From contig CAZFRC010000002.1 in assembly GCA_964521185.1 (NCBI GenBank), positions 7,779-71,778 of the forward strand: DNA of 64,000 bases, written 5' to 3'. Below the pieces are notes generated by a model that ran no database searches, was not told the origin of the DNA, and worked only from the letters and a program-made list of their open reading frames with translations. Positions 1 through 64,000 of the stretch are shown piece after piece. Position 1 is the first letter of the stretch, and every line of letters begins with the position of its first letter. A program made the position numbers and the translations under genes. The DNA comes from an uncultured Candidatus Saccharibacteria bacterium (GTDB lineage Bacteria > Patescibacteriota > Minisyncoccia > Phycocordibacterales > UBA12088).

Positions 1-285
1 ACGATTGACGATCAAGATGAGCTTATGAAAGAAGCAAGAAAAAAAGCCATTGATGAAGCACGAGAGAAGGCGGAAGATCTCGCGAATGATCTCGGAGTGA
101 GACTTGTTCGTGTCGTCGCATTTAGTGAAAACACCGGAGCGTACCCTCCAATCCCAGTGTATTACATGCGAGATTCGGTTATGGGGATGGGAGGAATGGC
201 TGAATCGTCGGTAAAAAGTTCCGTACTTCCGACCGGGGAGAATAAAATCGTAGCGAATGTGTCAATTACTTACGAGATTCGATAA
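1..285 (+). CDS. C-terminal fragment of a SIMPL/DUF541-like periplasmic protein. It is 5'-truncated by the window edge.
   Basis: The ORF is open to position 1. The C-terminal ...VLPTGENKIVANVSITYEIR resembles SIMPL-domain ends. Confidence 0.4.
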   Translation, partial: TIDDQDELMKEARKKAIDEAREKAEDLANDLGVRLVRVVAFSENTGAYPPIPVYYMRDSVMGMGGMAESSVKSSVLPTGENKIVANVSITYEIR

Positions 286-408
286 ATAAGAATAGGGAGG
301 ATAGCAAAAAGAGAAGGGACACTATGGAAAGTCATATGGGGGAAACAATGGATTGTTCGCTGAACCCCCTCTCGCTCTTTCGGTTTTTGATGGATAATTG
401 GTGGAATC

Positions 409-1650
409 ATGTCAGCGGAAAAATCTGAAAAGGCAGAAGAAACACTCGGACCAGATAGCCCGAGTGTTATGGGTGCTGCAGAAAGCGATCCTCTCGTCGT
501 ACGAGCAACCATACTGGAAGCCATACAGGGGATGGTACTTAATTACATGCCTATCAGTGGCCCCGCTGATCTTGGTGAATTCGAAACAGGAGAGGAGAAG
601 AGTGGGCGTGCGGTGAGGTGTTTCGAGGTGTTGTTGGGAGACCTTTCAACCCCCAGCCCATTTTCTAGAATGGATGAATTTTTTAAACACATTGAAAGTG
701 ATCCGGAGCTTACTCGAGCGTATACAAATAGATTGCTGGAATGTTTAAAAGTCGAATTGATTAAGACTCTATCCACGACGCAAAATACGCATCGATATTC
801 ATATGCATTTTCGATCAACGTACCCTCCACCATTTTGGATGAATCTTTTGTCCATACAATAACGAAAACTATGGAGGATCTTTCAATACGAGCAAACAAT
901 ACTGAAATAATTCATTCGAATGTCAATGAAATTAGCTTGGGTATTGAGATCACCGAACGACATGAACTTACTGAAGAAAATGATGCCGCCATACGGCATC
1001 TTTTTAACATTCTGCTTAAGGAACGAAAATCTAGAGATGAGGAGGACATAAGCTTTGGAAACGCTATCTTGGAGGGCCGTGGTTATGGGTTGATTTCTCG
1101 AGAAGCTCCTACGCTAGTCCGCTTAGGAAAGTTGAGTATTGATGATGTGCCACACAGCTGCTCATTGGCAAACATTGCCCATGTCTCAAACTTAATTGAC
1201 AAGGTTGCTGATGAGCACGCGCGCGACTATTTGCGAAGCACTCTTGAAATAAAATTCGATGTTTCCCTTGACGGAGATCTTAGTCAATGGATGCCGAATC
1301 AATCCAATGCGGGGACAAACACACACCAGATTTTTCCCTTTAGAAAGAAAGCTGAATATCCTTCACCTCCTAAAATCACTAGTCAATATCAAGAAAAAAT
1401 AGCGAACAATTGCCGGATTCTTCTCAATCATATATGGCAAATTCGCCAACGGTTTGGCGTCTCTAATTTTGTACTTGAGCGGATGAACGAAGGTTTGGTG
1501 GGGAATTCTGCAGATTTTTCGATTCAGGCGATAATCAAGCACTATCTCGTGGATTTACCTGATAGGCATGGGCTTAGTATGTCCTTCCAAGGCTGGGGGG
1601 TGTCTCAGAAAAAGCCGCTTCCTCATGTTATAGGGGAAGCTGAAGACTGA
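409..1650 (+). CDS. Hypothetical protein of 413 aa with no recognisable motif.
   Basis: Long ORF with an ATG start. Its composition matches the neighbouring genes. Confidence 0.5.
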   Translation: MSAEKSEKAEETLGPDSPSVMGAAESDPLVVRATILEAIQGMVLNYMPISGPADLGEFETGEEKSGRAVRCFEVLLGDLSTPSPFSRMDEFFKHIESDPELTRAYTNRLLECLKVELIKTLSTTQNTHRYSYAFSINVPSTILDESFVHTITKTMEDLSIRANNTEIIHSNVNEISLGIEITERHELTEENDAAIRHLFNILLKERKSRDEEDISFGNAILEGRGYGLISREAPTLVRLGKLSIDDVPHSCSLANIAHVSNLIDKVADEHARDYLRSTLEIKFDVSLDGDLSQWMPNQSNAGTNTHQIFPFRKKAEYPSPPKITSQYQEKIANNCRILLNHIWQIRQRFGVSNFVLERMNEGLVGNSADFSIQAIIKHYLVDLPDRHGLSMSFQGWGVSQKKPLPHVIGEAED

Positions 1651-1885
1651 CGGTTGCCACTGTTAAAACGTGTGAAGAGGCGGGAAATATCACAGACTCG
1701 TTTCGTTTTTCATTTGTCCAGACTTCGTCGCAGTAGGGGGAAGGATTCCCCGGCTTTCTTCCTTGGAAAAGTTCAGATACAATGGAGCGTTCTCTTCAAT
1801 CTCTTGGAATGCTCTCGCCTCTTCGATATATTGTTCGTGATTTAATAGCACGCCAGTGCCAAATGTGCTAGACGGGCACACTTCT

Positions 1886-1913
1886 TTGACAAACTGAAAT
1901 AGTCGGGTATACT
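1886..1913 (+). promoter_or_regulatory. Sigma70-like promoter TTGACA-N16-TATACT upstream of secE.
   Basis: TTGACA at 1886-1891 and TATACT at 1908-1913. A GCCC-TTCG-GGGC hairpin in the 5'UTR follows. Confidence 0.5.
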
Positions 1914-1954
1914 GTTTTTTGTAAGCCCTTCGGGGCGTTTTTAAATCCTTCAAT

Positions 1955-2140
1955 ATGCAACGCTTGATCCAATACTTCAAAGATACAAGAGCAGAACTCG
2001 AACACGTTTCGTGGCCGACACGAGAACAGACTATTGTGTTTACTGCGCTGGTCATTGGCATTTCGATATTTACCGCACTATTTCTCGGCGCGTTTGATTT
2101 TGCATTCACGTATCTTCTTGAGCATTTTATTCTTTCGTAA
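1955..2140 (+). CDS. secE: Preprotein translocase subunit SecE.
   Basis: A 61-aa protein with a single C-terminal TM helix. It sits immediately upstream of nusG, the conserved synteny. Confidence 0.8.
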   Translation: MQRLIQYFKDTRAELEHVSWPTREQTIVFTALVIGISIFTALFLGAFDFAFTYLLEHFILS

Positions 2141-2149
2141 TCGCATAGT

Positions 2150-2695
2150 ATGACAAAACAGGAAACAACAGGAGAGCGTCGTTGGTATGCGATTCATACC
2201 TATGCGGGATATGAAAAGGCGGTGGAACGTAACTTGAAGCAGCGTATCGAGTCGCTTGGTATGCAGGATCGGATTTTTGAAGTTGTCGTGCCGACCGAAA
2301 AGAAAATAAAGATCAAAGGTGGTAAGCGTGTTGAAGAAGAAGAAAAAGTGTATCCAGGATATGTGCTGGTGAATATGATTGTCGATGACAATTCATGGTA
2401 CGTGGTCCGAAATACCCCACGCGTTACAGGATTTGTGGGGAGCGGGGTACAGCCTGTTCCACTTTCGGACGATGAAGTCAATGTGCTCATGGGTCGCATG
2501 AAATCGGATGTGATTAAACACCAGATTGAGCTTTCGATGAACGATCCAGTGGTCGTGGTTGATGGTCCATTTAAAGATCTTGAGGGGCGCGTTGGGGAGA
2601 TCGATGAAGAACGAGGCAAAATCAAGGTGCTTGTGCCGATGTTTGGACGCGACACTCCCGTTGAACTAGACTTTTTGCAAGTCAAGAGAATTTAA
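2150..2695 (+). CDS. nusG: Transcription termination/antitermination factor NusG.
   Basis: NGN domain [15 protein letters not shown] plus a C-terminal KOW domain. It follows secE. Confidence 0.9.
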
Positions 2696-2714
2696 GGTAC
2701 GGTACTCACATTCT

Positions 2715-3140
2715 ATGGCAAAGAAAATAGTCAAAAAGCTTAAACTCCAAATCCCCGGCGGGAAAGCAACCCCAGCGCCTCCGGTTGGCACGGCGCTTGG
2801 TCCGGCTGGCGTGAACATTGGCGATTTTGTCAATAAGTTTAATGAGGCGACAAGACCAATGATGGGAGACATCATCCCCGTTGAGATTTCAGTATACGAG
2901 GATCGAAGCTACGATTTTATACTCAAAGTCTCGCCCGCGTCCCAGCTCATCTTAAAGGCAATCGGGAAAGAAAAAGGATCGGGAAAAAATTTGGTTTCAA
3001 AGGCAGGTATTATTACCAAACAACAGCTTCGAGAGGTTGCAGAAAAAAAAATGCCAGATCTGAATGCAAACGATGTCGAGGCCGCGATGAAAATAATTGC
3101 AGGAACCGCACGCTCAATGGGGGTTGATGTGAAGGAGTAA
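2715..3140 (+). CDS. rplK: 50S ribosomal protein L11.
   Basis: [38 protein letters not shown] is the canonical L11 N-terminus. Confidence 0.95.
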
Positions 3141-3156
3141 TCATTATACGAAAAAA

Positions 3157-3196
3157 CATACCCGCCGCTTGGCTCAAAGGCCAAGCGGCGGGTATG
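3157..3196. terminator. Hairpin with a 17-bp stem immediately after rplK. It has an A-run on the 5' side and no T-run on the 3' side.
   Basis: CATACCCGCCGCTTGGC-tcaaa-GGCCAAGCGGCGGGTATG. Confidence 0.5.
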
Positions 3197-3281
3197 CATG
3201 TAGAGGATATATGGTAAGTACTATTTGCCAAGAAGATTAATAAAGAGGTATTGTAGCGCAAGACCTAGATAGGAGTGTCCC

Positions 3282-3827
3282 ATGTTTTCTTGTACTTTGT
3301 TGGGAGAGGTTCTTCCAGAAATTGGGAGAGCTGTCGAGAGGTGTCGGGTGCAGGGGAAGCGCCCAACGGTAAAAATTTTGATAAGCGATCCTTGGGGTCG
3401 TTGCATTTCTTTTTCGTCGGACAAAAGCAATTCCCCCTGGGTTAAGTTACCAGGAGGAGGCATAAAGAAGGGGGAAGATATTATTGCGTGTGTTATACGA
3501 GAGTGCGAGGAGGAGATGATCGGTATTCCTCCTTTGCATAGAAGAGAGATAGGTCTCGCTCGTATTGGCGCTTCCGGTATTGTTCGAAGCAGTATTCACA
3601 AAAAAGGTCCCGTTACCAAGGTGGTTTGGGTGTTGTACGGGGTCATTACCCCTTCTTTGGATAGTATAAAACCAATTAATGGAAAGGGGCTTCGGGATCC
3701 CGTAATCCACAAAAGCCCTAATGATATGCTTCGTTTTTTGGACGGGGAAACGGTCACGCCAGTAGACGAGCGAATGTTGTATAGAAACGCTGTGCTGGCG
3801 TTGGCTTCTACGATGCGTGCGCCGTGA
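3282..3827 (+). CDS. NUDIX hydrolase.
   Basis: The Nudix box GGGIKKGEDIIACVIRECEEEMIG fits Gx5Ex7REUxEExGU. Confidence 0.75.
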   Translation: MFSCTLLGEVLPEIGRAVERCRVQGKRPTVKILISDPWGRCISFSSDKSNSPWVKLPGGGIKKGEDIIACVIRECEEEMIGIPPLHRREIGLARIGASGIVRSSIHKKGPVTKVVWVLYGVITPSLDSIKPINGKGLRDPVIHKSPNDMLRFLDGETVTPVDERMLYRNAVLALASTMRAP

Positions 3828-4376
3828 TCAATTACTCTGATCCGGCTTTTCTTTTTTTCCGCGTTCCAGATCGACAAACGTGTAGCGAAGCCCGTTCCAT
3901 TCGCGCTCTTCCTCAAATGTTTTTTTCGTAAACTCTTCTTCGTATTCGGGGAAAAACGAATCGGCCTCTTTTTCGTCATCAATTAAGGTCAGATACAGTT
4001 TGTCGGTATGGGGGAGTGCAAGCTCATATATTTCTCCACCACCTCCAATGTACACCTCTTTTTTGTCCAAGGTTTTTGCATATTCGAGCGCTTTGTTGAA
4101 GTCATGAAATGTCGTTACCCCTTCATGTGACCAGTTTGGATCACGGGTAATAACAATGTTTGTCCGATTGGGAAGTGGGGTGCCGATCACCTCCACAATC
4201 GATTCAAATGTCTTTCGTCCCATAATAACCGGATGTCCCAAGGTAAGCGCCTTGAACCGCTTTAAATCGTCTGGAATATGCCAAAGTAGCTGGTTATTTT
4301 TCCCAATGGCTCGATTACGGGTTCCGCTCCTTCCCAACGCGACCGTGATACAGACATTCGGATTCATGGGAATCAT
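3828..4376 (-). CDS. folA: Dihydrofolate reductase. The start is trimmed to the internal Met at MIPMNPNV; the ORF itself extends to 4421.
   Basis: ...ITVALGRSGTRNRAIGKNNQLLWHIPDDLKRFKALTLGHPVIMGRKTFESI...YIGGGGEIY is the DHFR fold signature. Confidence 0.85.
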   Translation of the reverse strand: MIPMNPNVCITVALGRSGTRNRAIGKNNQLLWHIPDDLKRFKALTLGHPVIMGRKTFESIVEVIGTPLPNRTNIVITRDPNWSHEGVTTFHDFNKALEYAKTLDKKEVYIGGGGEIYELALPHTDKLYLTLIDDEKEADSFFPEYEEEFTKKTFEEEREWNGLRYTFVDLERGKKEKPDQSN

Positions 4377-4441
4377 TATGCAACAAAGTTTGAATCTCTC
4401 CACTGGTTTCATACATGCCATGCTCGGTATACTACTTCTAC

Positions 4442-5005
4442 ATGGCGCTCATCGGCATCAAGGAAATTGTTCGACGTATTAATGAGGAGGGCCTTATTAC
4501 TGGCCTTGGCGGGCGCGACCTTTCAAATCCCGAAGGTACGGGGATTGATCTTCGTCTTGGCTCTGTACACAACATTGTTTCTGGCGGAGCATATATTGAA
4601 GCGGATGGCGCGGCAGGTCTTGGAAAGCGCAAGGGGGTTACTACTGAAGAAATTTTTAAATTGAAGGAGGGCGATCTTCAAGATGTTCTTGTCATTAAAC
4701 CCGGCGACTATTATTTAGTGCAAACGGCAGAAACTATCAATACGCCTCTCGATCTTATGCCCATGGTGTACCCGCGAAGCAGTCTCTTTCGCGCAGGGCT
4801 TGCGCTCTTTGCGACAAAAACTGATCCGGGCTACAAAGGACCGCTTACATTTGGATTGACTAACCTTGGGCTATTTGACGTGTCGCTCCAACTCGGTGCG
4901 CGTATTTGTAATATTGTATTTTATCGAATAGAAGGCGAAGTGATTGGGTATCGGGGACAACATCAGGGAGGACGCATATCTCACGGGGAAGAGCAACAGG
5001 TGTAA
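4442..5005 (+). CDS. dUTPase-like member of the dCTP deaminase/dUTPase superfamily. The start is uncertain; the ORF opens at 4415.
   Basis: YPRSSLFRAGLAL and TDPGYKGPLTFGLTNLG resemble dUTPase motifs. There is no Glu at the Dcd catalytic position. Confidence 0.55.
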   Translation: MALIGIKEIVRRINEEGLITGLGGRDLSNPEGTGIDLRLGSVHNIVSGGAYIEADGAAGLGKRKGVTTEEIFKLKEGDLQDVLVIKPGDYYLVQTAETINTPLDLMPMVYPRSSLFRAGLALFATKTDPGYKGPLTFGLTNLGLFDVSLQLGARICNIVFYRIEGEVIGYRGQHQGGRISHGEEQQV

Positions 5006-5015
5006 TATAGTCGAT

Positions 5016-5567
5016 ATGATTCTCTCTGATGTTGATATTAAGGCGGCGGTCGAAGCGGGCGACATAAAAATCGATGGGTTTGAGGAGGCGCGATTACAGC
5101 CGGCAAGCTACGACATACTTTTGGGAAATAAATTCATGCTTCCGGAGCCGGAGCGCGATCAGGTAATTGATCCTGCAAATAAAGTGTATCCACACTACCG
5201 GCATTTTATCGTTGAAGACAAAAGCATGTTCGTACTTCATCCGGGGGTGTCGGTGCTTGCTCATACGCACGAGTATTTCGGGTCGGACAAATATCTGATC
5301 CAACTCTCCGGAAAAAGCTCGCTTGCGCGCATCGGGCTTGTCGTCCACAACACCGCAGGTATTGTGAATCCCGGCCACTACCTCAATATGGTGCTTGAAC
5401 TGTACAACCTGTCTCATGTGCCGATTATCCTCCGGCCTCGGATGGCTATCGCGCAACTCCTTTTTTCGAAATTAACCAGTCTACCAAAGCAAGATTATAA
5501 AGAAATAGGACGGTACAGTGATCAGAATTGGCAAAGTTATATCCCCCCCAAAGAACCAAATTCCTAA
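5016..5567 (+). CDS. dcd: dCTP deaminase.
   Basis: MILSDVDIKAAVEAG N-terminus, and GKSSLARIGLVVHNTAGIVNPGHYLNMVLELYNL...LRPRMAIAQLLF match the Dcd core. The Asp of the IDPG motif is replaced by Asn. Confidence 0.75.
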   Translation: MILSDVDIKAAVEAGDIKIDGFEEARLQPASYDILLGNKFMLPEPERDQVIDPANKVYPHYRHFIVEDKSMFVLHPGVSVLAHTHEYFGSDKYLIQLSGKSSLARIGLVVHNTAGIVNPGHYLNMVLELYNLSHVPIILRPRMAIAQLLFSKLTSLPKQDYKEIGRYSDQNWQSYIPPKEPNS

Positions 5568-5578
5568 CATAATTACGC

Positions 5579-6553
5579 ATGATAACTACCAATCGACATC
5601 CGGAAGAACAATACCTTGATTTGTTGAGGGAACTTGTGGAGCATGGTATCGAGCAGACCGACAAGGGAACGGGGGTAAAAACATACAGTGCGTTTGGGCG
5701 ACAGATGCGTTTCGATATATCGGAATCATTTCCGCTTCTCACTACTAAACGGGTGTATTGGAAAGGAGTGCTCCACGAGCTCTACTGGTTTTTTTCGGGA
5801 CAGTCGAATATTAAATATCTTGTCGATAATGACGTGCATATCTGGGATGATTATCCCTTCAAGATCTATAATGAAAAAGTGGCGAAAGGGGAGCTTCCTG
5901 AGCTTACCCGCGAAGCCTTTGTAGAAAAAATAAAGATTGATGCGGAATTTGCTCGCACCTACGGTGAACTACCGCATATTTATGGCGAATTATGGCGCCG
6001 ATGGCCAGCCAAGGACGGTCGCACCGTTGATCAGGTGAGGTGGATTCTTGATGAAATTTCTAAAGATGCCGACGCTCACAACACGCTCGTTACTTCGTGG
6101 GACCCTCAATATCTCTACAGCATGGCAAGGCCGGGAGAGGAAGCGCGGTTTCCAATTTGCCACAACATGTATCAGATAAATGTGAAAAAAGGAAAATTAT
6201 CTCTTCAGCTTTATCAGCGTAGCGCGGATATATTCCTTGGGGTTCCATTTAATATCGCAAGCTACGCGCTGCTTGCACTCGTGCTCGCTAAGATTGCTGG
6301 TTTTGAACCAGGAGAATTCATCCACACTTTTGGGGATGTGCATATTTATGAAAATCATTTTGAAGCGGCAAGAGAACAGTGTACTCGAGAACCAAAGCCG
6401 TTTCCCAAGGTTACCATTCTCGAAGGCGTGACGCTCGATTCGTTTCGTCCTGAACACGTAACACTTTCTGGCTATGAGCCGCATGCAGCGATAAAAGCCG
6501 AGCTCACCGTTGCGGGAGGATACAATGAAAAGTTGCACCAAAAAAAACAATAG
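5579..6553 (+). CDS. thyA: Thymidylate synthase, ThyA type, long form.
   Basis: LLTTKRVYWKGVLHELYWFFSG, the PICHNMYQ nucleophile region with Cys, and DIFLGVPFNIASYALL. Confidence 0.9.
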   Translation: MITTNRHPEEQYLDLLRELVEHGIEQTDKGTGVKTYSAFGRQMRFDISESFPLLTTKRVYWKGVLHELYWFFSGQSNIKYLVDNDVHIWDDYPFKIYNEKVAKGELPELTREAFVEKIKIDAEFARTYGELPHIYGELWRRWPAKDGRTVDQVRWILDEISKDADAHNTLVTSWDPQYLYSMARPGEEARFPICHNMYQINVKKGKLSLQLYQRSADIFLGVPFNIASYALLALVLAKIAGFEPGEFIHTFGDVHIYENHFEAAREQCTREPKPFPKVTILEGVTLDSFRPEHVTLSGYEPHAAIKAELTVAGGYNEKLHQKKQ

Positions 6554-6721
6554 GCGTGCAAAAGACGTTCTGTTACCCAGAGTAGGAGGGTATACTATAA
6601 TGCGTACATCACAAGTCGAATTTCTGCTTTGATAACGTCTGAAATTCAACACTGCATACCACCATGTTGTAATAGACTTTAACTCGTTGTATTGATTGTC
6701 AATTTTGCTAATTACGCATGT

Positions 6722-7987
6722 ATGAAAGATTCTTATATCAAAGAACAGGATGCCGACGTGTATGTTGCCCTTGTGGGTGAAGAAACACGCCAGAAAGAGG
6801 GGCTTGAACTTATCCCTTCCGAAAATTATGTGTCGCGAGCGGTTCGAGAGGCACTTCAAAGCGTCTTTACCAACAAATATTCAGAGGGGTTGCCGGGAAA
6901 GCGTTATTACGGCGGTCAGAGATTTACCGATATGGTTGAGAATATCGCCATCGATAGGGCTAAAAAACTGTTTGGCGGATCATACGTCAATGTGCAGCCG
7001 CATTCAGGAGCGCCGGCGAATATGGCTGTGTATCACGGGGTGCTTGCTCCGGGGGATACGGTGATGGGAATGGATTTGGGACACGGAGGACATTTGACGC
7101 ACGGACATCCTATGACTGTTCCTGCGAAACTCTTTCGATTTGTGGCGTACAAAATGAAAGATCCTGAGACAGGAGAAATTGATTATGACGAAATGTTGGA
7201 GGTCGCAAAACGTGAAAAACCGACATTGATCATCGCAGGTTTTTCAGCGTATAGTCGAGAGCTTAATTACAAAAAGTTCGTAGAAATTGCGCACGAGGTG
7301 GGAGCGCTTGTGATGGCGGATATGGCGCATATTGCGGGGCTTATCGCGGGGGGTGTCGCTCGAAATCCATTTGATGATGGGGTAGATATTATTACCACCA
7401 CGACACATAAAACGCTTCGTGGCCCTCGGGGAGGGATGATCTTGGTTCGAGAGAATGAAGAATTGATGCAAAAAATTAATCGCGCAGTATTTCCTGGCAT
7501 TCAGGGAGGCCCCCACATGAACAATATTGCAGCAAAGGCAGTGGCGTTTGGAGAGGCACTCCAACCCTCATTCAAAACGTATGCTGCCCAAATTCTTAAA
7601 AATGCCAAGGCAATGGAAGCGGTGTTTGCACGAGAAAACATACGAATGCTTGGAGGGGGAACTTCCAACCATCTTATTCTAGCCGATGTGTTTGGCTCGC
7701 TTGGCGTTTCCGGTAAAGAAGCGGAAGTCGTATTGGACGAAGTGGGAATTACGTTAAATAAAAATGCGATTGCCAATGATCCTCGAAAACCGCTTGATCC
7801 TTCAGGGATCCGGTTTGGAACTCCGGCAATTACGACACGTGGATTTGGCGAGATGGAATCCAAGCAGGTTGCCGAACTTATGATCGAGACGCTTCAAAAC
7901 AAAGATAATGCGATGAAAAAGGCAGAGGTTAGAGAGGAAATCAGAAAACTATGTGAGAAGTTTCCGGTGCCGGATTCATTCATGTAA
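6722..7987 (+). CDS. glyA: Serine hydroxymethyltransferase. The start is trimmed to the ATG at 6722; the ORF opens at a TTG at 6692.
   Basis: GLELIPSENY, HLTHGHPMT, and TTTTHKTLRGPRGGMIL, the PLP lysine region. Confidence 0.92.
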   Translation: MKDSYIKEQDADVYVALVGEETRQKEGLELIPSENYVSRAVREALQSVFTNKYSEGLPGKRYYGGQRFTDMVENIAIDRAKKLFGGSYVNVQPHSGAPANMAVYHGVLAPGDTVMGMDLGHGGHLTHGHPMTVPAKLFRFVAYKMKDPETGEIDYDEMLEVAKREKPTLIIAGFSAYSRELNYKKFVEIAHEVGALVMADMAHIAGLIAGGVARNPFDDGVDIITTTTHKTLRGPRGGMILVRENEELMQKINRAVFPGIQGGPHMNNIAAKAVAFGEALQPSFKTYAAQILKNAKAMEAVFARENIRMLGGGTSNHLILADVFGSLGVSGKEAEVVLDEVGITLNKNAIANDPRKPLDPSGIRFGTPAITTRGFGEMESKQVAELMIETLQNKDNAMKKAEVREEIRKLCEKFPVPDSFM

Positions 7988-8096
7988 GGTTAAGGTGGAT
8001 GCGACCCCTGTTCGGAAGGAGATAGATTATTGGCAGTGTTGTTTGGAACAGGAACACACGTTTATTGTAGTAATTCTGATGATAGGCTAAAAGCAT

Positions 8097-9269
8097 ATGC
8101 GAATCGTTTCGATTCCCCACCTCACATTCATTGCATTTCTTTTTGGATTTGTGTGGGACAGCGTCACATTGTCGCGCGTCGATCAACTCTACGACATAGT
8201 GGTGATCGGAGGGTATTTGCTCGTCGTCACTTCCGGATTGATCATTCTCTATACTCCGACAATTCGGTTTTCTGCAGCTCTTACACCATTTGAGCAGTGG
8301 GTACCAATACTCGTGCAGTTTTCAATGGGAGGACTGCTTGGGAGTTCTCTCGTCTATTACGCAAAGTCCAGCACCTTCTTCGGTAGCTGGCCCTTCCTTC
8401 TCCTTGTAATGGCACTGATTTTGTTTAATGAATTTTTCCATCGCAAGATTGCAGGGTTAACATCTCAATCAGCGATCTTCTATTTCATCCTCTATTTGGT
8501 TGTCGCTCTGTATTCGCCGATTATTGTAGGCTCTATAGGACCGGGCACTTTTGCTCTTTCGGGTATAATCGCACTTATCATAGCAAGCGTGCCTGTTGCG
8601 GTGATCACAGTCGTTGCTCGTTCTACGCAAATTTCATCAGAACCAAGCCGCCTTGCATGGGCTCGAAAGGACAATGGAGGAGATAATGCAGCGAACGCGA
8701 AATTGCAAGTTCCGAACGAACCTTTCGCGGAATTTACGCGTGCATGGAAACGGATCGGCATTTGTTGGCTAGTTATTTTTGGAATTCTTAACAGTTTCTA
8801 TGCTCTCAACATTATTCCTCCCATTCCTCTAGCACTCAAAGATATAGGCATATATCACCACGTACTTCGCTTATCGACAGGCGATTATGAGGTAACGTAT
8901 GAATCGCGCATATCAAAGATCTCTATTCCCTATTTGTCACCAAAGAACAACACGATGCATATACTCTCCGGAGAGTCTCTGTTTGCGTGGAGTGCGGTTT
9001 TTGCTCCTTCAGATTTTTCCGCTCCGATTTATCATCGATGGGAGTGGCATAATCCAGAAACCAACGAATGGGACACTATGGGACGCATCAGGTTTCAAAT
9101 TGGCGGCGGGCGCGAAGGAGGTTTCCGTGGGTATACGGAAAAATTGATCACCGATCCTGGCAGGTGGCGTGTTTCCGTTGAGACAGAGCGTGGCGCGATA
9201 GTGGGGAGAATATCATTCAATGTTGTTGTTGGTATACCCCCAGAAAAATTCATCACGATCACTAAATAG
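8097..9269 (+). CDS. Hypothetical polytopic membrane protein with about 5 TM helices and a C-terminal soluble beta-rich domain.
   Basis: Hydrophobic N-terminal two-thirds. The C-terminal ...WHNPETNEWDTMGRIRFQIGGGREGGFRGY...GRWRVSVETERG is possibly DUF2914-like, from memory only. Confidence 0.5.
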   Translation: MRIVSIPHLTFIAFLFGFVWDSVTLSRVDQLYDIVVIGGYLLVVTSGLIILYTPTIRFSAALTPFEQWVPILVQFSMGGLLGSSLVYYAKSSTFFGSWPFLLLVMALILFNEFFHRKIAGLTSQSAIFYFILYLVVALYSPIIVGSIGPGTFALSGIIALIIASVPVAVITVVARSTQISSEPSRLAWARKDNGGDNAANAKLQVPNEPFAEFTRAWKRIGICWLVIFGILNSFYALNIIPPIPLALKDIGIYHHVLRLSTGDYEVTYESRISKISIPYLSPKNNTMHILSGESLFAWSAVFAPSDFSAPIYHRWEWHNPETNEWDTMGRIRFQIGGGREGGFRGYTEKLITDPGRWRVSVETERGAIVGRISFNVVVGIPPEKFITITK

Positions 9270-9510
9270 GGTTTGGTATATTAACCAACATCTTTATTTC
9301 GGTATTTTTTGAAGTCGTTCATTATGCAACAAGAAAGCGCCATGCATCCATTGCTTGGCGTTACTATTATTTTCCCATACCCGCAGCTTTCTTTTTTGGA
9401 GGGGTGCGGGTATGGTTTGAATATCAGGAGGAGAAAGAACAGAATATACGTACAGAACAAGGGATCGTTTAGTAATTGCTATACCAAGAACTTTTGTTAT
9501 TGTGGATTGC

Positions 9511-10851
9511 ATGGAAATTAATTCACAATACAGACCACTTCTTTCTGAGTTTGTGGCATTTAAGACTATTTCAACGAATTCGGCATATCGGAATGATATA
9601 GAAAAGGCTGTGTCTTGGTTGGAACGAACATACACACAGCATGCGTTTGATGTTCGTGTGGTTTCAGGATATGGAAATCCTGTTGTGGTTGCGCGTTTTA
9701 TAACAAATCCTGAATTTGAAACTTGTCTCATTTATGGCCATTACGATGTACAACCCGCACAAAAAGACGGTTGGTATGGGGATCCTTTTACGGTAGTCGA
9801 GAAAGACGGGCGTCTTTTTGCGCGGGGAGTTATTGATAACAAGGGACAGGTGTTGGTACACATGGCTACCATTTTCGCTCTCATAAAAGAAAAACGTCTT
9901 CGATACAATGTGGTATTCATGATTGAGGGAGATGAGGAAACTGGATCGCCCCATCTGGAACGCTTTATCAAAGAAAATGCCGATGTGCTTCAGGCAGATT
10001 TTGCGCTGATTTCAGACGGTGAGCAAACCAATGACCTTCCCACCATCGAGCTTGGATTTCGCGGCGGGTTTAATGCCACCGTTACCATTAAAACCAGTGA
10101 CAAAGATCTACACTCCGGTCTTTTTGGTGGAGCGATACCGAATGCGGGATATGTGATGAGTACGCTTCTTTCAAAACTCCATGATGAAAATAATAGAGTG
10201 CTGATTCCCGGATTTTACGATACCGTTGATCCCGTATCAGAAACGATACAGGACGCAAATAAAAAAATCCCTTTTGATTTTGAAACATTCAAAACCATCT
10301 CAGGAACTCGAGCGCTTCTGACTCATGATGCCTATGACTTTCATACCCAAATTGGATTCATGCCAAACGTAGATATCACCGGCGTATCGGTAGGCTACAC
10401 TGGAGAAGGGTATCGTAATGCAATCCCAGGAAACGCGATGGCAAAAATCAATTTCCGATTAACGGCAACACAGGATCCGGAAACACTCGCAAAAAAGTTT
10501 GTTGAGTTCGTTCACACATCAATGCCATCTTATGCGGATGTGCAGATTGATGTTTCGTTTCCCTATCGAGGCATTGCCATTTCAACCGATAATCCGTATG
10601 TAAGGCGTGCAGAAGAATCTTTTCGAATCGCATGTCACGCAGATCCACTTCGAAAATATTGCGGCGGCGGCCTTCCTATTGTGACCCATTACAACGACCA
10701 TCTGGGTATTCCGCAAGTGTTAGCGCCCTTGGCCAACGAGGACTGCAACATGCATGGCGTGAACGAAAACTTCAGCTTAGTATCCCTTGAAAAGGCTCTC
10801 GCGTTTAGTGAACATTTTTTCTCGCGTTCGCGTGACATGCATGCTATTTGA
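9511..10851 (+). CDS. M20-family metallopeptidase, dipeptidase/ArgE/DapE-like. The ATG is at 9511; the ORF opens at a GTG at 9502.
   Basis: GHYDVQPA, GVIDNKGQ, and MIEGDEETGSPHL are M20 metal-binding motifs. Confidence 0.8.
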   Translation: MEINSQYRPLLSEFVAFKTISTNSAYRNDIEKAVSWLERTYTQHAFDVRVVSGYGNPVVVARFITNPEFETCLIYGHYDVQPAQKDGWYGDPFTVVEKDGRLFARGVIDNKGQVLVHMATIFALIKEKRLRYNVVFMIEGDEETGSPHLERFIKENADVLQADFALISDGEQTNDLPTIELGFRGGFNATVTIKTSDKDLHSGLFGGAIPNAGYVMSTLLSKLHDENNRVLIPGFYDTVDPVSETIQDANKKIPFDFETFKTISGTRALLTHDAYDFHTQIGFMPNVDITGVSVGYTGEGYRNAIPGNAMAKINFRLTATQDPETLAKKFVEFVHTSMPSYADVQIDVSFPYRGIAISTDNPYVRRAEESFRIACHADPLRKYCGGGLPIVTHYNDHLGIPQVLAPLANEDCNMHGVNENFSLVSLEKALAFSEHFFSRSRDMHAI

Positions 10852-10904
10852 GTACCCGTAACATTCCCCTTTTCCTAAAGGGGATGGTAGTATGACGTTC
10901 ATAT

Positions 10905-13900
10905 ATGGCTACTAAAGAAAATCTTCCGGAATCAACACCAAAGTCAGAAGCGGCCGCGCGTGAAGAGCGGATATTGGCTTTCTGGAAAGAAAAAAATATT
11001 TTTCAAAAAACCCTTGAAAAACCATCTCCAAAAGGAGAATTTATATTTTACGAAGGGCCACCAACCGCTAATGGCCGTCCGGGTATTCATCACCTAGAAG
11101 CGCGTGCGTTTAAAGATGTCATTCCGCGCTACAAGACTATGAGTGGATATCATGTGCGCCGTAAGGGAGGTTGGGATACGCATGGCCTCCCGGTGGAACT
11201 TGAAGTAGAAAAGCAACTCGGCATTACTTCAAAAAAAGAGATCGAAGAGTATGGTATTGCCGCTTTTAATAAAAAATGCAAAGAAAGCGTATGGAAATAT
11301 GTGGATGAATGGAGACGGTTCACTGACCGTATGGCTTATTGGGTCGATATTGATAATGCGTATATTACCTATGATTCTCGGTACATAGAATCAGTGTGGA
11401 GTATTGTTGCCAAAATTCACAAAGACGGCCGACTTTTCAAAGATTACAAAGTGGTGCCATGGTGTCCTCGGTGCGGGACCGCACTTTCATCTCACGAGCT
11501 TGCCCAAGGATATCAAGACGACACCGATACTTCGGTGTATGTAAAATTTAGGATCAAGGACCCCAAGCTCATAGGGTTGTCTGGTGATGTGTATCTTGTT
11601 GCGTGGACTACCACCCCGTGGACGTTGCCGGGAAATGTGGCGCTTGCCGTCAGAGAAGATATAGATTATGTAGTGTGGACACAACAGTCTGCACAGGGAA
11701 AGAAAGAGGTTTGTATCGGAGCAAAAAAATTCATTGCTTCCAGAAAAAACGCTGCGGAATTCAATGTACTTCAAGAAAAAAAGGGGGAAGAACTTGTGGG
11801 TATATCCTACGAACCGCTTTTTCCGTTTATTGAGGATACTATTTCAGAAACTGAAAAACCAAATCTAGCAAACGCATATAAAGTGTATGCTGCAGATTTT
11901 GTGACAACTGAAGAAGGTACGGGAATTGTGCATACCGCGGTTATGTATGGCGCGGATGACTTTGAACTTGGAACGCGCGTACACCTCCCAAAACATCATC
12001 TCGTTACCGAGCAGGGCACGTTTATTTCCGGTACGGCCTTTCTTGAGGGAAAGTTTGTAAAAGCACCTGAGACGGAACACTCAATCATTAATGATCTTTC
12101 TTCTCGAGAACTCTTGTATGCGACTGAACCTTATACGCACAGTTATCCGCATTGTTGGCGTTGCAAGACGCCGCTTATCTATTATGCGAATGATTCGTGG
12201 TTTTTCCGAATGACAGATTTACGAGAAGCGCTTATTTCTGAAAACAATAAGATTCACTGGGAACCAGCGCATATTCGTGAAGGGCGATTCGGTGAATGGC
12301 TCTCAGGGGTTAAAGATTGGGCGATTTCAAGGAAACGTTATTGGGGAACGCCGCTCCCTGTATGGAAAAGTGATGACGGAACAGAAGCAGTGGTCGTTGA
12401 TTCGGTACACACACTAAAAGATCGCGTTAAGAAATCTGGCAACCGCTACTTTATTATGCGACATGGGCATGCTACCCATCTTGAACAGGGAATATTTTCT
12501 GCGAATATGGACATTTCATATTCGCTCACGGACAATGGGCGCACCGAAGTAAGAAGAGCGGCTGAATCACTAAAAAAGATGGGTATTACAAAGATATATT
12601 CATCACCATTTACCCGTTGCGTAGAGACGAGCGAAGAAATTGCCCATATTATTGGAATTCCCAAGGAGTCTATAGTGGTCGATTCACGTCTTGGAGAACT
12701 CGGTTTCGGTGAGTTTAGTGAACAACCCTCCGCGGAATATACCGCATGGGAGGACGCGACGCCTGACTCGTTTACTGACACCCCGAAAAACGGCGAAAGT
12801 AAAAAAGACGCCAAACGCCGTTTCGGTTCTTTTTTGTATGAAGTTGAAAATGCTCTTTCCGATCAAAACATTCTCATAGTGACTCATGCGTATGGGCACA
12901 AAGCGATGAGCATGGTTGCGGAAGGAGCGGACGATACGAGATCGAAGGCAATCGCTAGAATGAAAGGGCTTGATCCCGCGGAGATTGTCCCGCTCTCTTT
13001 TGTCCCGCTACCCCATAATGAAGATTATGAACTCGATCTTCACCGTCCGTATGTAGACGATGTAGTTTTGATCGGTGATTCCGGCAAGGAGCTTCGGCGT
13101 GTTTCGGACGTCATGGATGTATGGCTTGATTCAGGTGCTATGCCTTTTGCGCAAGACCATTACCCATTTGAAAATAAACCATGGGTTGATGGACCAGGAT
13201 ATCCGGCTGACTACATTTCCGAAGCAATTGACCAGACGCGCGGATGGTTCTATACGCTCCATGCGGTGGGCATTTTGATGAATCGCGGACGCGCGTTCAA
13301 CAACGTCATATGTTTAGGCCATCTTCTTGATGCGAAAGGTAAAAAAATGTCGAAATCAGTTGGCAACGTGGTAAACCCGTGGGACATGATTGAAAAATAC
13401 GGAATTGACGCGCTTCGTTTGTGGATGTTTTCGATCAATGCTTCCGGCGAATCAAAAAATTTCGACGAGAAAACTGTGGATGAAATAGTAAAAAAAGTAT
13501 TTAACCTACTTTTAAACAGTGTTAAATTTTATGAACTGTATACGCCGCGCAGCGTTGTCGCCATGGATCCATTTAAAAGCGCGCACGTGCTTGATCGTTG
13601 GATTATTGCGCGTCTCCACAAGCTCCTGTTGGATACTACCAAAGATTTGGATGCGTACCGTGTGCTTGAGGCGGCGCGCGCGATTCGAGAATTTGTCGCA
13701 GATTTATCACAATGGTATATTCGTCGCTCACGGGATCGATTTAAGGCCGAAGACGAACAAGCGTCATATGCGGTTGCAACAACTCGATACGTGTTTCGTA
13801 CACTTGCACAAATTATGGCCCCTATGACTCCTTTTATCGCAGAAGAGATATATCTGAAATTTAAAGAGGCGAGCGATCCGGAGAGCGTGCATCTTACGCA

Positions 13901-14420
13901 ATGGCCTCAAGTATCCTCTTATGACCATGTGTTGCTTCACGATATGCAAAATACGCGAGAGGTAGCCTCAATGGCGCTTGAAGCGCGTGCTCGTCTTGGC
14001 ATCAAAGTGCGACAACCGCTTCAGCGCATCACGCTTAAGAACGGAATGGTGGGTAGTCGGCCTGATCTCATTGCCATCATTGCGGATGAGGTTAACGTGA
14101 AAGAAGTTGTTTGTGATCCCACTCTCGAAGAAGAGGTGGTCCTCGATTCAACGATCACTCCAGAATTACTCGACGAAGGAGTGCTTCGAGATATTATTAG
14201 GGCAATTCAGCAGTCGAGAAAAAACGCAGGGCTACTGCCAGGTGTTCCAGTGAAGCTATTGATTGATTCAAACGATCATCGGATCAAAGATTTTTTTGAA
14301 CAGTATAAAGAAGAATTTGCTAAAGCAACTAGCGTTATCGAAATGGTTTTTGTTCCTGTGTCGGCAGAACCAATCGATTTTTTTGGCACACCGCTTCGGT
14401 TGGAAATAGTGAGCCAATAA
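10905..14420 (+). CDS. ileS: Isoleucyl-tRNA synthetase, type 2 (archaeal/eukaryote-like), carrying a ~200-aa in-frame histidine-phosphatase (PGAM-like) domain insertion.
   Basis: PPTANGRPGIHH (HIGH), KMSKS, WAISRKRYWGTPLPVW, DLHRPYVDD, and DVWLDSGAMPFAQDHYPFENK. The insert FIMRHGHATH...SSPFTRCVETSE...LGELGFGEF...ILIVTHAYGHKAM lies between PVW and DLHRPY. Confidence 0.9.
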   Translation: MATKENLPESTPKSEAAAREERILAFWKEKNIFQKTLEKPSPKGEFIFYEGPPTANGRPGIHHLEARAFKDVIPRYKTMSGYHVRRKGGWDTHGLPVELEVEKQLGITSKKEIEEYGIAAFNKKCKESVWKYVDEWRRFTDRMAYWVDIDNAYITYDSRYIESVWSIVAKIHKDGRLFKDYKVVPWCPRCGTALSSHELAQGYQDDTDTSVYVKFRIKDPKLIGLSGDVYLVAWTTTPWTLPGNVALAVREDIDYVVWTQQSAQGKKEVCIGAKKFIASRKNAAEFNVLQEKKGEELVGISYEPLFPFIEDTISETEKPNLANAYKVYAADFVTTEEGTGIVHTAVMYGADDFELGTRVHLPKHHLVTEQGTFISGTAFLEGKFVKAPETEHSIINDLSSRELLYATEPYTHSYPHCWRCKTPLIYYANDSWFFRMTDLREALISENNKIHWEPAHIREGRFGEWLSGVKDWAISRKRYWGTPLPVWKSDDGTEAVVVDSVHTLKDRVKKSGNRYFIMRHGHATHLEQGIFSANMDISYSLTDNGRTEVRRAAESLKKMGITKIYSSPFTRCVETSEEIAHIIGIPKESIVVDSRLGELGFGEFSEQPSAEYTAWEDATPDSFTDTPKNGESKKDAKRRFGSFLYEVENALSDQNILIVTHAYGHKAMSMVAEGADDTRSKAIARMKGLDPAEIVPLSFVPLPHNEDYELDLHRPYVDDVVLIGDSGKELRRVSDVMDVWLDSGAMPFAQDHYPFENKPWVDGPGYPADYISEAIDQTRGWFYTLHAVGILMNRGRAFNNVICLGHLLDAKGKKMSKSVGNVVNPWDMIEKYGIDALRLWMFSINASGESKNFDEKTVDEIVKKVFNLLLNSVKFYELYTPRSVVAMDPFKSAHVLDRWIIARLHKLLLDTTKDLDAYRVLEAARAIREFVADLSQWYIRRSRDRFKAEDEQASYAVATTRYVFRTLAQIMAPMTPFIAEEIYLKFKEASDPESVHLTQWPQVSSYDHVLLHDMQNTREVASMALEARARLGIKVRQPLQRITLKNGMVGSRPDLIAIIADEVNVKEVVCDPTLEEEVVLDSTITPELLDEGVLRDIIRAIQQSRKNAGLLPGVPVKLLIDSNDHRIKDFFEQYKEEFAKATSVIEMVFVPVSAEPIDFFGTPLRLEIVSQ

Positions 14421-14429
14421 CACCTTGCC

Positions 14430-15017
14430 ATGGCGCATCATGTGTACGAAACCGACGCAATCATCATTCGGACAATCGGAGTAGGAGAGGGAAGCCAGCT
14501 TGTCGCATGCTACACCAGCACTCACGGAATGCTGTATGTTCAGACGCGAAGTTCACGCGAAGAACGTTCGAAAATGCGTTACGCACTTTCACCTTTTTCA
14601 AAAGTGCGAACACTTCTTGTCCGGGGTGCGGGCACATGGAGACTTCGGGGAATTGATCAAATCGACGGCTCCTTGTTCGATCTGACGCGAGGGCAGCAGC
14701 GCACACTCGGAGCTCGGTTGATGTGGGTGACGCAACGATTGGTGCATGGTGAAGGTGCGAACTCGCAATTATTTGGCGCGCTTTGGGATGCACACCATAT
14801 TCTTATGCATCACAAATTATCACCACTACAGCTTTCTTCACTTGAACGCATCACTCTTGTTAAAATCCTCGCGGCGCTTGGGTACGCTACGCTCCCACCT
14901 CAGTTCCTTCCTACAATAACGTCTTCTATAAGTATCGATCACCTTCATATCCCCTCTCACCTTGAAAAACTCTACACGCAAATTATCAATACCGCATTTA
15001 AAGAAAGTCATCTTTAA
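14430..15017 (+). CDS. recO: DNA repair protein RecO-like, short form.
   Basis: The N-terminal OB-fold pattern ETDAIIIRTIGVGEGSQLVACYTSTHGMLYVQTRSSR...ALSPFSKV...LRG is typical of RecO. Confidence 0.5.
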   Translation: MAHHVYETDAIIIRTIGVGEGSQLVACYTSTHGMLYVQTRSSREERSKMRYALSPFSKVRTLLVRGAGTWRLRGIDQIDGSLFDLTRGQQRTLGARLMWVTQRLVHGEGANSQLFGALWDAHHILMHHKLSPLQLSSLERITLVKILAALGYATLPPQFLPTITSSISIDHLHIPSHLEKLYTQIINTAFKESHL

Positions 15018-15061
15018 AATGCATATTTTGTTTCTTTTGTCGGCACGGTATAATTTTTTAA

Positions 15062-16975
15062 ATGACATACGAGAGCAAGCATGATTCAATTGAAAAAGTA
15101 AAATCGAGACTATATTCGAGAACACCGCCGCCAGATATGCATACCATGCGGCACGCGCTTCATGATATACCTCACGAAGTTCGGGAGTCTTGGCAGGAGG
15201 ATTCTGATGGGCCGCACCATATATTAGTACCCTATACGAAACGTTCAAATTTCCTTCCAACCCTCTTTACGATCTCCGTATTCTTTTTTTTACTCGCAAC
15301 CACAATCTCCATTTTTCTTATTTTAGGAGGGCGAAATTTGGTTTCATCTGAAAATATCGATATCACGATACTTGGTCCTGTGGCGCTTGCTGGCGGGGAA
15401 GAGCTTGAACTTCAGCTGTCAGTGGTTAATCGAAATGCGGTGCCTATTCAGACTACTGATTTGATTGTCGAATATCCCTCAGGTACGCGTTCGGCGAACA
15501 ATGTGGCAGTCGAACTTCCTCGACATCGAGAGTCGCTTGGCGTTATTGCACCAGGCGAAGAGGTGCGGCGCACTGTTCGCGCAGTGTTGTTTGGAGACGA
15601 GGGAGAAACGCAAAACATCCCTGTTACGGTTGAGTACCGCGTAGAAGGATCAAACGCTATTTTTTATACCGAAACCGTTCATAATGTGGTCCTCTCTTCG
15701 TCTCCTCTTGCGGTATCCGTCGAAGGGCTTGAAGAGGTTACCTCTGGGCAGGAGGTAGAGTTTACCGTTACGGTTCGATCGAATTCAGAATCTCGCATTG
15801 ACGACGTACTCATGGTCGCCACATATCCATTTGGATTTTCTATAAAAGACACATCTCCGCGATCAGCATATGACAATTCAGTTTTTGCACTTGGTTCATT
15901 TGAGACGGGAGACACAAAAACAGTTGTCATCCGAGGTACTGTTGTCGGCGTGGAAAGCGATGAGCGTGTTTTTCGGTTTGAAACAGGTACCAGAAATCCC
16001 GAAAATGATCGAACACTCGCTGCAGTTTTTGGTAAAGACGAAATAGTGGTTGATGTGCGTCGTGCGTTTATTACTATCCTGCCAACCATAAATGGTAACG
16101 TGAATTCCACGGTATCGGTCTCTCCTGGCCAAGACGTTACTTTCTCTCTCCAATGGGAGAATACGCTCGCAGTCCCCATATTTGACGCGGAAATTTCTGT
16201 AGCTATTGAGGGGTCATTTGATGAACGCACGGTTAAAGGGGAAGGGTACTACGATTCAATAACGAACACTATACGTTTTACTAGGGACACTGTTCCCGCG
16301 CTTTCAAATATTGAACCCGGCGCAACCGGTTCGGTGTCATTCAAGGTATCGCCGCTTCCTCAGATTACTGGCGAGGCGGGGAGAAATCCGACGATCACTT
16401 TTACCTCTGATGTAAAAGGCAGGAGACTGAACGAGAGTCGTGTGCCAGAAATTCTGGAAACAACCCTGACTCGTATGGCACAAATTACCTCCGCGGTTAC
16501 ATTTGAGGGAGAAACGCGATATGAGGGTGGAACCATTAACAATTTCGGACCATTTCCTCCTCGTGCTGAGCAAGAGACTGCGTACAGCATAGTATGGCGT
16601 CTCACAAACATGGTCAATGACGTAGGAAATATCAAAGTAACCGCAACGCTTCCTTCGTATGTAAAATGGATGGATGTCACTAGTCCGCCAGGCGCAGAGA
16701 TTTCATACAATCCAGAGCTCCGTCTTGTTACTTGGTATGTTGCCAATCTCCCCGCCCGAGCAAGTGGGGGGAGCGGAATTGTCGAGACTGAGTTTCAGAT
16801 CGCAATAACTCCAAGCTTGAGTCAAATAGGCACTAAACCTATACTCCTTTTGTCACCAAAAATGGTAGGTACGGATCGTTTTACGAAGGTGCAGCTGTCG
16901 GGTAGTATTGAAAACCAAACCACAGAAGTATGGGATCCAAATGCTCCAAAAGATCATGAGAAGGTGTGGCCGTAA
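15062..16975 (+). CDS. Hypothetical membrane-anchored surface protein of 637 aa with beta-rich repeated extracellular domains.
   Basis: A cytoplasmic N-terminus, then one TM helix (LFTISVFFFLLATTISIFLILGG), followed by Thr/Val/Ser-rich beta-strand domains. Confidence 0.55.
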   Translation: MTYESKHDSIEKVKSRLYSRTPPPDMHTMRHALHDIPHEVRESWQEDSDGPHHILVPYTKRSNFLPTLFTISVFFFLLATTISIFLILGGRNLVSSENIDITILGPVALAGGEELELQLSVVNRNAVPIQTTDLIVEYPSGTRSANNVAVELPRHRESLGVIAPGEEVRRTVRAVLFGDEGETQNIPVTVEYRVEGSNAIFYTETVHNVVLSSSPLAVSVEGLEEVTSGQEVEFTVTVRSNSESRIDDVLMVATYPFGFSIKDTSPRSAYDNSVFALGSFETGDTKTVVIRGTVVGVESDERVFRFETGTRNPENDRTLAAVFGKDEIVVDVRRAFITILPTINGNVNSTVSVSPGQDVTFSLQWENTLAVPIFDAEISVAIEGSFDERTVKGEGYYDSITNTIRFTRDTVPALSNIEPGATGSVSFKVSPLPQITGEAGRNPTITFTSDVKGRRLNESRVPEILETTLTRMAQITSAVTFEGETRYEGGTINNFGPFPPRAEQETAYSIVWRLTNMVNDVGNIKVTATLPSYVKWMDVTSPPGAEISYNPELRLVTWYVANLPARASGGSGIVETEFQIAITPSLSQIGTKPILLLSPKMVGTDRFTKVQLSGSIENQTTEVWDPNAPKDHEKVWP

Positions 16976-16980
16976 TACCT

Positions 16981-18351
16981 ATGGATACTCACGTTAATCT
17001 GGAAACATTGTCTGCGCTCGCTAAACGGCGTGGCTTTGTCTATCCGGGTTCTGAAATATACGGAGGTTTCCCTGGGACGTACGATTATGGTCCGTATGGA
17101 ACATTGCTCGCAACCAACATACGCAACGCTTGGTTTAAGGCGATGGTACAAATGGAGGATAATGTAGTGGGTCTCGATTCGGCCATCTTTACTCATCCAA
17201 AAGTATGGGAGGCTTCGGGCCATGTGGGAGGATTTTCAGATCCGCTTGTTGAGTGTAAATCATGCCATACTCGTTCACGCGCAGACCATCTTCTCGAGGC
17301 GGTAGGGGCGTTCGCAGATGAGAAAATGTCAATTGAAGACATTAATGATGTGTTTGATACCCATCGCGCTACAATCAAATGCCCCATGTGTGGCAAAAAG
17401 GAATTTACGGAAGTAAAACGTTTTAACCTTCTCGTGCAGTCCAATCTCGGAAATTTTACCGACGACTGGACGAAATCCCCAACCTATTTGCGAGGCGAGA
17501 CATGCCAAGGAATTTACATTAACTTTAAGAATGTGATCGATACGGCACGGGTAAAGGTGCCGTTTGGTATTGCGCAAATCGGTAAAGCGTTTCGAAATGA
17601 AATTGCGCCACGACAGTATATTTTCCGAAAGCGTGAATTTGAACAAATGGAAATGCAAATGTTTGTGCGTCCTGAAGATGAAATGACAGTCTATGACGTG
17701 TGGAGAAAAAAACGCTGGCAATATTATCTTGATCTCGGATTTAAGGAAGAACATCTCGCTTGGCATCAGCATGAGAACTTAGTCTTTTACGCAAAGGCCG
17801 CGTGGGATATCGAATACCAGTTTCCTTTCGGATTTAAAGAGCTTGAAGGTATCCATGCGCGTGGCAATTACGACCTCTCTCAGCATCAAACCTTTTCAGG
17901 CGCGGATCTTTCGTATACCGATCCAACCACACACGAAAAATACATCCCCCATATAGTTGAAACGTCGGTTGGGGTTGACCGGACATTTCTTGCGGTAATG
18001 ACGGAATTTTATGATGAAGATGAATTGGGAGGAGAAAAACGCACCGTGATGCGATTTCCGAAACTGCTTGCGCCCATTAAGGCTGCAGTATTTCCACTTC
18101 TGAAAAACAAGCCGGAATTAGTAACAAAAGCCCAAGACGTGCATGCCAAGCTTCGGAAAGAAATGCAAACTGAGTTTGACGATAATGGCAATATTGGCAA
18201 AAGGTATCGTCGTCAGGATGAAATCGGCACCCCCTATTGCGTTACCATTGATTTTCAAACACTCGAAGATGATACAGTCACTGTGCGGGAGAGGGATAGC
18301 GGAGAACAAGAGAGAGTCGCCGTAGACAGTCTAATCTCTGCTCTGCTTTAG
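16981..18351 (+). CDS. glyS: Glycyl-tRNA synthetase, alpha2 (eukaryote/archaeal-like) type. The ATG is at 16981.
   Basis: LAKRRGFVYPGSEIYGGFPGTYDYGPYG, plus class II motifs. Confidence 0.9.
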   Translation: MDTHVNLETLSALAKRRGFVYPGSEIYGGFPGTYDYGPYGTLLATNIRNAWFKAMVQMEDNVVGLDSAIFTHPKVWEASGHVGGFSDPLVECKSCHTRSRADHLLEAVGAFADEKMSIEDINDVFDTHRATIKCPMCGKKEFTEVKRFNLLVQSNLGNFTDDWTKSPTYLRGETCQGIYINFKNVIDTARVKVPFGIAQIGKAFRNEIAPRQYIFRKREFEQMEMQMFVRPEDEMTVYDVWRKKRWQYYLDLGFKEEHLAWHQHENLVFYAKAAWDIEYQFPFGFKELEGIHARGNYDLSQHQTFSGADLSYTDPTTHEKYIPHIVETSVGVDRTFLAVMTEFYDEDELGGEKRTVMRFPKLLAPIKAAVFPLLKNKPELVTKAQDVHAKLRKEMQTEFDDNGNIGKRYRRQDEIGTPYCVTIDFQTLEDDTVTVRERDSGEQERVAVDSLISALL

Positions 18352-18438
18352 AAACGGCAGCAGCGTTTCGGATTCTTAACAGAGGGTTACTCCTATTGTG
18401 CGACCAATCATGCTGAAGATGGGAGGCCGGTCTTTTTT

Positions 18439-19533
18439 TTGTATGATACGGATGATAGGATGAAAGTCATGAAAGAGCTCCCGGTGGCTACTATTGCAAT
18501 CACTACGGGCACGTTCGTCCGCGCTCTATCCGTTCTGATAGTACTTGGACTTGTTTTTTATCTTCAAGATGTGGTTTTGGTGCTTTTGACCGCTATTGTG
18601 ATCGCGTCAGCCATCGAGCCTGGCGTACGGCGTCTCATGTTTTGGGGGATCCCGCGCATTATTTCTGTAATCCTTGTGTATCTTGGTATCGCAAGTTTGT
18701 TCATCGGGGTGCTCTATGCGTTTATTCCCCTTGTGCTTGATGAAACGCTCTCATTTCTTGCCCTTCTTCCGAATTTTCTCGACACCATCATCGTGCAAAA
18801 CCCACTTGCGCATAGCAATTTTTTAAACACAGGGAATATCGTCGACACGCTTTCGCTTCGCGATTTCATAAATGGATTTCGAGAATCGTTTGCTACGGTG
18901 CCCGGCGGGTTTGTGCAGACCATCTCGCTTGCGTTCGGAGGTTTCCTTTCGTTCCTTCTCATTATCGTATTTTCCTTTTACTTTTCGGTTCAAGAGCGTG
19001 GTATCGAGGATTTTCTTCGCATCGTAACGCCTCGTCGGTATGAAGAGCAGGCGATAGATCTGTGGCAGCGGGCTCGTCAAAAAATCGGACTGTGGATGCA
19101 AGGGCAGCTCTTGTTGGCGTTGCTGGTTGGAGTGCTCGTGTATCTAGGACTCACTATCCTTGGGGTGGAATACGCCCTTATCTTTGCCGCATTAGCGGCT
19201 ATCCTTGAGCTGATTCCCGTGTTTGGGCCGGTTCTGGCAGCAGTTCCGGCAGTTATTTTTGGGTTTGTGAGCGGCGGGGCGACAATCGGGTTTTTGGTGA
19301 TTGGTTTTTATATCATCATCCAGCAATTTGAAAATCATTTGCTCCAACCCCTTGTCGTCACTAAGGTCGTCGGTGTGCCGCCTCTTCTGGTTATTCTTTC
19401 TCTTGTGGTCGGCGCAAAACTTGCCGGCTTTCTTGGACTCATTCTCGCGGTTCCTGTTGCCGTGGTTATTGCCGAGCTTGTGGGCGACGTCAAACGTGCT
19501 CGGGCTGAAATTGCGGGGAAGCGAGAAGAGTGA
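18439..19533 (+). CDS. AI-2E family transporter (UPF0118/PerM-like).
   Basis: Polytopic. The ...AILELIPVFGPVLAAVPAVIFGF...QQFENHLLQPLVV... signature is present. Confidence 0.8.
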   Translation: MYDTDDRMKVMKELPVATIAITTGTFVRALSVLIVLGLVFYLQDVVLVLLTAIVIASAIEPGVRRLMFWGIPRIISVILVYLGIASLFIGVLYAFIPLVLDETLSFLALLPNFLDTIIVQNPLAHSNFLNTGNIVDTLSLRDFINGFRESFATVPGGFVQTISLAFGGFLSFLLIIVFSFYFSVQERGIEDFLRIVTPRRYEEQAIDLWQRARQKIGLWMQGQLLLALLVGVLVYLGLTILGVEYALIFAALAAILELIPVFGPVLAAVPAVIFGFVSGGATIGFLVIGFYIIIQQFENHLLQPLVVTKVVGVPPLLVILSLVVGAKLAGFLGLILAVPVAVVIAELVGDVKRARAEIAGKREE

Positions 19534-19537
19534 TTAG

Positions 19538-20977
19538 ATGGATCGAATGTCAAAACGACTATTCCTCACTACCACGTTGCCGTATGTGAACGCCGATCCT
19601 CATATCGGGTTTGCTCTTGAGATAATTCACGCTGATGCTTACGCGCGATTCCACCGCCTCCTTGGGCACGATGTTTTTTTTAATACCGGTACTGACGAGC
19701 ATGGGCAAAAAATATTTGAGGCCGCTCATAAAAAAGGGGAAAATGTGCAAGCATACGTCAATCACTATGCGTCTGAATTCCAAAAACTTAAAGACATTCT
19801 AGATCTTTCAAACGACACTTTCATACGTACCACAGATCCTCATCATAAAGAGGCTGCTGCAGAGATGTGGAGGCGTTGCGATGCGTCTGGTGATATTTAT
19901 AAAAAAGCGTACGAAGGACTCTACTGTGTCGGATGTGAGCGATTCTTGACTGACAAAGATATTGAAAATGAAATGTGTGTCATCCATCTGAAACCGCCGA
20001 CACTTCTTCGTGAAGAAAATTACTTTTTTCGATTTTCTCGATATCAAGAAAAACTATTAAAGTATCTTTCAGGATCGGAGGTGATAATCCCTGAATGGCG
20101 ACGCGAGGAGGCGATAGCATTTGTGGAAGCAGGGCTTGAAGATTTCAGTATTTCGCGCGAAAAAAAGCGTCTTTCGTGGGGTATACCAGTGCCGGGCGAT
20201 GATACTCAGGTGATGTATGTGTGGTTTGACGCACTCACGAATTATATTTCAACCCTTGGATGGCCAGGAGATCAGGAAGGAAATTTCAAAACATATTGGG
20301 AGGAAGGTAAGGCAATACAGTTTGCCGGCAAGGATCAGGTGCGATTTCAGTCGCTCATGTGGCAGGCAATGCTCATGTCTGCGGGAGTTAAAAATACCGA
20401 CGTGATATTTTACCATGGATTCATCATTACGGGGGGGCAGAAAATGTCCAAGTCTTTGGGAAATGTTATTAGTCCGCTCGACATTGTGAATGAGTACGGT
20501 ACTGATGCGCTCCGCTACTATCTTTTGCGTCATGTGCATCCAGTCGACGATTCCGACGTGACTCTTCAAAAAATTAAAGAAATCTATAATGCTAATCTTG
20601 CAAACGGGCTCGGGAATCTTGCGGCTCGCATAATGAAACTCTCCGAAATCCATCTGACCACGTCGGTTTCCATACCGGAATCAAAAGTATTTCCGACCGA
20701 ATACGCTGAAGCACTGGATCGATTCGAATTTCATCACGCGGTCAATTATGTGTGGAATCGAATTCAGGCGCTTGATCAGCGTATTACAACCGAGGAACCG
20801 TTCCGTTTGATCCAAACAGATGTAGAGAAGGGAAAGAAAGTCATACAGAGTCTGGTGATTGAGCTCGGTTCCATTGCCCATCTTCTTCAGCCGTTAATGC
20901 CAGCGACCTCAAAGAAGCTCACCGATGCTATTCTTTCCAACAAAAAACCAGAGTCGTTATTTCCTCGGAAAGATTAA
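19538..20977 (+). CDS. metG: Methionyl-tRNA synthetase, short form without the C-terminal domain.
   Basis: TTTLPYVNADPHIGFALE (HIGH-like) and KMSKSLGNVISP. Confidence 0.92.
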   Translation: MDRMSKRLFLTTTLPYVNADPHIGFALEIIHADAYARFHRLLGHDVFFNTGTDEHGQKIFEAAHKKGENVQAYVNHYASEFQKLKDILDLSNDTFIRTTDPHHKEAAAEMWRRCDASGDIYKKAYEGLYCVGCERFLTDKDIENEMCVIHLKPPTLLREENYFFRFSRYQEKLLKYLSGSEVIIPEWRREEAIAFVEAGLEDFSISREKKRLSWGIPVPGDDTQVMYVWFDALTNYISTLGWPGDQEGNFKTYWEEGKAIQFAGKDQVRFQSLMWQAMLMSAGVKNTDVIFYHGFIITGGQKMSKSLGNVISPLDIVNEYGTDALRYYLLRHVHPVDDSDVTLQKIKEIYNANLANGLGNLAARIMKLSEIHLTTSVSIPESKVFPTEYAEALDRFEFHHAVNYVWNRIQALDQRITTEEPFRLIQTDVEKGKKVIQSLVIELGSIAHLLQPLMPATSKKLTDAILSNKKPESLFPRKD

Positions 20978-20995
20978 TCCGGAACAGAAACTATC

Positions 20996-21787
20996 GTGTC
21001 TACTGCGTTTGAAATTATAGATGTTCATTCTCATCTCAACCTCTCACATTTCGATGGGGACAGAGAAGTTGTTGTTGCTCGTATGGAGGCAGAGAAAATC
21101 GGAACGATTGTAATCGGAGTAGACCTTGAATCTTCCAGGCGAGCGGTGGCACTCGCGGATGCACACGCACATATATGGGCATCGGTGGGACTTCATCCGG
21201 CAGATAATCGATCCGAACGTTTTGATGAGGGGCGATACATAGAACTGCTACAACACAAAAGGGTAGTGGCAGTAGGAGAGTGCGGGCTTGATTATTATCG
21301 TGGTGCCGACGAGGCCGAGAAGAATCGGCAAAAGGAATTATTCGAGCGGCAGATTGTTTTTGCGAAGCAACACGATTTGCCGCTTATGCTCCACGGTCGG
21401 CCGAGCAAGGGAACGATGGATGCATACAGAGATATTATTGAAATTCTTTCCTCACAGACGAACGCTCGTGTGCGTGGCAACGTCCATTTTTTTGTTGGCG
21501 ATATTGCTACTGCCCGTCGATTCCTGGACTTAAATTTTACACTATCCTTCACCGGGGTCATTACCTTTTCTCGCGATTACGACGAAGTAATCCGATTTCT
21601 TCCAGAAGAAATGATACTTGCAGAAACCGACGCTCCGTTTGCCGCTCCGGAACCCTATCGAGGGAAGCGGTGCGACCCGCTTCATGTTAAGTTAGTGGCC
21701 GAAAAACTCGCGGAAATTCGTGCCGAAAATACGTCGGATTTTCGGCACGCCCTCCTCAAAAACACCAAAACGCTCTTCGGGGTCTAG
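20996..21787 (+). CDS. tatD: TatD-family metal-dependent hydrolase/DNase with a GTG start. metG-tatD is a conserved synteny.
   Basis: IDVHSHLN and GECGLDYY are present. Confidence 0.85.
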   Translation: MSTAFEIIDVHSHLNLSHFDGDREVVVARMEAEKIGTIVIGVDLESSRRAVALADAHAHIWASVGLHPADNRSERFDEGRYIELLQHKRVVAVGECGLDYYRGADEAEKNRQKELFERQIVFAKQHDLPLMLHGRPSKGTMDAYRDIIEILSSQTNARVRGNVHFFVGDIATARRFLDLNFTLSFTGVITFSRDYDEVIRFLPEEMILAETDAPFAAPEPYRGKRCDPLHVKLVAEKLAEIRAENTSDFRHALLKNTKTLFGV

Positions 21788-21829
21788 CTTGCGGGAGTGT
21801 TTTTCCTGTGCTAGTGTTACGCACACTAT

Positions 21830-22366
21830 ATGGCAGAAAATGACGAATTGAACGCCGTTCATATATCCGAGGAAGAAGATGTTGGGGCTGACCCCGGCCT
21901 TGTTTCGTGTTACGAAATAGGATTCCATTTGCCTCCTACTTTTTCCGACACGGAAATTTCCGGATACCTTGAAAAAATTCATACCCTCCTTGAATCGAAC
22001 GGGGCATTGGTTATAGCCGAAGGACATCCAGAACTTATTGACCTCGCGTATCCCATACAAGGGCAAAAGACAAATGTATGGTTTACCAACGCTTATTTTG
22101 GATGGATTAAGTTTGAATTACCTCGCGCGCACATCCTGTCTATACAGACCGCCTTTGAAGCAGATGGGTCGATCGTCCGTTTTCTGTTGGTCGCCGCTTC
22201 TCGCGATGTAACTATTCCGTTTCGCAAGGCAGTCCGAGTAAGTGATAAGCCAGAGAAAAAATTTACACAACCATCAGTTGTTGCTCCGTATCAGGAAATC
22301 TCTGAAGAAGAACTGGATAAGGCTGTAGAACAGCTTGTCGGCGAACCCACCACTGCGGTACAGTAA
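21830..22366 (+). CDS. rpsF: 30S ribosomal protein S6 with N- and C-terminal extensions.
   Basis: The core YEIGFHLPP...LEKIHTLLESNGALVIAEGHPELIDLAYPIQGQKTNVWF is present. It is followed by ssb and rpsR. Confidence 0.75.
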   Translation: MAENDELNAVHISEEEDVGADPGLVSCYEIGFHLPPTFSDTEISGYLEKIHTLLESNGALVIAEGHPELIDLAYPIQGQKTNVWFTNAYFGWIKFELPRAHILSIQTAFEADGSIVRFLLVAASRDVTIPFRKAVRVSDKPEKKFTQPSVVAPYQEISEEELDKAVEQLVGEPTTAVQ

Positions 22367-22371
22367 GAAGC

Positions 22372-22815
22372 ATGTATCTCAACAAGGCGTACATCCTCGG
22401 CAACCTCACCCGCGATCCTGAGCTTCGATCGCTCCCTTCAGGAGCCAAGGTTGCTTCGTTTGGCGTTGCGACCAATCGCCGATACAAGGATCAAAATGGT
22501 ACATGGCAAGACGCCACTGAGTATCACAATATCGTCGTATTTGGTCGCTCCGCAGAAACATCAGCCCAATATCTCAAAAAGGGCAGTTCGGTATTAGTTG
22601 AAGGGCGGATTCAAACGCGGAGCTGGGAGTCAGATGGTAAAAAGAACTATCGCACAGAAATTGTTGCAGAGCGTGTACAGTTTGGTCCTCGAAGCAGTGG
22701 CGGAAACAGCGAAAGCGGGAAAGAGAATCCTCGAAATGGGGGGGCTTCACAAAAAGAAGAAAATGCGATTGAATACCCCGACGAGGAAATTAATCCGGAC
22801 GATATTCCATTTTAA
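22372..22815 (+). CDS. ssb: Single-stranded DNA-binding protein.
   Basis: OB fold MYLNKAYILGNLTRDPELR... and an acidic C-terminal tail DDIPF. Confidence 0.9.
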   Translation: MYLNKAYILGNLTRDPELRSLPSGAKVASFGVATNRRYKDQNGTWQDATEYHNIVVFGRSAETSAQYLKKGSSVLVEGRIQTRSWESDGKKNYRTEIVAERVQFGPRSSGGNSESGKENPRNGGASQKEENAIEYPDEEINPDDIPF

Positions 22816-22834
22816 CCACCATTCAACAGATCAT

Positions 22835-23029
22835 ATGCACGCAACGCAAAAAGACAGCCCAAAACACATTGATTGGAAGGATATTGAAACTTTGAGAAAA
22901 TTCGTAAATCCTCACGGCCGTATCAATGCCAAAAAACATACAAATCTTTCGGCAAAAGATCAGCGGTTGCTCAAAACTGCCATTAAGCGAGCTCGGTTTA
23001 TGGGCCTTCTCCCTTACATCGAGAGATAA
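22835..23029 (+). CDS. rpsR: 30S ribosomal protein S18. The ATG at 22835 lies inside the longer 22598 ORF.
   Basis: KDIETLRKFVNPHGRINAKKHTNLSAKDQRLLKTAIKRARFMGLLPY. Confidence 0.85.
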   Translation: MHATQKDSPKHIDWKDIETLRKFVNPHGRINAKKHTNLSAKDQRLLKTAIKRARFMGLLPYIER

Positions 23030-23065
23030 ACACGTTTTGTAGTGAGTAACAATAGAGTGTGGCAA

Positions 23066-23097
23066 ACACTACACCCGCCAGATGGCGGGTGTAGTGT
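23066..23097. terminator. Bidirectional intrinsic terminator between the convergent rpsR and efp.
   Basis: ACACTACACCCGCC-agat-GGCGGGTGTAGTGT, a 14-bp stem, followed by a T-rich stretch. Confidence 0.7.
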
Positions 23098-23129
23098 TCT
23101 TCCGACAATGATCAGTGTTCTTTCAACCA

Positions 23130-23702
23130 TTATGAACCTTTCTCCATTCGCTCAACGTATTCACCAGTTTCTGTGTTGATGCGCACCAAGTCGCCTTCGT
23201 TAATAAAAAGGGGAGTCATTAATGTTGCACCGGTTTCAAGAACAACTTGTTTTGATGCGCCCTGTGCCGTATTACCTTTGACTGCCGGAGCGGCTTCTTT
23301 GACGAGAAGGTCCATTTTAATAGGGAGCGTAATTCCTATGATTTTTTCATCGAAAACGAGAGCATCCACCGCCGTTTTTTCTTTAAGGAATCGAGAGGAG
23401 TCCCCTATAATTGTTTCAGGAACTGAAAAACGCGCTCGCGGGTTGTCTTCTTCGTGGAACCAGCTATCACCTTTTTGTCTATAAATAAACACTACTTTCT
23501 TTTTAGAGATATCCGCCTCGTCAATCGACTCTGATTGATGGAATGACTTCTCTACTACTTTACCGGAAATAAGATTACGGAGCTTAGTCTGATTCACTGG
23601 TTTTCGCTGTTGTTTACGAAATACGTGTGCAGAAAGCACTTCATAGGGCTCTCCGTCGACGATGATAAACTTTTTTGGAAGCACTTCGTTATAATCAAGC
23701 AT
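23130..23702 (-). CDS. efp: Elongation factor P.
   Basis: The length fits and the three OB-like domains are conserved across EF-P. Confidence 0.9.
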   Translation of the reverse strand: MLDYNEVLPKKFIIVDGEPYEVLSAHVFRKQQRKPVNQTKLRNLISGKVVEKSFHQSESIDEADISKKKVVFIYRQKGDSWFHEEDNPRARFSVPETIIGDSSRFLKEKTAVDALVFDEKIIGITLPIKMDLLVKEAAPAVKGNTAQGASKQVVLETGATLMTPLFINEGDLVRINTETGEYVERMEKGS

Positions 23703-23835
23703 TGGGGCATTCTAGACGGTTTGCCCACGTTTTTCAAGATATACCACCAAAGCGTCCGTATTGAGATTTCCAGGTCATTCCTCCATATAGAGAAAAGATT
23801 GAAACCTTGAGGCAAATGCCCAGGTTGTCCTTTGT

Positions 23836-24462
23836 ATGGGTGAAGGTATGATGGGGAGGCACGGCATAGCGTGTACGGTGTTGCGTATGAAAGACACAGA
23901 GTTTTTTGAAGTTGCCACACGTTCTGACGAAGAAGTTTTGACATTGTCGCTTGCACACCCCGCGTTATTTGAAGAGTTGGTTCGGCGCTACCAAACCCCA
24001 TTCCTTCGAAAAGCGGAAAGCATCCTGAGGAATCGAAACGACGCGGAAGATGTGGTACAAGATACTTTTACTCGAATCTATATCGCGGGGGCTCGTTTTA
24101 AAACAGTGCCTGGTGCTTCGTTTCGATCGTGGGCGTATCGTATTCTAGTAAATACGGCGATTACCCGATATCAGAAAAATAAACGTGTGCGCGACGGGTT
24201 TGCCGAACTTGAGCCCGAGACGTACGAGATGCTTCCTGATCATGGTCAGCTTCGCGAAAGAGAAGAAAGGGAGCTTTCGGATTACATAGTGTCGGCGTTC
24301 GCACGCATTCCAGACATACTCGAAAGATCTTTACGGATGCATTTTTTGGAAGGGAAGACGCAGGAAGAAATTGCGCACAAAGAGGGAGTGTCAGTTGGGG
24401 CAATCAAAACGCGCGTGCATCGAGCCAAGAAAGCGTTTCGTGATGCGAGTAAACATATATAA
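23836..24462 (+). CDS. ECF-type RNA polymerase sigma factor. The likely ATG is at 23887.
   Basis: Region 2 DAEDVVQDTFTRIY and region 4 HTH EEIAHKEGVSVGAIKTRVHRAKKAF. Confidence 0.8.
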   Translation: MGEGMMGRHGIACTVLRMKDTEFFEVATRSDEEVLTLSLAHPALFEELVRRYQTPFLRKAESILRNRNDAEDVVQDTFTRIYIAGARFKTVPGASFRSWAYRILVNTAITRYQKNKRVRDGFAELEPETYEMLPDHGQLREREERELSDYIVSAFARIPDILERSLRMHFLEGKTQEEIAHKEGVSVGAIKTRVHRAKKAFRDASKHI

Positions 24463-24472
24463 TGCAGGTATA

Positions 24473-24808
24473 ATGTTCATGTCTATGGACACAGATAATG
24501 AAAATTTAAATAGAAAAATAATGCGCCGCATTTGGATCGTGTATTTTTTACGACGCGTATGGACCCCACTCCTTCGAAAAATCTATGTCCTTGCAGGATT
24601 GTTTTTTGCGGTGACTTCGTTGGTGTCTCTCCCAAATGTCATTGCTAATCTTCCCCAAGAAGGGTTGCGTGCGATTGGCACATTTCTATGGAATGCACTC
24701 ATTAATGCGGAGTTTGCGGTACAAATGCTAACGATAGGAATGGTTGTGTGGGTATCCCTCCTCGTCCGAGACATTTTGATACAAATGAAGCCTTCATCAT
24801 TTGCGTAA
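24473..24808 (+). CDS. Putative membrane anti-sigma factor, small TM protein, immediately after the ECF sigma. It lies in-frame inside ORF 24371.
   Basis: Position right after the sigma factor, two predicted TM helices, and no recognisable domain. Confidence 0.4.
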   Translation: MFMSMDTDNENLNRKIMRRIWIVYFLRRVWTPLLRKIYVLAGLFFAVTSLVSLPNVIANLPQEGLRAIGTFLWNALINAEFAVQMLTIGMVVWVSLLVRDILIQMKPSSFA

Positions 24809-24815
24809 ACGGCGT

Positions 24816-25811
24816 TTATATTGAGAATTCTTCACGAAGCTTTTCTCGTATTTGCTTAAGGAGTTCATGCGATACGGATTTATTCTCTCGAAGGTATGTT
24901 CGTGTTGCGTCATATCCTTTACCAAGCGGTTGGTCGTTAAATTTATACGACGCACCTGATTTAGAAATAATGCCGTATTTTTCCCCAAGCGCGAGCATTT
25001 CACCTTCGCGGGAGATACCTTCATTGTAGATAAGATCAAATTCAGTCTGACGAAAGGGTGCAGCGACTTTGTTTTTTACCACCTTGACTCGGTGACGCCC
25101 GCCGACGACTTCATCTCCTTTCTTAATTTGGGCGATGCGACGAATGTCGAGCCGTACTGATGTGTAAAATTTGAGCGCCTTGCCTCCCGGCGTGGTTTCA
25201 GGATTTCCAAACATAACTCCAATTTGCATTCGGATTTGGTTAATGAAAATCACAATGGTTTTTGATCGTGCCACTATCGCGGTGAGTTTTCGAAGAGCCT
25301 GGCTCATAAGGCGGGCTTGTTTTCCTACATGCGTCTGGCCCATATCTCCCTCAATTTCATCTTTAGGGGTAAGGGCGGCGACGGAATCGATTACTACCAC
25401 ATCTATTTTTCCGCTTCGCACCAATGATTCACAGATTTCAAGCGCCTGTTCCCCGGTGTCGGGTTGTGAAATCAACAAATCGTCGATTTTTACTCCAAGA
25501 CGTTTCGTGTATTCGGGATCAAGCGCATGCTCTGCGTCGATATACGCACACACGCCTCCTTTCTTTTGCGCTTCAGCTACCACATGGAGCGACAGCGTTG
25601 TTTTTCCAGAGGATTCTGGACCAAAGATTTCAATAATGCGTCCACGGGGAAGCCCACCAATACCGAGCGCTGCGTCGAGTCCTAATGAACCAGTTGGTAT
25701 TGTGTCGACGTTCACCTTGGGGCGTTCGCCAAGGGTCATTATTGCTTCGTCACCGAACTTAGTTTTAATTGCCTTAAGCGCGTCTTCTATCAGCGAACGA
25801 TCATTCTCCAT
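24816..25811 (-). CDS. recA: Recombinase RecA. The start is trimmed to MENDRS; the ORF extends to 25856.
   Basis: GPESSGKTT Walker A and the full RecA core. Confidence 0.95.
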
Positions 25812-25827
25812 TGGTTTCTCCTCTGAA

Positions 25828-26208
25828 CTAGATCTCGCTGTTTTTTTCTTTAGCATGTTCGACAGTAATGTGGCGTTCCACGGTTATCTCCCTATTAAAA
25901 CGATCTTTTGCAGTTATAACGAGTACAGTATACCCCATGGGAAGTAGAAGCGCCTCCGTAAATCTCCCCTCCTCATCGGTGAACACCCGCCTTCCGTTCA
26001 GTGTAATAAATGAAGCGTTTTTTATAACTCCGCTTATTGTAACGAATGGGTGCATGAAATGATCCCCATCTTGCGGAGATATGATTGTGATGGATGGACC
26101 CGATAGATATCGGCGCGCCTCGAATAGGGTATATCCGATAAAAAGTACGATCCCAGCAATTAAAAGTACGACCGTTTTTTTCGAAAGCGTATTATCGAAC
26201 CGCATCAT
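25828..26208 (-). CDS. Hypothetical small membrane-anchored protein.
   Basis: N-terminal TM helix and a plausible ORF between ftsK and recA. Confidence 0.4.
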
Positions 26209-28453
26209 CGTTTTCTAAAGTATCAGCACTGGTATCTTTGGTTCCGACCAGTATTTCCCGCGGCCTTGAACCATCCTGGGGCCCTATAACTCCGCGCTCT
26301 TCGAGCACATCCATCAGTCGCGCGGCTCGCGCGTATCCAATACGGAGTCTTCGTTGCAGATATGAGGTTGAAGCTTTGCCCGCCGAAACCACCTCATCTT
26401 TTGCACGCTCATATAGCTCGTCATCAATTTCTTCTTCATCCTCCAGCGAACCGCTAAAGATGGGATTATCCATACTTTGGACCTCTTTTGAAGTGAAATC
26501 AACCTGGCTTGGCGGCGCATCGTCTGTTTTTTTCAAATAATTGACTACGTTTTTTACCTCAGATTCTGATATGAACGCCGATTGCAAACGAAGCGGCTTT
26601 GCCATATCGCCGGAAAGGTAGAGCATGTCTCCTGCCCCCAAAAGCTTTTCTGCTCCCCCCATATCAAGAATTGTTCGGGAATCGATTTGCGATGATACCT
26701 GGAGTGCGGCTCGAGCAGGGATGTTTGCTTTGATAAGTCCAGTGATAACGTTAACTGAAGGCCGTTGAGTTGACAGCACCAGATGGATGCCAACCGCTCG
26801 GCTCATTTGAGCAAGGCGCACAACCGCAGCTTCCATTTCGCGAGGGTATGTTTGCATTATGTCAGCAAGTTCATCGACAACGATTACTACATAGGGCATC
26901 GGCTCAGGAAGTGTTCCGTCCGAGTCGGTGCGCCCACCCATTTTTTTCATGGCAGGGGCCACCACAGATTCATGATACGAATGAATATCCCGCACTTTTT
27001 CAGTTTCAAGAATGTCGTATCGGCGATCCATCTCTTTCGCAGCCCACTTTAATGCTAGGATTGCCTTCTTTGCATCAGTGATAACAGGAGAAAGCAAGTG
27101 TGGAATACCGTTGTACAGTGTCAGTTCTACGCGTTTTGGATCAATCATAATAAACCGCATGGCGTTTGGACCATTTCGATACAGCAGAGAAGTAATGAGA
27201 CCGTGAATGGTTACCGACTTTCCGCTTCCCGTGGTACCCGCGATCAGAAGGTGGGGCATTTTTGCAATATCCGCATAATGAGGGGTGCCTGCAATATCTC
27301 GTCCGAGTGCGGTGAGGAGTGTTTTTTGGCTTTCCACGAAAGGAGATGCTCCGATCAGAGAACCAAGCCCTACGAGTGCTTTTGCAGAATTAGGCACCTC
27401 GATCCCGACTAGCGATTTTCCTGGGATGGGTGCCTCAATGCGGATCGGAGAAGCCGCGAGTGCGAGTTCAATGTTGCTTTGAAGGCTGACAATTTTAGAT
27501 ATACGGACGCCCTCAGCGGGTTTTAGTGCGTAGCGAGTAACCGTGGGACCAACCGATATTTCATCAATCTCCACTTGAATACCGAAATTTTGGAGTGCGC
27601 GTTTGATAATGTTGGCGTTCGCTTTTGTATCTCCCACGCTCGCTTTGCCACGATCTTTTTCAAGGAGTGAAAGCGGAGGTGGTTCATAAGGACTCCATGA
27701 TGTTTGGAGAATTCGCCCGAACGTTCCCGTATCTTCGTGGAGAGGTTCTACAGCCTGGTGTTTTATCTTTGAAGTCGCAAGAGGCTCACTTGGTGCTCGA
27801 ACGGGGACATTCTCCTCAAAGTCTTCTTTTTGATCGGAACCATGTTCCGGGTTTGTTTTTTCAAAAAACTCGGGATCTTGACCTTCTTCTGCGATCACAT
27901 TGTCGGCATATTCTCCTCTATCAAAAATAAATCCTCGAAACCGTTCAAACACACTTCTGAATGTGGGCATAGATAATTCGAGTGCGGCATTAAAAAGAAT
28001 CAGAAGCGCGCTCACTATGATGGCGCAAAGAAAGAGAATCGAAACGTATATATCAAATATTTGCCTAAGAAGAACACCAAACGCCTGTCCGATTACTCCG
28101 CCGTGCTCGTTAGCGGTAACGCCAATGAGACCGAGTGTCGCGGTAAATAACCCAAGAGCGGCGACGCCGCGGACGATACTAAGAGACGTTTTACCTCCCC
28201 TCAGAATGATCCAGGAAAATATCACCAAAACCGTCGGGATCATAAAAAAACCGATGCCAAAAAGATACGCTAGCGCTTTGTACACAAACGTCCCAACACG
28301 TCCTGCACTGTCAAAGGCCGCGAGCAAGAAGAAACCGCTTGCGGTAAACGCAAGGAGGGCAACAATGCTTCTGAGCGTTTCAGTACGAATCTCATCGAAA
28401 ATAGATCCAGTATCAGAAACTTCAGAAACCCGATTCTTTCTTTTTTGTCCCAT
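26192..28453 (-). CDS. ftsK: DNA translocase FtsK/SpoIIIE. The start is trimmed to MGQKRK; the ORF extends to 28501.
   Basis: N-terminal TM segments. The motor has GTTGSGKS and VVIVVDELADIM, and a C-terminal gamma wHTH domain is present. Confidence 0.92.
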   Translation of the reverse strand: MGQKRKNRVSEVSDTGSIFDEIRTETLRSIVALLAFTASGFFLLAAFDSAGRVGTFVYKALAYLFGIGFFMIPTVLVIFSWIILRGGKTSLSIVRGVAALGLFTATLGLIGVTANEHGGVIGQAFGVLLRQIFDIYVSILFLCAIIVSALLILFNAALELSMPTFRSVFERFRGFIFDRGEYADNVIAEEGQDPEFFEKTNPEHGSDQKEDFEENVPVRAPSEPLATSKIKHQAVEPLHEDTGTFGRILQTSWSPYEPPPLSLLEKDRGKASVGDTKANANIIKRALQNFGIQVEIDEISVGPTVTRYALKPAEGVRISKIVSLQSNIELALAASPIRIEAPIPGKSLVGIEVPNSAKALVGLGSLIGASPFVESQKTLLTALGRDIAGTPHYADIAKMPHLLIAGTTGSGKSVTIHGLITSLLYRNGPNAMRFIMIDPKRVELTLYNGIPHLLSPVITDAKKAILALKWAAKEMDRRYDILETEKVRDIHSYHESVVAPAMKKMGGRTDSDGTLPEPMPYVVIVVDELADIMQTYPREMEAAVVRLAQMSRAVGIHLVLSTQRPSVNVITGLIKANIPARAALQVSSQIDSRTILDMGGAEKLLGAGDMLYLSGDMAKPLRLQSAFISESEVKNVVNYLKKTDDAPPSQVDFTSKEVQSMDNPIFSGSLEDEEEIDDELYERAKDEVVSAGKASTSYLQRRLRIGYARAARLMDVLEERGVIGPQDGSRPREILVGTKDTSADTLENDDAVR

Positions 28454-28587
28454 GAACGCTCCAATGATAGCAAAAATATTGCTGAGACACCCCACAAACA
28501 AGGTGGGAAATAAAAACCCACCTCTGCAACACTAAAGGGCAGTATGCAATATACCAAAAAGACAGCAAAGGATTACTATATAAGTCA

Positions 28588-28659
28588 TAAAAGACGTACG
28601 CTACGATTGTCTTTTAAATACAAGTAGCATGTATGAATTTAAGTCTTTTATAAAAAGAC
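28588..28659. promoter_or_regulatory. Two operator-like palindromes sharing AAAGAC/GTCTTT half-sites upstream of the wHTH gene.
   Basis: TAAAAGAC-N13-GTCTTTTA at 28588-28616, and the everted GTCTTTT-at-AAAAGAC at 28643-28659. Confidence 0.4.
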
Positions 28660-28679
28660 TAAAAATATAGTTAAAAAAT

Positions 28680-29420
28680 ATGTCTTTTATTAAAAAAGGA
28701 CGTGATGTATACTTTATAACCAAAAAGGTAGAAAGAATTGCTGCAGCAATACACCTCCTTACTGCGCGAATTCAGGATGATCCCATGTCTAAAAAAATAA
28801 GGGAAGCCAGCGCTTCTTGCCTCCATATAACGATGCAAGACCCTTTCCAAGGAGCCGTTATAAATAAGACGCTTGAATGGCAAAAATCATTTCTTACGGT
28901 GCTTCACAATTCTGAATATATATCGCCAATGAACTATGAAATAGTATGTGAAGAAATAGACAATGTACGTATAGTGGTGAGTGAGGTTGAGAGAGAAAAT
29001 CAAAAAACAGGACCGATATTCACTCGAGAGTATTTTAAAGTACCATTTCGGGATCGTTTTGAAACCCCACCCAAAAATCAAGCAGTATCTTCCTTTCAAG
29101 ATAAAGGACAATTCCGAGAAGAAAGGGAGGTATCAAAAGGACACTTCATTACTTCAAAAGGACAAAAAACACCTACAAGTATTCTAAAGGACAGTAACGT
29201 AACTTATAATAATGGACGTGATGAAAGGATAAAAAGTATACTATCAATAGTAGATTCTATTGGGAGTGTAACGATAAAGGACATATCGAGAACTATAAAA
29301 GACTTAAGCGAAAAAACAATACAAAGAGAATTGCTAGCTCTTGTAGGGAAAGGGATATTACAAAAAAACGGAGAGCGTCGTTGGAGTACGTATTCAATGG
29401 CAGAACGTAAGGAAATATAA
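28680..29420 (+). CDS. Hypothetical protein with a C-terminal winged-helix DNA-binding domain, AT-rich.
   Basis: The C-terminal ...IGSVTIKDISRTIKDLSEKTIQRELLALVGKGILQKNGERRWSTYS is a wHTH pattern. Confidence 0.55.
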   Translation: MSFIKKGRDVYFITKKVERIAAAIHLLTARIQDDPMSKKIREASASCLHITMQDPFQGAVINKTLEWQKSFLTVLHNSEYISPMNYEIVCEEIDNVRIVVSEVERENQKTGPIFTREYFKVPFRDRFETPPKNQAVSSFQDKGQFREEREVSKGHFITSKGQKTPTSILKDSNVTYNNGRDERIKSILSIVDSIGSVTIKDISRTIKDLSEKTIQRELLALVGKGILQKNGERRWSTYSMAERKEI

Positions 29421-29884
29421 GGACGATTTTTCATACAAAAAGGGTAAGAGGGACGGTGTCAGAACGTCTCTTTGTCTAGAAGGAGGCATAGTCCATTTCT
29501 TTGACTTTTGGCTCTCAATATGAGATTCTGAACCCTGTGGATAAATGTAACAAAAAGCCCTATGAAATAGTGGCTTTTGGTGTTTTTATCCACACGGCGC
29601 CCTTTGCTGCATCCTCCCAGGCTTCTATACTTTTAAAGTATCGTGCCATATTTTAGGCGGACGCTTTAAAGTGCTAATCCTCGGTTTGTGGAATAAGTGT
29701 TCGGGGCGCGGGAGTACGTTGACAATTTAATATTCTGAACCGACATAAAATTAAACGAACGGCTATATTTACCGGTTTCTTTTTTCTGCTCGCCTTATAT
29801 CTTTTTATTTTGGTAAAACGATATACGGTATTGTCGCAATAACGGTTGTACATTCTGACATCCTTCTTACTACCAACACTCGCG

Positions 29885-29910
29885 CCAAGAACATCCTCGG
29901 ATGTTCTTGG
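29885..29910. promoter_or_regulatory. Perfect 12-bp inverted repeat with a 2-nt spacer, CCAAGAACATCC-tc-GGATGTTCTTGG, in the long region upstream of the surface-protein gene.
   Basis: Exact palindrome read directly from the sequence. Confidence 0.4.
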
Positions 29911-30125
29911 TGTGATTAAAAGAAAGTTGGTACATGATCAGTCTTCAGGTGTCGATCCCTGATGAGCCTGATTATTCAGAAGCCACAATTGATTTCTCGA
30001 TTGGTCGAAGCAAACGAGATCATTCAATAGTGGCGAATCACATTAGAGATTCTTTTGCACACAACTTACAAGCTTTAGCAGTTAAGTAGTGCAACGGAAT
30101 CAGCAATTACAGGAAAATAAAAATT

Positions 30126-33100
30126 ATGAGTACTTTTACTAACAATCTTTCAACTTCAAAAGTTGCGGCGATTGTGGTTGGTGTAGTGCTTCTCGCAGGC
30201 GCAGCGTTTGCTCTTCCAGCAAAGGCCCAGACTGTCGAATCACTCACGGCACAAATCAACAGTCTTCTTGCAACGATCGCATCACTCCAATCCCAACTTG
30301 CGGCAATGGGTGGTGGATCTGGAATGGGTGCAGGTGTTTGTCCTGCCCAATGGAATACGAACTTACAAACAGGTTCGACAGGAGCAGATGTAATGAAACT
30401 CCAGAAATTCCTTAACTCTGATGCGGCAACTAAGGTTGCTGACTCGGGAGCGGGATCTCCTGGAATGGAATCTGAATACTATGGTGCAAAAACCGCAGCA
30501 GCAGTATCGAAATTCCAAGAGAAATACGCTGCAGACATATTGACCCCGCTTGGCCTCACTGCTGGCACGGGTAAATTCTTCGCATCTTCACGTGCAAAAG
30601 CAAACATGCTTTGCGCAACTGCTTCCTCAAGCTCAAGTTCCTCTTCAGGAGGAGTGGTAGTCCCAGTAGGAACTGGTCTTTCAGTTTCGTCTGGATCACA
30701 ACCAGCAAACTCACTTGCGCCTGAAAATGCCTCACGTGTTCCATTCACGAAATTCATGGTTACGGCAGGCAATGATGGGGACGTAGTATTGAACAGCGTT
30801 ACTGTCAAGAAGGTCGGTCTTATTAATAAGACTGCCTTTGATGGCATTGTTCTTCTCGACGAAAATGGTATTCAAGTCGGTACTGCAAAGACACTTAATT
30901 CAAACGACGAAGCAACCATTGGCGAGAAAGTAACAATTCCTCGTGGTACCACGAAGATGTTCACTGTGGCGGCTAACATGGACTCAGATCTCGACAGTGA
31001 AAACGGTCAGGTCGGAGGAATGAATGTTGTCGCGGTAAACACCTCGGCAACCGTTACCGGCTCCTTGCCGATTGCGGGCGCAATGCATACCGTGAACTCG
31101 ACTCTTGCGGTCGGAACAGCAACAGCTGATGAATCAACGTTTGATCCTGACACTTCTCGAAGCAAGGAAGTTGGCACATCCAACTATATCTTTGCTGGCG
31201 TGAAGATCACTGCAGGTTCAGCAGAAGATGTTCGACTTCGTTCAATCCGATGGAACCAAACAGGTTCTATTTCGGGAAACGAGCTTGGCAATTTGATGGT
31301 CGTCGTTGATGGCACATCATATCCAGTCATGATATCTGCAGACGGTGATTACTTCTCAGCTTCATTCGGTAACGGCATCGTTATCGAGGAAGGCTTCTCG
31401 AAAGATGTCTACATTAAGGGCGATATCGTCGGCACCAATGCAGCGGGTCGTACTGTAATGTTTGACCTTGAGGAAGCAACTGACGTCTATCTTACGGGTG
31501 AAGAATTTGGTTACGGAGTCACTCCAACGGCTGGAACAACCGGCACGGCAAGTGATTCAACATCTGAATTCACTTCAGGTACGCCATTCTTCGATGGCTC
31601 GAAGGTAACAGTAACCGCAGGATCTGTTTCAACCGTTTCTCGATCGAATGCAGTTCCTGCACAGAACGTTGCGGTTAACGTAACAAACCAACCGCTCGGC
31701 GGATTCGATATTGACCTTAAGGGTGAGGCAATCTCAGTCCAGAGCATGGTATTTGAGTTCGCAACGACCACTGGCGCACAAACTTCAGATGGTTGGCTTA
31801 CGAACGTAACACTTGTAAATGAGAACGGTGCGGTAGTCGCAGGTCCAGCGGATTCTTCAACGACATTCTCTGGAGGCCGAACTTCAGTAACCTTCTCAGA
31901 TACTGTTACTTTCCCACTTGGAAAGCATACGTACACATTGAAAGGAAAAGTTCCTTCACAATGGGGTAACAATATGACGGTCCAGGCGTCAACCACGCCA
32001 GCAGCATGGACGAACGTAAAAGGCGACGTAACGGGTGATACCATCACTCTTTCACAGGGTTCATTCACAATGAACACCATGACAGTGAAAGCGGCAGCTC
32101 TTACGGTATCAGTTGGTTCTACTCCATCAGCGCAAAACATTGTGGCTGGTGTTCAGGATTACCTCTTCGCAAACTACATCTTCGACGCATCAGCGTCCGG
32201 TGAGGATGTACGATTCTCAACTATTCCTCTTCTCCCAACCGGAGCAGGCGGTTTCGTTGCTTCGTACCTCACTGGTTGTCAGCTTTTCGACGGTTCGACC
32301 GCGCTTAACACCGGAACGAACGTTGTTGATAGCCCAACGGTGGATGGATCAACGAACGCAACCTTCACTCTTGACGATCAGTTTGTTGTTACCAAGGGCA
32401 CGATCAAGACGCTTACACTCAAATGTGACGTTTCTGGTTCTGCTTCAGGAACAATCAAGTGGGGCATTGGTGCGGTTGCGTCAAGCTTTACTGTAACGGG
32501 CGTGACGTCTTCAAACTCAGTGTCTGAAACGATTAACAGCTCGACTGGTCAACTTCAAACGATTGCATCCGGTTCCTTCACTGTGGCAAAGGATTCATCA
32601 AGTCCTTCCTACGCAGTTGCAGCAGCCGGTTCAACTGATGTTACCCTTGGCGTACTTAAGCTTCGCGCAACAAACGAAGAGCTCAAGCTTCGCCAATTGG
32701 CACTTCAGCTCACTGGTCCTACCGCTTCGTCAACTGACGCGGTGTTCGTAAACGGCACAGTGAAGATCTACGATGGTGCACAGCTTGTCGGTACTGCGGT
32801 CTTCAATAGCTCAGGTCGCTACGCAACTTCAACTCTTACGACCCAGGTCACGCTTCCAAAGGATACGGACAAAGTCCTTACTCTTAAGGCCGACCTCTCG
32901 GGTGTTGGTTCTTCAGAACCAGGCATCCAGGGCGCATTGGTTAAGGTTGACTATGACGGTTCGAACGCAGCTGACACTGAAGCAATCGGTAGCGGTAGCT
33001 CAACAGTTGACTCATCGTCAACGACCGACACGGCAGTAGATGGGGTACGAGTATTCCGCACCTATCCTCGCCTTGCCAAGCTTTCGGTTCCGACCACGAA

Positions 33101-33656
33101 TCTTGTGAACGGCACCAACAAGCTCTATCGCTTCTCGGTAACAGCAGACTCAAAGGGTGATCTTTCGCTCTACAAGTTCAGCTTTACCATGTCGACCACG
33201 ACAGTCAGCGCAGCAAGTCTTCAGGTGTACGGCTTTACTGACAGCGGCTTCTCACAAACTGTTTCGGGCTACGGCTCGGACGGCGCGCTTCGAAGCGCTG
33301 CAGTTGCGCCAACCGCAACTCTTGCTGAGTACGTGATCACCAATACTGGTGGCACAGAAACTCCGCTTGTTATTCCTGCCGGTGCTACACGTTACTTCGA
33401 AGTACGTGCAACTATCACTGGTGGAGATGGCGATGGAGATTCGATCCAAATCCAGCTTGACGGTGATGCAGACTTCCCATCGCTTGCAGCGCTTATGGCG
33501 AGTGCAACGAGCGTAGATTCGGACGCAAATGATGACTTTATCTGGTCACCAAATGCAACGACTACGTCAGGAGTTACTGCAAACGACTGGACCAACGGTT
33601 ATGGATTGCCAGGACTCCCATCATCCAACATGGATGCTGAAGTTTTGAGTAACTAA
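30126..33656 (+). CDS. Large secreted/surface protein of 1176 aa, S-layer-like by inference. It has an N-terminal TM/signal anchor, a coiled coil, a peptidoglycan-binding domain, and a long Thr/Ser/Gly/Val-rich beta region.
   Basis: The signal anchor is AAIVVGVVLLAGAAFALPAKA. GADVMKLQKFLNSD...YYGAKTAAAVSKFQEKYA resembles PG_binding_1. A poly-Ser linker and about 900 aa of low-complexity beta-rich sequence follow. Confidence 0.7.
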   Translation: MSTFTNNLSTSKVAAIVVGVVLLAGAAFALPAKAQTVESLTAQINSLLATIASLQSQLAAMGGGSGMGAGVCPAQWNTNLQTGSTGADVMKLQKFLNSDAATKVADSGAGSPGMESEYYGAKTAAAVSKFQEKYAADILTPLGLTAGTGKFFASSRAKANMLCATASSSSSSSSGGVVVPVGTGLSVSSGSQPANSLAPENASRVPFTKFMVTAGNDGDVVLNSVTVKKVGLINKTAFDGIVLLDENGIQVGTAKTLNSNDEATIGEKVTIPRGTTKMFTVAANMDSDLDSENGQVGGMNVVAVNTSATVTGSLPIAGAMHTVNSTLAVGTATADESTFDPDTSRSKEVGTSNYIFAGVKITAGSAEDVRLRSIRWNQTGSISGNELGNLMVVVDGTSYPVMISADGDYFSASFGNGIVIEEGFSKDVYIKGDIVGTNAAGRTVMFDLEEATDVYLTGEEFGYGVTPTAGTTGTASDSTSEFTSGTPFFDGSKVTVTAGSVSTVSRSNAVPAQNVAVNVTNQPLGGFDIDLKGEAISVQSMVFEFATTTGAQTSDGWLTNVTLVNENGAVVAGPADSSTTFSGGRTSVTFSDTVTFPLGKHTYTLKGKVPSQWGNNMTVQASTTPAAWTNVKGDVTGDTITLSQGSFTMNTMTVKAAALTVSVGSTPSAQNIVAGVQDYLFANYIFDASASGEDVRFSTIPLLPTGAGGFVASYLTGCQLFDGSTALNTGTNVVDSPTVDGSTNATFTLDDQFVVTKGTIKTLTLKCDVSGSASGTIKWGIGAVASSFTVTGVTSSNSVSETINSSTGQLQTIASGSFTVAKDSSSPSYAVAAAGSTDVTLGVLKLRATNEELKLRQLALQLTGPTASSTDAVFVNGTVKIYDGAQLVGTAVFNSSGRYATSTLTTQVTLPKDTDKVLTLKADLSGVGSSEPGIQGALVKVDYDGSNAADTEAIGSGSSTVDSSSTTDTAVDGVRVFRTYPRLAKLSVPTTNLVNGTNKLYRFSVTADSKGDLSLYKFSFTMSTTTVSAASLQVYGFTDSGFSQTVSGYGSDGALRSAAVAPTATLAEYVITNTGGTETPLVIPAGATRYFEVRATITGGDGDGDSIQIQLDGDADFPSLAALMASATSVDSDANDDFIWSPNATTTSGVTANDWTNGYGLPGLPSSNMDAEVLSN

Positions 33657-33690
33657 TACTCGCGGTCTCTAGGGCTTGTATCTGGAGCCC

Positions 33691-33729
33691 AAAAACACAA
33701 AACCCCCATACAGGGGGTTTTGTGTTTTT
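33691..33729. terminator. Very strong intrinsic terminator with a 17-bp perfect stem after the surface-protein gene.
   Basis: AAAAACACAAAACCCCC-ataca-GGGGGTTTTGTGTTTTT. Confidence 0.85.
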
Positions 33730-33789
33730 CATGCCCTAAAAAAAATATAAAAAGGGTTTGCTTGTCTCTAGGTCTCGTTTTGTGCAAGA

Positions 33790-34614
33790 ATGGCATGTAT
33801 GGAACCTGTACAACCAGACACTCATACAGAGCCTCAGCGTTTTGAAAGAAAGAGCTTGCGCGCCCCATTTATAGGTGGCAGCATTTTGTTCGTGTGTTTG
33901 GCAATTGTCGGCATTCACTTGTTCTCCACGGAAGGAATAGGTGGATTAAAAGAACTAATTCTCCCTTCAGAACTGAAAAAGAATATAGAGCCAGTGATTA
34001 TTGGAGAGCTTGAAGAGGCGCCAAAACCATCTCTTGATGAGCCAGTTCTCTATGCTCCAACGTTAACTGCCGAACAGAAAAATACGCTCGCCGTGCAAAT
34101 CGCGGACTCAAGGAACACACTCACAAAGAACGATGAAATTTTTGGAGAATGGGTTATCCTCTCCACGTATTATCGTCAGGCGGGCGACCTGCGTAAGGCG
34201 GAGGCGGCGCTTAAATATGCGGGATGGATTTCCCCCGAAAATGTTACCTCCTTCAATAATCTCGGGAATTTGTACCACTTTGAACTTAAGGAGTATGAGA
34301 ATGCAGAAAAAGCATTCATGTGGGCGATTCAAAACGATCCCACGTATGTAATCTCCTACAAAAACCTCCACGAGCTGTATGCGTACTCATACAAGACGGA
34401 TACCAATTTGGCGGCCGACGCGCTCCTTCAGGGGCTTGAAAATAATCCAAACCATATTGATCTCTTAACCATGCTTGCAAGATATTACGCCGTGGTACGG
34501 GACGATGTAGAAAATGCACAGACGTATTATCGTAAGGCACAAACCGAGGCAGAACGTCTTGGAAACACCAGTCTATCTGCTATCATCGAAGAAGAGTTGT
34601 CTGGCCTTAAATAA
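33790..34614 (+). CDS. TPR-repeat protein with an N-terminal TM anchor.
   Basis: TM helix ILFVCLAIVGIHLF, then degenerate TPR motifs (AEKAFMWAIQNDPTYVISYKNL...). Confidence 0.6.
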   Translation: MACMEPVQPDTHTEPQRFERKSLRAPFIGGSILFVCLAIVGIHLFSTEGIGGLKELILPSELKKNIEPVIIGELEEAPKPSLDEPVLYAPTLTAEQKNTLAVQIADSRNTLTKNDEIFGEWVILSTYYRQAGDLRKAEAALKYAGWISPENVTSFNNLGNLYHFELKEYENAEKAFMWAIQNDPTYVISYKNLHELYAYSYKTDTNLAADALLQGLENNPNHIDLLTMLARYYAVVRDDVENAQTYYRKAQTEAERLGNTSLSAIIEEELSGLK

Positions 34615-34631
34615 ATGGGTACACTACACGC

Positions 34632-34817
34632 ATGGAACAATACACACTGTGGAATAACACGTTTCTAAAATTCGCCGTCGGTTTTTTGGCTATCCTCACG
34701 TTCTCTTTTTTGCTTCTCGTGATAGTGGGCACTTTTCAAAATAGTGCGAAATCAGCTGAAGACCAGACATCCGCTGGTGCGGTGTTAGGAAAAGAGCCGG
34801 GACTCATTGGCTATTAA
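34632..34817 (+). CDS. Hypothetical small membrane protein of 61 aa.
   Basis: A single TM helix. Confidence 0.35.
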   Translation: MEQYTLWNNTFLKFAVGFLAILTFSFLLLVIVGTFQNSAKSAEDQTSAGAVLGKEPGLIGY

Positions 34818-35340
34818 CGCTATGCGAGACCAATATGTATGGAATATGGTGTTTACTCTCTTTTTCGCCACGGTGTTTGTCGCGTCGTTTGCCGTGATTG
34901 TTACTCTGAATGGAAGAATTCCTACCACTATAGACACGTTTGATTTAGTGCTAGTTTCTCTTGCTACATTTCGCCTGACTCGTCTGTTTGTATACGACAA
35001 AATCATGGAATGGTTTCGAGACTTCTTTTTTCATGTTGAAGTGCAAAAACTTGATAACGGCGAAGAAATGGTAATTCGTCATAAACTGGCAGGGGGACCG
35101 CTTCGAACTGTCTCCGACCTGCTCACCTGTCCGTGGTGTTTTGGCGTCTGGTCGTCGGCAACGATTCTCTTTTTTTATTTTCTGACGCCGCTCTCGTGGT
35201 ATCCGATTTTAATGCTTGCCGTAGCGGGTATTGGATCATTTCTCCAGATTCTTATGAATGTTGTCGGTTGGACAGCTGAACGTCAAAAACAAGCCGTTGA
35301 ACAGCGGGTGGTTGATTCATACCCTAAGACTGGTATATAG
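34807..35340 (+). CDS. Membrane protein with a conserved CPWC motif, possibly DUF1360-like.
   Basis: Four TM helices and the LTCPWCFGVWS motif. The family assignment is from memory. Confidence 0.45.
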   Translation: MAINAMRDQYVWNMVFTLFFATVFVASFAVIVTLNGRIPTTIDTFDLVLVSLATFRLTRLFVYDKIMEWFRDFFFHVEVQKLDNGEEMVIRHKLAGGPLRTVSDLLTCPWCFGVWSSATILFFYFLTPLSWYPILMLAVAGIGSFLQILMNVVGWTAERQKQAVEQRVVDSYPKTGI

Positions 35341-35467
35341 TCGCCTATTAGACGTCGAATGCGCGCGGACCGTCAGTCCGCAACCACAGAGAGCCGTGGG
35401 AGACACCGTGTTGTCCCAGCCATCTTTCAATGTTCGGTCTGTCGCCGCTCTTCTTCTCAAGGAGGCA

Positions 35468-36067
35468 TTGGCGACCATACCGAATCAGTTGACCCTGCTT
35501 CGGGTGTTGCTTGTCCCACCCGTCCTAGGGTTTCTGTTTATCGAGCAATTCTTGGTAGCATTTGTAATTTTCGCAGCGGCTGCTACCACTGATTTCTTCG
35601 ATGGATTTTTGGCGAGGCGCTGGAAGCAAGGAAGTTTTTCAGGTCGGATATTTGATCCAGCTGCCGACAAACTTTTTGTTGATGGGAATCTAATCGGGAT
35701 ATGGTATGCTGGATTGATTTCAGGACCGCTATTCTTGATGGTGGGGTCAATAACGCTCGCCTACGATATAAGGGTCACATATCGGCGTTGGCCGGATTTT
35801 TTGCATGCCGTCCGCTATGGGGGTGGTGGAGCTGAGGAAGCTTTGTCACCTACACGGGTGGCAAAGTGGAAGACGGGCTTCCAGCTGGTCGGCATCGGGA
35901 CATCAATCATTGCTCCCGTGCTCGATCCTTTCTTTGGACTTCCATATGGGACGAGCTGGGGTTCCTATAGTCTTTACGATATCGCCGCAATCCTCATAGT
36001 GATGAGCGGCATCATGGTGACACTCTCGTGGATCATCTACGAGAGATTACCAGCTCTGGCACGTTGA
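35468..36067 (+). CDS. pgsA: CDP-alcohol phosphatidyltransferase (PgsA-like). It has a TTG start preceded by AAGGAGG, inside the longer ORF 35258.
   Basis: DFFDGFLARRWKQGSFSGRIFDPAADKL matches the CDP-OH transferase motif D-G-x2-A-R...G-x3-D-x3-D. Confidence 0.75.
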   Translation: MATIPNQLTLLRVLLVPPVLGFLFIEQFLVAFVIFAAAATTDFFDGFLARRWKQGSFSGRIFDPAADKLFVDGNLIGIWYAGLISGPLFLMVGSITLAYDIRVTYRRWPDFLHAVRYGGGGAEEALSPTRVAKWKTGFQLVGIGTSIIAPVLDPFFGLPYGTSWGSYSLYDIAAILIVMSGIMVTLSWIIYERLPALAR

Positions 36068-36091
36068 CACAGGAAGATCAGACGGCTCACA

Positions 36092-36120
36092 GTGCCCTCC
36101 TCGGAGGGCACATGTTTTTT
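36092..36120 (+). terminator. Intrinsic terminator after pgsA. The putative rplJ leader follows at 36121-36290.
   Basis: GTGCCCTCC-tc-GGAGGGCAC followed by TTTTTT. Confidence 0.7.
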
Positions 36121-36290
36121 GACGAACTCACTTTCAATATGCTAAGGTAGCTTTCAAGCACCGAAGAAAGTCGGCGTCTCCAAACGGAGACTTAAGTTGC
36201 CACTTGTGGCAAACCGGCCGAGGTCGACACATCTTTTTGGGATATTCCCAATATGTCGGTGCCCCAATTATCAGGGCCATTTTTATTCCT

Positions 36291-36782
36291 ATGGCTATCA
36301 CACGGGAGAAAAAAGAAAGTATTGTTAAAGAAGTTACTGACGCCGTCAAAGGCGCCAGCTCGGCAGTATTTCTATCGTTTAAGGGACTTACCGTCTCCGA
36401 AACAGTTGCCATCCGAAAAGCGCTTCGAAATGCTGGGGTTAAGATGAAGGTCGCAAAAAAGACGTTGGTTCGAAGAGCTCTTGGAGATTCTGGAATATCT
36501 GGCGATATGCCGGACATGCCGGGCGAGCTTATATTTGCGTATGGTGACGATTTGGTCGCACCTGCTCGTGAGATACACGAATTTGTTAAAAAGGATGCAG
36601 AAAAACTCAAGATAGTCGGGGGCGTGTTCGAAAAACGATTCATGAACGCATCACAGATGATGGATATCGCGCTCATTCCGCCACTTCGAACGCTCCACGC
36701 ACAGTTTGTGAATGTCATCAATGCGCCGATCCAAGGTTTGGTGATTGCGTTTTCTGAGATTGCAAAGAAGAAAGAATCGTAA
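36291..36782 (+). CDS. rplJ: 50S ribosomal protein L10. The ATG at 36291 lies inside ORF 36204.
   Basis: MAITREKKESIVKEVTDAVKGASSAVFLSFKGLTVSETVAIRKALRNAGVKMKVAKKTL. Confidence 0.9.
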   Translation: MAITREKKESIVKEVTDAVKGASSAVFLSFKGLTVSETVAIRKALRNAGVKMKVAKKTLVRRALGDSGISGDMPDMPGELIFAYGDDLVAPAREIHEFVKKDAEKLKIVGGVFEKRFMNASQMMDIALIPPLRTLHAQFVNVINAPIQGLVIAFSEIAKKKES

Positions 36783-36806
36783 TTATTACAAATAATATTA
36801 CATACC

Positions 36807-37214
36807 ATGTCTGACGAAACAGGAGCACCAGAGGTAGTCGAGGTGCCGGATAAGTTCAAGAGCCTTGTCGAATCAATCGAAAAGATGAGCGTCTTGGATC
36901 TCAATGAGTTGGTAAAAGTGTTCGAAAAGAAATTTGGCGTTTCTGCACAAGCGGTGGCCGTTGCCGCTCCTTCCTCTGGAGTCGCCGCTTCCGGAGAAGA
37001 ACAATCAACTTTCGCGGTTGAACTTACTTCGGGCGGCGACAACAAGATCGCGGTTATTAAGGCAGTGAAAGAAGCTCTCGCACTTGGCCTTAAAGAAGCA
37101 AAGGATTTGGTTGACGGTGCCCCCGCGCTTCTTAAGGAAGGCCTTAAGAAAGAAGAGGCGGAAGAGCTTAAAAAGAAAGTTGAGGAAGCTGGAGGTAAGG
37201 TTACCCTTAAATAA
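36807..37214 (+). CDS. rplL: 50S ribosomal protein L7/L12.
   Basis: N-terminal dimerisation domain, an Ala-rich hinge, and C-terminal ...[59 protein letters not shown]. Confidence 0.95.
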
Positions 37215-37232
37215 GGAATATCTCTCTCCATA

Positions 37233-37260
37233 AAAACGACGCCCAAAAGGCGTCGTTTTT
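37233..37260 (+). terminator. Intrinsic terminator after rplL.
   Basis: AAAACGACGCC-caaaa-GGCGTCGTTTTT. Confidence 0.8.
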
Positions 37261-37463
37261 ATGTACCCATTAATTGGTTTCTTTGGCAAGTTCCCAGAAA
37301 AGTACTTCATGATACAATGCCCCAACGTACTGAATGGACGAACTGAATGATTGAGTATGTATCCTGTTAGAGATTACCTTCACCGTATGACACACACCGA
37401 TCGAATGATGCCCACAAAGGTCGAATACTACCAGTTATTATCTAGGCAAGCCGCATCTGCGAC

Positions 37464-38036
37464 TTGTCTCTAAATAGAATGTACGTCCTTGACCGACTAT
37501 TCGGAAATCCACTCCGCGCAAAACTCATTCGCTTTTTCATCCTGAATCCCGATCTCCCGGTCACATTTGCTGATATTGCGCGTCGGACCCATATTCCTGC
37601 GTCAAGAGTAGCGCGCGAGATGCCGCGCCTTCGGACGATAGGATTGGTACGACGAGGAAAGAAAGATACCTGGATTTTACATGAACGATTTCCCCACAGA
37701 GAAGCGCTTCGCGCGTTTATACATGCAGTACCCCCGCTTTCATTTGAGGAAATAGCAAAACGCATAGTAAGCACTGGCCGTGTTCGGCTGATTGTTCTCT
37801 CTGGAGTTTTTTCGGAAGCGCCAGAAAGTCCGGTGGATGTGTTAGTTGTTGGGGATGGTATGAAGATGAAGACTTTCGAAAGTACAGTGCGTACCATAGA
37901 AAGTCTCTTTGGCCATGAAATTCGGTACGCTCTGTTCACCAGTACGGATTATCGATACCGAAAAAGCATTAACGATCGTTTGCTGAGGAACACCTTCGAT
38001 TATCCGCATCACGTTATTTTTGAACGAGCGGGGTAG
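37464..38036 (+). CDS. Hypothetical protein with an N-terminal wHTH and a minimal nucleotidyltransferase-like motif.
   Basis: HTH ...VTFADIARRTHIPASRVAREMPRLRTIGLV. The GVFSEAPESPVDVLVVGD stretch resembles G[SG]x9-13DxD, a weak match. Confidence 0.4.
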   Translation: MSLNRMYVLDRLFGNPLRAKLIRFFILNPDLPVTFADIARRTHIPASRVAREMPRLRTIGLVRRGKKDTWILHERFPHREALRAFIHAVPPLSFEEIAKRIVSTGRVRLIVLSGVFSEAPESPVDVLVVGDGMKMKTFESTVRTIESLFGHEIRYALFTSTDYRYRKSINDRLLRNTFDYPHHVIFERAG

Positions 38037-38199
38037 GTTTTCAGGGATACGTGCGACACGACAGCTATCCACAGCCCATGTTCAGAATGACTATCGAAAC
38101 GATACAATAGAAAAAGCAGCACTCCCCACTTTTTGTGTGGTTTTATCAACAAGATCGAGATTCCGGATTGTCGGAGTAAGATCATAATTTTTCATTTGT

Positions 38200-38889
38200 A
38201 TGACGCTTGAGACTTGGACAGAGGTGTTCGTACGCTCCTTCCAGGAGCTTTGGTTCGGGGTGGTATCTTTTATACCAAACCTAATTGTGTCTCTGGTTAT
38301 TCTGGTCTTAGGGTGGTTGATTGGGCTCGGTGTTCAGCGAATTATCGCAGGATTAGTGGACTCGCTTCGTATTGACACCGCACTTCGAAACGCGGGGGTT
38401 GAGGCTGCGTTTGAACGAGCGGGAATACGCCTCCATGCAGGCACATTCCTGGGGGCGTTAGTCAAATGGTTTATCGTTGCCGCGTTTCTTCTCGTTTCGT
38501 TCGAGATTTTAGGACTCACTCAGGTGACCTTCTTCCTTCGTGAAGTGATCCTTTCGTATCTTCCTAAAGTTATCGTTGCGGTAGTGATGATTCTTGTTGC
38601 GGCAATGATCGCCGAAGTGATATACAACATCGTAGTCGCAGGAGCAAAGGCCGCGCGCATTACTTCAGCGCACCTCGCAGGGTTGATTGCAAAATGGGCG
38701 ATTTGGTTATTTGCGATTCTTGCGGTCATGTCCCAGCTTGGAATTGCTGAGCCGTTTGTGCAGACACTGTTCACGGGTATCGTGGTTGCCTTTTCAATTG
38801 CTCTTGGACTTGCGTTTGGGCTTGGCGGTCAACAAATAGCTGCTCGTCATCTGGATCGGCTTGAAAGAGAGTTTGTCGATAAAAAATAA
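38200..38889 (+). CDS. Membrane protein with two repeated conserved TM-helix modules, MscS-N-terminal-like.
   Basis: Internal repeat: LIVSLVILVLGWLIGLGVQRIIAGLVDSL is echoed by VIVAVVMILVAAMIAEVIYNIVVAGAKAARI. Confidence 0.5.
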   Translation: MTLETWTEVFVRSFQELWFGVVSFIPNLIVSLVILVLGWLIGLGVQRIIAGLVDSLRIDTALRNAGVEAAFERAGIRLHAGTFLGALVKWFIVAAFLLVSFEILGLTQVTFFLREVILSYLPKVIVAVVMILVAAMIAEVIYNIVVAGAKAARITSAHLAGLIAKWAIWLFAILAVMSQLGIAEPFVQTLFTGIVVAFSIALGLAFGLGGQQIAARHLDRLEREFVDKK

Positions 38890-38960
38890 GTAGAAGAGTA
38901 TTACATTACCCCGCTTCCAGTAATTCGAGGGCGGGGTAGTATAATTCTTGGGCAGTACTT

Positions 38961-40748
38961 ATGGAACGTGTGCAAAAACATGTATCGCTACAACCAGTGT
39001 TCCGATTTTTTTGGACGTACGTCAAAGAGCGACGACTGCTCGGAACCATTTCGATTGTTGCCGCTGTATTAGGTTCGTCCGGTAATCTTATTGCCCCCAT
39101 TCTGTATAAAAAGTTTTTTGATCTTCTCTCAACCGGCGATCCGTCTTCTCCGGAAATTGTTAGCTCGCTTATCTCCATTCTTGTACTTATTGGCGGTGTG
39201 TCTGGAATCGTATGGGTGGTTTGGCGTATCCAGTCGGTAGCAAACGTATATTTTCAGGCAAAGATAATGACTTCGCTTGTAAATGCCGCGTTTGCGAAAC
39301 TCCTGCCCCACTCGTACTCATTCTTTACTGGCAATTTCACTGGTTCTCTGGTTCGAAAGATCACTCGACTTCCACGCTCATTTGAATCGATCGCAGACAC
39401 GATCGTATTCAATTTCTTTGGTGTTGCGGCTACCGTCCTTGGTATGCCGATCATCTTGGCAGCACGACATCCGATCCTCGGCATTGGTTTCTTTGTCTTT
39501 GCTCTTACGTTACTCATCCTGCACATCGCTCTTGCCTCATGGAAACAAAAATACAATCTATATGCGGTAGAACGGGATTCAGAATTAACGGGAGCTATTT
39601 CTGATTCGATAGCGAACGAGCATACGATAAAAATATTTGCCAATGAATCCCATGAAGAAGCTCGTATTCAGGAAGTGTCAAGGCGTCTCGAGCAAGCACG
39701 GACGACATCATGGAATATCAGCATTATCATTGAGGCGGTACAGGCGTTGATTATGTTGGTGGCCGAGGTGTTGCTTGTGTACGCAACGATCCAGTTGTGG
39801 AGACAGGGTTTGGTGACCGTCGGCGATTTCGTGCTTATTCAATCATATGTGCTGACGGCGACGGGACAATTATGGAACTTCAATCGCGTCATTCGAGATA
39901 TTTATGAATCACTCGCCGATGCAACCGAGATGGTGGATATTCTAGAGATGCCATATGAGGTGATGGACCCAGCACAACCAGAGCACTTTACAATAACCAC
40001 TGGTTCCATATGCTTTAAAAACGTTTATTTTGAATACCATGGAATACCTCCGATTCTAAAAGATTTTAATCTTTCTATTCTCGGAGGAGAAAAGGTTGCA
40101 TTGGTTGGACCATCGGGAGCAGGCAAATCAACCATTGTAAAACTATTGCTTCGGCTCCATTCCATTTCTTCTGGATCAATTACAATTGATGGGGTATCTA
40201 CTGCCAACAGTACACAGAAGGAATTGAGGAGTGTAATAGGTTTTGTTCCGCAAGAGCCCGCATTATTCCATCGAACGTTATTAGAGAATATTCGATATGG
40301 CAAACTGGACGCGACTGACGACGAAGTCGTTGAAGCGGCGAAGAAGGCACACTGCCACGAGTTCATTACTAGACTTCCAGAAGGATACAATACATATGTT
40401 GGGGAGCGCGGGGTAAAACTTTCAGGTGGAGAACGCCAACGGATTGCCATAGCGCGAGCTATTTTAAAAAATGCGCCCATCTTGGTATTAGACGAAGCCA
40501 CTTCGTCACTTGATTCCGAATCTGAATTATTAATTCAAGACGCGCTTAAGATATTGATGGAAGGTAAGACGGTGATTGTGATTGCTCATCGACTTTCAAC
40601 TATTATGATGATGGATCGCATTATTGTGATGGAAAATGGAGCCGTGGTCGAAGAGGGAATTCATCCTGATCTTGTAGAAAAAGAGGGAGGTCTTTATGCG
40701 AGACTTTGGAACATCCAGGCCGGCGGTTTTGCTGAATATAGTGCATAA
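38961..40748 (+). CDS. ABC exporter, fused permease plus ATPase (MsbA/type I exporter-like).
   Basis: Six TM helices at the N-terminus, then Walker A GPSGAGKST, the signature LSGGERQRIAIARA, and Walker B ILVLDEATS. Confidence 0.9.
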   Translation: MERVQKHVSLQPVFRFFWTYVKERRLLGTISIVAAVLGSSGNLIAPILYKKFFDLLSTGDPSSPEIVSSLISILVLIGGVSGIVWVVWRIQSVANVYFQAKIMTSLVNAAFAKLLPHSYSFFTGNFTGSLVRKITRLPRSFESIADTIVFNFFGVAATVLGMPIILAARHPILGIGFFVFALTLLILHIALASWKQKYNLYAVERDSELTGAISDSIANEHTIKIFANESHEEARIQEVSRRLEQARTTSWNISIIIEAVQALIMLVAEVLLVYATIQLWRQGLVTVGDFVLIQSYVLTATGQLWNFNRVIRDIYESLADATEMVDILEMPYEVMDPAQPEHFTITTGSICFKNVYFEYHGIPPILKDFNLSILGGEKVALVGPSGAGKSTIVKLLLRLHSISSGSITIDGVSTANSTQKELRSVIGFVPQEPALFHRTLLENIRYGKLDATDDEVVEAAKKAHCHEFITRLPEGYNTYVGERGVKLSGGERQRIAIARAILKNAPILVLDEATSSLDSESELLIQDALKILMEGKTVIVIAHRLSTIMMMDRIIVMENGAVVEEGIHPDLVEKEGGLYARLWNIQAGGFAEYSA

Positions 40749-40934
40749 ACCTGTTGCAATACCAGAAGATCCGGTGGCATTGCAAGACACAGCTCCGGTG
40801 TATGTATAAGTATGTATAAAAAATTAACGAACGCATAAACGATTCGGCTGCTTTGGTGTGTTGTTCAAGAGAAAGGTTATTATTTTATAATATTTTGAAA
40901 ATGAGTTCGGTTAATTAATAAGTTAAACCTACCT

Positions 40935-42285
40935 ATGTATACCAGGAATGAATCGGAACATAACTCCATATCCGAAGCGCCACATCACGAAAGAACTTCC
41001 AGAGAGCTTCCTGATGATTTGCGTACATTAGGGCGAGAAATCACAAAGCTAGCCGAGGCGAGGGAACGCGGTCCGAAGCTTGAATTTCCTGATGCATACC
41101 CCAACGAGGCTGAATTTGTTCGTCGCTTCGTATCTGCCATATCACAGATTTGGATCGATGGTGTCGAAAGAATATGGAATGAAAAACAGCGCGGATATTA
41201 CCACTATTTATTTGAGACTCTCGCCTCACTCAAAGGTGGTCCAAAGGGATTACAGGAGTTCATTTCCACACGTCTTGCCGAGCTCATAGACACCATTGTG
41301 CATGGGGAAATTGAAGACATCGATATGTACCACGCGTGCGAGTATGGTGACAGCGCGCTTTCACTTCTTGCCCGATATGGAGCAAGCGTTGAATTGATAC
41401 GATTGCGGATGCCGGAGCTGGTTCGTACTATCGTCATCCCACCGCATATCTCGAATGAGGGAGGTGTGACGAATGACAGTGGGGCGGTGTTATTTCTATG
41501 TGGGTATGGGGCCAGAACCAATGCGTACAAAGGAATTTTCAACTTCATGAATAAGCCAGTTATTGCGTATCAGCTTCCTTACACTGGTGGGTGATCAGCC
41601 AGAGAAAGTCGGTGAGGCGTTTAACATGGTATATGAAACGATAATGAATGATCCTGACCTTTCGAAAGTTACGCATATCATCGGAAACAGTACCGGAAGT
41701 ATGTTTGCAAGCAAAATAGCAGCCACAGTAGCTACTTCAAGACAGCACGTCACAGACCCTCTTTCTGTGGCACTTGTTCAGACAGGTACGGGTTGGTGCG
41801 ATGCGATGGAGCGTACACAGTCCCTCTTTGCGCGCCAACTTCGACATTCGATGAGACGGCAACCAGGTTCCTTTATTCCTACAACGTTCGAGGATTTCAG
41901 AAACTATACTACTCGCTATGATCCTATAACGAATGCCCCAGACCTTGCGCGGGAGGTGGCGAAGGAGAAGCTTCACCTCAGCTTATTTTTCGGTATGGGA
42001 GATAAAATGATTACTCCCGACCCAAAACTCGTCAATCCTTTACTAGAATCTCTAGATGGTAATGGGGCCAGAGGGAAATATGAAGCTTATTCTTCCGATG
42101 TCGTTGGCCACAACGCCTCCATGCTGTATTTCCTCTGGCTTTCGAGAATGGGAGCTAGCCGATGGTCTGAAATTTTTTCTTTTCCAAACAGTAATCGTAG
42201 TCAATCGCAACTTACCGAAAGAATTATTGCGAAACATACGCGCAAAAAGAATCGTTCTTTCATAGCTCGTCGTTCAGATAAATAA
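40935..42285 (+). pseudogene. Alpha/beta-hydrolase-like gene split into two ORFs (40935-41594 and 41563-42285) by a +1 frameshift at a GGG run, 41589-41591.
   Basis: ORF1 ends ...VLFLCGYGA...LPYTGG* with the oxyanion/HG-like strand. ORF2 continues DQPEK...IIGNSTGSMFA (GxSxG)...VVGHNAS. Deleting one G restores a single frame. Confidence 0.6.
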
Positions 42286-42391
42286 GGATATCGTAAGTCC
42301 TTATTTATCTGCCCCAACCGCCATCTCCTTGTCTATAACACTACCTTACCAGCATGGGATTTTACCAAATGCGGTGGACGAGTGTAGGTAT

Positions 42392-42419
42392 TTGACAGTT
42401 TTCTAAATAACCGTATACT
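42392..42419 (+). promoter_or_regulatory. Sigma70-like promoter TTGACA-N16-TATACT about 340 nt upstream of 23S.
   Basis: TTGACA at 42392-42397 and TATACT at 42414-42419. The leader contains a GCCGCTC-gaaa-GAGCGG-TTTTTT hairpin at about 42493-42516. Confidence 0.45.
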
Positions 42420-42761
42420 GTCCTCTACGCATTTATGAGTACTAACAAAAAACCAACGAGCGCATAGCGAAACGGCTTGGCCGCTTTGATATGCCGCTCG
42501 AAAGAGCGGTTTTTTAGTGCTAACGAATGCCTGATTCTTTGACAAATCAATCCCGTCCCACGTGTTCGATTAGGCCTTCGGGCTTAGTCAGGGTCTTTCT
42601 GCTTTCTGATGAGGGAAGTCGAATAACAGGTGGAGGCGGATGGGTAAAATAAATGAAGGCAAAAATCACATCAGCTCACCATTGTTGTATGGTGTGTTGA
42701 TTACGAGCATAACAACAAAGCACACACACGTGCGGTTTGTAGGTGTCCACATGCGTGGAAC

Positions 42762-46212
<3,451 letters not shown>

Positions 46213-46330
46213 TTCGCACGAGGGCGTTTACAAGCCGCGCGCGTGGGTGTTTTGTTGATTTGTTCGAGTGAGAATGCTAAAAATTTTTTTACCTAGTTTT
46301 GAAATTTCAATAGTGATATTTTGCGGCTAT

Positions 46331-46442
46331 TGTTCCTAGTGTTTTATCGGAGAGGAAACACCCGTTCTCATTCCGAACACGGCAGTTAAGCTCTCTTGAG
46401 CCGATGGTACTCGAAAGGGGAGAGTAGGTAAATGCTAGGAAC
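46331..46442 (+). rRNA. rrf: 5S ribosomal RNA.
   Basis: CCCGTTCTCATTCCGAACACGGCAGTTAAGC...GCCGATGGTACT....AGAGTAGG. Helix I is closed by TGTTCCTAG/CTAGGAACA. Confidence 0.85.
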
Positions 46443-47015
46443 AATATCTACAAACGACATAAACACTGTGAAGCTCCGTCGAATCACCGGTATTACACCC
46501 ACGTATCTTTGGTTTCGTATGGAAAACGTCTACTACACTAAACTTCAACAACAAGGGGAGTTTCCATAGGTAGATTTTGACAAACCTATTTTTCGTGATA
46601 AATATCTTTCAGCCAGTCTAAGGACAGGCAGGGAGGGAAATTTCTCCTTTCTGTCCTTGTGCCCAGACCCGCCCCACAACGGGGGTTTGGGAGGCGCCTT
46701 CCGGCAAAGCCTCTCCTTGCAATGAGAGGGGGTCGTGTTGCTCGGTGTCCGCAAGAGCCCTCAATACTCAGGGGGTCTGTGGGTACTTGGCATGAGACCT
46801 TCTCATCACCAAGAAGGATGAGTGCCGCCGGGTAGCTTCCCCGCGAGCAGTGCGAGTTGAAGGAAGAAAGATGCGAAGACTTGGACAGGGATAACCCCCT
46901 AGCTCGGTCTCTGTAGAACCTTTCTCCTTGCACGCTCGCGGGGGGCTAAATATTTTTATGCTGGCAACAGAATAGTAATGGTAGTAGTTTTTAAATAACG
47001 GAGTACACTAACAGT

Positions 47016-47774
47016 ATGCCGTGGGCACTTGGTCGAAAACTCATGTATCTTGCTGGAACAGCGTTATTTGTTTCGGCGCTTGTTGGTATTCCTCTCTATC
47101 TTATCTTTCAAGAGGACCCATCGTGTGTTGATGGATTGCAAAATCAAGATGAACGGGGGATTGATTGCGGCGGTGTATGCCAAATACTTTGTCTTTCCGA
47201 GATAAACGATCTTGATATTTTGTGGAGCCGTTCGTTTAAGGTAGCAGATGGCGTGTACAATGCCGTCGCGTATATTGAAAACACTAACTTTACGGCTACT
47301 GTACGAGATTTGCCATATATCTTTGAGCTGTATGACAATAAGAATGTGCTCATTGCTGAACGTCGTGGAGAAGTGACGCTTTCTACAAATGGCGCAACTC
47401 CCATATTCGAACCTGCTATTCAAACGGGTACTCGTGTTCCCGAACGCACCTTTTTTCGATTTACTGCGACAAAACGTTTTGTTGCCACTTCGGCTTCAAA
47501 ACCGACGATTGAAGTTGAGGAAAAGACACTTATCAGTCCGGAAGATCATCCACGGGTTACTGCTGAGCTTAGAAATAATTCTGTTGACTCATATCGAGAC
47601 GTCGAAGTAGTTGCGATTGTGTATGATCGTTCAAGCAACGCTATTGCTGCATCTAAAACCGAAATACCAGTTTTTTCCCCTCATTCATCTCGCCCGGTTG
47701 TGTTTACGTGGCCGGCCGCGTTCTCAACCACTACGGCTCTTCGTATTGAGGTCATTGTGAAGATTCCTCTTTAG
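47016..47774 (+). CDS. Hypothetical membrane-anchored protein with a Cys-rich segment, upstream of ftsW/rodA.
   Basis: N-terminal TM helix; no recognised domain. Confidence 0.5.
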   Translation: MPWALGRKLMYLAGTALFVSALVGIPLYLIFQEDPSCVDGLQNQDERGIDCGGVCQILCLSEINDLDILWSRSFKVADGVYNAVAYIENTNFTATVRDLPYIFELYDNKNVLIAERRGEVTLSTNGATPIFEPAIQTGTRVPERTFFRFTATKRFVATSASKPTIEVEEKTLISPEDHPRVTAELRNNSVDSYRDVEVVAIVYDRSSNAIAASKTEIPVFSPHSSRPVVFTWPAAFSTTTALRIEVIVKIPL

Positions 47775-47782
47775 ACGTATAT

Positions 47783-48949
47783 ATGGTATTCGATTGGTTT
47801 TCTCGGTTGCTTAATCGCGCCACTATTGACTGGCCACTGCTTTTGTCGGCGATCTGCATTTCGCTCCTCGGTCTTGTTACCATGTACTCATTCACTGCGA
47901 ACGATTCTTTTTTTGCACGTCAAACAATCTGGATTGTACTTAGTGTCCTTGTGGCGCTTATTACATCGGCTATCGATCTTCGTTTCTTGAAGCGAACCAA
48001 TACCGTGGTAATTCTTTACAGCTCGGTTGTTATTGCACTGATCGCGGTTCTGGTTGTCGGCAAAGTGATACAAGGTGCGCAAAGCTGGTTTGATTTTGGG
48101 TTTTTTGTGGTCCAACCATCGGATCCTGCGAAGCTTGCGCTTATTATCTTGCTTGCCAAATATTTTTCAAGACGCCACATAGAAATTGCAAATATTCGAC
48201 ATGTGCTGGTATCTGGTTGGTACGCAGGACTTATCGCCCTCCTCATTCTTCTTGAGCCTGATTTCGGTTCCGCGGTGATCGTTGGAGGGGTATGGTTTGG
48301 CATGATGCTGCTTTCTGGAATATCGAAACGTCACGTGTTTGCGCTGCTTGGCATCGGATTTGTTGGGGTGGTACTCATATGGACGTTTGTATTTCAAGAT
48401 TATCAGAAAGAACGGATTATTAGCTTTCTCCATCCTCTGACCGATCTTCAGGGTGCTGGCTATAACGCCTACCAGTCGACAGTTGCCGTGGGTTCAGGAG
48501 AGTGGTTTGGTAAGGGAATCGGATACGGCACACAGTCAAAACTCCAGTTTCTTCCCGAGTACCAAACAGATTTCATTTTTGCTGCCTTTGCGGAAGAGTG
48601 GGGATTTGTTGGTGCCACCATGCTTGTGATGCTCTACGGAGTGGTGGTATGGAGACTTCTCCGTTTGGCGCTTCATAGCGTATCAAATTTCGAAACATTG
48701 TTGGCGTGTGGTGTAGCAATTTTGTTTTTAAGTCACCTCACTATTCATATCGGGATGAATATCGGGCTTCTCCCTGTTACGGGAGTCACTATTCCTTTCA
48801 TGAGCTACGGCGGTTCTCATCTTATGACCGAGTATTTTGCCCTTGGGATCGTCATGGCTCTTTCTCGGCATAGCCGAGGGCTGCATAAGGGAGATTCTGG
48901 ACATGAGATCCTTGATTCAAAAGAATTTGAGCGGCCGCTCATTTCTTAA
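47783..48949 (+). CDS. ftsW: SEDS-family peptidoglycan glycosyltransferase (FtsW/RodA/SpoVE).
   Basis: Ten TM helices. The signature is ...FLPEYQTDFIFAAFAEEWGFVGA... and ...GLLPVTGVTIPFMSYGGSHLM. Confidence 0.85.
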   Translation: MVFDWFSRLLNRATIDWPLLLSAICISLLGLVTMYSFTANDSFFARQTIWIVLSVLVALITSAIDLRFLKRTNTVVILYSSVVIALIAVLVVGKVIQGAQSWFDFGFFVVQPSDPAKLALIILLAKYFSRRHIEIANIRHVLVSGWYAGLIALLILLEPDFGSAVIVGGVWFGMMLLSGISKRHVFALLGIGFVGVVLIWTFVFQDYQKERIISFLHPLTDLQGAGYNAYQSTVAVGSGEWFGKGIGYGTQSKLQFLPEYQTDFIFAAFAEEWGFVGATMLVMLYGVVVWRLLRLALHSVSNFETLLACGVAILFLSHLTIHIGMNIGLLPVTGVTIPFMSYGGSHLMTEYFALGIVMALSRHSRGLHKGDSGHEILDSKEFERPLIS

Positions 48950-48952
48950 CGA

Positions 48953-50137
48953 TTACCGTCCATTGGTATATACCGCAATGGTTTGTTTGATCATAGATTC
49001 AAAGCTAAAGGCGGTTGCTACTCGTTCGGCGAACGCACTACTCATCATGTGTCGCGCATGCGTGGCATGGCAGAGATGTGTGATTGCGTGTGCCAGCGCC
49101 GTCGAATCTTCTTTTGGAAACAATATTCCGCATGGAGCGTCTTCTTGTAGTATTTCAGGTATTCCTCCCACATGTGCGGCAATGATTGGAACACGGGCGA
49201 TTCCTGCCTCAAGGAGCACATATCCGAATGCTTCTGATCGAGAAGGCAGCACTACCACGTCGAAGGCGGGAAGATAGGTGGCCGCATCTTTAATGTGTCC
49301 CAAAAAAATACATTGATGAGTGAGGCCTAGTGAATCGCGAAGTTTTTCAAATCGAGCTCGGTCGGCTCCGTCGCCAATAAAACACCACACAAACGTCTCA
49401 ATCTTTGAAATCTCTTTTGCTGCGCGAAGAGCCACATCAATGCCTTTTGTGTGAATGAGTTCTCCGATCGTCACCATCCACGTCGCATTTTTCTGTATTT
49501 GCTGCAGTGCAGGAGCGCGCTGTGTTAATGCGTCGCGCGCCATATCTTTTTGGAGTAATGTATCAGGGGTAATAATTCCAAGATGAATTACCCGCATGCG
49601 GTTTTTGCATCCAGGAAGTGCGATCATGGGTGCAGCTAATGCTTCTGAGACAAGAATAGTGTGATGTGCCAGTAGCACAGTCATCCAATGCAAAAAACGA
49701 ATGACTTCACGTACTGCTTTGGAGCGACTTTCATTAAACGCCCATCCATGGGCAGTAAAAATGATACGGGGGACTCGCGCCAAACGGCCGGCGCATGCGC
49801 CAAGTCCCCCAATTTTTGAACTATTAATATGGAGTATATGGGGGCGCTCAGATTGAAGTAGCCGGATAAGTGCGACAAGCACCTGTAATTCTCGTATGAG
49901 CGATCGAATTACGCGTATGGGATTAATCATCGACCATGTATCTTTCAGCATGGGTACGTCGTAGTGTAATTTCTCTAGAGAAATCGTTCGAATGCCACGC
50001 TCTTTCAAGCGTTCGTATAATGGACCTGTCCCTCCAAGTACTACCACAACCTCAAAACCCTTAGAGCTAAGATGTGTCGCCAGGTCGTATACATAGCGTT
50101 GAGCACCCCCCCAGTTCGACTTAGTGACCATGTACAT
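48953..50137 (-). CDS. Glycosyltransferase family 4. The start is trimmed to MYMVTKSNWGG; the ORF extends to 50236.
   Basis: N-terminal KSNWGGAQRYVYDL and the C-terminal EAFGYVLLEAGIARVPIIAAHVGGIPEI GT4 motif. Confidence 0.8.
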   Translation of the reverse strand: MYMVTKSNWGGAQRYVYDLATHLSSKGFEVVVVLGGTGPLYERLKERGIRTISLEKLHYDVPMLKDTWSMINPIRVIRSLIRELQVLVALIRLLQSERPHILHINSSKIGGLGACAGRLARVPRIIFTAHGWAFNESRSKAVREVIRFLHWMTVLLAHHTILVSEALAAPMIALPGCKNRMRVIHLGIITPDTLLQKDMARDALTQRAPALQQIQKNATWMVTIGELIHTKGIDVALRAAKEISKIETFVWCFIGDGADRARFEKLRDSLGLTHQCIFLGHIKDAATYLPAFDVVVLPSRSEAFGYVLLEAGIARVPIIAAHVGGIPEILQEDAPCGILFPKEDSTALAHAITHLCHATHARHMMSSAFAERVATAFSFESMIKQTIAVYTNGR

Positions 50138-50224
50138 TATTTTCTGTTTGCCTTCCATAACGTCAGTATACAACTTGCGAAAGGTCTCAGGTGTTGTATG
50201 GTGTGAAGGACATAATACCTTCCT

Positions 50225-51622
50225 ATGCATACCCACAATCGATTTGAGATCGTCCTGCTCCTCGTTGGTGACGTGGCTTGCTTTGTCGGTGCTTTGTATT
50301 TGTCCCTTGTGTTACGTTCCTTCGAAATCCCTTCAAGCAGCACGCTCCTCCTTCATATCAAACCTTTTTCTGGACTTTTTCTGCTATGGATTGGAATTTT
50401 TTTTATCGTGGGTCTCTATGATAAACAGACTCTTTTTTTGAAAAGCCAATTACCGTCTCGCATAGTTTCAACTCAATTCATCAATGTGGTGCTTGCCGCG
50501 ATGCTTTTCTTTGTTATGCCGAACATCGGGATAGCACCGAAGACAGTCCTGTTCATTTATCTCGTCATGTCCTCGGTACTTATCGTGTGGTGGCGTCTCC
50601 GTATATACCCAGGGATTCTTCCACGCCATCGCGAACGGGTACTTTTAATTGGCGAAGGGTCTGAAATCGAGGAACTGTTTTTTGAAGTGAATACCCATGT
50701 TCGCTACAATTTTGAATTTATTCGATTTGGTGAACATCAAGGCAAACAGAGCAACAAGCATGCTGAAGGGAACGCTCTTCTTGAAGTCATAGAGAGGGAA
50801 AGGGTTTCTACTATCGTCGCGGACACTCGAAACGAGCGTATAACTCCATTACTGCCGCTCGTTTTCAATCTCACGCTTCTCGATACAAAATTCTCTTTCT
50901 TTGATGCGGCAAAAGTATACGAAGATATTTTTGGTCGAGTTCCACTCTCGTTCTTCAAATACACTTGGTTTCTTGAACAAATCACATTGTCATCGCACAT
51001 AGTCTACGATATAGCCAAACGAGGCATTGATATCATCGGAGCCTTGTTACTCGGATTGCTGTGTCTTGTCGCGTATCCTTTTATTGCGCTTGCGATAAAA
51101 TTTGATGACGGCGGCGCTGTTTTTATCAGACAGGATCGCCTTGGGCTTCATAATAGCCGTATTCGGGTGTATAAATTTCGTACCCGTATGCAAAATGACT
51201 CGGGGGTATGGGAAGGGGAAAACAAGAATATTCCTACTCGCGTTGGGTATTTTTTACGAAAAACGTCTCTCGATGAATTACCCCAGGCATGGAATATTTT
51301 GATTGGAGAGATGTCTCTTGTCGGGCCACGGAATGATATTATAGGCATTGCGACACGACTTGAAGAAACCATTCCTTATTACCCCATTCGATACGTTGTT
51401 AAACCGGGTGTTACCGGATGGGCACAGACACATCAGGCATATGCTCCGGGGCGTATTAGTCCGCAATCGCTCGAAGAGTCAAAGGTGCGGCTTGCCTATG
51501 ACTTGTATTACATCAAGAACCGCTCCTTTTTGCTCGATATCTCTATCGCACTTCGAACGGTACGCACACTGCTTGAGCGGCTTGGGGTAAAGTTTGAATC
51601 GCGCCGTATCATTATGTTATGA
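50225..51622 (+). CDS. Polyprenyl-phosphate sugar phosphotransferase (bacterial sugar transferase, WbaP/CpsE-like).
   Basis: TM N-terminus, then the C-terminal ...AIKFDDGGAVFIRQDRLGLHNSRIRVYKFRTM...DELPQAWNILIGEMSLVGPR. Confidence 0.85.
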   Translation: MHTHNRFEIVLLLVGDVACFVGALYLSLVLRSFEIPSSSTLLLHIKPFSGLFLLWIGIFFIVGLYDKQTLFLKSQLPSRIVSTQFINVVLAAMLFFVMPNIGIAPKTVLFIYLVMSSVLIVWWRLRIYPGILPRHRERVLLIGEGSEIEELFFEVNTHVRYNFEFIRFGEHQGKQSNKHAEGNALLEVIERERVSTIVADTRNERITPLLPLVFNLTLLDTKFSFFDAAKVYEDIFGRVPLSFFKYTWFLEQITLSSHIVYDIAKRGIDIIGALLLGLLCLVAYPFIALAIKFDDGGAVFIRQDRLGLHNSRIRVYKFRTRMQNDSGVWEGENKNIPTRVGYFLRKTSLDELPQAWNILIGEMSLVGPRNDIIGIATRLEETIPYYPIRYVVKPGVTGWAQTHQAYAPGRISPQSLEESKVRLAYDLYYIKNRSFLLDISIALRTVRTLLERLGVKFESRRIIML

Positions 51623-52692
51623 GCACTACTCTATGTATTACAGGAGGAGCAGGGTATGTGGGCGCCATGCTCATTGATCAATTTTCTAAGCGCGACGATG
51701 TGGCAAAGATTGTCGCGCTCGACAAAGAACCAATACCGGAGTTAGTATCTCGCAATCCAAAGGTAATCTGGGTGCAAGCGAATACGTCTGATGGCACTTG
51801 GCAAGAAAAAATACGTGCGCATGCTCCCTCCGTCGTTATCCATACCGCATGGCAGATTCGCGAACTCTATGGCAATCGCGAGCTGGAGTGGAAATGGAAC
51901 ATTGAGGGTTCGGACGCGGTATTTGATTTTGCTTTTTCCGAATCGTCTGTCACAACGCTCATTCATTTTTCAACAGTTGCGTCGTACGGGGCGTTTCCAG
52001 AGAATACGATCGACCATCAGTATACTGAGGAAGAACCGTTTCGAGAATCAGAATATTTGTATGCCGAGGAAAAAAGGATCGCGGAAGCCCATTTGAAAGA
52101 GCGATATGAACGCTCGAAAAACAAAAGAATTGGACCGAAGCGAATTTATATTATTCGACCCGCTGCAATCACCGGACCCCGCGGACGTTTTTCCCGTATT
52201 AGATTTGGACTTCAATCGGCGCTTTCTGGCAGCCTCTCAAAGGAGAAATCATTTTTGTATACGTTAATTTCCTTATGGGTGTCATTTGTTCCTGTAACGC
52301 CAAGATGGCTTCGTCAGTACGTTCATGAAGATGACATTACTGATATCACCGCACTTCTCGCGTTTACCAAAACCAAAGAAACTTTCGAGATATTTAATGC
52401 TGCCCCCCCTGGCCTTCCTGTGCTTGGCGCAGACATGGCGGCAGCGGTTGGAAAACGCACTGTTCCGATTCGCCCCTGGATGGTTCGCCTTGCCTTTTTT
52501 ATCATGTGGCATGTGACGCGAGGGCGCATCCCAACTTCCCCAGGAAGTTGGCGTGGATATTCTTATCCGATCCATGTTAACGGAAGTAAAATAACCCGGA
52601 TGTATGGATACCAATATCGTTACCAGTCGATTGACGCGTTTCGTTTGACGGCAGGACGGTATGAGTATGTTGTGCCAAAAGAATCGCGTTAA
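51619..52692 (+). CDS. NAD-dependent epimerase/dehydratase (extended SDR).
   Basis: ITGGAGYVGAMLIDQF matches the GxxGxxG Rossmann motif. Confidence 0.75.
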   Translation: MSTTLCITGGAGYVGAMLIDQFSKRDDVAKIVALDKEPIPELVSRNPKVIWVQANTSDGTWQEKIRAHAPSVVIHTAWQIRELYGNRELEWKWNIEGSDAVFDFAFSESSVTTLIHFSTVASYGAFPENTIDHQYTEEEPFRESEYLYAEEKRIAEAHLKERYERSKNKRIGPKRIYIIRPAAITGPRGRFSRIRFGLQSALSGSLSKEKSFLYTLISLWVSFVPVTPRWLRQYVHEDDITDITALLAFTKTKETFEIFNAAPPGLPVLGADMAAAVGKRTVPIRPWMVRLAFFIMWHVTRGRIPTSPGSWRGYSYPIHVNGSKITRMYGYQYRYQSIDAFRLTAGRYEYVVPKESR

Positions 52693-52732
52693 ACCATAGT
52701 ACGTATAGATATCTTAACTTTCATTTCGACAT

Positions 52733-53563
52733 ATGATTGTGGACGGTCGCGGCATCGCACGTGCGATTCAAGAAGAACTTACCCTGACGCTCCAGCGCTC
52801 TGGACGATCGTTGTCGCTTGGAGTGTACACCATGCTTGAAGGACTTCCTTCCGATGTGCATTTGGCGATTGAAAAATTTCTAGGAATGAAAAAAAAGATG
52901 GCTGAGAACATTGGCGTCTCGTTTGTTCGATACGACTTTGAAGGGAAGAGTACTACGGATGACATTGTTTCGCATATTAATGACACCAAGTCATTGCATG
53001 ACGGCCTTATCGTGCAGTCACCAATGCCACCTCAAATCGCTATACAGACAGTGCGAAATGCCGTGCCGTATGAAAAAGACGTTGACCTTCTCGGTGAAGA
53101 AGCGAGCGCAAGGTTTTTCGCTGGCACATCAAAACTGCTTCCGCCTGTGGTTGGCGCTATTGATCAAGTGCTTACGCGACACCGCATCATTGTTTATGGG
53201 AAAGAGGTTGTGGTGGTGGGGAGCGGTATGTTAGTAGGAAAGCCAGCGGCATGTTGGTTTGAAAAAATGGGAGCACAGGTGACCGTGGTGAACCGAAAAA
53301 CACCGGACGTAAAAGCAGTTACGAAATCTGCCGATATTGTGGTCCTGGGTGCAGGAGTTCCCGGGCTTCTCACTCCCGACATGGTTCGGGATAATGTGAT
53401 AATTATCGACGCGGGGACTAGTGAAGAGGCTGGAAAACTTGTAGGAGACGCCGATCCCGCGTGCGCCGGAAAGGCTTTTTTAATGACGCCTGTTCCGGGT
53501 GGTATCGGTCCTATTACCGTAGCTCTCATATTTAAGAATCTGTTTCTTTCGCAATTGCATTAG
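52733..53563 (+). CDS. folD: Bifunctional methylenetetrahydrofolate dehydrogenase/cyclohydrolase.
   Basis: VVVGSGMLVGKPAACW...VPGGIGPITVALIFKN. Confidence 0.85.
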   Translation: MIVDGRGIARAIQEELTLTLQRSGRSLSLGVYTMLEGLPSDVHLAIEKFLGMKKKMAENIGVSFVRYDFEGKSTTDDIVSHINDTKSLHDGLIVQSPMPPQIAIQTVRNAVPYEKDVDLLGEEASARFFAGTSKLLPPVVGAIDQVLTRHRIIVYGKEVVVVGSGMLVGKPAACWFEKMGAQVTVVNRKTPDVKAVTKSADIVVLGAGVPGLLTPDMVRDNVIIIDAGTSEEAGKLVGDADPACAGKAFLMTPVPGGIGPITVALIFKNLFLSQLH

Positions 53564-53731
53564 ATACGACCCCTGATACATAAAAGTATTTCTTTGTATC
53601 GTGTGCATAGCAAAAGCCCGCATATATCCTGAATAGGAATTCGCCATTGTTTGTGATCACGGACGCCGTTTTTTTTGAGTCGGAGAGGGTCTGTTGATAT
53701 GGAATGACAAAGGGGTATACTATCGGCACAT

Positions 53732-55042
53732 ATGTGGAACGTACGAGTTTCAGCGGCACTCCTCTTGATTTTTGGCATTGCTGTTGGCTATTTTGTCTTT
53801 TCATCCGAATCTGTTTCGAATACTCGATTTCCTTTTAAATTCGGGCTTGATTTGGTCGGAGGCACGCACTTGGTGTATCGTGCGGACACTTCGTCACTTG
53901 CAATTTCTGAAGTCGCCGCATCCATGGATGCACTTCGTGACATAATTGAGCGTCGGGTGAATCTTTTTGGTGTGTCGGAGCCGTTGGTACAAGTGGAACG
54001 CGGGAGCGTGTTATCGTCTGGTAATCCTGAAAACCGGCTTATTGTTGAACTTCCAGGGATTACTGATGTGAATGAAGCCATTCGACAAATAGGGGAAACT
54101 CCCGTACTTGAATTTAAGCTTGTGGGACTGCCTGGCTCTGACGGTGTGCCGACGTACACTGATACCGGTCTTACCGGACGATTTGTCACGGGAGCTTCGG
54201 TGCAATTTTCAAATGGCACAGGGGGCGTAGGAATTTCTGAGCCGTCGGTCTTGTTGAACTTTGATTCCGAGGGCGCTAAACGTTTTGGCGAGATTACAAA
54301 AAACAACGTGGGAAGTCAGCTTGCTATTTTCCTCGACGGAACACTATTGTCTGATCCTTTTATTCGCCAAGCAATCTTCGACGGCAGGGCATCTATTGAG
54401 GGCGGATTTACAGCCGAGGAGGCGCGGAGCCTTGCAACGAGTATCTCGTTTGGAGCGCTTCCTGTTCCGATTGAACTCATCAGCACAAACACCATCGGCG
54501 CGACGCTTGGAACGGAAACTCTCTCTGCGCTCGTGTTTGCTGCCATTGTTGGATTTGTGGCGATAGGATGTTTTATGATTCTGTGGTACCGGCTTCCGGG
54601 ACTTGTATCAGCGTTGTCGCTTTTGATATATGCCGCGATGATGCTTGCTATTGTAAAACTTGTGCCGATTACATTGACGGGGGCAGGTATCGCCGGCTTC
54701 ATTCTTTCCCTTGGTATGGCGGTTGATGCAAACGTGATTATTTTCGAACGCCTTAAAGAAGAACTTCAGACGGGAAAAACGCTGAAACGTGCGACAGAAG
54801 AAGGATTTGCGCGTGCTTGGCTTGCTATTCGAGACGGCAATGCCACCACCATCATCGCGGGCATTGTGCTGTTTTGGTTCGGATCTTCACTCGTCGAAGG
54901 ATTCGCGCTTACCCTCTCTATCGGCGTTATTCTTTCAATGGTGAGTGCCATTTCGATCACGCGCACTTTACTACTCGCTTTCTCGTTTATGGAAGATCGG
55001 CGCGTAATCCGTTGGTTATTTGGTATTGGATTTTCAAAATAA
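53732..55042 (+). CDS. secD: Protein translocase subunit SecD.
   Basis: FKFGLDLVGGTHLVY and the periplasmic domain plus a 6-TM C-terminus. Confidence 0.9.
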   Translation: MWNVRVSAALLLIFGIAVGYFVFSSESVSNTRFPFKFGLDLVGGTHLVYRADTSSLAISEVAASMDALRDIIERRVNLFGVSEPLVQVERGSVLSSGNPENRLIVELPGITDVNEAIRQIGETPVLEFKLVGLPGSDGVPTYTDTGLTGRFVTGASVQFSNGTGGVGISEPSVLLNFDSEGAKRFGEITKNNVGSQLAIFLDGTLLSDPFIRQAIFDGRASIEGGFTAEEARSLATSISFGALPVPIELISTNTIGATLGTETLSALVFAAIVGFVAIGCFMILWYRLPGLVSALSLLIYAAMMLAIVKLVPITLTGAGIAGFILSLGMAVDANVIIFERLKEELQTGKTLKRATEEGFARAWLAIRDGNATTIIAGIVLFWFGSSLVEGFALTLSIGVILSMVSAISITRTLLLAFSFMEDRRVIRWLFGIGFSK

Positions 55043-55047
55043 ATCAT

Positions 55048-55962
55048 ATGTACGTCGTCCTCTATCGAAAATACTTCTACATTTTTTCCGGTGCGATGAT
55101 CGTGATTGCTTTGGCGTGTACTCTGTTGTTCGGTTTACGATTCGGCATTGATTTCACCGGCGGCGCACTCCTTGAGATCGAGTACCCAAACGGACGTCCA
55201 TCTGCGACAGACGTATCGGCGAACATCTCAAAAATACCCATTGGCACTTTCTCTCTTCGTGAATCCGGGGATGCGGGATATATTCTTCGCACACGCGATT
55301 TAACTGAAGACGAGCGCGTGGCAGTCGTAACCGCGTTGTCAGGCGGCGGCGAAGCAGTGGTAGAACAAAAACGCTACACATCAATTGGTCCAACTATCGG
55401 CGCCGAACTTCGCTCTAAAGGAGTCGTTGCGGTCGCGGTCGTCATACTATCGATTCTGCTCTATGTCGCATGGGCATTTCGAGGTGTTTCAAAACCAGTT
55501 TCCTCATGGAAATACGCAGCACTCACACTCATATCGTTGCTGCATGATGTCATTGTTCCAATCGGCTTGTTTTCCGTGCTCGGATATTTTGCGGGGGTTG
55601 AGGTCGATGCACTCTTTTTGACTGCGCTCTTGGTAACGCTCGGGTATTCCATTAACGACACGGTCATTATTTTTGACCGCATTCGAGAAAATTTAAGGAA
55701 GAATGAAGAAGCTGATCGAAAAGAGCCATTCGAGGAATTAGTAGGACGCTCGTTGTCTCAAACGTACGCACGGTCAATTAATACGTCAGTGACCACTATG
55801 ATCGCGCTCGTGGCCATTTACTTTTTCGGTGGGGAATCAACGAAACTTTTTGCACTCGCGCTCATTGCTGGCGTTGCGTCGGGCGCATATTCATCAATCG
55901 CCCTCGCCGCGCCGCTCCTGGTTACCATTGAAACATGGCAACGAAGGAGCAAAAGAACATGA
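55048..55962 (+). CDS. secF: Protein translocase subunit SecF. The ATG at 55048 lies inside ORF 54817.
   Basis: GIDFTGGALLEIEY, then the SecF TM core. Confidence 0.88.
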   Translation: MYVVLYRKYFYIFSGAMIVIALACTLLFGLRFGIDFTGGALLEIEYPNGRPSATDVSANISKIPIGTFSLRESGDAGYILRTRDLTEDERVAVVTALSGGGEAVVEQKRYTSIGPTIGAELRSKGVVAVAVVILSILLYVAWAFRGVSKPVSSWKYAALTLISLLHDVIVPIGLFSVLGYFAGVEVDALFLTALLVTLGYSINDTVIIFDRIRENLRKNEEADRKEPFEELVGRSLSQTYARSINTSVTTMIALVAIYFFGGESTKLFALALIAGVASGAYSSIALAAPLLVTIETWQRRSKRT

Positions 55963-56516
55963 TAATCGGAATTACAGGCACTCTTGGGGCAGGGAAAGGA
56001 ACGGTTGTTGAGTATCTTATGCAGAGAGGACTTAAGCACTATGCGGTATCCGATGATTTTTTAGCGGGAGAAGCTGTCTCGCGCGGTCTTACTCCAGACC
56101 GGACGGCAAGGCGGAATATCGCGAATGAATATCGGGCAAAGAATCCTACCGCCCTTATGGAAGCGGTGTACGCTCGCGCGAGCGCTCAAACAGGAGACGA
56201 CGCGCACGTGGTGATTGAACCGCAGCATACAAAAGCAGAAGTCGAATTTATAAAAGAGAAAGGCGGGATTGTCATTGCCGTCGATGCAGATTTGCAGATT
56301 CGCTATGAACGCATCTCAAAACGCGGGAGCGCCAAGGACAATGTTACCTACGAACAATTTGTGAAGGAGCAGGCGAAAGAAATGGCATCGGAGAATCCTG
56401 ATGAAAACAATCTTACGGCGGCTATTGAAGCGGCCGATTTTTATATTTTGAATAATGGTACGATATCGGAATTATACGAAGAACTTGAAGCGATATGCCA
56501 AAAACTGAAAGTATAG
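55959..56516 (+). CDS. P-loop nucleotide kinase, archaeal-type CMP-kinase-like. Its start overlaps the secF stop in an ATGA arrangement.
   Basis: MIIGITGTLGAGKGT P-loop, with overall architecture similar to archaeal cmk/AAA_17 kinases. Confidence 0.55.
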   Translation: MIIGITGTLGAGKGTVVEYLMQRGLKHYAVSDDFLAGEAVSRGLTPDRTARRNIANEYRAKNPTALMEAVYARASAQTGDDAHVVIEPQHTKAEVEFIKEKGGIVIAVDADLQIRYERISKRGSAKDNVTYEQFVKEQAKEMASENPDENNLTAAIEAADFYILNNGTISELYEELEAICQKLKV

Positions 56517-56575
56517 GGTATACTTTGCTATAAGAGATATTGATTGCATAAGATATCTTTTGTATAACATACAGC

Positions 56576-57019
56576 ATGGGAATTGAAAATCAAATGGAGA
56601 ACCCTAGTCTGGGGGAAATAAATCCAAAACAAGAACAAGGAAAAGGAGAAGGAAGAGGAGAAGGAAAAGGACGACGATGGATTCGTGGCGCTGTTTTAGC
56701 TGCTGGCGTTGCTGCTGGCGTTGCTGCTGAGGAGGTACAAGCAGGATCGTCTAATGCAAAAGAAATTATTAACGCGGCAGAGGCGATGCAGCAAATACAA
56801 GGCTCTGCAAATATGGCAGAGCATATTATTGCAATGGCTAGAAAGGGGGAGAACTTAGAGGAAGTTAAAAGACTGTTAGCGAACGGTCTTGAGATTACCA
56901 TAGAGGCTGACATTCTCCTTGGAAACCATGCACGGGCCCGTGCAACATTCGAAGCAGTCAGACATGTTATTAGCGATCTTGACGCAGAAAGAATTTATAT
57001 ACGTTTTTTTAAAAAGTGA
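56576..57019 (+). CDS. Hypothetical low-complexity small protein.
   Basis: ORF with KGEGRGEGKGRR and AAGVAAGVAA tandem repeats. Real coding status is uncertain. Confidence 0.3.
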   Translation: MGIENQMENPSLGEINPKQEQGKGEGRGEGKGRRWIRGAVLAAGVAAGVAAEEVQAGSSNAKEIINAAEAMQQIQGSANMAEHIIAMARKGENLEEVKRLLANGLEITIEADILLGNHARARATFEAVRHVISDLDAERIYIRFFKK

Positions 57020-57058
57020 TTTATTACGTCACGCCATTGCGTATCCTGCAGAGGATTA

Positions 57059-57751
57059 CTATTTTTCGATAATTGTTCCCACAAAAGGTTTTCCATTAAG
57101 GTAGTTGCTCAATCGGTTGAGATGTGCTCCATTCATAATGGCTACCTCGAGCGAAAGACGCTCTGCTTCTTTTGCCGCGACAGGATCAAAGGGAGATGAA
57201 AGACCCGGGTCCCATTCCTCTGGAATCAGCTTTCGAAAATCAGCCCATGTAATGCGTTCAATTTTTTCTGCATTCTGGTTTTTTCTTGGGTCGGCTGTAT
57301 ACACGTAATCAATATTAGAAAGATTGATTACGTTTTTCGCACCTCTTCGTTCGGCGATTTGAATGGCGCGAAGATCGGTCGAAGCTCCTGGACGATATCC
57401 GGCTGCAATCACAAGATGCGTGTTTTTTGGAACATCCAGCACATCGTCAGGATTGGTCACGATGACAGGATGCGCGATGTCCCGAAACACGGTTCGCACA
57501 AGATGCGCATTAAGGCGGGTTGAATGGATGCCCAGCCAGTCGAGATCTTCTCTGTCGAGGGCATAGATTTCCTTTGCGGCGTCCTGATAGTATCGTGCCG
57601 TCTTTCCACCGCCGACTATGATAATAAAATTGGTGCCCTTCGACACCTCTTCAACAACGAGATTCCTTAGATTTTTGAGAAACATTGTATCAATATTCTC
57701 TGGCACTATAAGCGATCCTCCCACAGATACGATAACAGGCGTATGTTGCAT
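57059..57751 (-). CDS. pyrH: UMP kinase, archaeal-like short form.
   Basis: VIVSVGGSLIV..., IIVGGGKTARYY, and the amino-acid-kinase fold. Confidence 0.8.
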   Translation of the reverse strand: MQHTPVIVSVGGSLIVPENIDTMFLKNLRNLVVEEVSKGTNFIIIVGGGKTARYYQDAAKEIYALDREDLDWLGIHSTRLNAHLVRTVFRDIAHPVIVTNPDDVLDVPKNTHLVIAAGYRPGASTDLRAIQIAERRGAKNVINLSNIDYVYTADPRKNQNAEKIERITWADFRKLIPEEWDPGLSSPFDPVAAKEAERLSLEVAIMNGAHLNRLSNYLNGKPFVGTIIEK

Positions 57752-57838
57752 GTGTCATAGAATATATGAATTTTTGATTATCGACCACTGGCATGTCTTT
57801 CTCCCCATACCTTAACGAACGGATCATATTACTGGGGG

Positions 57839-57867
57839 TTGACTCTTTGATGGGAGGAAGGTAGAAT
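57839..57867 (+). promoter_or_regulatory. Sigma70-like promoter TTGACT-N17-TAGAAT about 190 nt upstream of the 16S gene.
   Basis: TTGACT at 57839-57844 and TAGAAT at 57862-57867. Confidence 0.55.
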
Positions 57868-58057
57868 GCCTCCACTACCGAATTGTGCGGGTTTTTAATC
57901 CGCGGCCGGGAGGAAAACCCGGCGGGTAATTTGGTACTGCTCGTTGAAAACTGAATATGGAAATGCACACTAATCGAGAAAATAAGAGAAACTATGTTCT
58001 CTCTTGTTCCGTTCTCGCGTCTCATGCGAATGAGACGTTAAATAGTAAGAACCAGTT

Positions 58058-59517
<1,460 letters not shown>

Positions 59518-59786
59518 AATCGGAAAGGTCCTGTTCCAAATGTGAATAAGGACTTACCGGTCGATCTGTCCCTCGATCGAGGACAGAAGGGCAATAGCAT
59601 TGGTCCCTTCACTATGCTCGCTTGTCTATGTAAATAGACAGAGGTCGGATATGCGTACCGGCACTGGTGTTTGAACGGAACAAGAGAGAGGATGGTCTGT
59701 GTGCAGCAACGCGGCTTCGCCATATTAATATGGCGAAGCCGCGTTGTGTTTAGATCGCATTTTTGCTACATTTTCGATACGAATTT

Positions 59787-59860
59787 GCGAGTATAGCTCA
59801 GATGGTTAGAGCGCGTCACTGATAATGACGAGGTCCCAGGTTCGAATCCTGGTACTCGCA
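59787..59860 (+). tRNA. tRNA-Ile, anticodon GAT, with no encoded CCA.
   Basis: Cloverleaf: the GCGAGTA/TACTCGC acceptor, a CTGATAA anticodon loop, and GGTTCGAATCC T-arm. Confidence 0.85.
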
Positions 59861-59907
59861 CAGAAATTCGACCGCGAGAAAATCCCTTTATTTTAGCCAG
59901 TCAAAAT

Positions 59908-60699
59908 ATGATGAATATAACAATTATAAACGATTGCCGAGATGCAAATGCCATAGGCAGACAGGTGTCTAGAGCAAGCTCGTTTTTGCATGGTCCCGTC
60001 TCTTTTGTGGGTGTTGCGAGCGATATTCAGGCCGCGGGAAATATCATTGATATTCTGGATGCCATTGAAGATAATCCGGGCGTCATTCTCGTTAACGTGG
60101 CTCCCAGAAATGGCAAAGCAAAAAAATGGCCAAACGGAACACCATTTGGATTTTTTTGGCATAAAAAGATTCTTGTGCTAGCAAGCGTGGACGGATGCAC
60201 GCTATCTCTCGTTAAAAAATTCGAACTCACAAAACATATCACCGTTCTCGATATACCAAACACGCTGGATCAACTTATCGCCGGCGGCGCTTTGCAGAAC
60301 GACGTAAAGGACTTCATCACGAGAACACAATTTCGAAGTTTTGATTTTTTGCCGCGTATTGCCACATATCTTTATCACGGGGGAACCGTAACAGGAGAAG
60401 ACCTGCCTATCGAAACTATTCCTGACGCGCCGCCAGTCGTGTGGTGGATTGATAATTTTGGAAATTGTAAGACCACCTTAGTGCAAGAAGACATGCAAAA
60501 AGAAAAACTTCGTCTTTCAGACAAGTTCAAAGACGTTCCCTATTTTGAAAGACTCAAAGATGTTCCTGACAAATCCGCCGCTTTAATTGTGGGAAGTTCT
60601 GGTCTTGGCAAGAAGAGATTTTTTGAGATCGTGGTTCAGGGCGGAAGTGCGGAGGAAATGTTTGATGTTTCTGCCGGAGAGACGGTGTTGTCTCAATGA
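59908..60699 (+). CDS. DUF62 / SAM hydroxide adenosyltransferase-like protein (SalL/FlA superfamily), divergent.
   Basis: WWIDNFGNCKTTL and C-terminal FEIVVQGGSAEEMFDVSAGETV match the DUF62 C-domain. The N-terminal motif reads INDCRD instead of TTDFG. Confidence 0.55.
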   Translation: MMNITIINDCRDANAIGRQVSRASSFLHGPVSFVGVASDIQAAGNIIDILDAIEDNPGVILVNVAPRNGKAKKWPNGTPFGFFWHKKILVLASVDGCTLSLVKKFELTKHITVLDIPNTLDQLIAGGALQNDVKDFITRTQFRSFDFLPRIATYLYHGGTVTGEDLPIETIPDAPPVVWWIDNFGNCKTTLVQEDMQKEKLRLSDKFKDVPYFERLKDVPDKSAALIVGSSGLGKKRFFEIVVQGGSAEEMFDVSAGETVLSQ

Positions 60700-60994
60700 T
60701 CAAGACTACGTCTAACTTTTTTGCGCGCATGTATCTGCATATACGGGAGATACTTCATTGAATATCCAAATACATCCCATGATCCTTGCTCATGTTTGTT
60801 TTGGGTTATGGGTCGCGATGCCGCGCGGGTTAGATGATTGGTGAAAGATATTGTCTGACACAGAAGCACCCAGATACACTTATCGATTGCATTGGTGGCG
60901 CGGTATTCATGTCCTTGCGTGTTATCGTACGCTTTAAATCCTAGTCATTTCATCGTAGTATGCCCACAGAAAGCATGTAATTGTTCTTGATTGA

Positions 60995-61076
60995 GGGCGC
61001 GTGGCGGAACTGGTATACGCGTACGTCTCAGAAGCGTATGTCGAAAGACTTGGGAGTTCAAATCTCCCCACGCCCA
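60995..61076 (+). tRNA. tRNA-Leu, anticodon CAG, with a long variable arm. There is one C-A mismatch in the acceptor stem.
   Basis: Anticodon loop CTCAGAA, variable arm TGTCGAAAGACTTG, and T-arm GGGAGTTCAAATCTCCC. Confidence 0.6.
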
Positions 61077-61195
61077 CACAGTCTTGGTAGTAAGTGGCCT
61101 CCATGCGTATTGCTTATCCATATCAAAAAACATTAGGTAGTGCGCCACGAACCTACTTCCTTGAAGGAAACAGGTTCGTGGCGCATGATAAATAA

Positions 61196-62527
61196 ATGAG
61201 TGCCGAATACAAGAATTTTTTTAAGGGGAAGCGCATTACTCTTATGGGGTTGGGACTTCTTGGTCGGGGCGTGGGAGACGCTCGGTTTTTTGCCCAGATG
61301 GGAGCAGAACTTATCGTCACTGATATTAAGGGTGCAGAAGAACTCAAGCCCTCGATCGACGTGTTACGGGACGTTCCTCATATCACTTTCCATTTAGGAG
61401 GACATGTAATAGACGATTTTCGTGGGCGCGACATCGTGATTGTCGGTCCTTCGGTGCCACACGATTCTCCGTTTGTAACAGAAGCAAGGCGAAGCGGCGC
61501 ACATGTCACCATGTCTGCTGCATTGTTTGCCAAACTCTCCAAAATTCCCATCATTGGAATTACTGGAACGAGAGGAAAGACGACCACTACTCATATGATT
61601 GCCGCTATACTAAAAGCCGATGGGTATTCCGTGCTCCTTGGTGGGAATGTGCAGGGCGTTTCAACCATCTCGTTGTTGCCAGAGACCACAAGGCCAAATC
61701 CTGTGGGAGTGCTCGAACTCGATTCGTGGCAGTTGCAAGGATTTCGTGAAGAGAAATTGTCACCTCACATCGCTGTTTTCACCACGTTTTTTCCTGATCA
61801 TCTGAATTATTACCACAATGATCTTGATGCGTACCTTGCCGACAAGGCGGAAATTTTCTTGCATCAGGATTCAACCGACACGCTTGTTGTGGGCGAACAG
61901 GCGACAACCATTTTGAAAGAGAAGTACGGCAAAAATATTCGCTCACAGGTTACCATCGCTAAAACCAACCATGTGCCACGTGAATGGAAGCTTAAAATTC
62001 CCGGAGAACACAATCGATACAATGCCGCGTGCGCTCTTTTGGCGACACGGGCGTTTGGCGCATCAGAAGATGCGACACATCAGGGTGTGGTGAATTTTAA
62101 AGGGGTGCCCGGGCGTCTTGAACGTGTGCGAGAAATCGATGGGGTTGCGTATTATAATGACACCACCGCGACTACTCCAGAAGCTACTATCGCAGGAATT
62201 CAAGCACTCTCTCCAAACGGAGAGAAAAATGTCGTGCTTATTATGGGAGGTGCCGACAAGGGATTAGACCTATCTCCCGTAATAACCATGTCGCGGGAAA
62301 TGTGTAAAAAGGTAATACTGCTTAAAGGGACGGGAACGGATCGCATTGTATCACAACTACCTGACGCCCCCCTCCACGATTCCCTCGAGTCGGCTGTCAT
62401 TGAAGCAAAAAATATAACGACGAATGGAGACGTTGTGTTATTTTCCCCTGCGTTTGCTTCGTTTGGGATGTTTGCCAACGAATATGACAGGGGAGAACAA
62501 TTTAATGCTATTGTGTCTCGGATATGA
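61196..62527 (+). CDS. murD: UDP-N-acetylmuramoylalanine--D-glutamate ligase.
   Basis: GITGTRGKTTTTHMIAAIL and the Mur ligase domains. Confidence 0.88.
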   Translation: MSAEYKNFFKGKRITLMGLGLLGRGVGDARFFAQMGAELIVTDIKGAEELKPSIDVLRDVPHITFHLGGHVIDDFRGRDIVIVGPSVPHDSPFVTEARRSGAHVTMSAALFAKLSKIPIIGITGTRGKTTTTHMIAAILKADGYSVLLGGNVQGVSTISLLPETTRPNPVGVLELDSWQLQGFREEKLSPHIAVFTTFFPDHLNYYHNDLDAYLADKAEIFLHQDSTDTLVVGEQATTILKEKYGKNIRSQVTIAKTNHVPREWKLKIPGEHNRYNAACALLATRAFGASEDATHQGVVNFKGVPGRLERVREIDGVAYYNDTTATTPEATIAGIQALSPNGEKNVVLIMGGADKGLDLSPVITMSREMCKKVILLKGTGTDRIVSQLPDAPLHDSLESAVIEAKNITTNGDVVLFSPAFASFGMFANEYDRGEQFNAIVSRI

Positions 62528-63816
62528 TGTTGCCAAAAAAAGTATACATGGTTGGCATTGGCGGCATTGGCATGTCGGCGCTTGCCCAATTTTTTAAAGC
62601 TCAAGGAATTGATGTGTCTGGATCCGACAGAAGCGCTTCACTCGTTACTGAATTATTAGAGTCAAAAGGAATTTCCGTAGCTATCGGCGGAGGAAAAGTT
62701 CCAGACGACACCGCTCTCTTGGTGTATAGTGACGCGGTTTTGGCCGATCATCCAGAGCGTATTTTTGCGCGGACAAGGAATATTCCCGAATCATCGTATT
62801 TTACATTTCTCGGAGAAGTGTCTAAAGGAATGCATACGATTGCGGTTACGGGGACACACGGAAAGACAACGACGACCGCAATGGTGGCAAAAATTTTATA
62901 CGAAGCTAAAAAAGAGCCGACTGCGATTATAGGTTCTCTCGTCGCTGATTTTGGCAGTAATTTTCTTTTAGGAAATAATGAATTGTTGGTGGTCGAGGCG
63001 TGCGAATATCGCAATCACGTGCTTGAACTCAACTATTCCATATTAGTAATGACGAATGTTGAATGGGACCATACTGATTTTTTCCTCAATCTCGAGGAAC
63101 TCAAAAATATGTTTCGTAACGCAATAGAAAAGCTACCACTACATGGTGTTTTGGTAACAAACCCAAATGACCCAGTTATTGAATCCGTGCTATTAGGGCG
63201 GCGTCTTGATATTAAGGTGGTGGATTACACGAAAGAACATGTGCCGGAATTGACGTTGATTGGAGAATTTAACAAGGCAAACGCTCGCGCCGCCAAGGCG
63301 GCGGTGCGAGCGTTTGCTCCTGATATTTCTGAATCAGCCATTGATCATTCACTTGAGACATTTCGGGGCACTTGGCGGAGATTTGAATACAAGGGGAAGA
63401 CTAAAAATGGTGCAGATGTATACGATGATTATGCGCACCATCCAACTGCTGTTCGATCCACTCTTGAGGCTGTCCGGGCAAGGTTTCCCGATAAAAAACG
63501 TATCGTTGTTTTCCATCCCCATCTTTATTCCCGTACTCGTGATCTGATGAATGATTTTGCCGCTTCGTTCGACGACGCGGATCAAGTCATCGTCGCGCCA
63601 ATATTTGCAGCTCGCGAAGAGCCAATTTCTGGAATAACAAGCGAGGCGCTTGCGGAACATATTCGTGCTCGTGGAAAAGATGCGCGGGCTTTTTCTTCTC
63701 TCGACGACGTATACACCTATCTTACAACAGACTGCGGGCTACAGACTGCAGACGTGCTTATCACCATGGGTGCGGGTGATGTCTATAAGATCGCTGAAAA
63801 AATCACACAGGGCTGA
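62524..63816 (+). CDS. murC: UDP-N-acetylmuramate--L-alanine ligase.
   Basis: [14 protein letters not shown] and [20 protein letters not shown]. Confidence 0.88.
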
Positions 63817-63830
63817 AACTATGGGAATAC

Positions 63831-64000
63831 TTTCTATTGTCGCAACACCCATTGGTAATCTCGAAGACATCACACTTCGAGCACTTCGGATATTACGGGA
63901 GGCAGATCTAATTGCTTGCGAAGACACGCGGACGACGAAAAAACTTTTGGGGACGTATGGTATCGACACACCAACTATAAGTTTTCATGCTCACTCCGGA
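63831..64000 (+). CDS. rsmI: 16S rRNA 2'-O-methyltransferase RsmI-like (tetrapyrrole methylase fold). Only the N-terminal fragment is present; it is truncated by the window edge.
   Basis: [37 protein letters not shown]. Confidence 0.75.

Follow-up and report, generated by a model that had tools for sequence, protein, structure and literature searches.

Type-2 isoleucyl-tRNA synthetases (IleRS) with a G/AXHH class-I signature, such as Deinococcus IleRS2 and the GVHH mutants of P. megaterium IleRS2 (8C8W), are the best sequence and fold match to the enzyme described here. This motif type and its tie to mupirocin hyper-resistance have been described (PMC10485003). No enzyme of this type with a solved structure or a published description has a catalytic domain in CP3, a subdomain that was defined previously and whose site is structurally variable among IleRS enzymes (PMC7191050). 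The classical insertions of class Ia synthetases (CP1 editing domain, CP2, CP3 and the LeuRS-specific domain) are whole domains placed in a surface loop with adjacent termini; they are ancient and serve aminoacylation or editing. A precedent for IleRS with an added enzyme domain is represented by model NF040702 (ileS_w_GNAT). With regard to histidine phosphatases, fusions to nucleotide- or RNA-processing enzymes include mycobacterial MutT1 (Nudix plus histidine phosphatase, 9CXX) and the Rv2228c-type RNase H/acid phosphatase (NF005567), in both of which the phosphatase is C-terminal, whereas PspA-, PhoE- and CobC-type enzymes are free-standing metabolic proteins.

The window, i.e., the whole stretch of 64,000 nucleotides that was analyzed, contains an ileS gene that differs from all of these systems. 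Its product shares the GIHH motif, KMSKS loop, editing domain and type-2 C-terminal domain with G/AXHH enzymes, but its CP3 is longer by approximately 195 residues, has lost the zinc ligands and accommodates a histidine phosphatase nested in the insertion region of the Rossmann fold. Like the classical class Ia insertions, this is a whole domain in a surface loop with adjacent termini; unlike them, it is a predicted phosphoryl-transfer enzyme that was acquired within one bacterial radiation and persists as a separate gene in sister lineages. The features of the gene are as follows (counts refer to the 120 best homologues).

10905..14420, + strand: ileS, a type-2 isoleucyl-tRNA synthetase of 1171 aa with nested phosphatase (uninterrupted ORF, TIGR00392, Foldseek)
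11082..11093, + strand: class-I signature motif G-I-H-H, aa 60-63, a non-canonical G/AXHH variant read from the sequence
11502..12164, + strand: CP1 editing domain, approximately aa 200-420, apparently intact (matches to the isolated IleRS editing-domain structures 1WK8 and 1UE0)
12318..12440, + strand: WAISRKRYWGTPLPVW motif (aa 472) and N-terminal arm of CP3, aa 472-512, without zinc-knuckle cysteines
12441..13004, + strand: branch-1 histidine phosphatase (His_Phos_1) nested at the CP3 tip, aa 513-700
12459..12467, + strand: RHG motif, R519-H520-G521, with the predicted nucleophilic His (R and H in 120/120, G in 117/120)
12615..12617, + strand: R571 (in SSPFTRC at aa 566), predicted second phosphate-binding Arg (120/120)
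12696..12698, + strand: E598 (in LGELGFGEF at aa 596), predicted general acid (117/120)
12885..12887, + strand: H661 (in IVTHAYGH at aa 658), predicted distal catalytic His (120/120)
12999..13019, + strand: exit junction F-V-P-L-P-H-N, aa 699-705, at which the chain re-enters CP3 (conserved, high pLDDT)
13026..13136, + strand: C-terminal arm of CP3 (YELDLHRPYVDD at aa 708) and DVWLDSG motif (aa 738), aa 708-744 (motif positions, conservation)
13344..13358, + strand: KMSKS loop, aa 814-818 (K814, M815, S816 and K817 invariant)
13593..14357, + strand: anticodon-binding and type-2 C-terminal domains (Pfam Anticodon_1, aa 897-1040; DUF5915, aa 1078-1151)

Assignment of the host protein to IleRS was supported by several lines of evidence. 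The 1171-aa protein scored 879.7 bits against NCBIfam ileS model TIGR00392 (cutoff 621.4), its top Foldseek matches were IleRS2 8C8W and T. thermophilus IleRS 1ILE (TM 0.94 on target), and KMSKS, WxISRxRxWG, DxWxDSG and an anticodon-binding domain were all found. An earlier note on this DNA, made from the sequence alone, had read a HIGH motif in the protein; this reading was wrong. The canonical HxGH signature is absent and residues 60-63 are GIHH, the documented G/AXHH variant of type-2 IleRS, which was present in 117 of the 120 homologues. This variant defines a known IleRS subclass and does not bar the protein from IleRS. Scores against mupirocin-resistance MupA/MupB models NF000257 and NF000258 (721.5 and 722.3 bits) were below the cutoff of 1900, that against the GNAT-domain IleRS model NF040702 was 340.8 bits (cutoff 1999), and the Pfam scan had no GNAT match. 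The CP1 editing domain appears intact judging from the residues that are invariant in the clade, W234, T235-T237, G338, G340, H343 and D352 (the TTTPWT, GTGxVH and D352 positions). D711, H713, P715, D718, D738 and W740 are likewise invariant in the C-terminal arm of CP3 and the DVWLDSG region.

The nested domain was recognized by Pfam His_Phos_1 (PF00300) at aa 516-679 of the whole protein (E=4.8e-27, 95.3 bits) and, when translated nucleotides 12420-13030 were searched alone, with E=2.3e-28 and 99.6 bits. The curated gathering cutoff of this family is 21.7 bits, and the match is far beyond chance. In the alignment to 1ILE, query residues 19-510 corresponded to 13-482 and residues 709-1033 to 487-821, such that approximately 195 residues stand in place of approximately 4. 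The GC content of the insert (0.44-0.49) is in line with that of the remainder of ileS. These data bear out the central claim of the earlier note, an in-frame and intact branch-1 histidine phosphatase inside the catalytic body of a type-2 IleRS, on the grounds of Pfam, TIGR00392, motifs and the 1ILE alignment. The note had counted about 230 residues versus about 25 in canonical enzymes between more distant landmarks, which is close to the measured replacement. Except for HIGH, every motif it quoted was found at its place in a sequence check, and the profile matches, which include the RHG and His motifs, were well over the cutoff.

An in-frame fusion of this kind could also be an artefact of assembly or gene calling that united two genes. 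The source is a metagenome-type assembly and the phosphatase is a separate adjacent gene in sister genomes, as this explanation would have it; however, IleRS sequence lies on both flanks in one frame, an identical protein was present in two sources, and hundreds of independent assemblies, some of them complete genomes (e.g., AP024682.1), encode an IleRS with the same domain arrangement. An artefact is thus effectively refuted, and its probability is negligible.

The conservation pattern suggested that the nested domain is a complete, apparently active histidine phosphatase. As the note had proposed, the catalytic set is full: R519, H520, R571 and H661 are invariant among the 120 homologues and E598 is present in 117. 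Equivalents of RHG, R571 and H661 were kept across all architectures examined, and the position of E598 was occupied by Glu, with Asp in a few free-standing copies. Conservation was otherwise only 39% in the phosphatase domain, compared to 68-74% in the synthetase catalytic body. At the exit junction, F699 was found in 109, P703 in 118, H704 in 110 and N705 in 108 of the 120 homologues. One deviation is position 526, which is Leu in the window copy and Asn in 103 of 120 homologues; this Asn normally helps phosphate binding.

The Leu at this position would fit a pseudoenzyme or structural module in which catalysis is irrelevant, with the domain making up in bulk for a CP3 zinc knuckle that was lost, or offering tRNA an additional binding surface. 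Loss of the CP3 zinc ligands in the window protein also points in this direction: T. thermophilus IleRS has CQAC and CAC, whereas the window IleRS has KSDDG and IGDSG at the equivalent points. However, four CP3 Cys residues are still kept by many embedded homologues, and invariance or near-invariance of R, H, R, E and H in 120 homologues and in every other architecture is difficult to reconcile with a purely structural role in a domain of such low overall conservation. We consider this explanation very improbable.

Structural modeling was consistent with an enzyme. The AlphaFold model of the full IleRS had a pLDDT of 92.2 and pTM of 0.86 and was confident for the domain in context; the excised phosphatase domain was also modeled confidently alone. 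The model places the superfamily alpha/beta fold in the nested domain, and this predicted fold is nearer to PspA, PhoE and CobC, small-molecule phosphatases whose cap region is full, than to SixA, PGAM5 and Sts. With regard to the roles suggested in the earlier note, the comparison favors a small-molecule or nucleotide substrate over regulatory protein dephosphorylation. Identity to the closest structures, PspA (4IJ5), PhoE (1H2E), CobC (6E4B) and glucosyl-3-phosphoglycerate phosphatase (6S2Q), is only 18-24%, and these metabolic enzymes differ from the phosphatase described here, which occurs either within a tRNA synthetase or as its operon partner.

None of the NCBIfam equivalog cutoffs for specific phosphatases was reached by the window protein. 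Candidates rejected on this basis were dPGM (NF038349, 76-79 bits versus 225; TIGR01258, 21 versus 81.7), CobC alpha-ribazole phosphatase (TIGR03162, 70.6-74.9 versus 162.9), PspA phosphoserine phosphatase (NF045917, 47.7-50.4 versus 350) and SixA (TIGR00249, 33-38 versus 74.5). The Rv2228c-type model NF005567 was also not reached (64.6 versus 326). A glycolytic dPGM gained by fusion was further discounted as the main explanation in that the cap pattern ExxxGxxxG is of the phosphatase type and iPGM is present in a sister genome; since this free-form genome also encodes iPGM, the domain is not required there as a glycolytic mutase.

The insert is common throughout a whole bacterial class. It was found at the same site in all 120 best homologues, which are 52-57% identical and come from many Parcubacteria lineages, with a constant length of 200-215 aa, and in at least 88 of the best 150 cluster representatives at 50% identity. 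One outcome that would have counted against the earlier note, namely that the insert is a common and already annotated IleRS linker, is therefore half true: it is common, but instead of an annotated linker it proved to be a real enzyme domain. Breadth of distribution also excludes misassembly, which the note had wanted checked by read mapping, as hundreds of independently assembled orthologues share the architecture. Its view that the architecture is undescribed stands as well, as no description of a phosphatase nested in IleRS turned up in the searchable literature.

A GTDB scan with a tight phosphatase alignment allowed comparison of 80 species loci. Two states were mutually exclusive at this locus. 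In the embedded state (28/80), argS is followed by ileS with the nested phosphatase and there is no free copy nearby; in the free state (38/80), argS, a phosphatase gene of approximately 190 aa and an insert-less ileS lie on the same strand. Gaps between the free phosphatase gene and ileS were mostly <45 bp, with an ATGA stop/start overlap in 12. The earlier note's statement that the phosphatase is not a neighboring gene thus holds for the window genome and fails in sister lineages, where it is the gene immediately upstream of ileS. Neither argS nor a second phosphatase copy was found within the window. Neighbor-joining trees (100 bootstraps), calculated for the IleRS body and the phosphatase domain, contained several well-supported pure clades but did not discriminate between numbers or directions of state changes.

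The idea of an intein-like mobile insert was raised by the tree, in which embedded and free loci are intermingled with respect to one and the same insertion site. This candidate was rejected: the Pfam scan revealed no intein, Hint or homing-endonuclease family, the +1 residue after P-H-N is mostly Glu instead of Cys, Ser or Thr, and the whole insert is accounted for by the His_Phos_1 fold.

Insertions of the phosphatase were also detected at other sites in IleRS (P0158 and P0236) and in ValRS (P0276, and P0131 with four copies), all with the catalytic set kept. These insertions are independent, and the lineages concerned carry one to four copies. Internal insertions were seen at no fewer than four points of the catalytic body across IleRS and ValRS.

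These observations bear on whether the domain has anything to do with IleRS function. It might be a housekeeping phosphatase without a functional link, fused as an adjacent gene in a packed translation cluster, with co-expression or genome compaction as the sole gain. Several findings are in line with this explanation. In structure, its closest relatives are phosphatases of metabolism; the sequence of the domain changes faster than that of the synthetase core; and free paralogues also occur in unrelated contexts, near nucleases, M23 peptidase and MazG. In addition, TsaC in Patescibacteria is joined to many unrelated partners (MGMT, TruB, CPDase, glycosylase, GNAT and NUDIX), and given such promiscuous gene fusions in these bacteria, fusion alone is a weak sign of shared function. 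A TsaC-phosphatase fusion as a link to adenylate-forming enzymes was downgraded for the same reason; the nested-type phosphatase was present in only 4 clusters among these fusions. However, with the free gene located just 5′ of ileS, simple joining of neighbors would be expected to yield a terminal fusion, and no N-terminal fusion was seen. Repeated internal insertions in both IleRS and ValRS, up to four copies in one protein, strict exclusivity of the embedded and free states, and a strongly conserved and confidently modeled junction (N513 and P703-H704-N705) are not expected either. A housekeeping role is therefore rather unlikely, although it deserves serious consideration.

On balance, we favor the explanation that the insert, as a folded domain, is a catalytically competent small-molecule-type phosphatase derived by fusion from an IleRS partner gene, and that the two activities probably work together. 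Near-invariance of the catalytic residues in spite of the 39% domain conservation supports this explanation, as do the two exclusive locus states together with insertions elsewhere in IleRS and ValRS. Further support comes from MazG or NUDIX genes that adjoin some free paralogues and from the solved Nudix-histidine phosphatase fusion (9CXX). We counted against it L526, the unrelated contexts of other free paralogues, the equivalog cutoffs that were not reached and the trees, which gave no count of state changes. From these data we infer phosphatase activity, functional cooperation with IleRS and the substrate class.

In the mechanism that we propose, the partner gene of the argS-phosphatase-ileS arrangement in sister Parcubacteria, approximately 190 aa in product length, would have been taken up into the synthetase, where its product would now form an internal domain with rigid connections. 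IleRS would charge tRNA-Ile as usual, and the tethered phosphatase would hydrolyze a small phosphomonoester linked to aminoacylation, with H520 as the nucleophile, R519, R571 and H661 binding phosphate, and E598 as the general acid. Our best guess for the substrate is a nucleotide-type product or by-product, such as AMP, ADP or a dinucleoside-polyphosphate derivative; as the second choice, it could act on tRNA with a phosphorylated 3′ end.

The second choice touches on a different role, that of a repair or counter-toxin phosphatase. Toxins of the toxSAS/CapRel group attach pyrophosphate to the CCA end of tRNA, and class-I synthetases are targets of HipA/HipT kinases, which phosphorylate them close to KMSKS. 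A phosphatase that strips phosphate or pyrophosphate from the tRNA 3′-CCA or from a synthetase residue, e.g., in KMSKS, could restore aminoacylation after attack by such a toxin kinase or pyrophosphokinase. All insertion sites map to the second Rossmann-fold half or beside it, in the region of DxWxDSG and KMSKS, as this role would suggest, and one homologue (P0058) has an added C-terminal HD phosphohydrolase domain. This HD domain is generic, however, and an assignment as a SpoT/SAH-like hydrolase was rejected, since the match was merely a sub-threshold generic HDIG hit. Moreover, the predicted fold is of the full-cap small-molecule type, the conserved locus showed neither toxin nor kinase genes, and we know of no member of the histidine phosphatase family that acts on RNA 3′ ends. 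We regard the repair role as improbable, and the same doubt applies to the notion of a built-in counter-defence module that keeps class Ia synthetases of episymbiotic bacteria working under toxin attack; if it were true, an arms race would explain why insertions into IleRS and ValRS arose repeatedly and independently and reach four copies.

Aminoacyl-tRNA synthetases are among the best-studied enzymes, and to our knowledge bacterial synthetases are generally believed to acquire only tRNA-binding or editing modules. Here, a putative second and unrelated catalytic center is located in the Rossmann-fold body of IleRS over a large part of Parcubacteria (CPR), providing a clear natural case of an operon partner turned nested domain; in sister lineages, the enzyme is retained in an upstream gene with translational coupling to ileS. 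Should the phosphatase turn out to act on a by-product nucleotide, on a modified tRNA end or on the synthetase, this would be a new accessory activity in translation. Since both free and fused forms exist, the system is directly testable. The finding is a strong hint that aminoacylation in these bacteria with minimal genomes requires or profits from a phosphatase of its own, an activity missing in textbook systems.

The 1171-residue product of the window ileS was identified as an isoleucyl-tRNA synthetase (IleRS) by TIGR00392 (879.7 bits vs a cutoff of 621.4), and its nearest solved structures were the type-2 enzymes of Priestia megaterium (8C8W) and Thermus thermophilus (1ILE).

ileS, its signature and surrounding genes in the window
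9502-10851, M20 peptidase gene, upstream of ileS
10905-14420, + strand, ileS ORF, uninterrupted, 1171 aa
11082-11093 (aa 60-63), + strand, class-I signature G-I-H-H, of the non-canonical G/AXHH form
16966-18351, class-II synthetase, presumably GlyRS (tRNA-synt_2b and HGTP_anticodon)
19538-20977, short MetRS, 479 aa
59787-59861, tRNA-Ile(GAU)
60995-61077, tRNA-Leu(CAG)

The earlier note had read the class-I signature as HIGH, which is not what residues 60-63 spell; the remaining motifs it quoted were all found where it had placed them. The G/AXHH signature has been reported in some type-2 IleRSs and tied to mupirocin hyper-resistance (PMC10485003). As it was present in 117 of the 120 best database relatives (homologues), intrinsic insensitivity to mupirocin may extend to the entire clade.

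Within the whole protein, Pfam His_Phos_1 (PF00300) matched residues 516-679 (E=4.8e-27), flanked on both sides by the class-I catalytic profile. The interval 12420-13030, where a histidine-phosphatase insertion had been claimed from sequence alone, matched the same family when translated by itself (E=2.3e-28). Alignment to 1ILE placed query residues 19-510 on 13-482 and 709-1033 on 487-821, so that, between aligned flanks, approximately 195 residues were added in the window enzyme vs approximately 4 in the Thermus enzyme. The insertion site, between the WxISRxRxWG and DxWxDSG motifs, corresponds to the subdomain called CP3 in the Candida and Thermus enzymes (PMC7191050). PF00300 was found inside IleRS at this identical site in all 120 homologues, each 52-57% identical to the window protein and named in the records as Vogel-, Zambryski-, Nomura-, Wolfe- or Campbellbacteria, Paceibacterota or Parcubacteria; insert length was 200-215 aa between fixed flanks. 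Junctions between CP3 and phosphatase were short and conserved, N513 being invariant and P703-H704-N705 present in 108-118 of 120 homologues, and base composition of the insert was that of the remaining gene. An AlphaFold2 model (119 homologues) had a mean pLDDT of 92.2 and pTM of 0.86, with pLDDT of 90-97 in the insert. In Thermus IleRS, CP3 is a zinc knuckle, whose ligands CQAC and CAC were seen in the 1ILE alignment, whereas no cysteines occur at these positions in the window enzyme (CP3 arms 12366-12440 and 13026-13115). An antisense ORF of 122 aa (12446-12814, - strand), wholly within the phosphatase-coding segment, is most likely spurious, because the sense frame is strongly conserved.

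Residues R519, H520, R571 and H661 were present in 120/120 homologues, and E598 and G521 in 117 each. Mean pairwise identity in this set was 39% for the phosphatase domain vs 68-74% for the catalytic body. An active site held constant in a scaffold that evolves fast speaks for a functioning enzyme and against a spacer. At position 526 (nt 12480-12482), the window copy has Leu, whereas Asn is found in 103 of the 120 homologues and in almost every other copy. Asn at this position usually contributes to phosphate binding, and the window copy may be less active or altered in specificity. The domain met no NCBIfam equivalog cutoff and is thus not assignable to dPGM, CobC, PspA or SixA; fold comparison favours a small phosphomonoester as substrate.

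Fold comparison of the phosphatase domain
PspA, 23.2
Glucosyl-3-phosphoglycerate phosphatase, 22.5
Riboflavin-pathway phosphatase, 21.5
PhoE, 21.5
CobC, 20.6
SixA (protein phosphatase), 17.2
tau55 (protein phosphatase), 15.4
Sts-2 (protein phosphatase), 15.0
PGAM5 (protein phosphatase), 14.9

Of the 4200 relatives returned by an exhaustive search with just the insert, 252 reached E<=1e-10. The top 150 representatives included about 90 embedded in IleRS and many free-standing proteins of approximately 190-210 aa; gene-context look-ups placed the free gene directly after argS, adjoining an insert-less ileS. Scanning GTDB species genomes gave 80 loci, of which all except one had titles of the Patescibacteria/Parcubacteria type. 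Annotation of the 80 revealed one syntenic locus in two mutually exclusive states, embedded and free.

States of the 80 loci
Embedded: smpB, argS, ileS with nested phosphatase, 0 free copies in the locus, 28 loci
Free: smpB, argS, free phosphatase, insert-less ileS (approximately 925-980 aa), same strand, 38 loci
Free phosphatase with convergent ileS, 1 locus
Free phosphatase, no ileS in the locus, 13 loci (4 truncated at contig ends; 7 in unrelated settings, including MazG, nucleases and M23 peptidase)

In the free state, the gap between phosphatase and ileS was mostly below 45 bp, and in 12 loci the phosphatase stop overlapped the ileS ATG as ATGA. In one such genome, IleRS lacks the insert, shares 41% identity with the window enzyme and has a short CP3 precisely at the insert site. 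Four Cys were kept in the CP3 stretch of many other embedded and free-state Parcubacteria IleRSs. The argS-ileS synteny of other Parcubacteria was absent at the window ileS, and the 64-kb window contained neither argS nor a second phosphatase copy. In two loci (L002, 2682-5609, - strand; L077, 3975-6758, + strand), ileS beside the free phosphatase was split into two ORFs, which could reflect frameshift errors or truly split genes. Locus L058 (DATKUR010000003.1) was titled 'Candidatus Humimicrobiaceae', yet was a typical Parcubacteria smpB-argS-ileS locus with nested phosphatase; the record is possibly mis-binned or mislabelled.

In a neighbor-joining tree of the IleRS body (insert removed, ValRS outgroup), the two states formed several well-supported pure clades that were interleaved; among the bootstrap values were 100 (a free clade of 17) and 81 (an embedded clade of 13). 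Records labelled Nealsonbacteria held both states, as did those labelled Colwellbacteria. Since deep nodes were weak and the phosphatase-domain tree lacked resolution, the trees do not fix how often, or in which direction, the state changed.

In other lineages, domains of this kind were found elsewhere in the synthetase. P0158 (P0158/P0274; 1419 aa, from a 1.06-Mb contig, locus L003 8001-12260) is an IleRS with canonical HYGH and an intact zinc-knuckle CP3 that carries two phosphatase copies, the first after DxWFxSG and the second separating the stem-contact fold from the anticodon-binding domain. Two copies were also present in P0236, likewise an IleRS: one lies further along in CP3 and the other follows DxWFxSG. 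The genuine ValRS P0276 (948 bits vs a cutoff of 704) had a single copy, after DTWFSSG, and the ValRS fragment P0131 had four. The R-H...R...E...H set was kept in every copy long enough for alignment. A close homologue of the window enzyme, a CP3-phosphatase IleRS from a Nomurabacteria record (P0058, 1340 aa), contained an extra C-terminal HD-type phosphohydrolase domain of approximately 200 aa, with only a generic, sub-threshold HDIG match. The IleRS-like ORF P0182 (1066 aa), which could be a true mosaic or an artefact of gene calling, has an IS200-type Y1 transposase domain in CP1 and a C-terminal GNAT domain in addition to the CP3 phosphatase. An NCBIfam model, NF040702, exists for 'IleRS with GNAT'.

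These data firmly show that CP3 of an IleRS that is complete in all other respects contains a nested phosphatase of small-molecule type, itself complete, conserved and predicted to be well folded, and that the unfused counterpart of this domain in other genomes is a gene immediately 5′ of, and translationally coupled to, ileS. The nested domain would derive from such a neighbouring gene. A functional partnership with IleRS is the best-supported reading, because the two locus states are exclusive, no N-terminal fusion was seen although gene order would favour a simple one, at least four different internal sites are used in two synthetases, and the junction is conserved and rigid. Patescibacteria TsaC (Sua5/YrdC, the t6A enzyme; P0285-P0401) was fused to remarkably varied partners, very commonly an MGMT DNA-repair domain and also TruB, 2H cyclic phosphodiesterase (CPDase), methylpurine glycosylase, GNAT and NUDIX. 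Given such promiscuity, a hitch-hiking housekeeping phosphatase stays a serious rival to the partnership; this phosphatase was joined to TsaC in only four clusters.

A nucleotide-type substrate would be the first guess, since a solved protein (9CXX) combines Nudix and histidine phosphatase in one chain, and MazG and NUDIX genes adjoin some free paralogues. In two loci (L085, 4983-5949; L088, 4782-5748), a small MazG-type nucleotide pyrophosphohydrolase was encoded approximately 10 bp downstream of a free paralogue, an arrangement suggestive of a role connected with nucleotides in this subgroup at least. The second guess would be a phosphorylated tRNA 3′ end.

Public records name these proteins 'class I tRNA ligase family protein', 'isoleucine--tRNA ligase' or 'hypothetical protein', and PF00300 is precomputed for them. 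Full-text literature searches turned up no account of a histidine phosphatase within or beside IleRS or ValRS, and the insert goes unmentioned in a 2026 preprint on how IleRS domains evolved. The finding joins two enzyme families, each already known, in a nested architecture that is clade-wide, undescribed and of traceable evolutionary origin.
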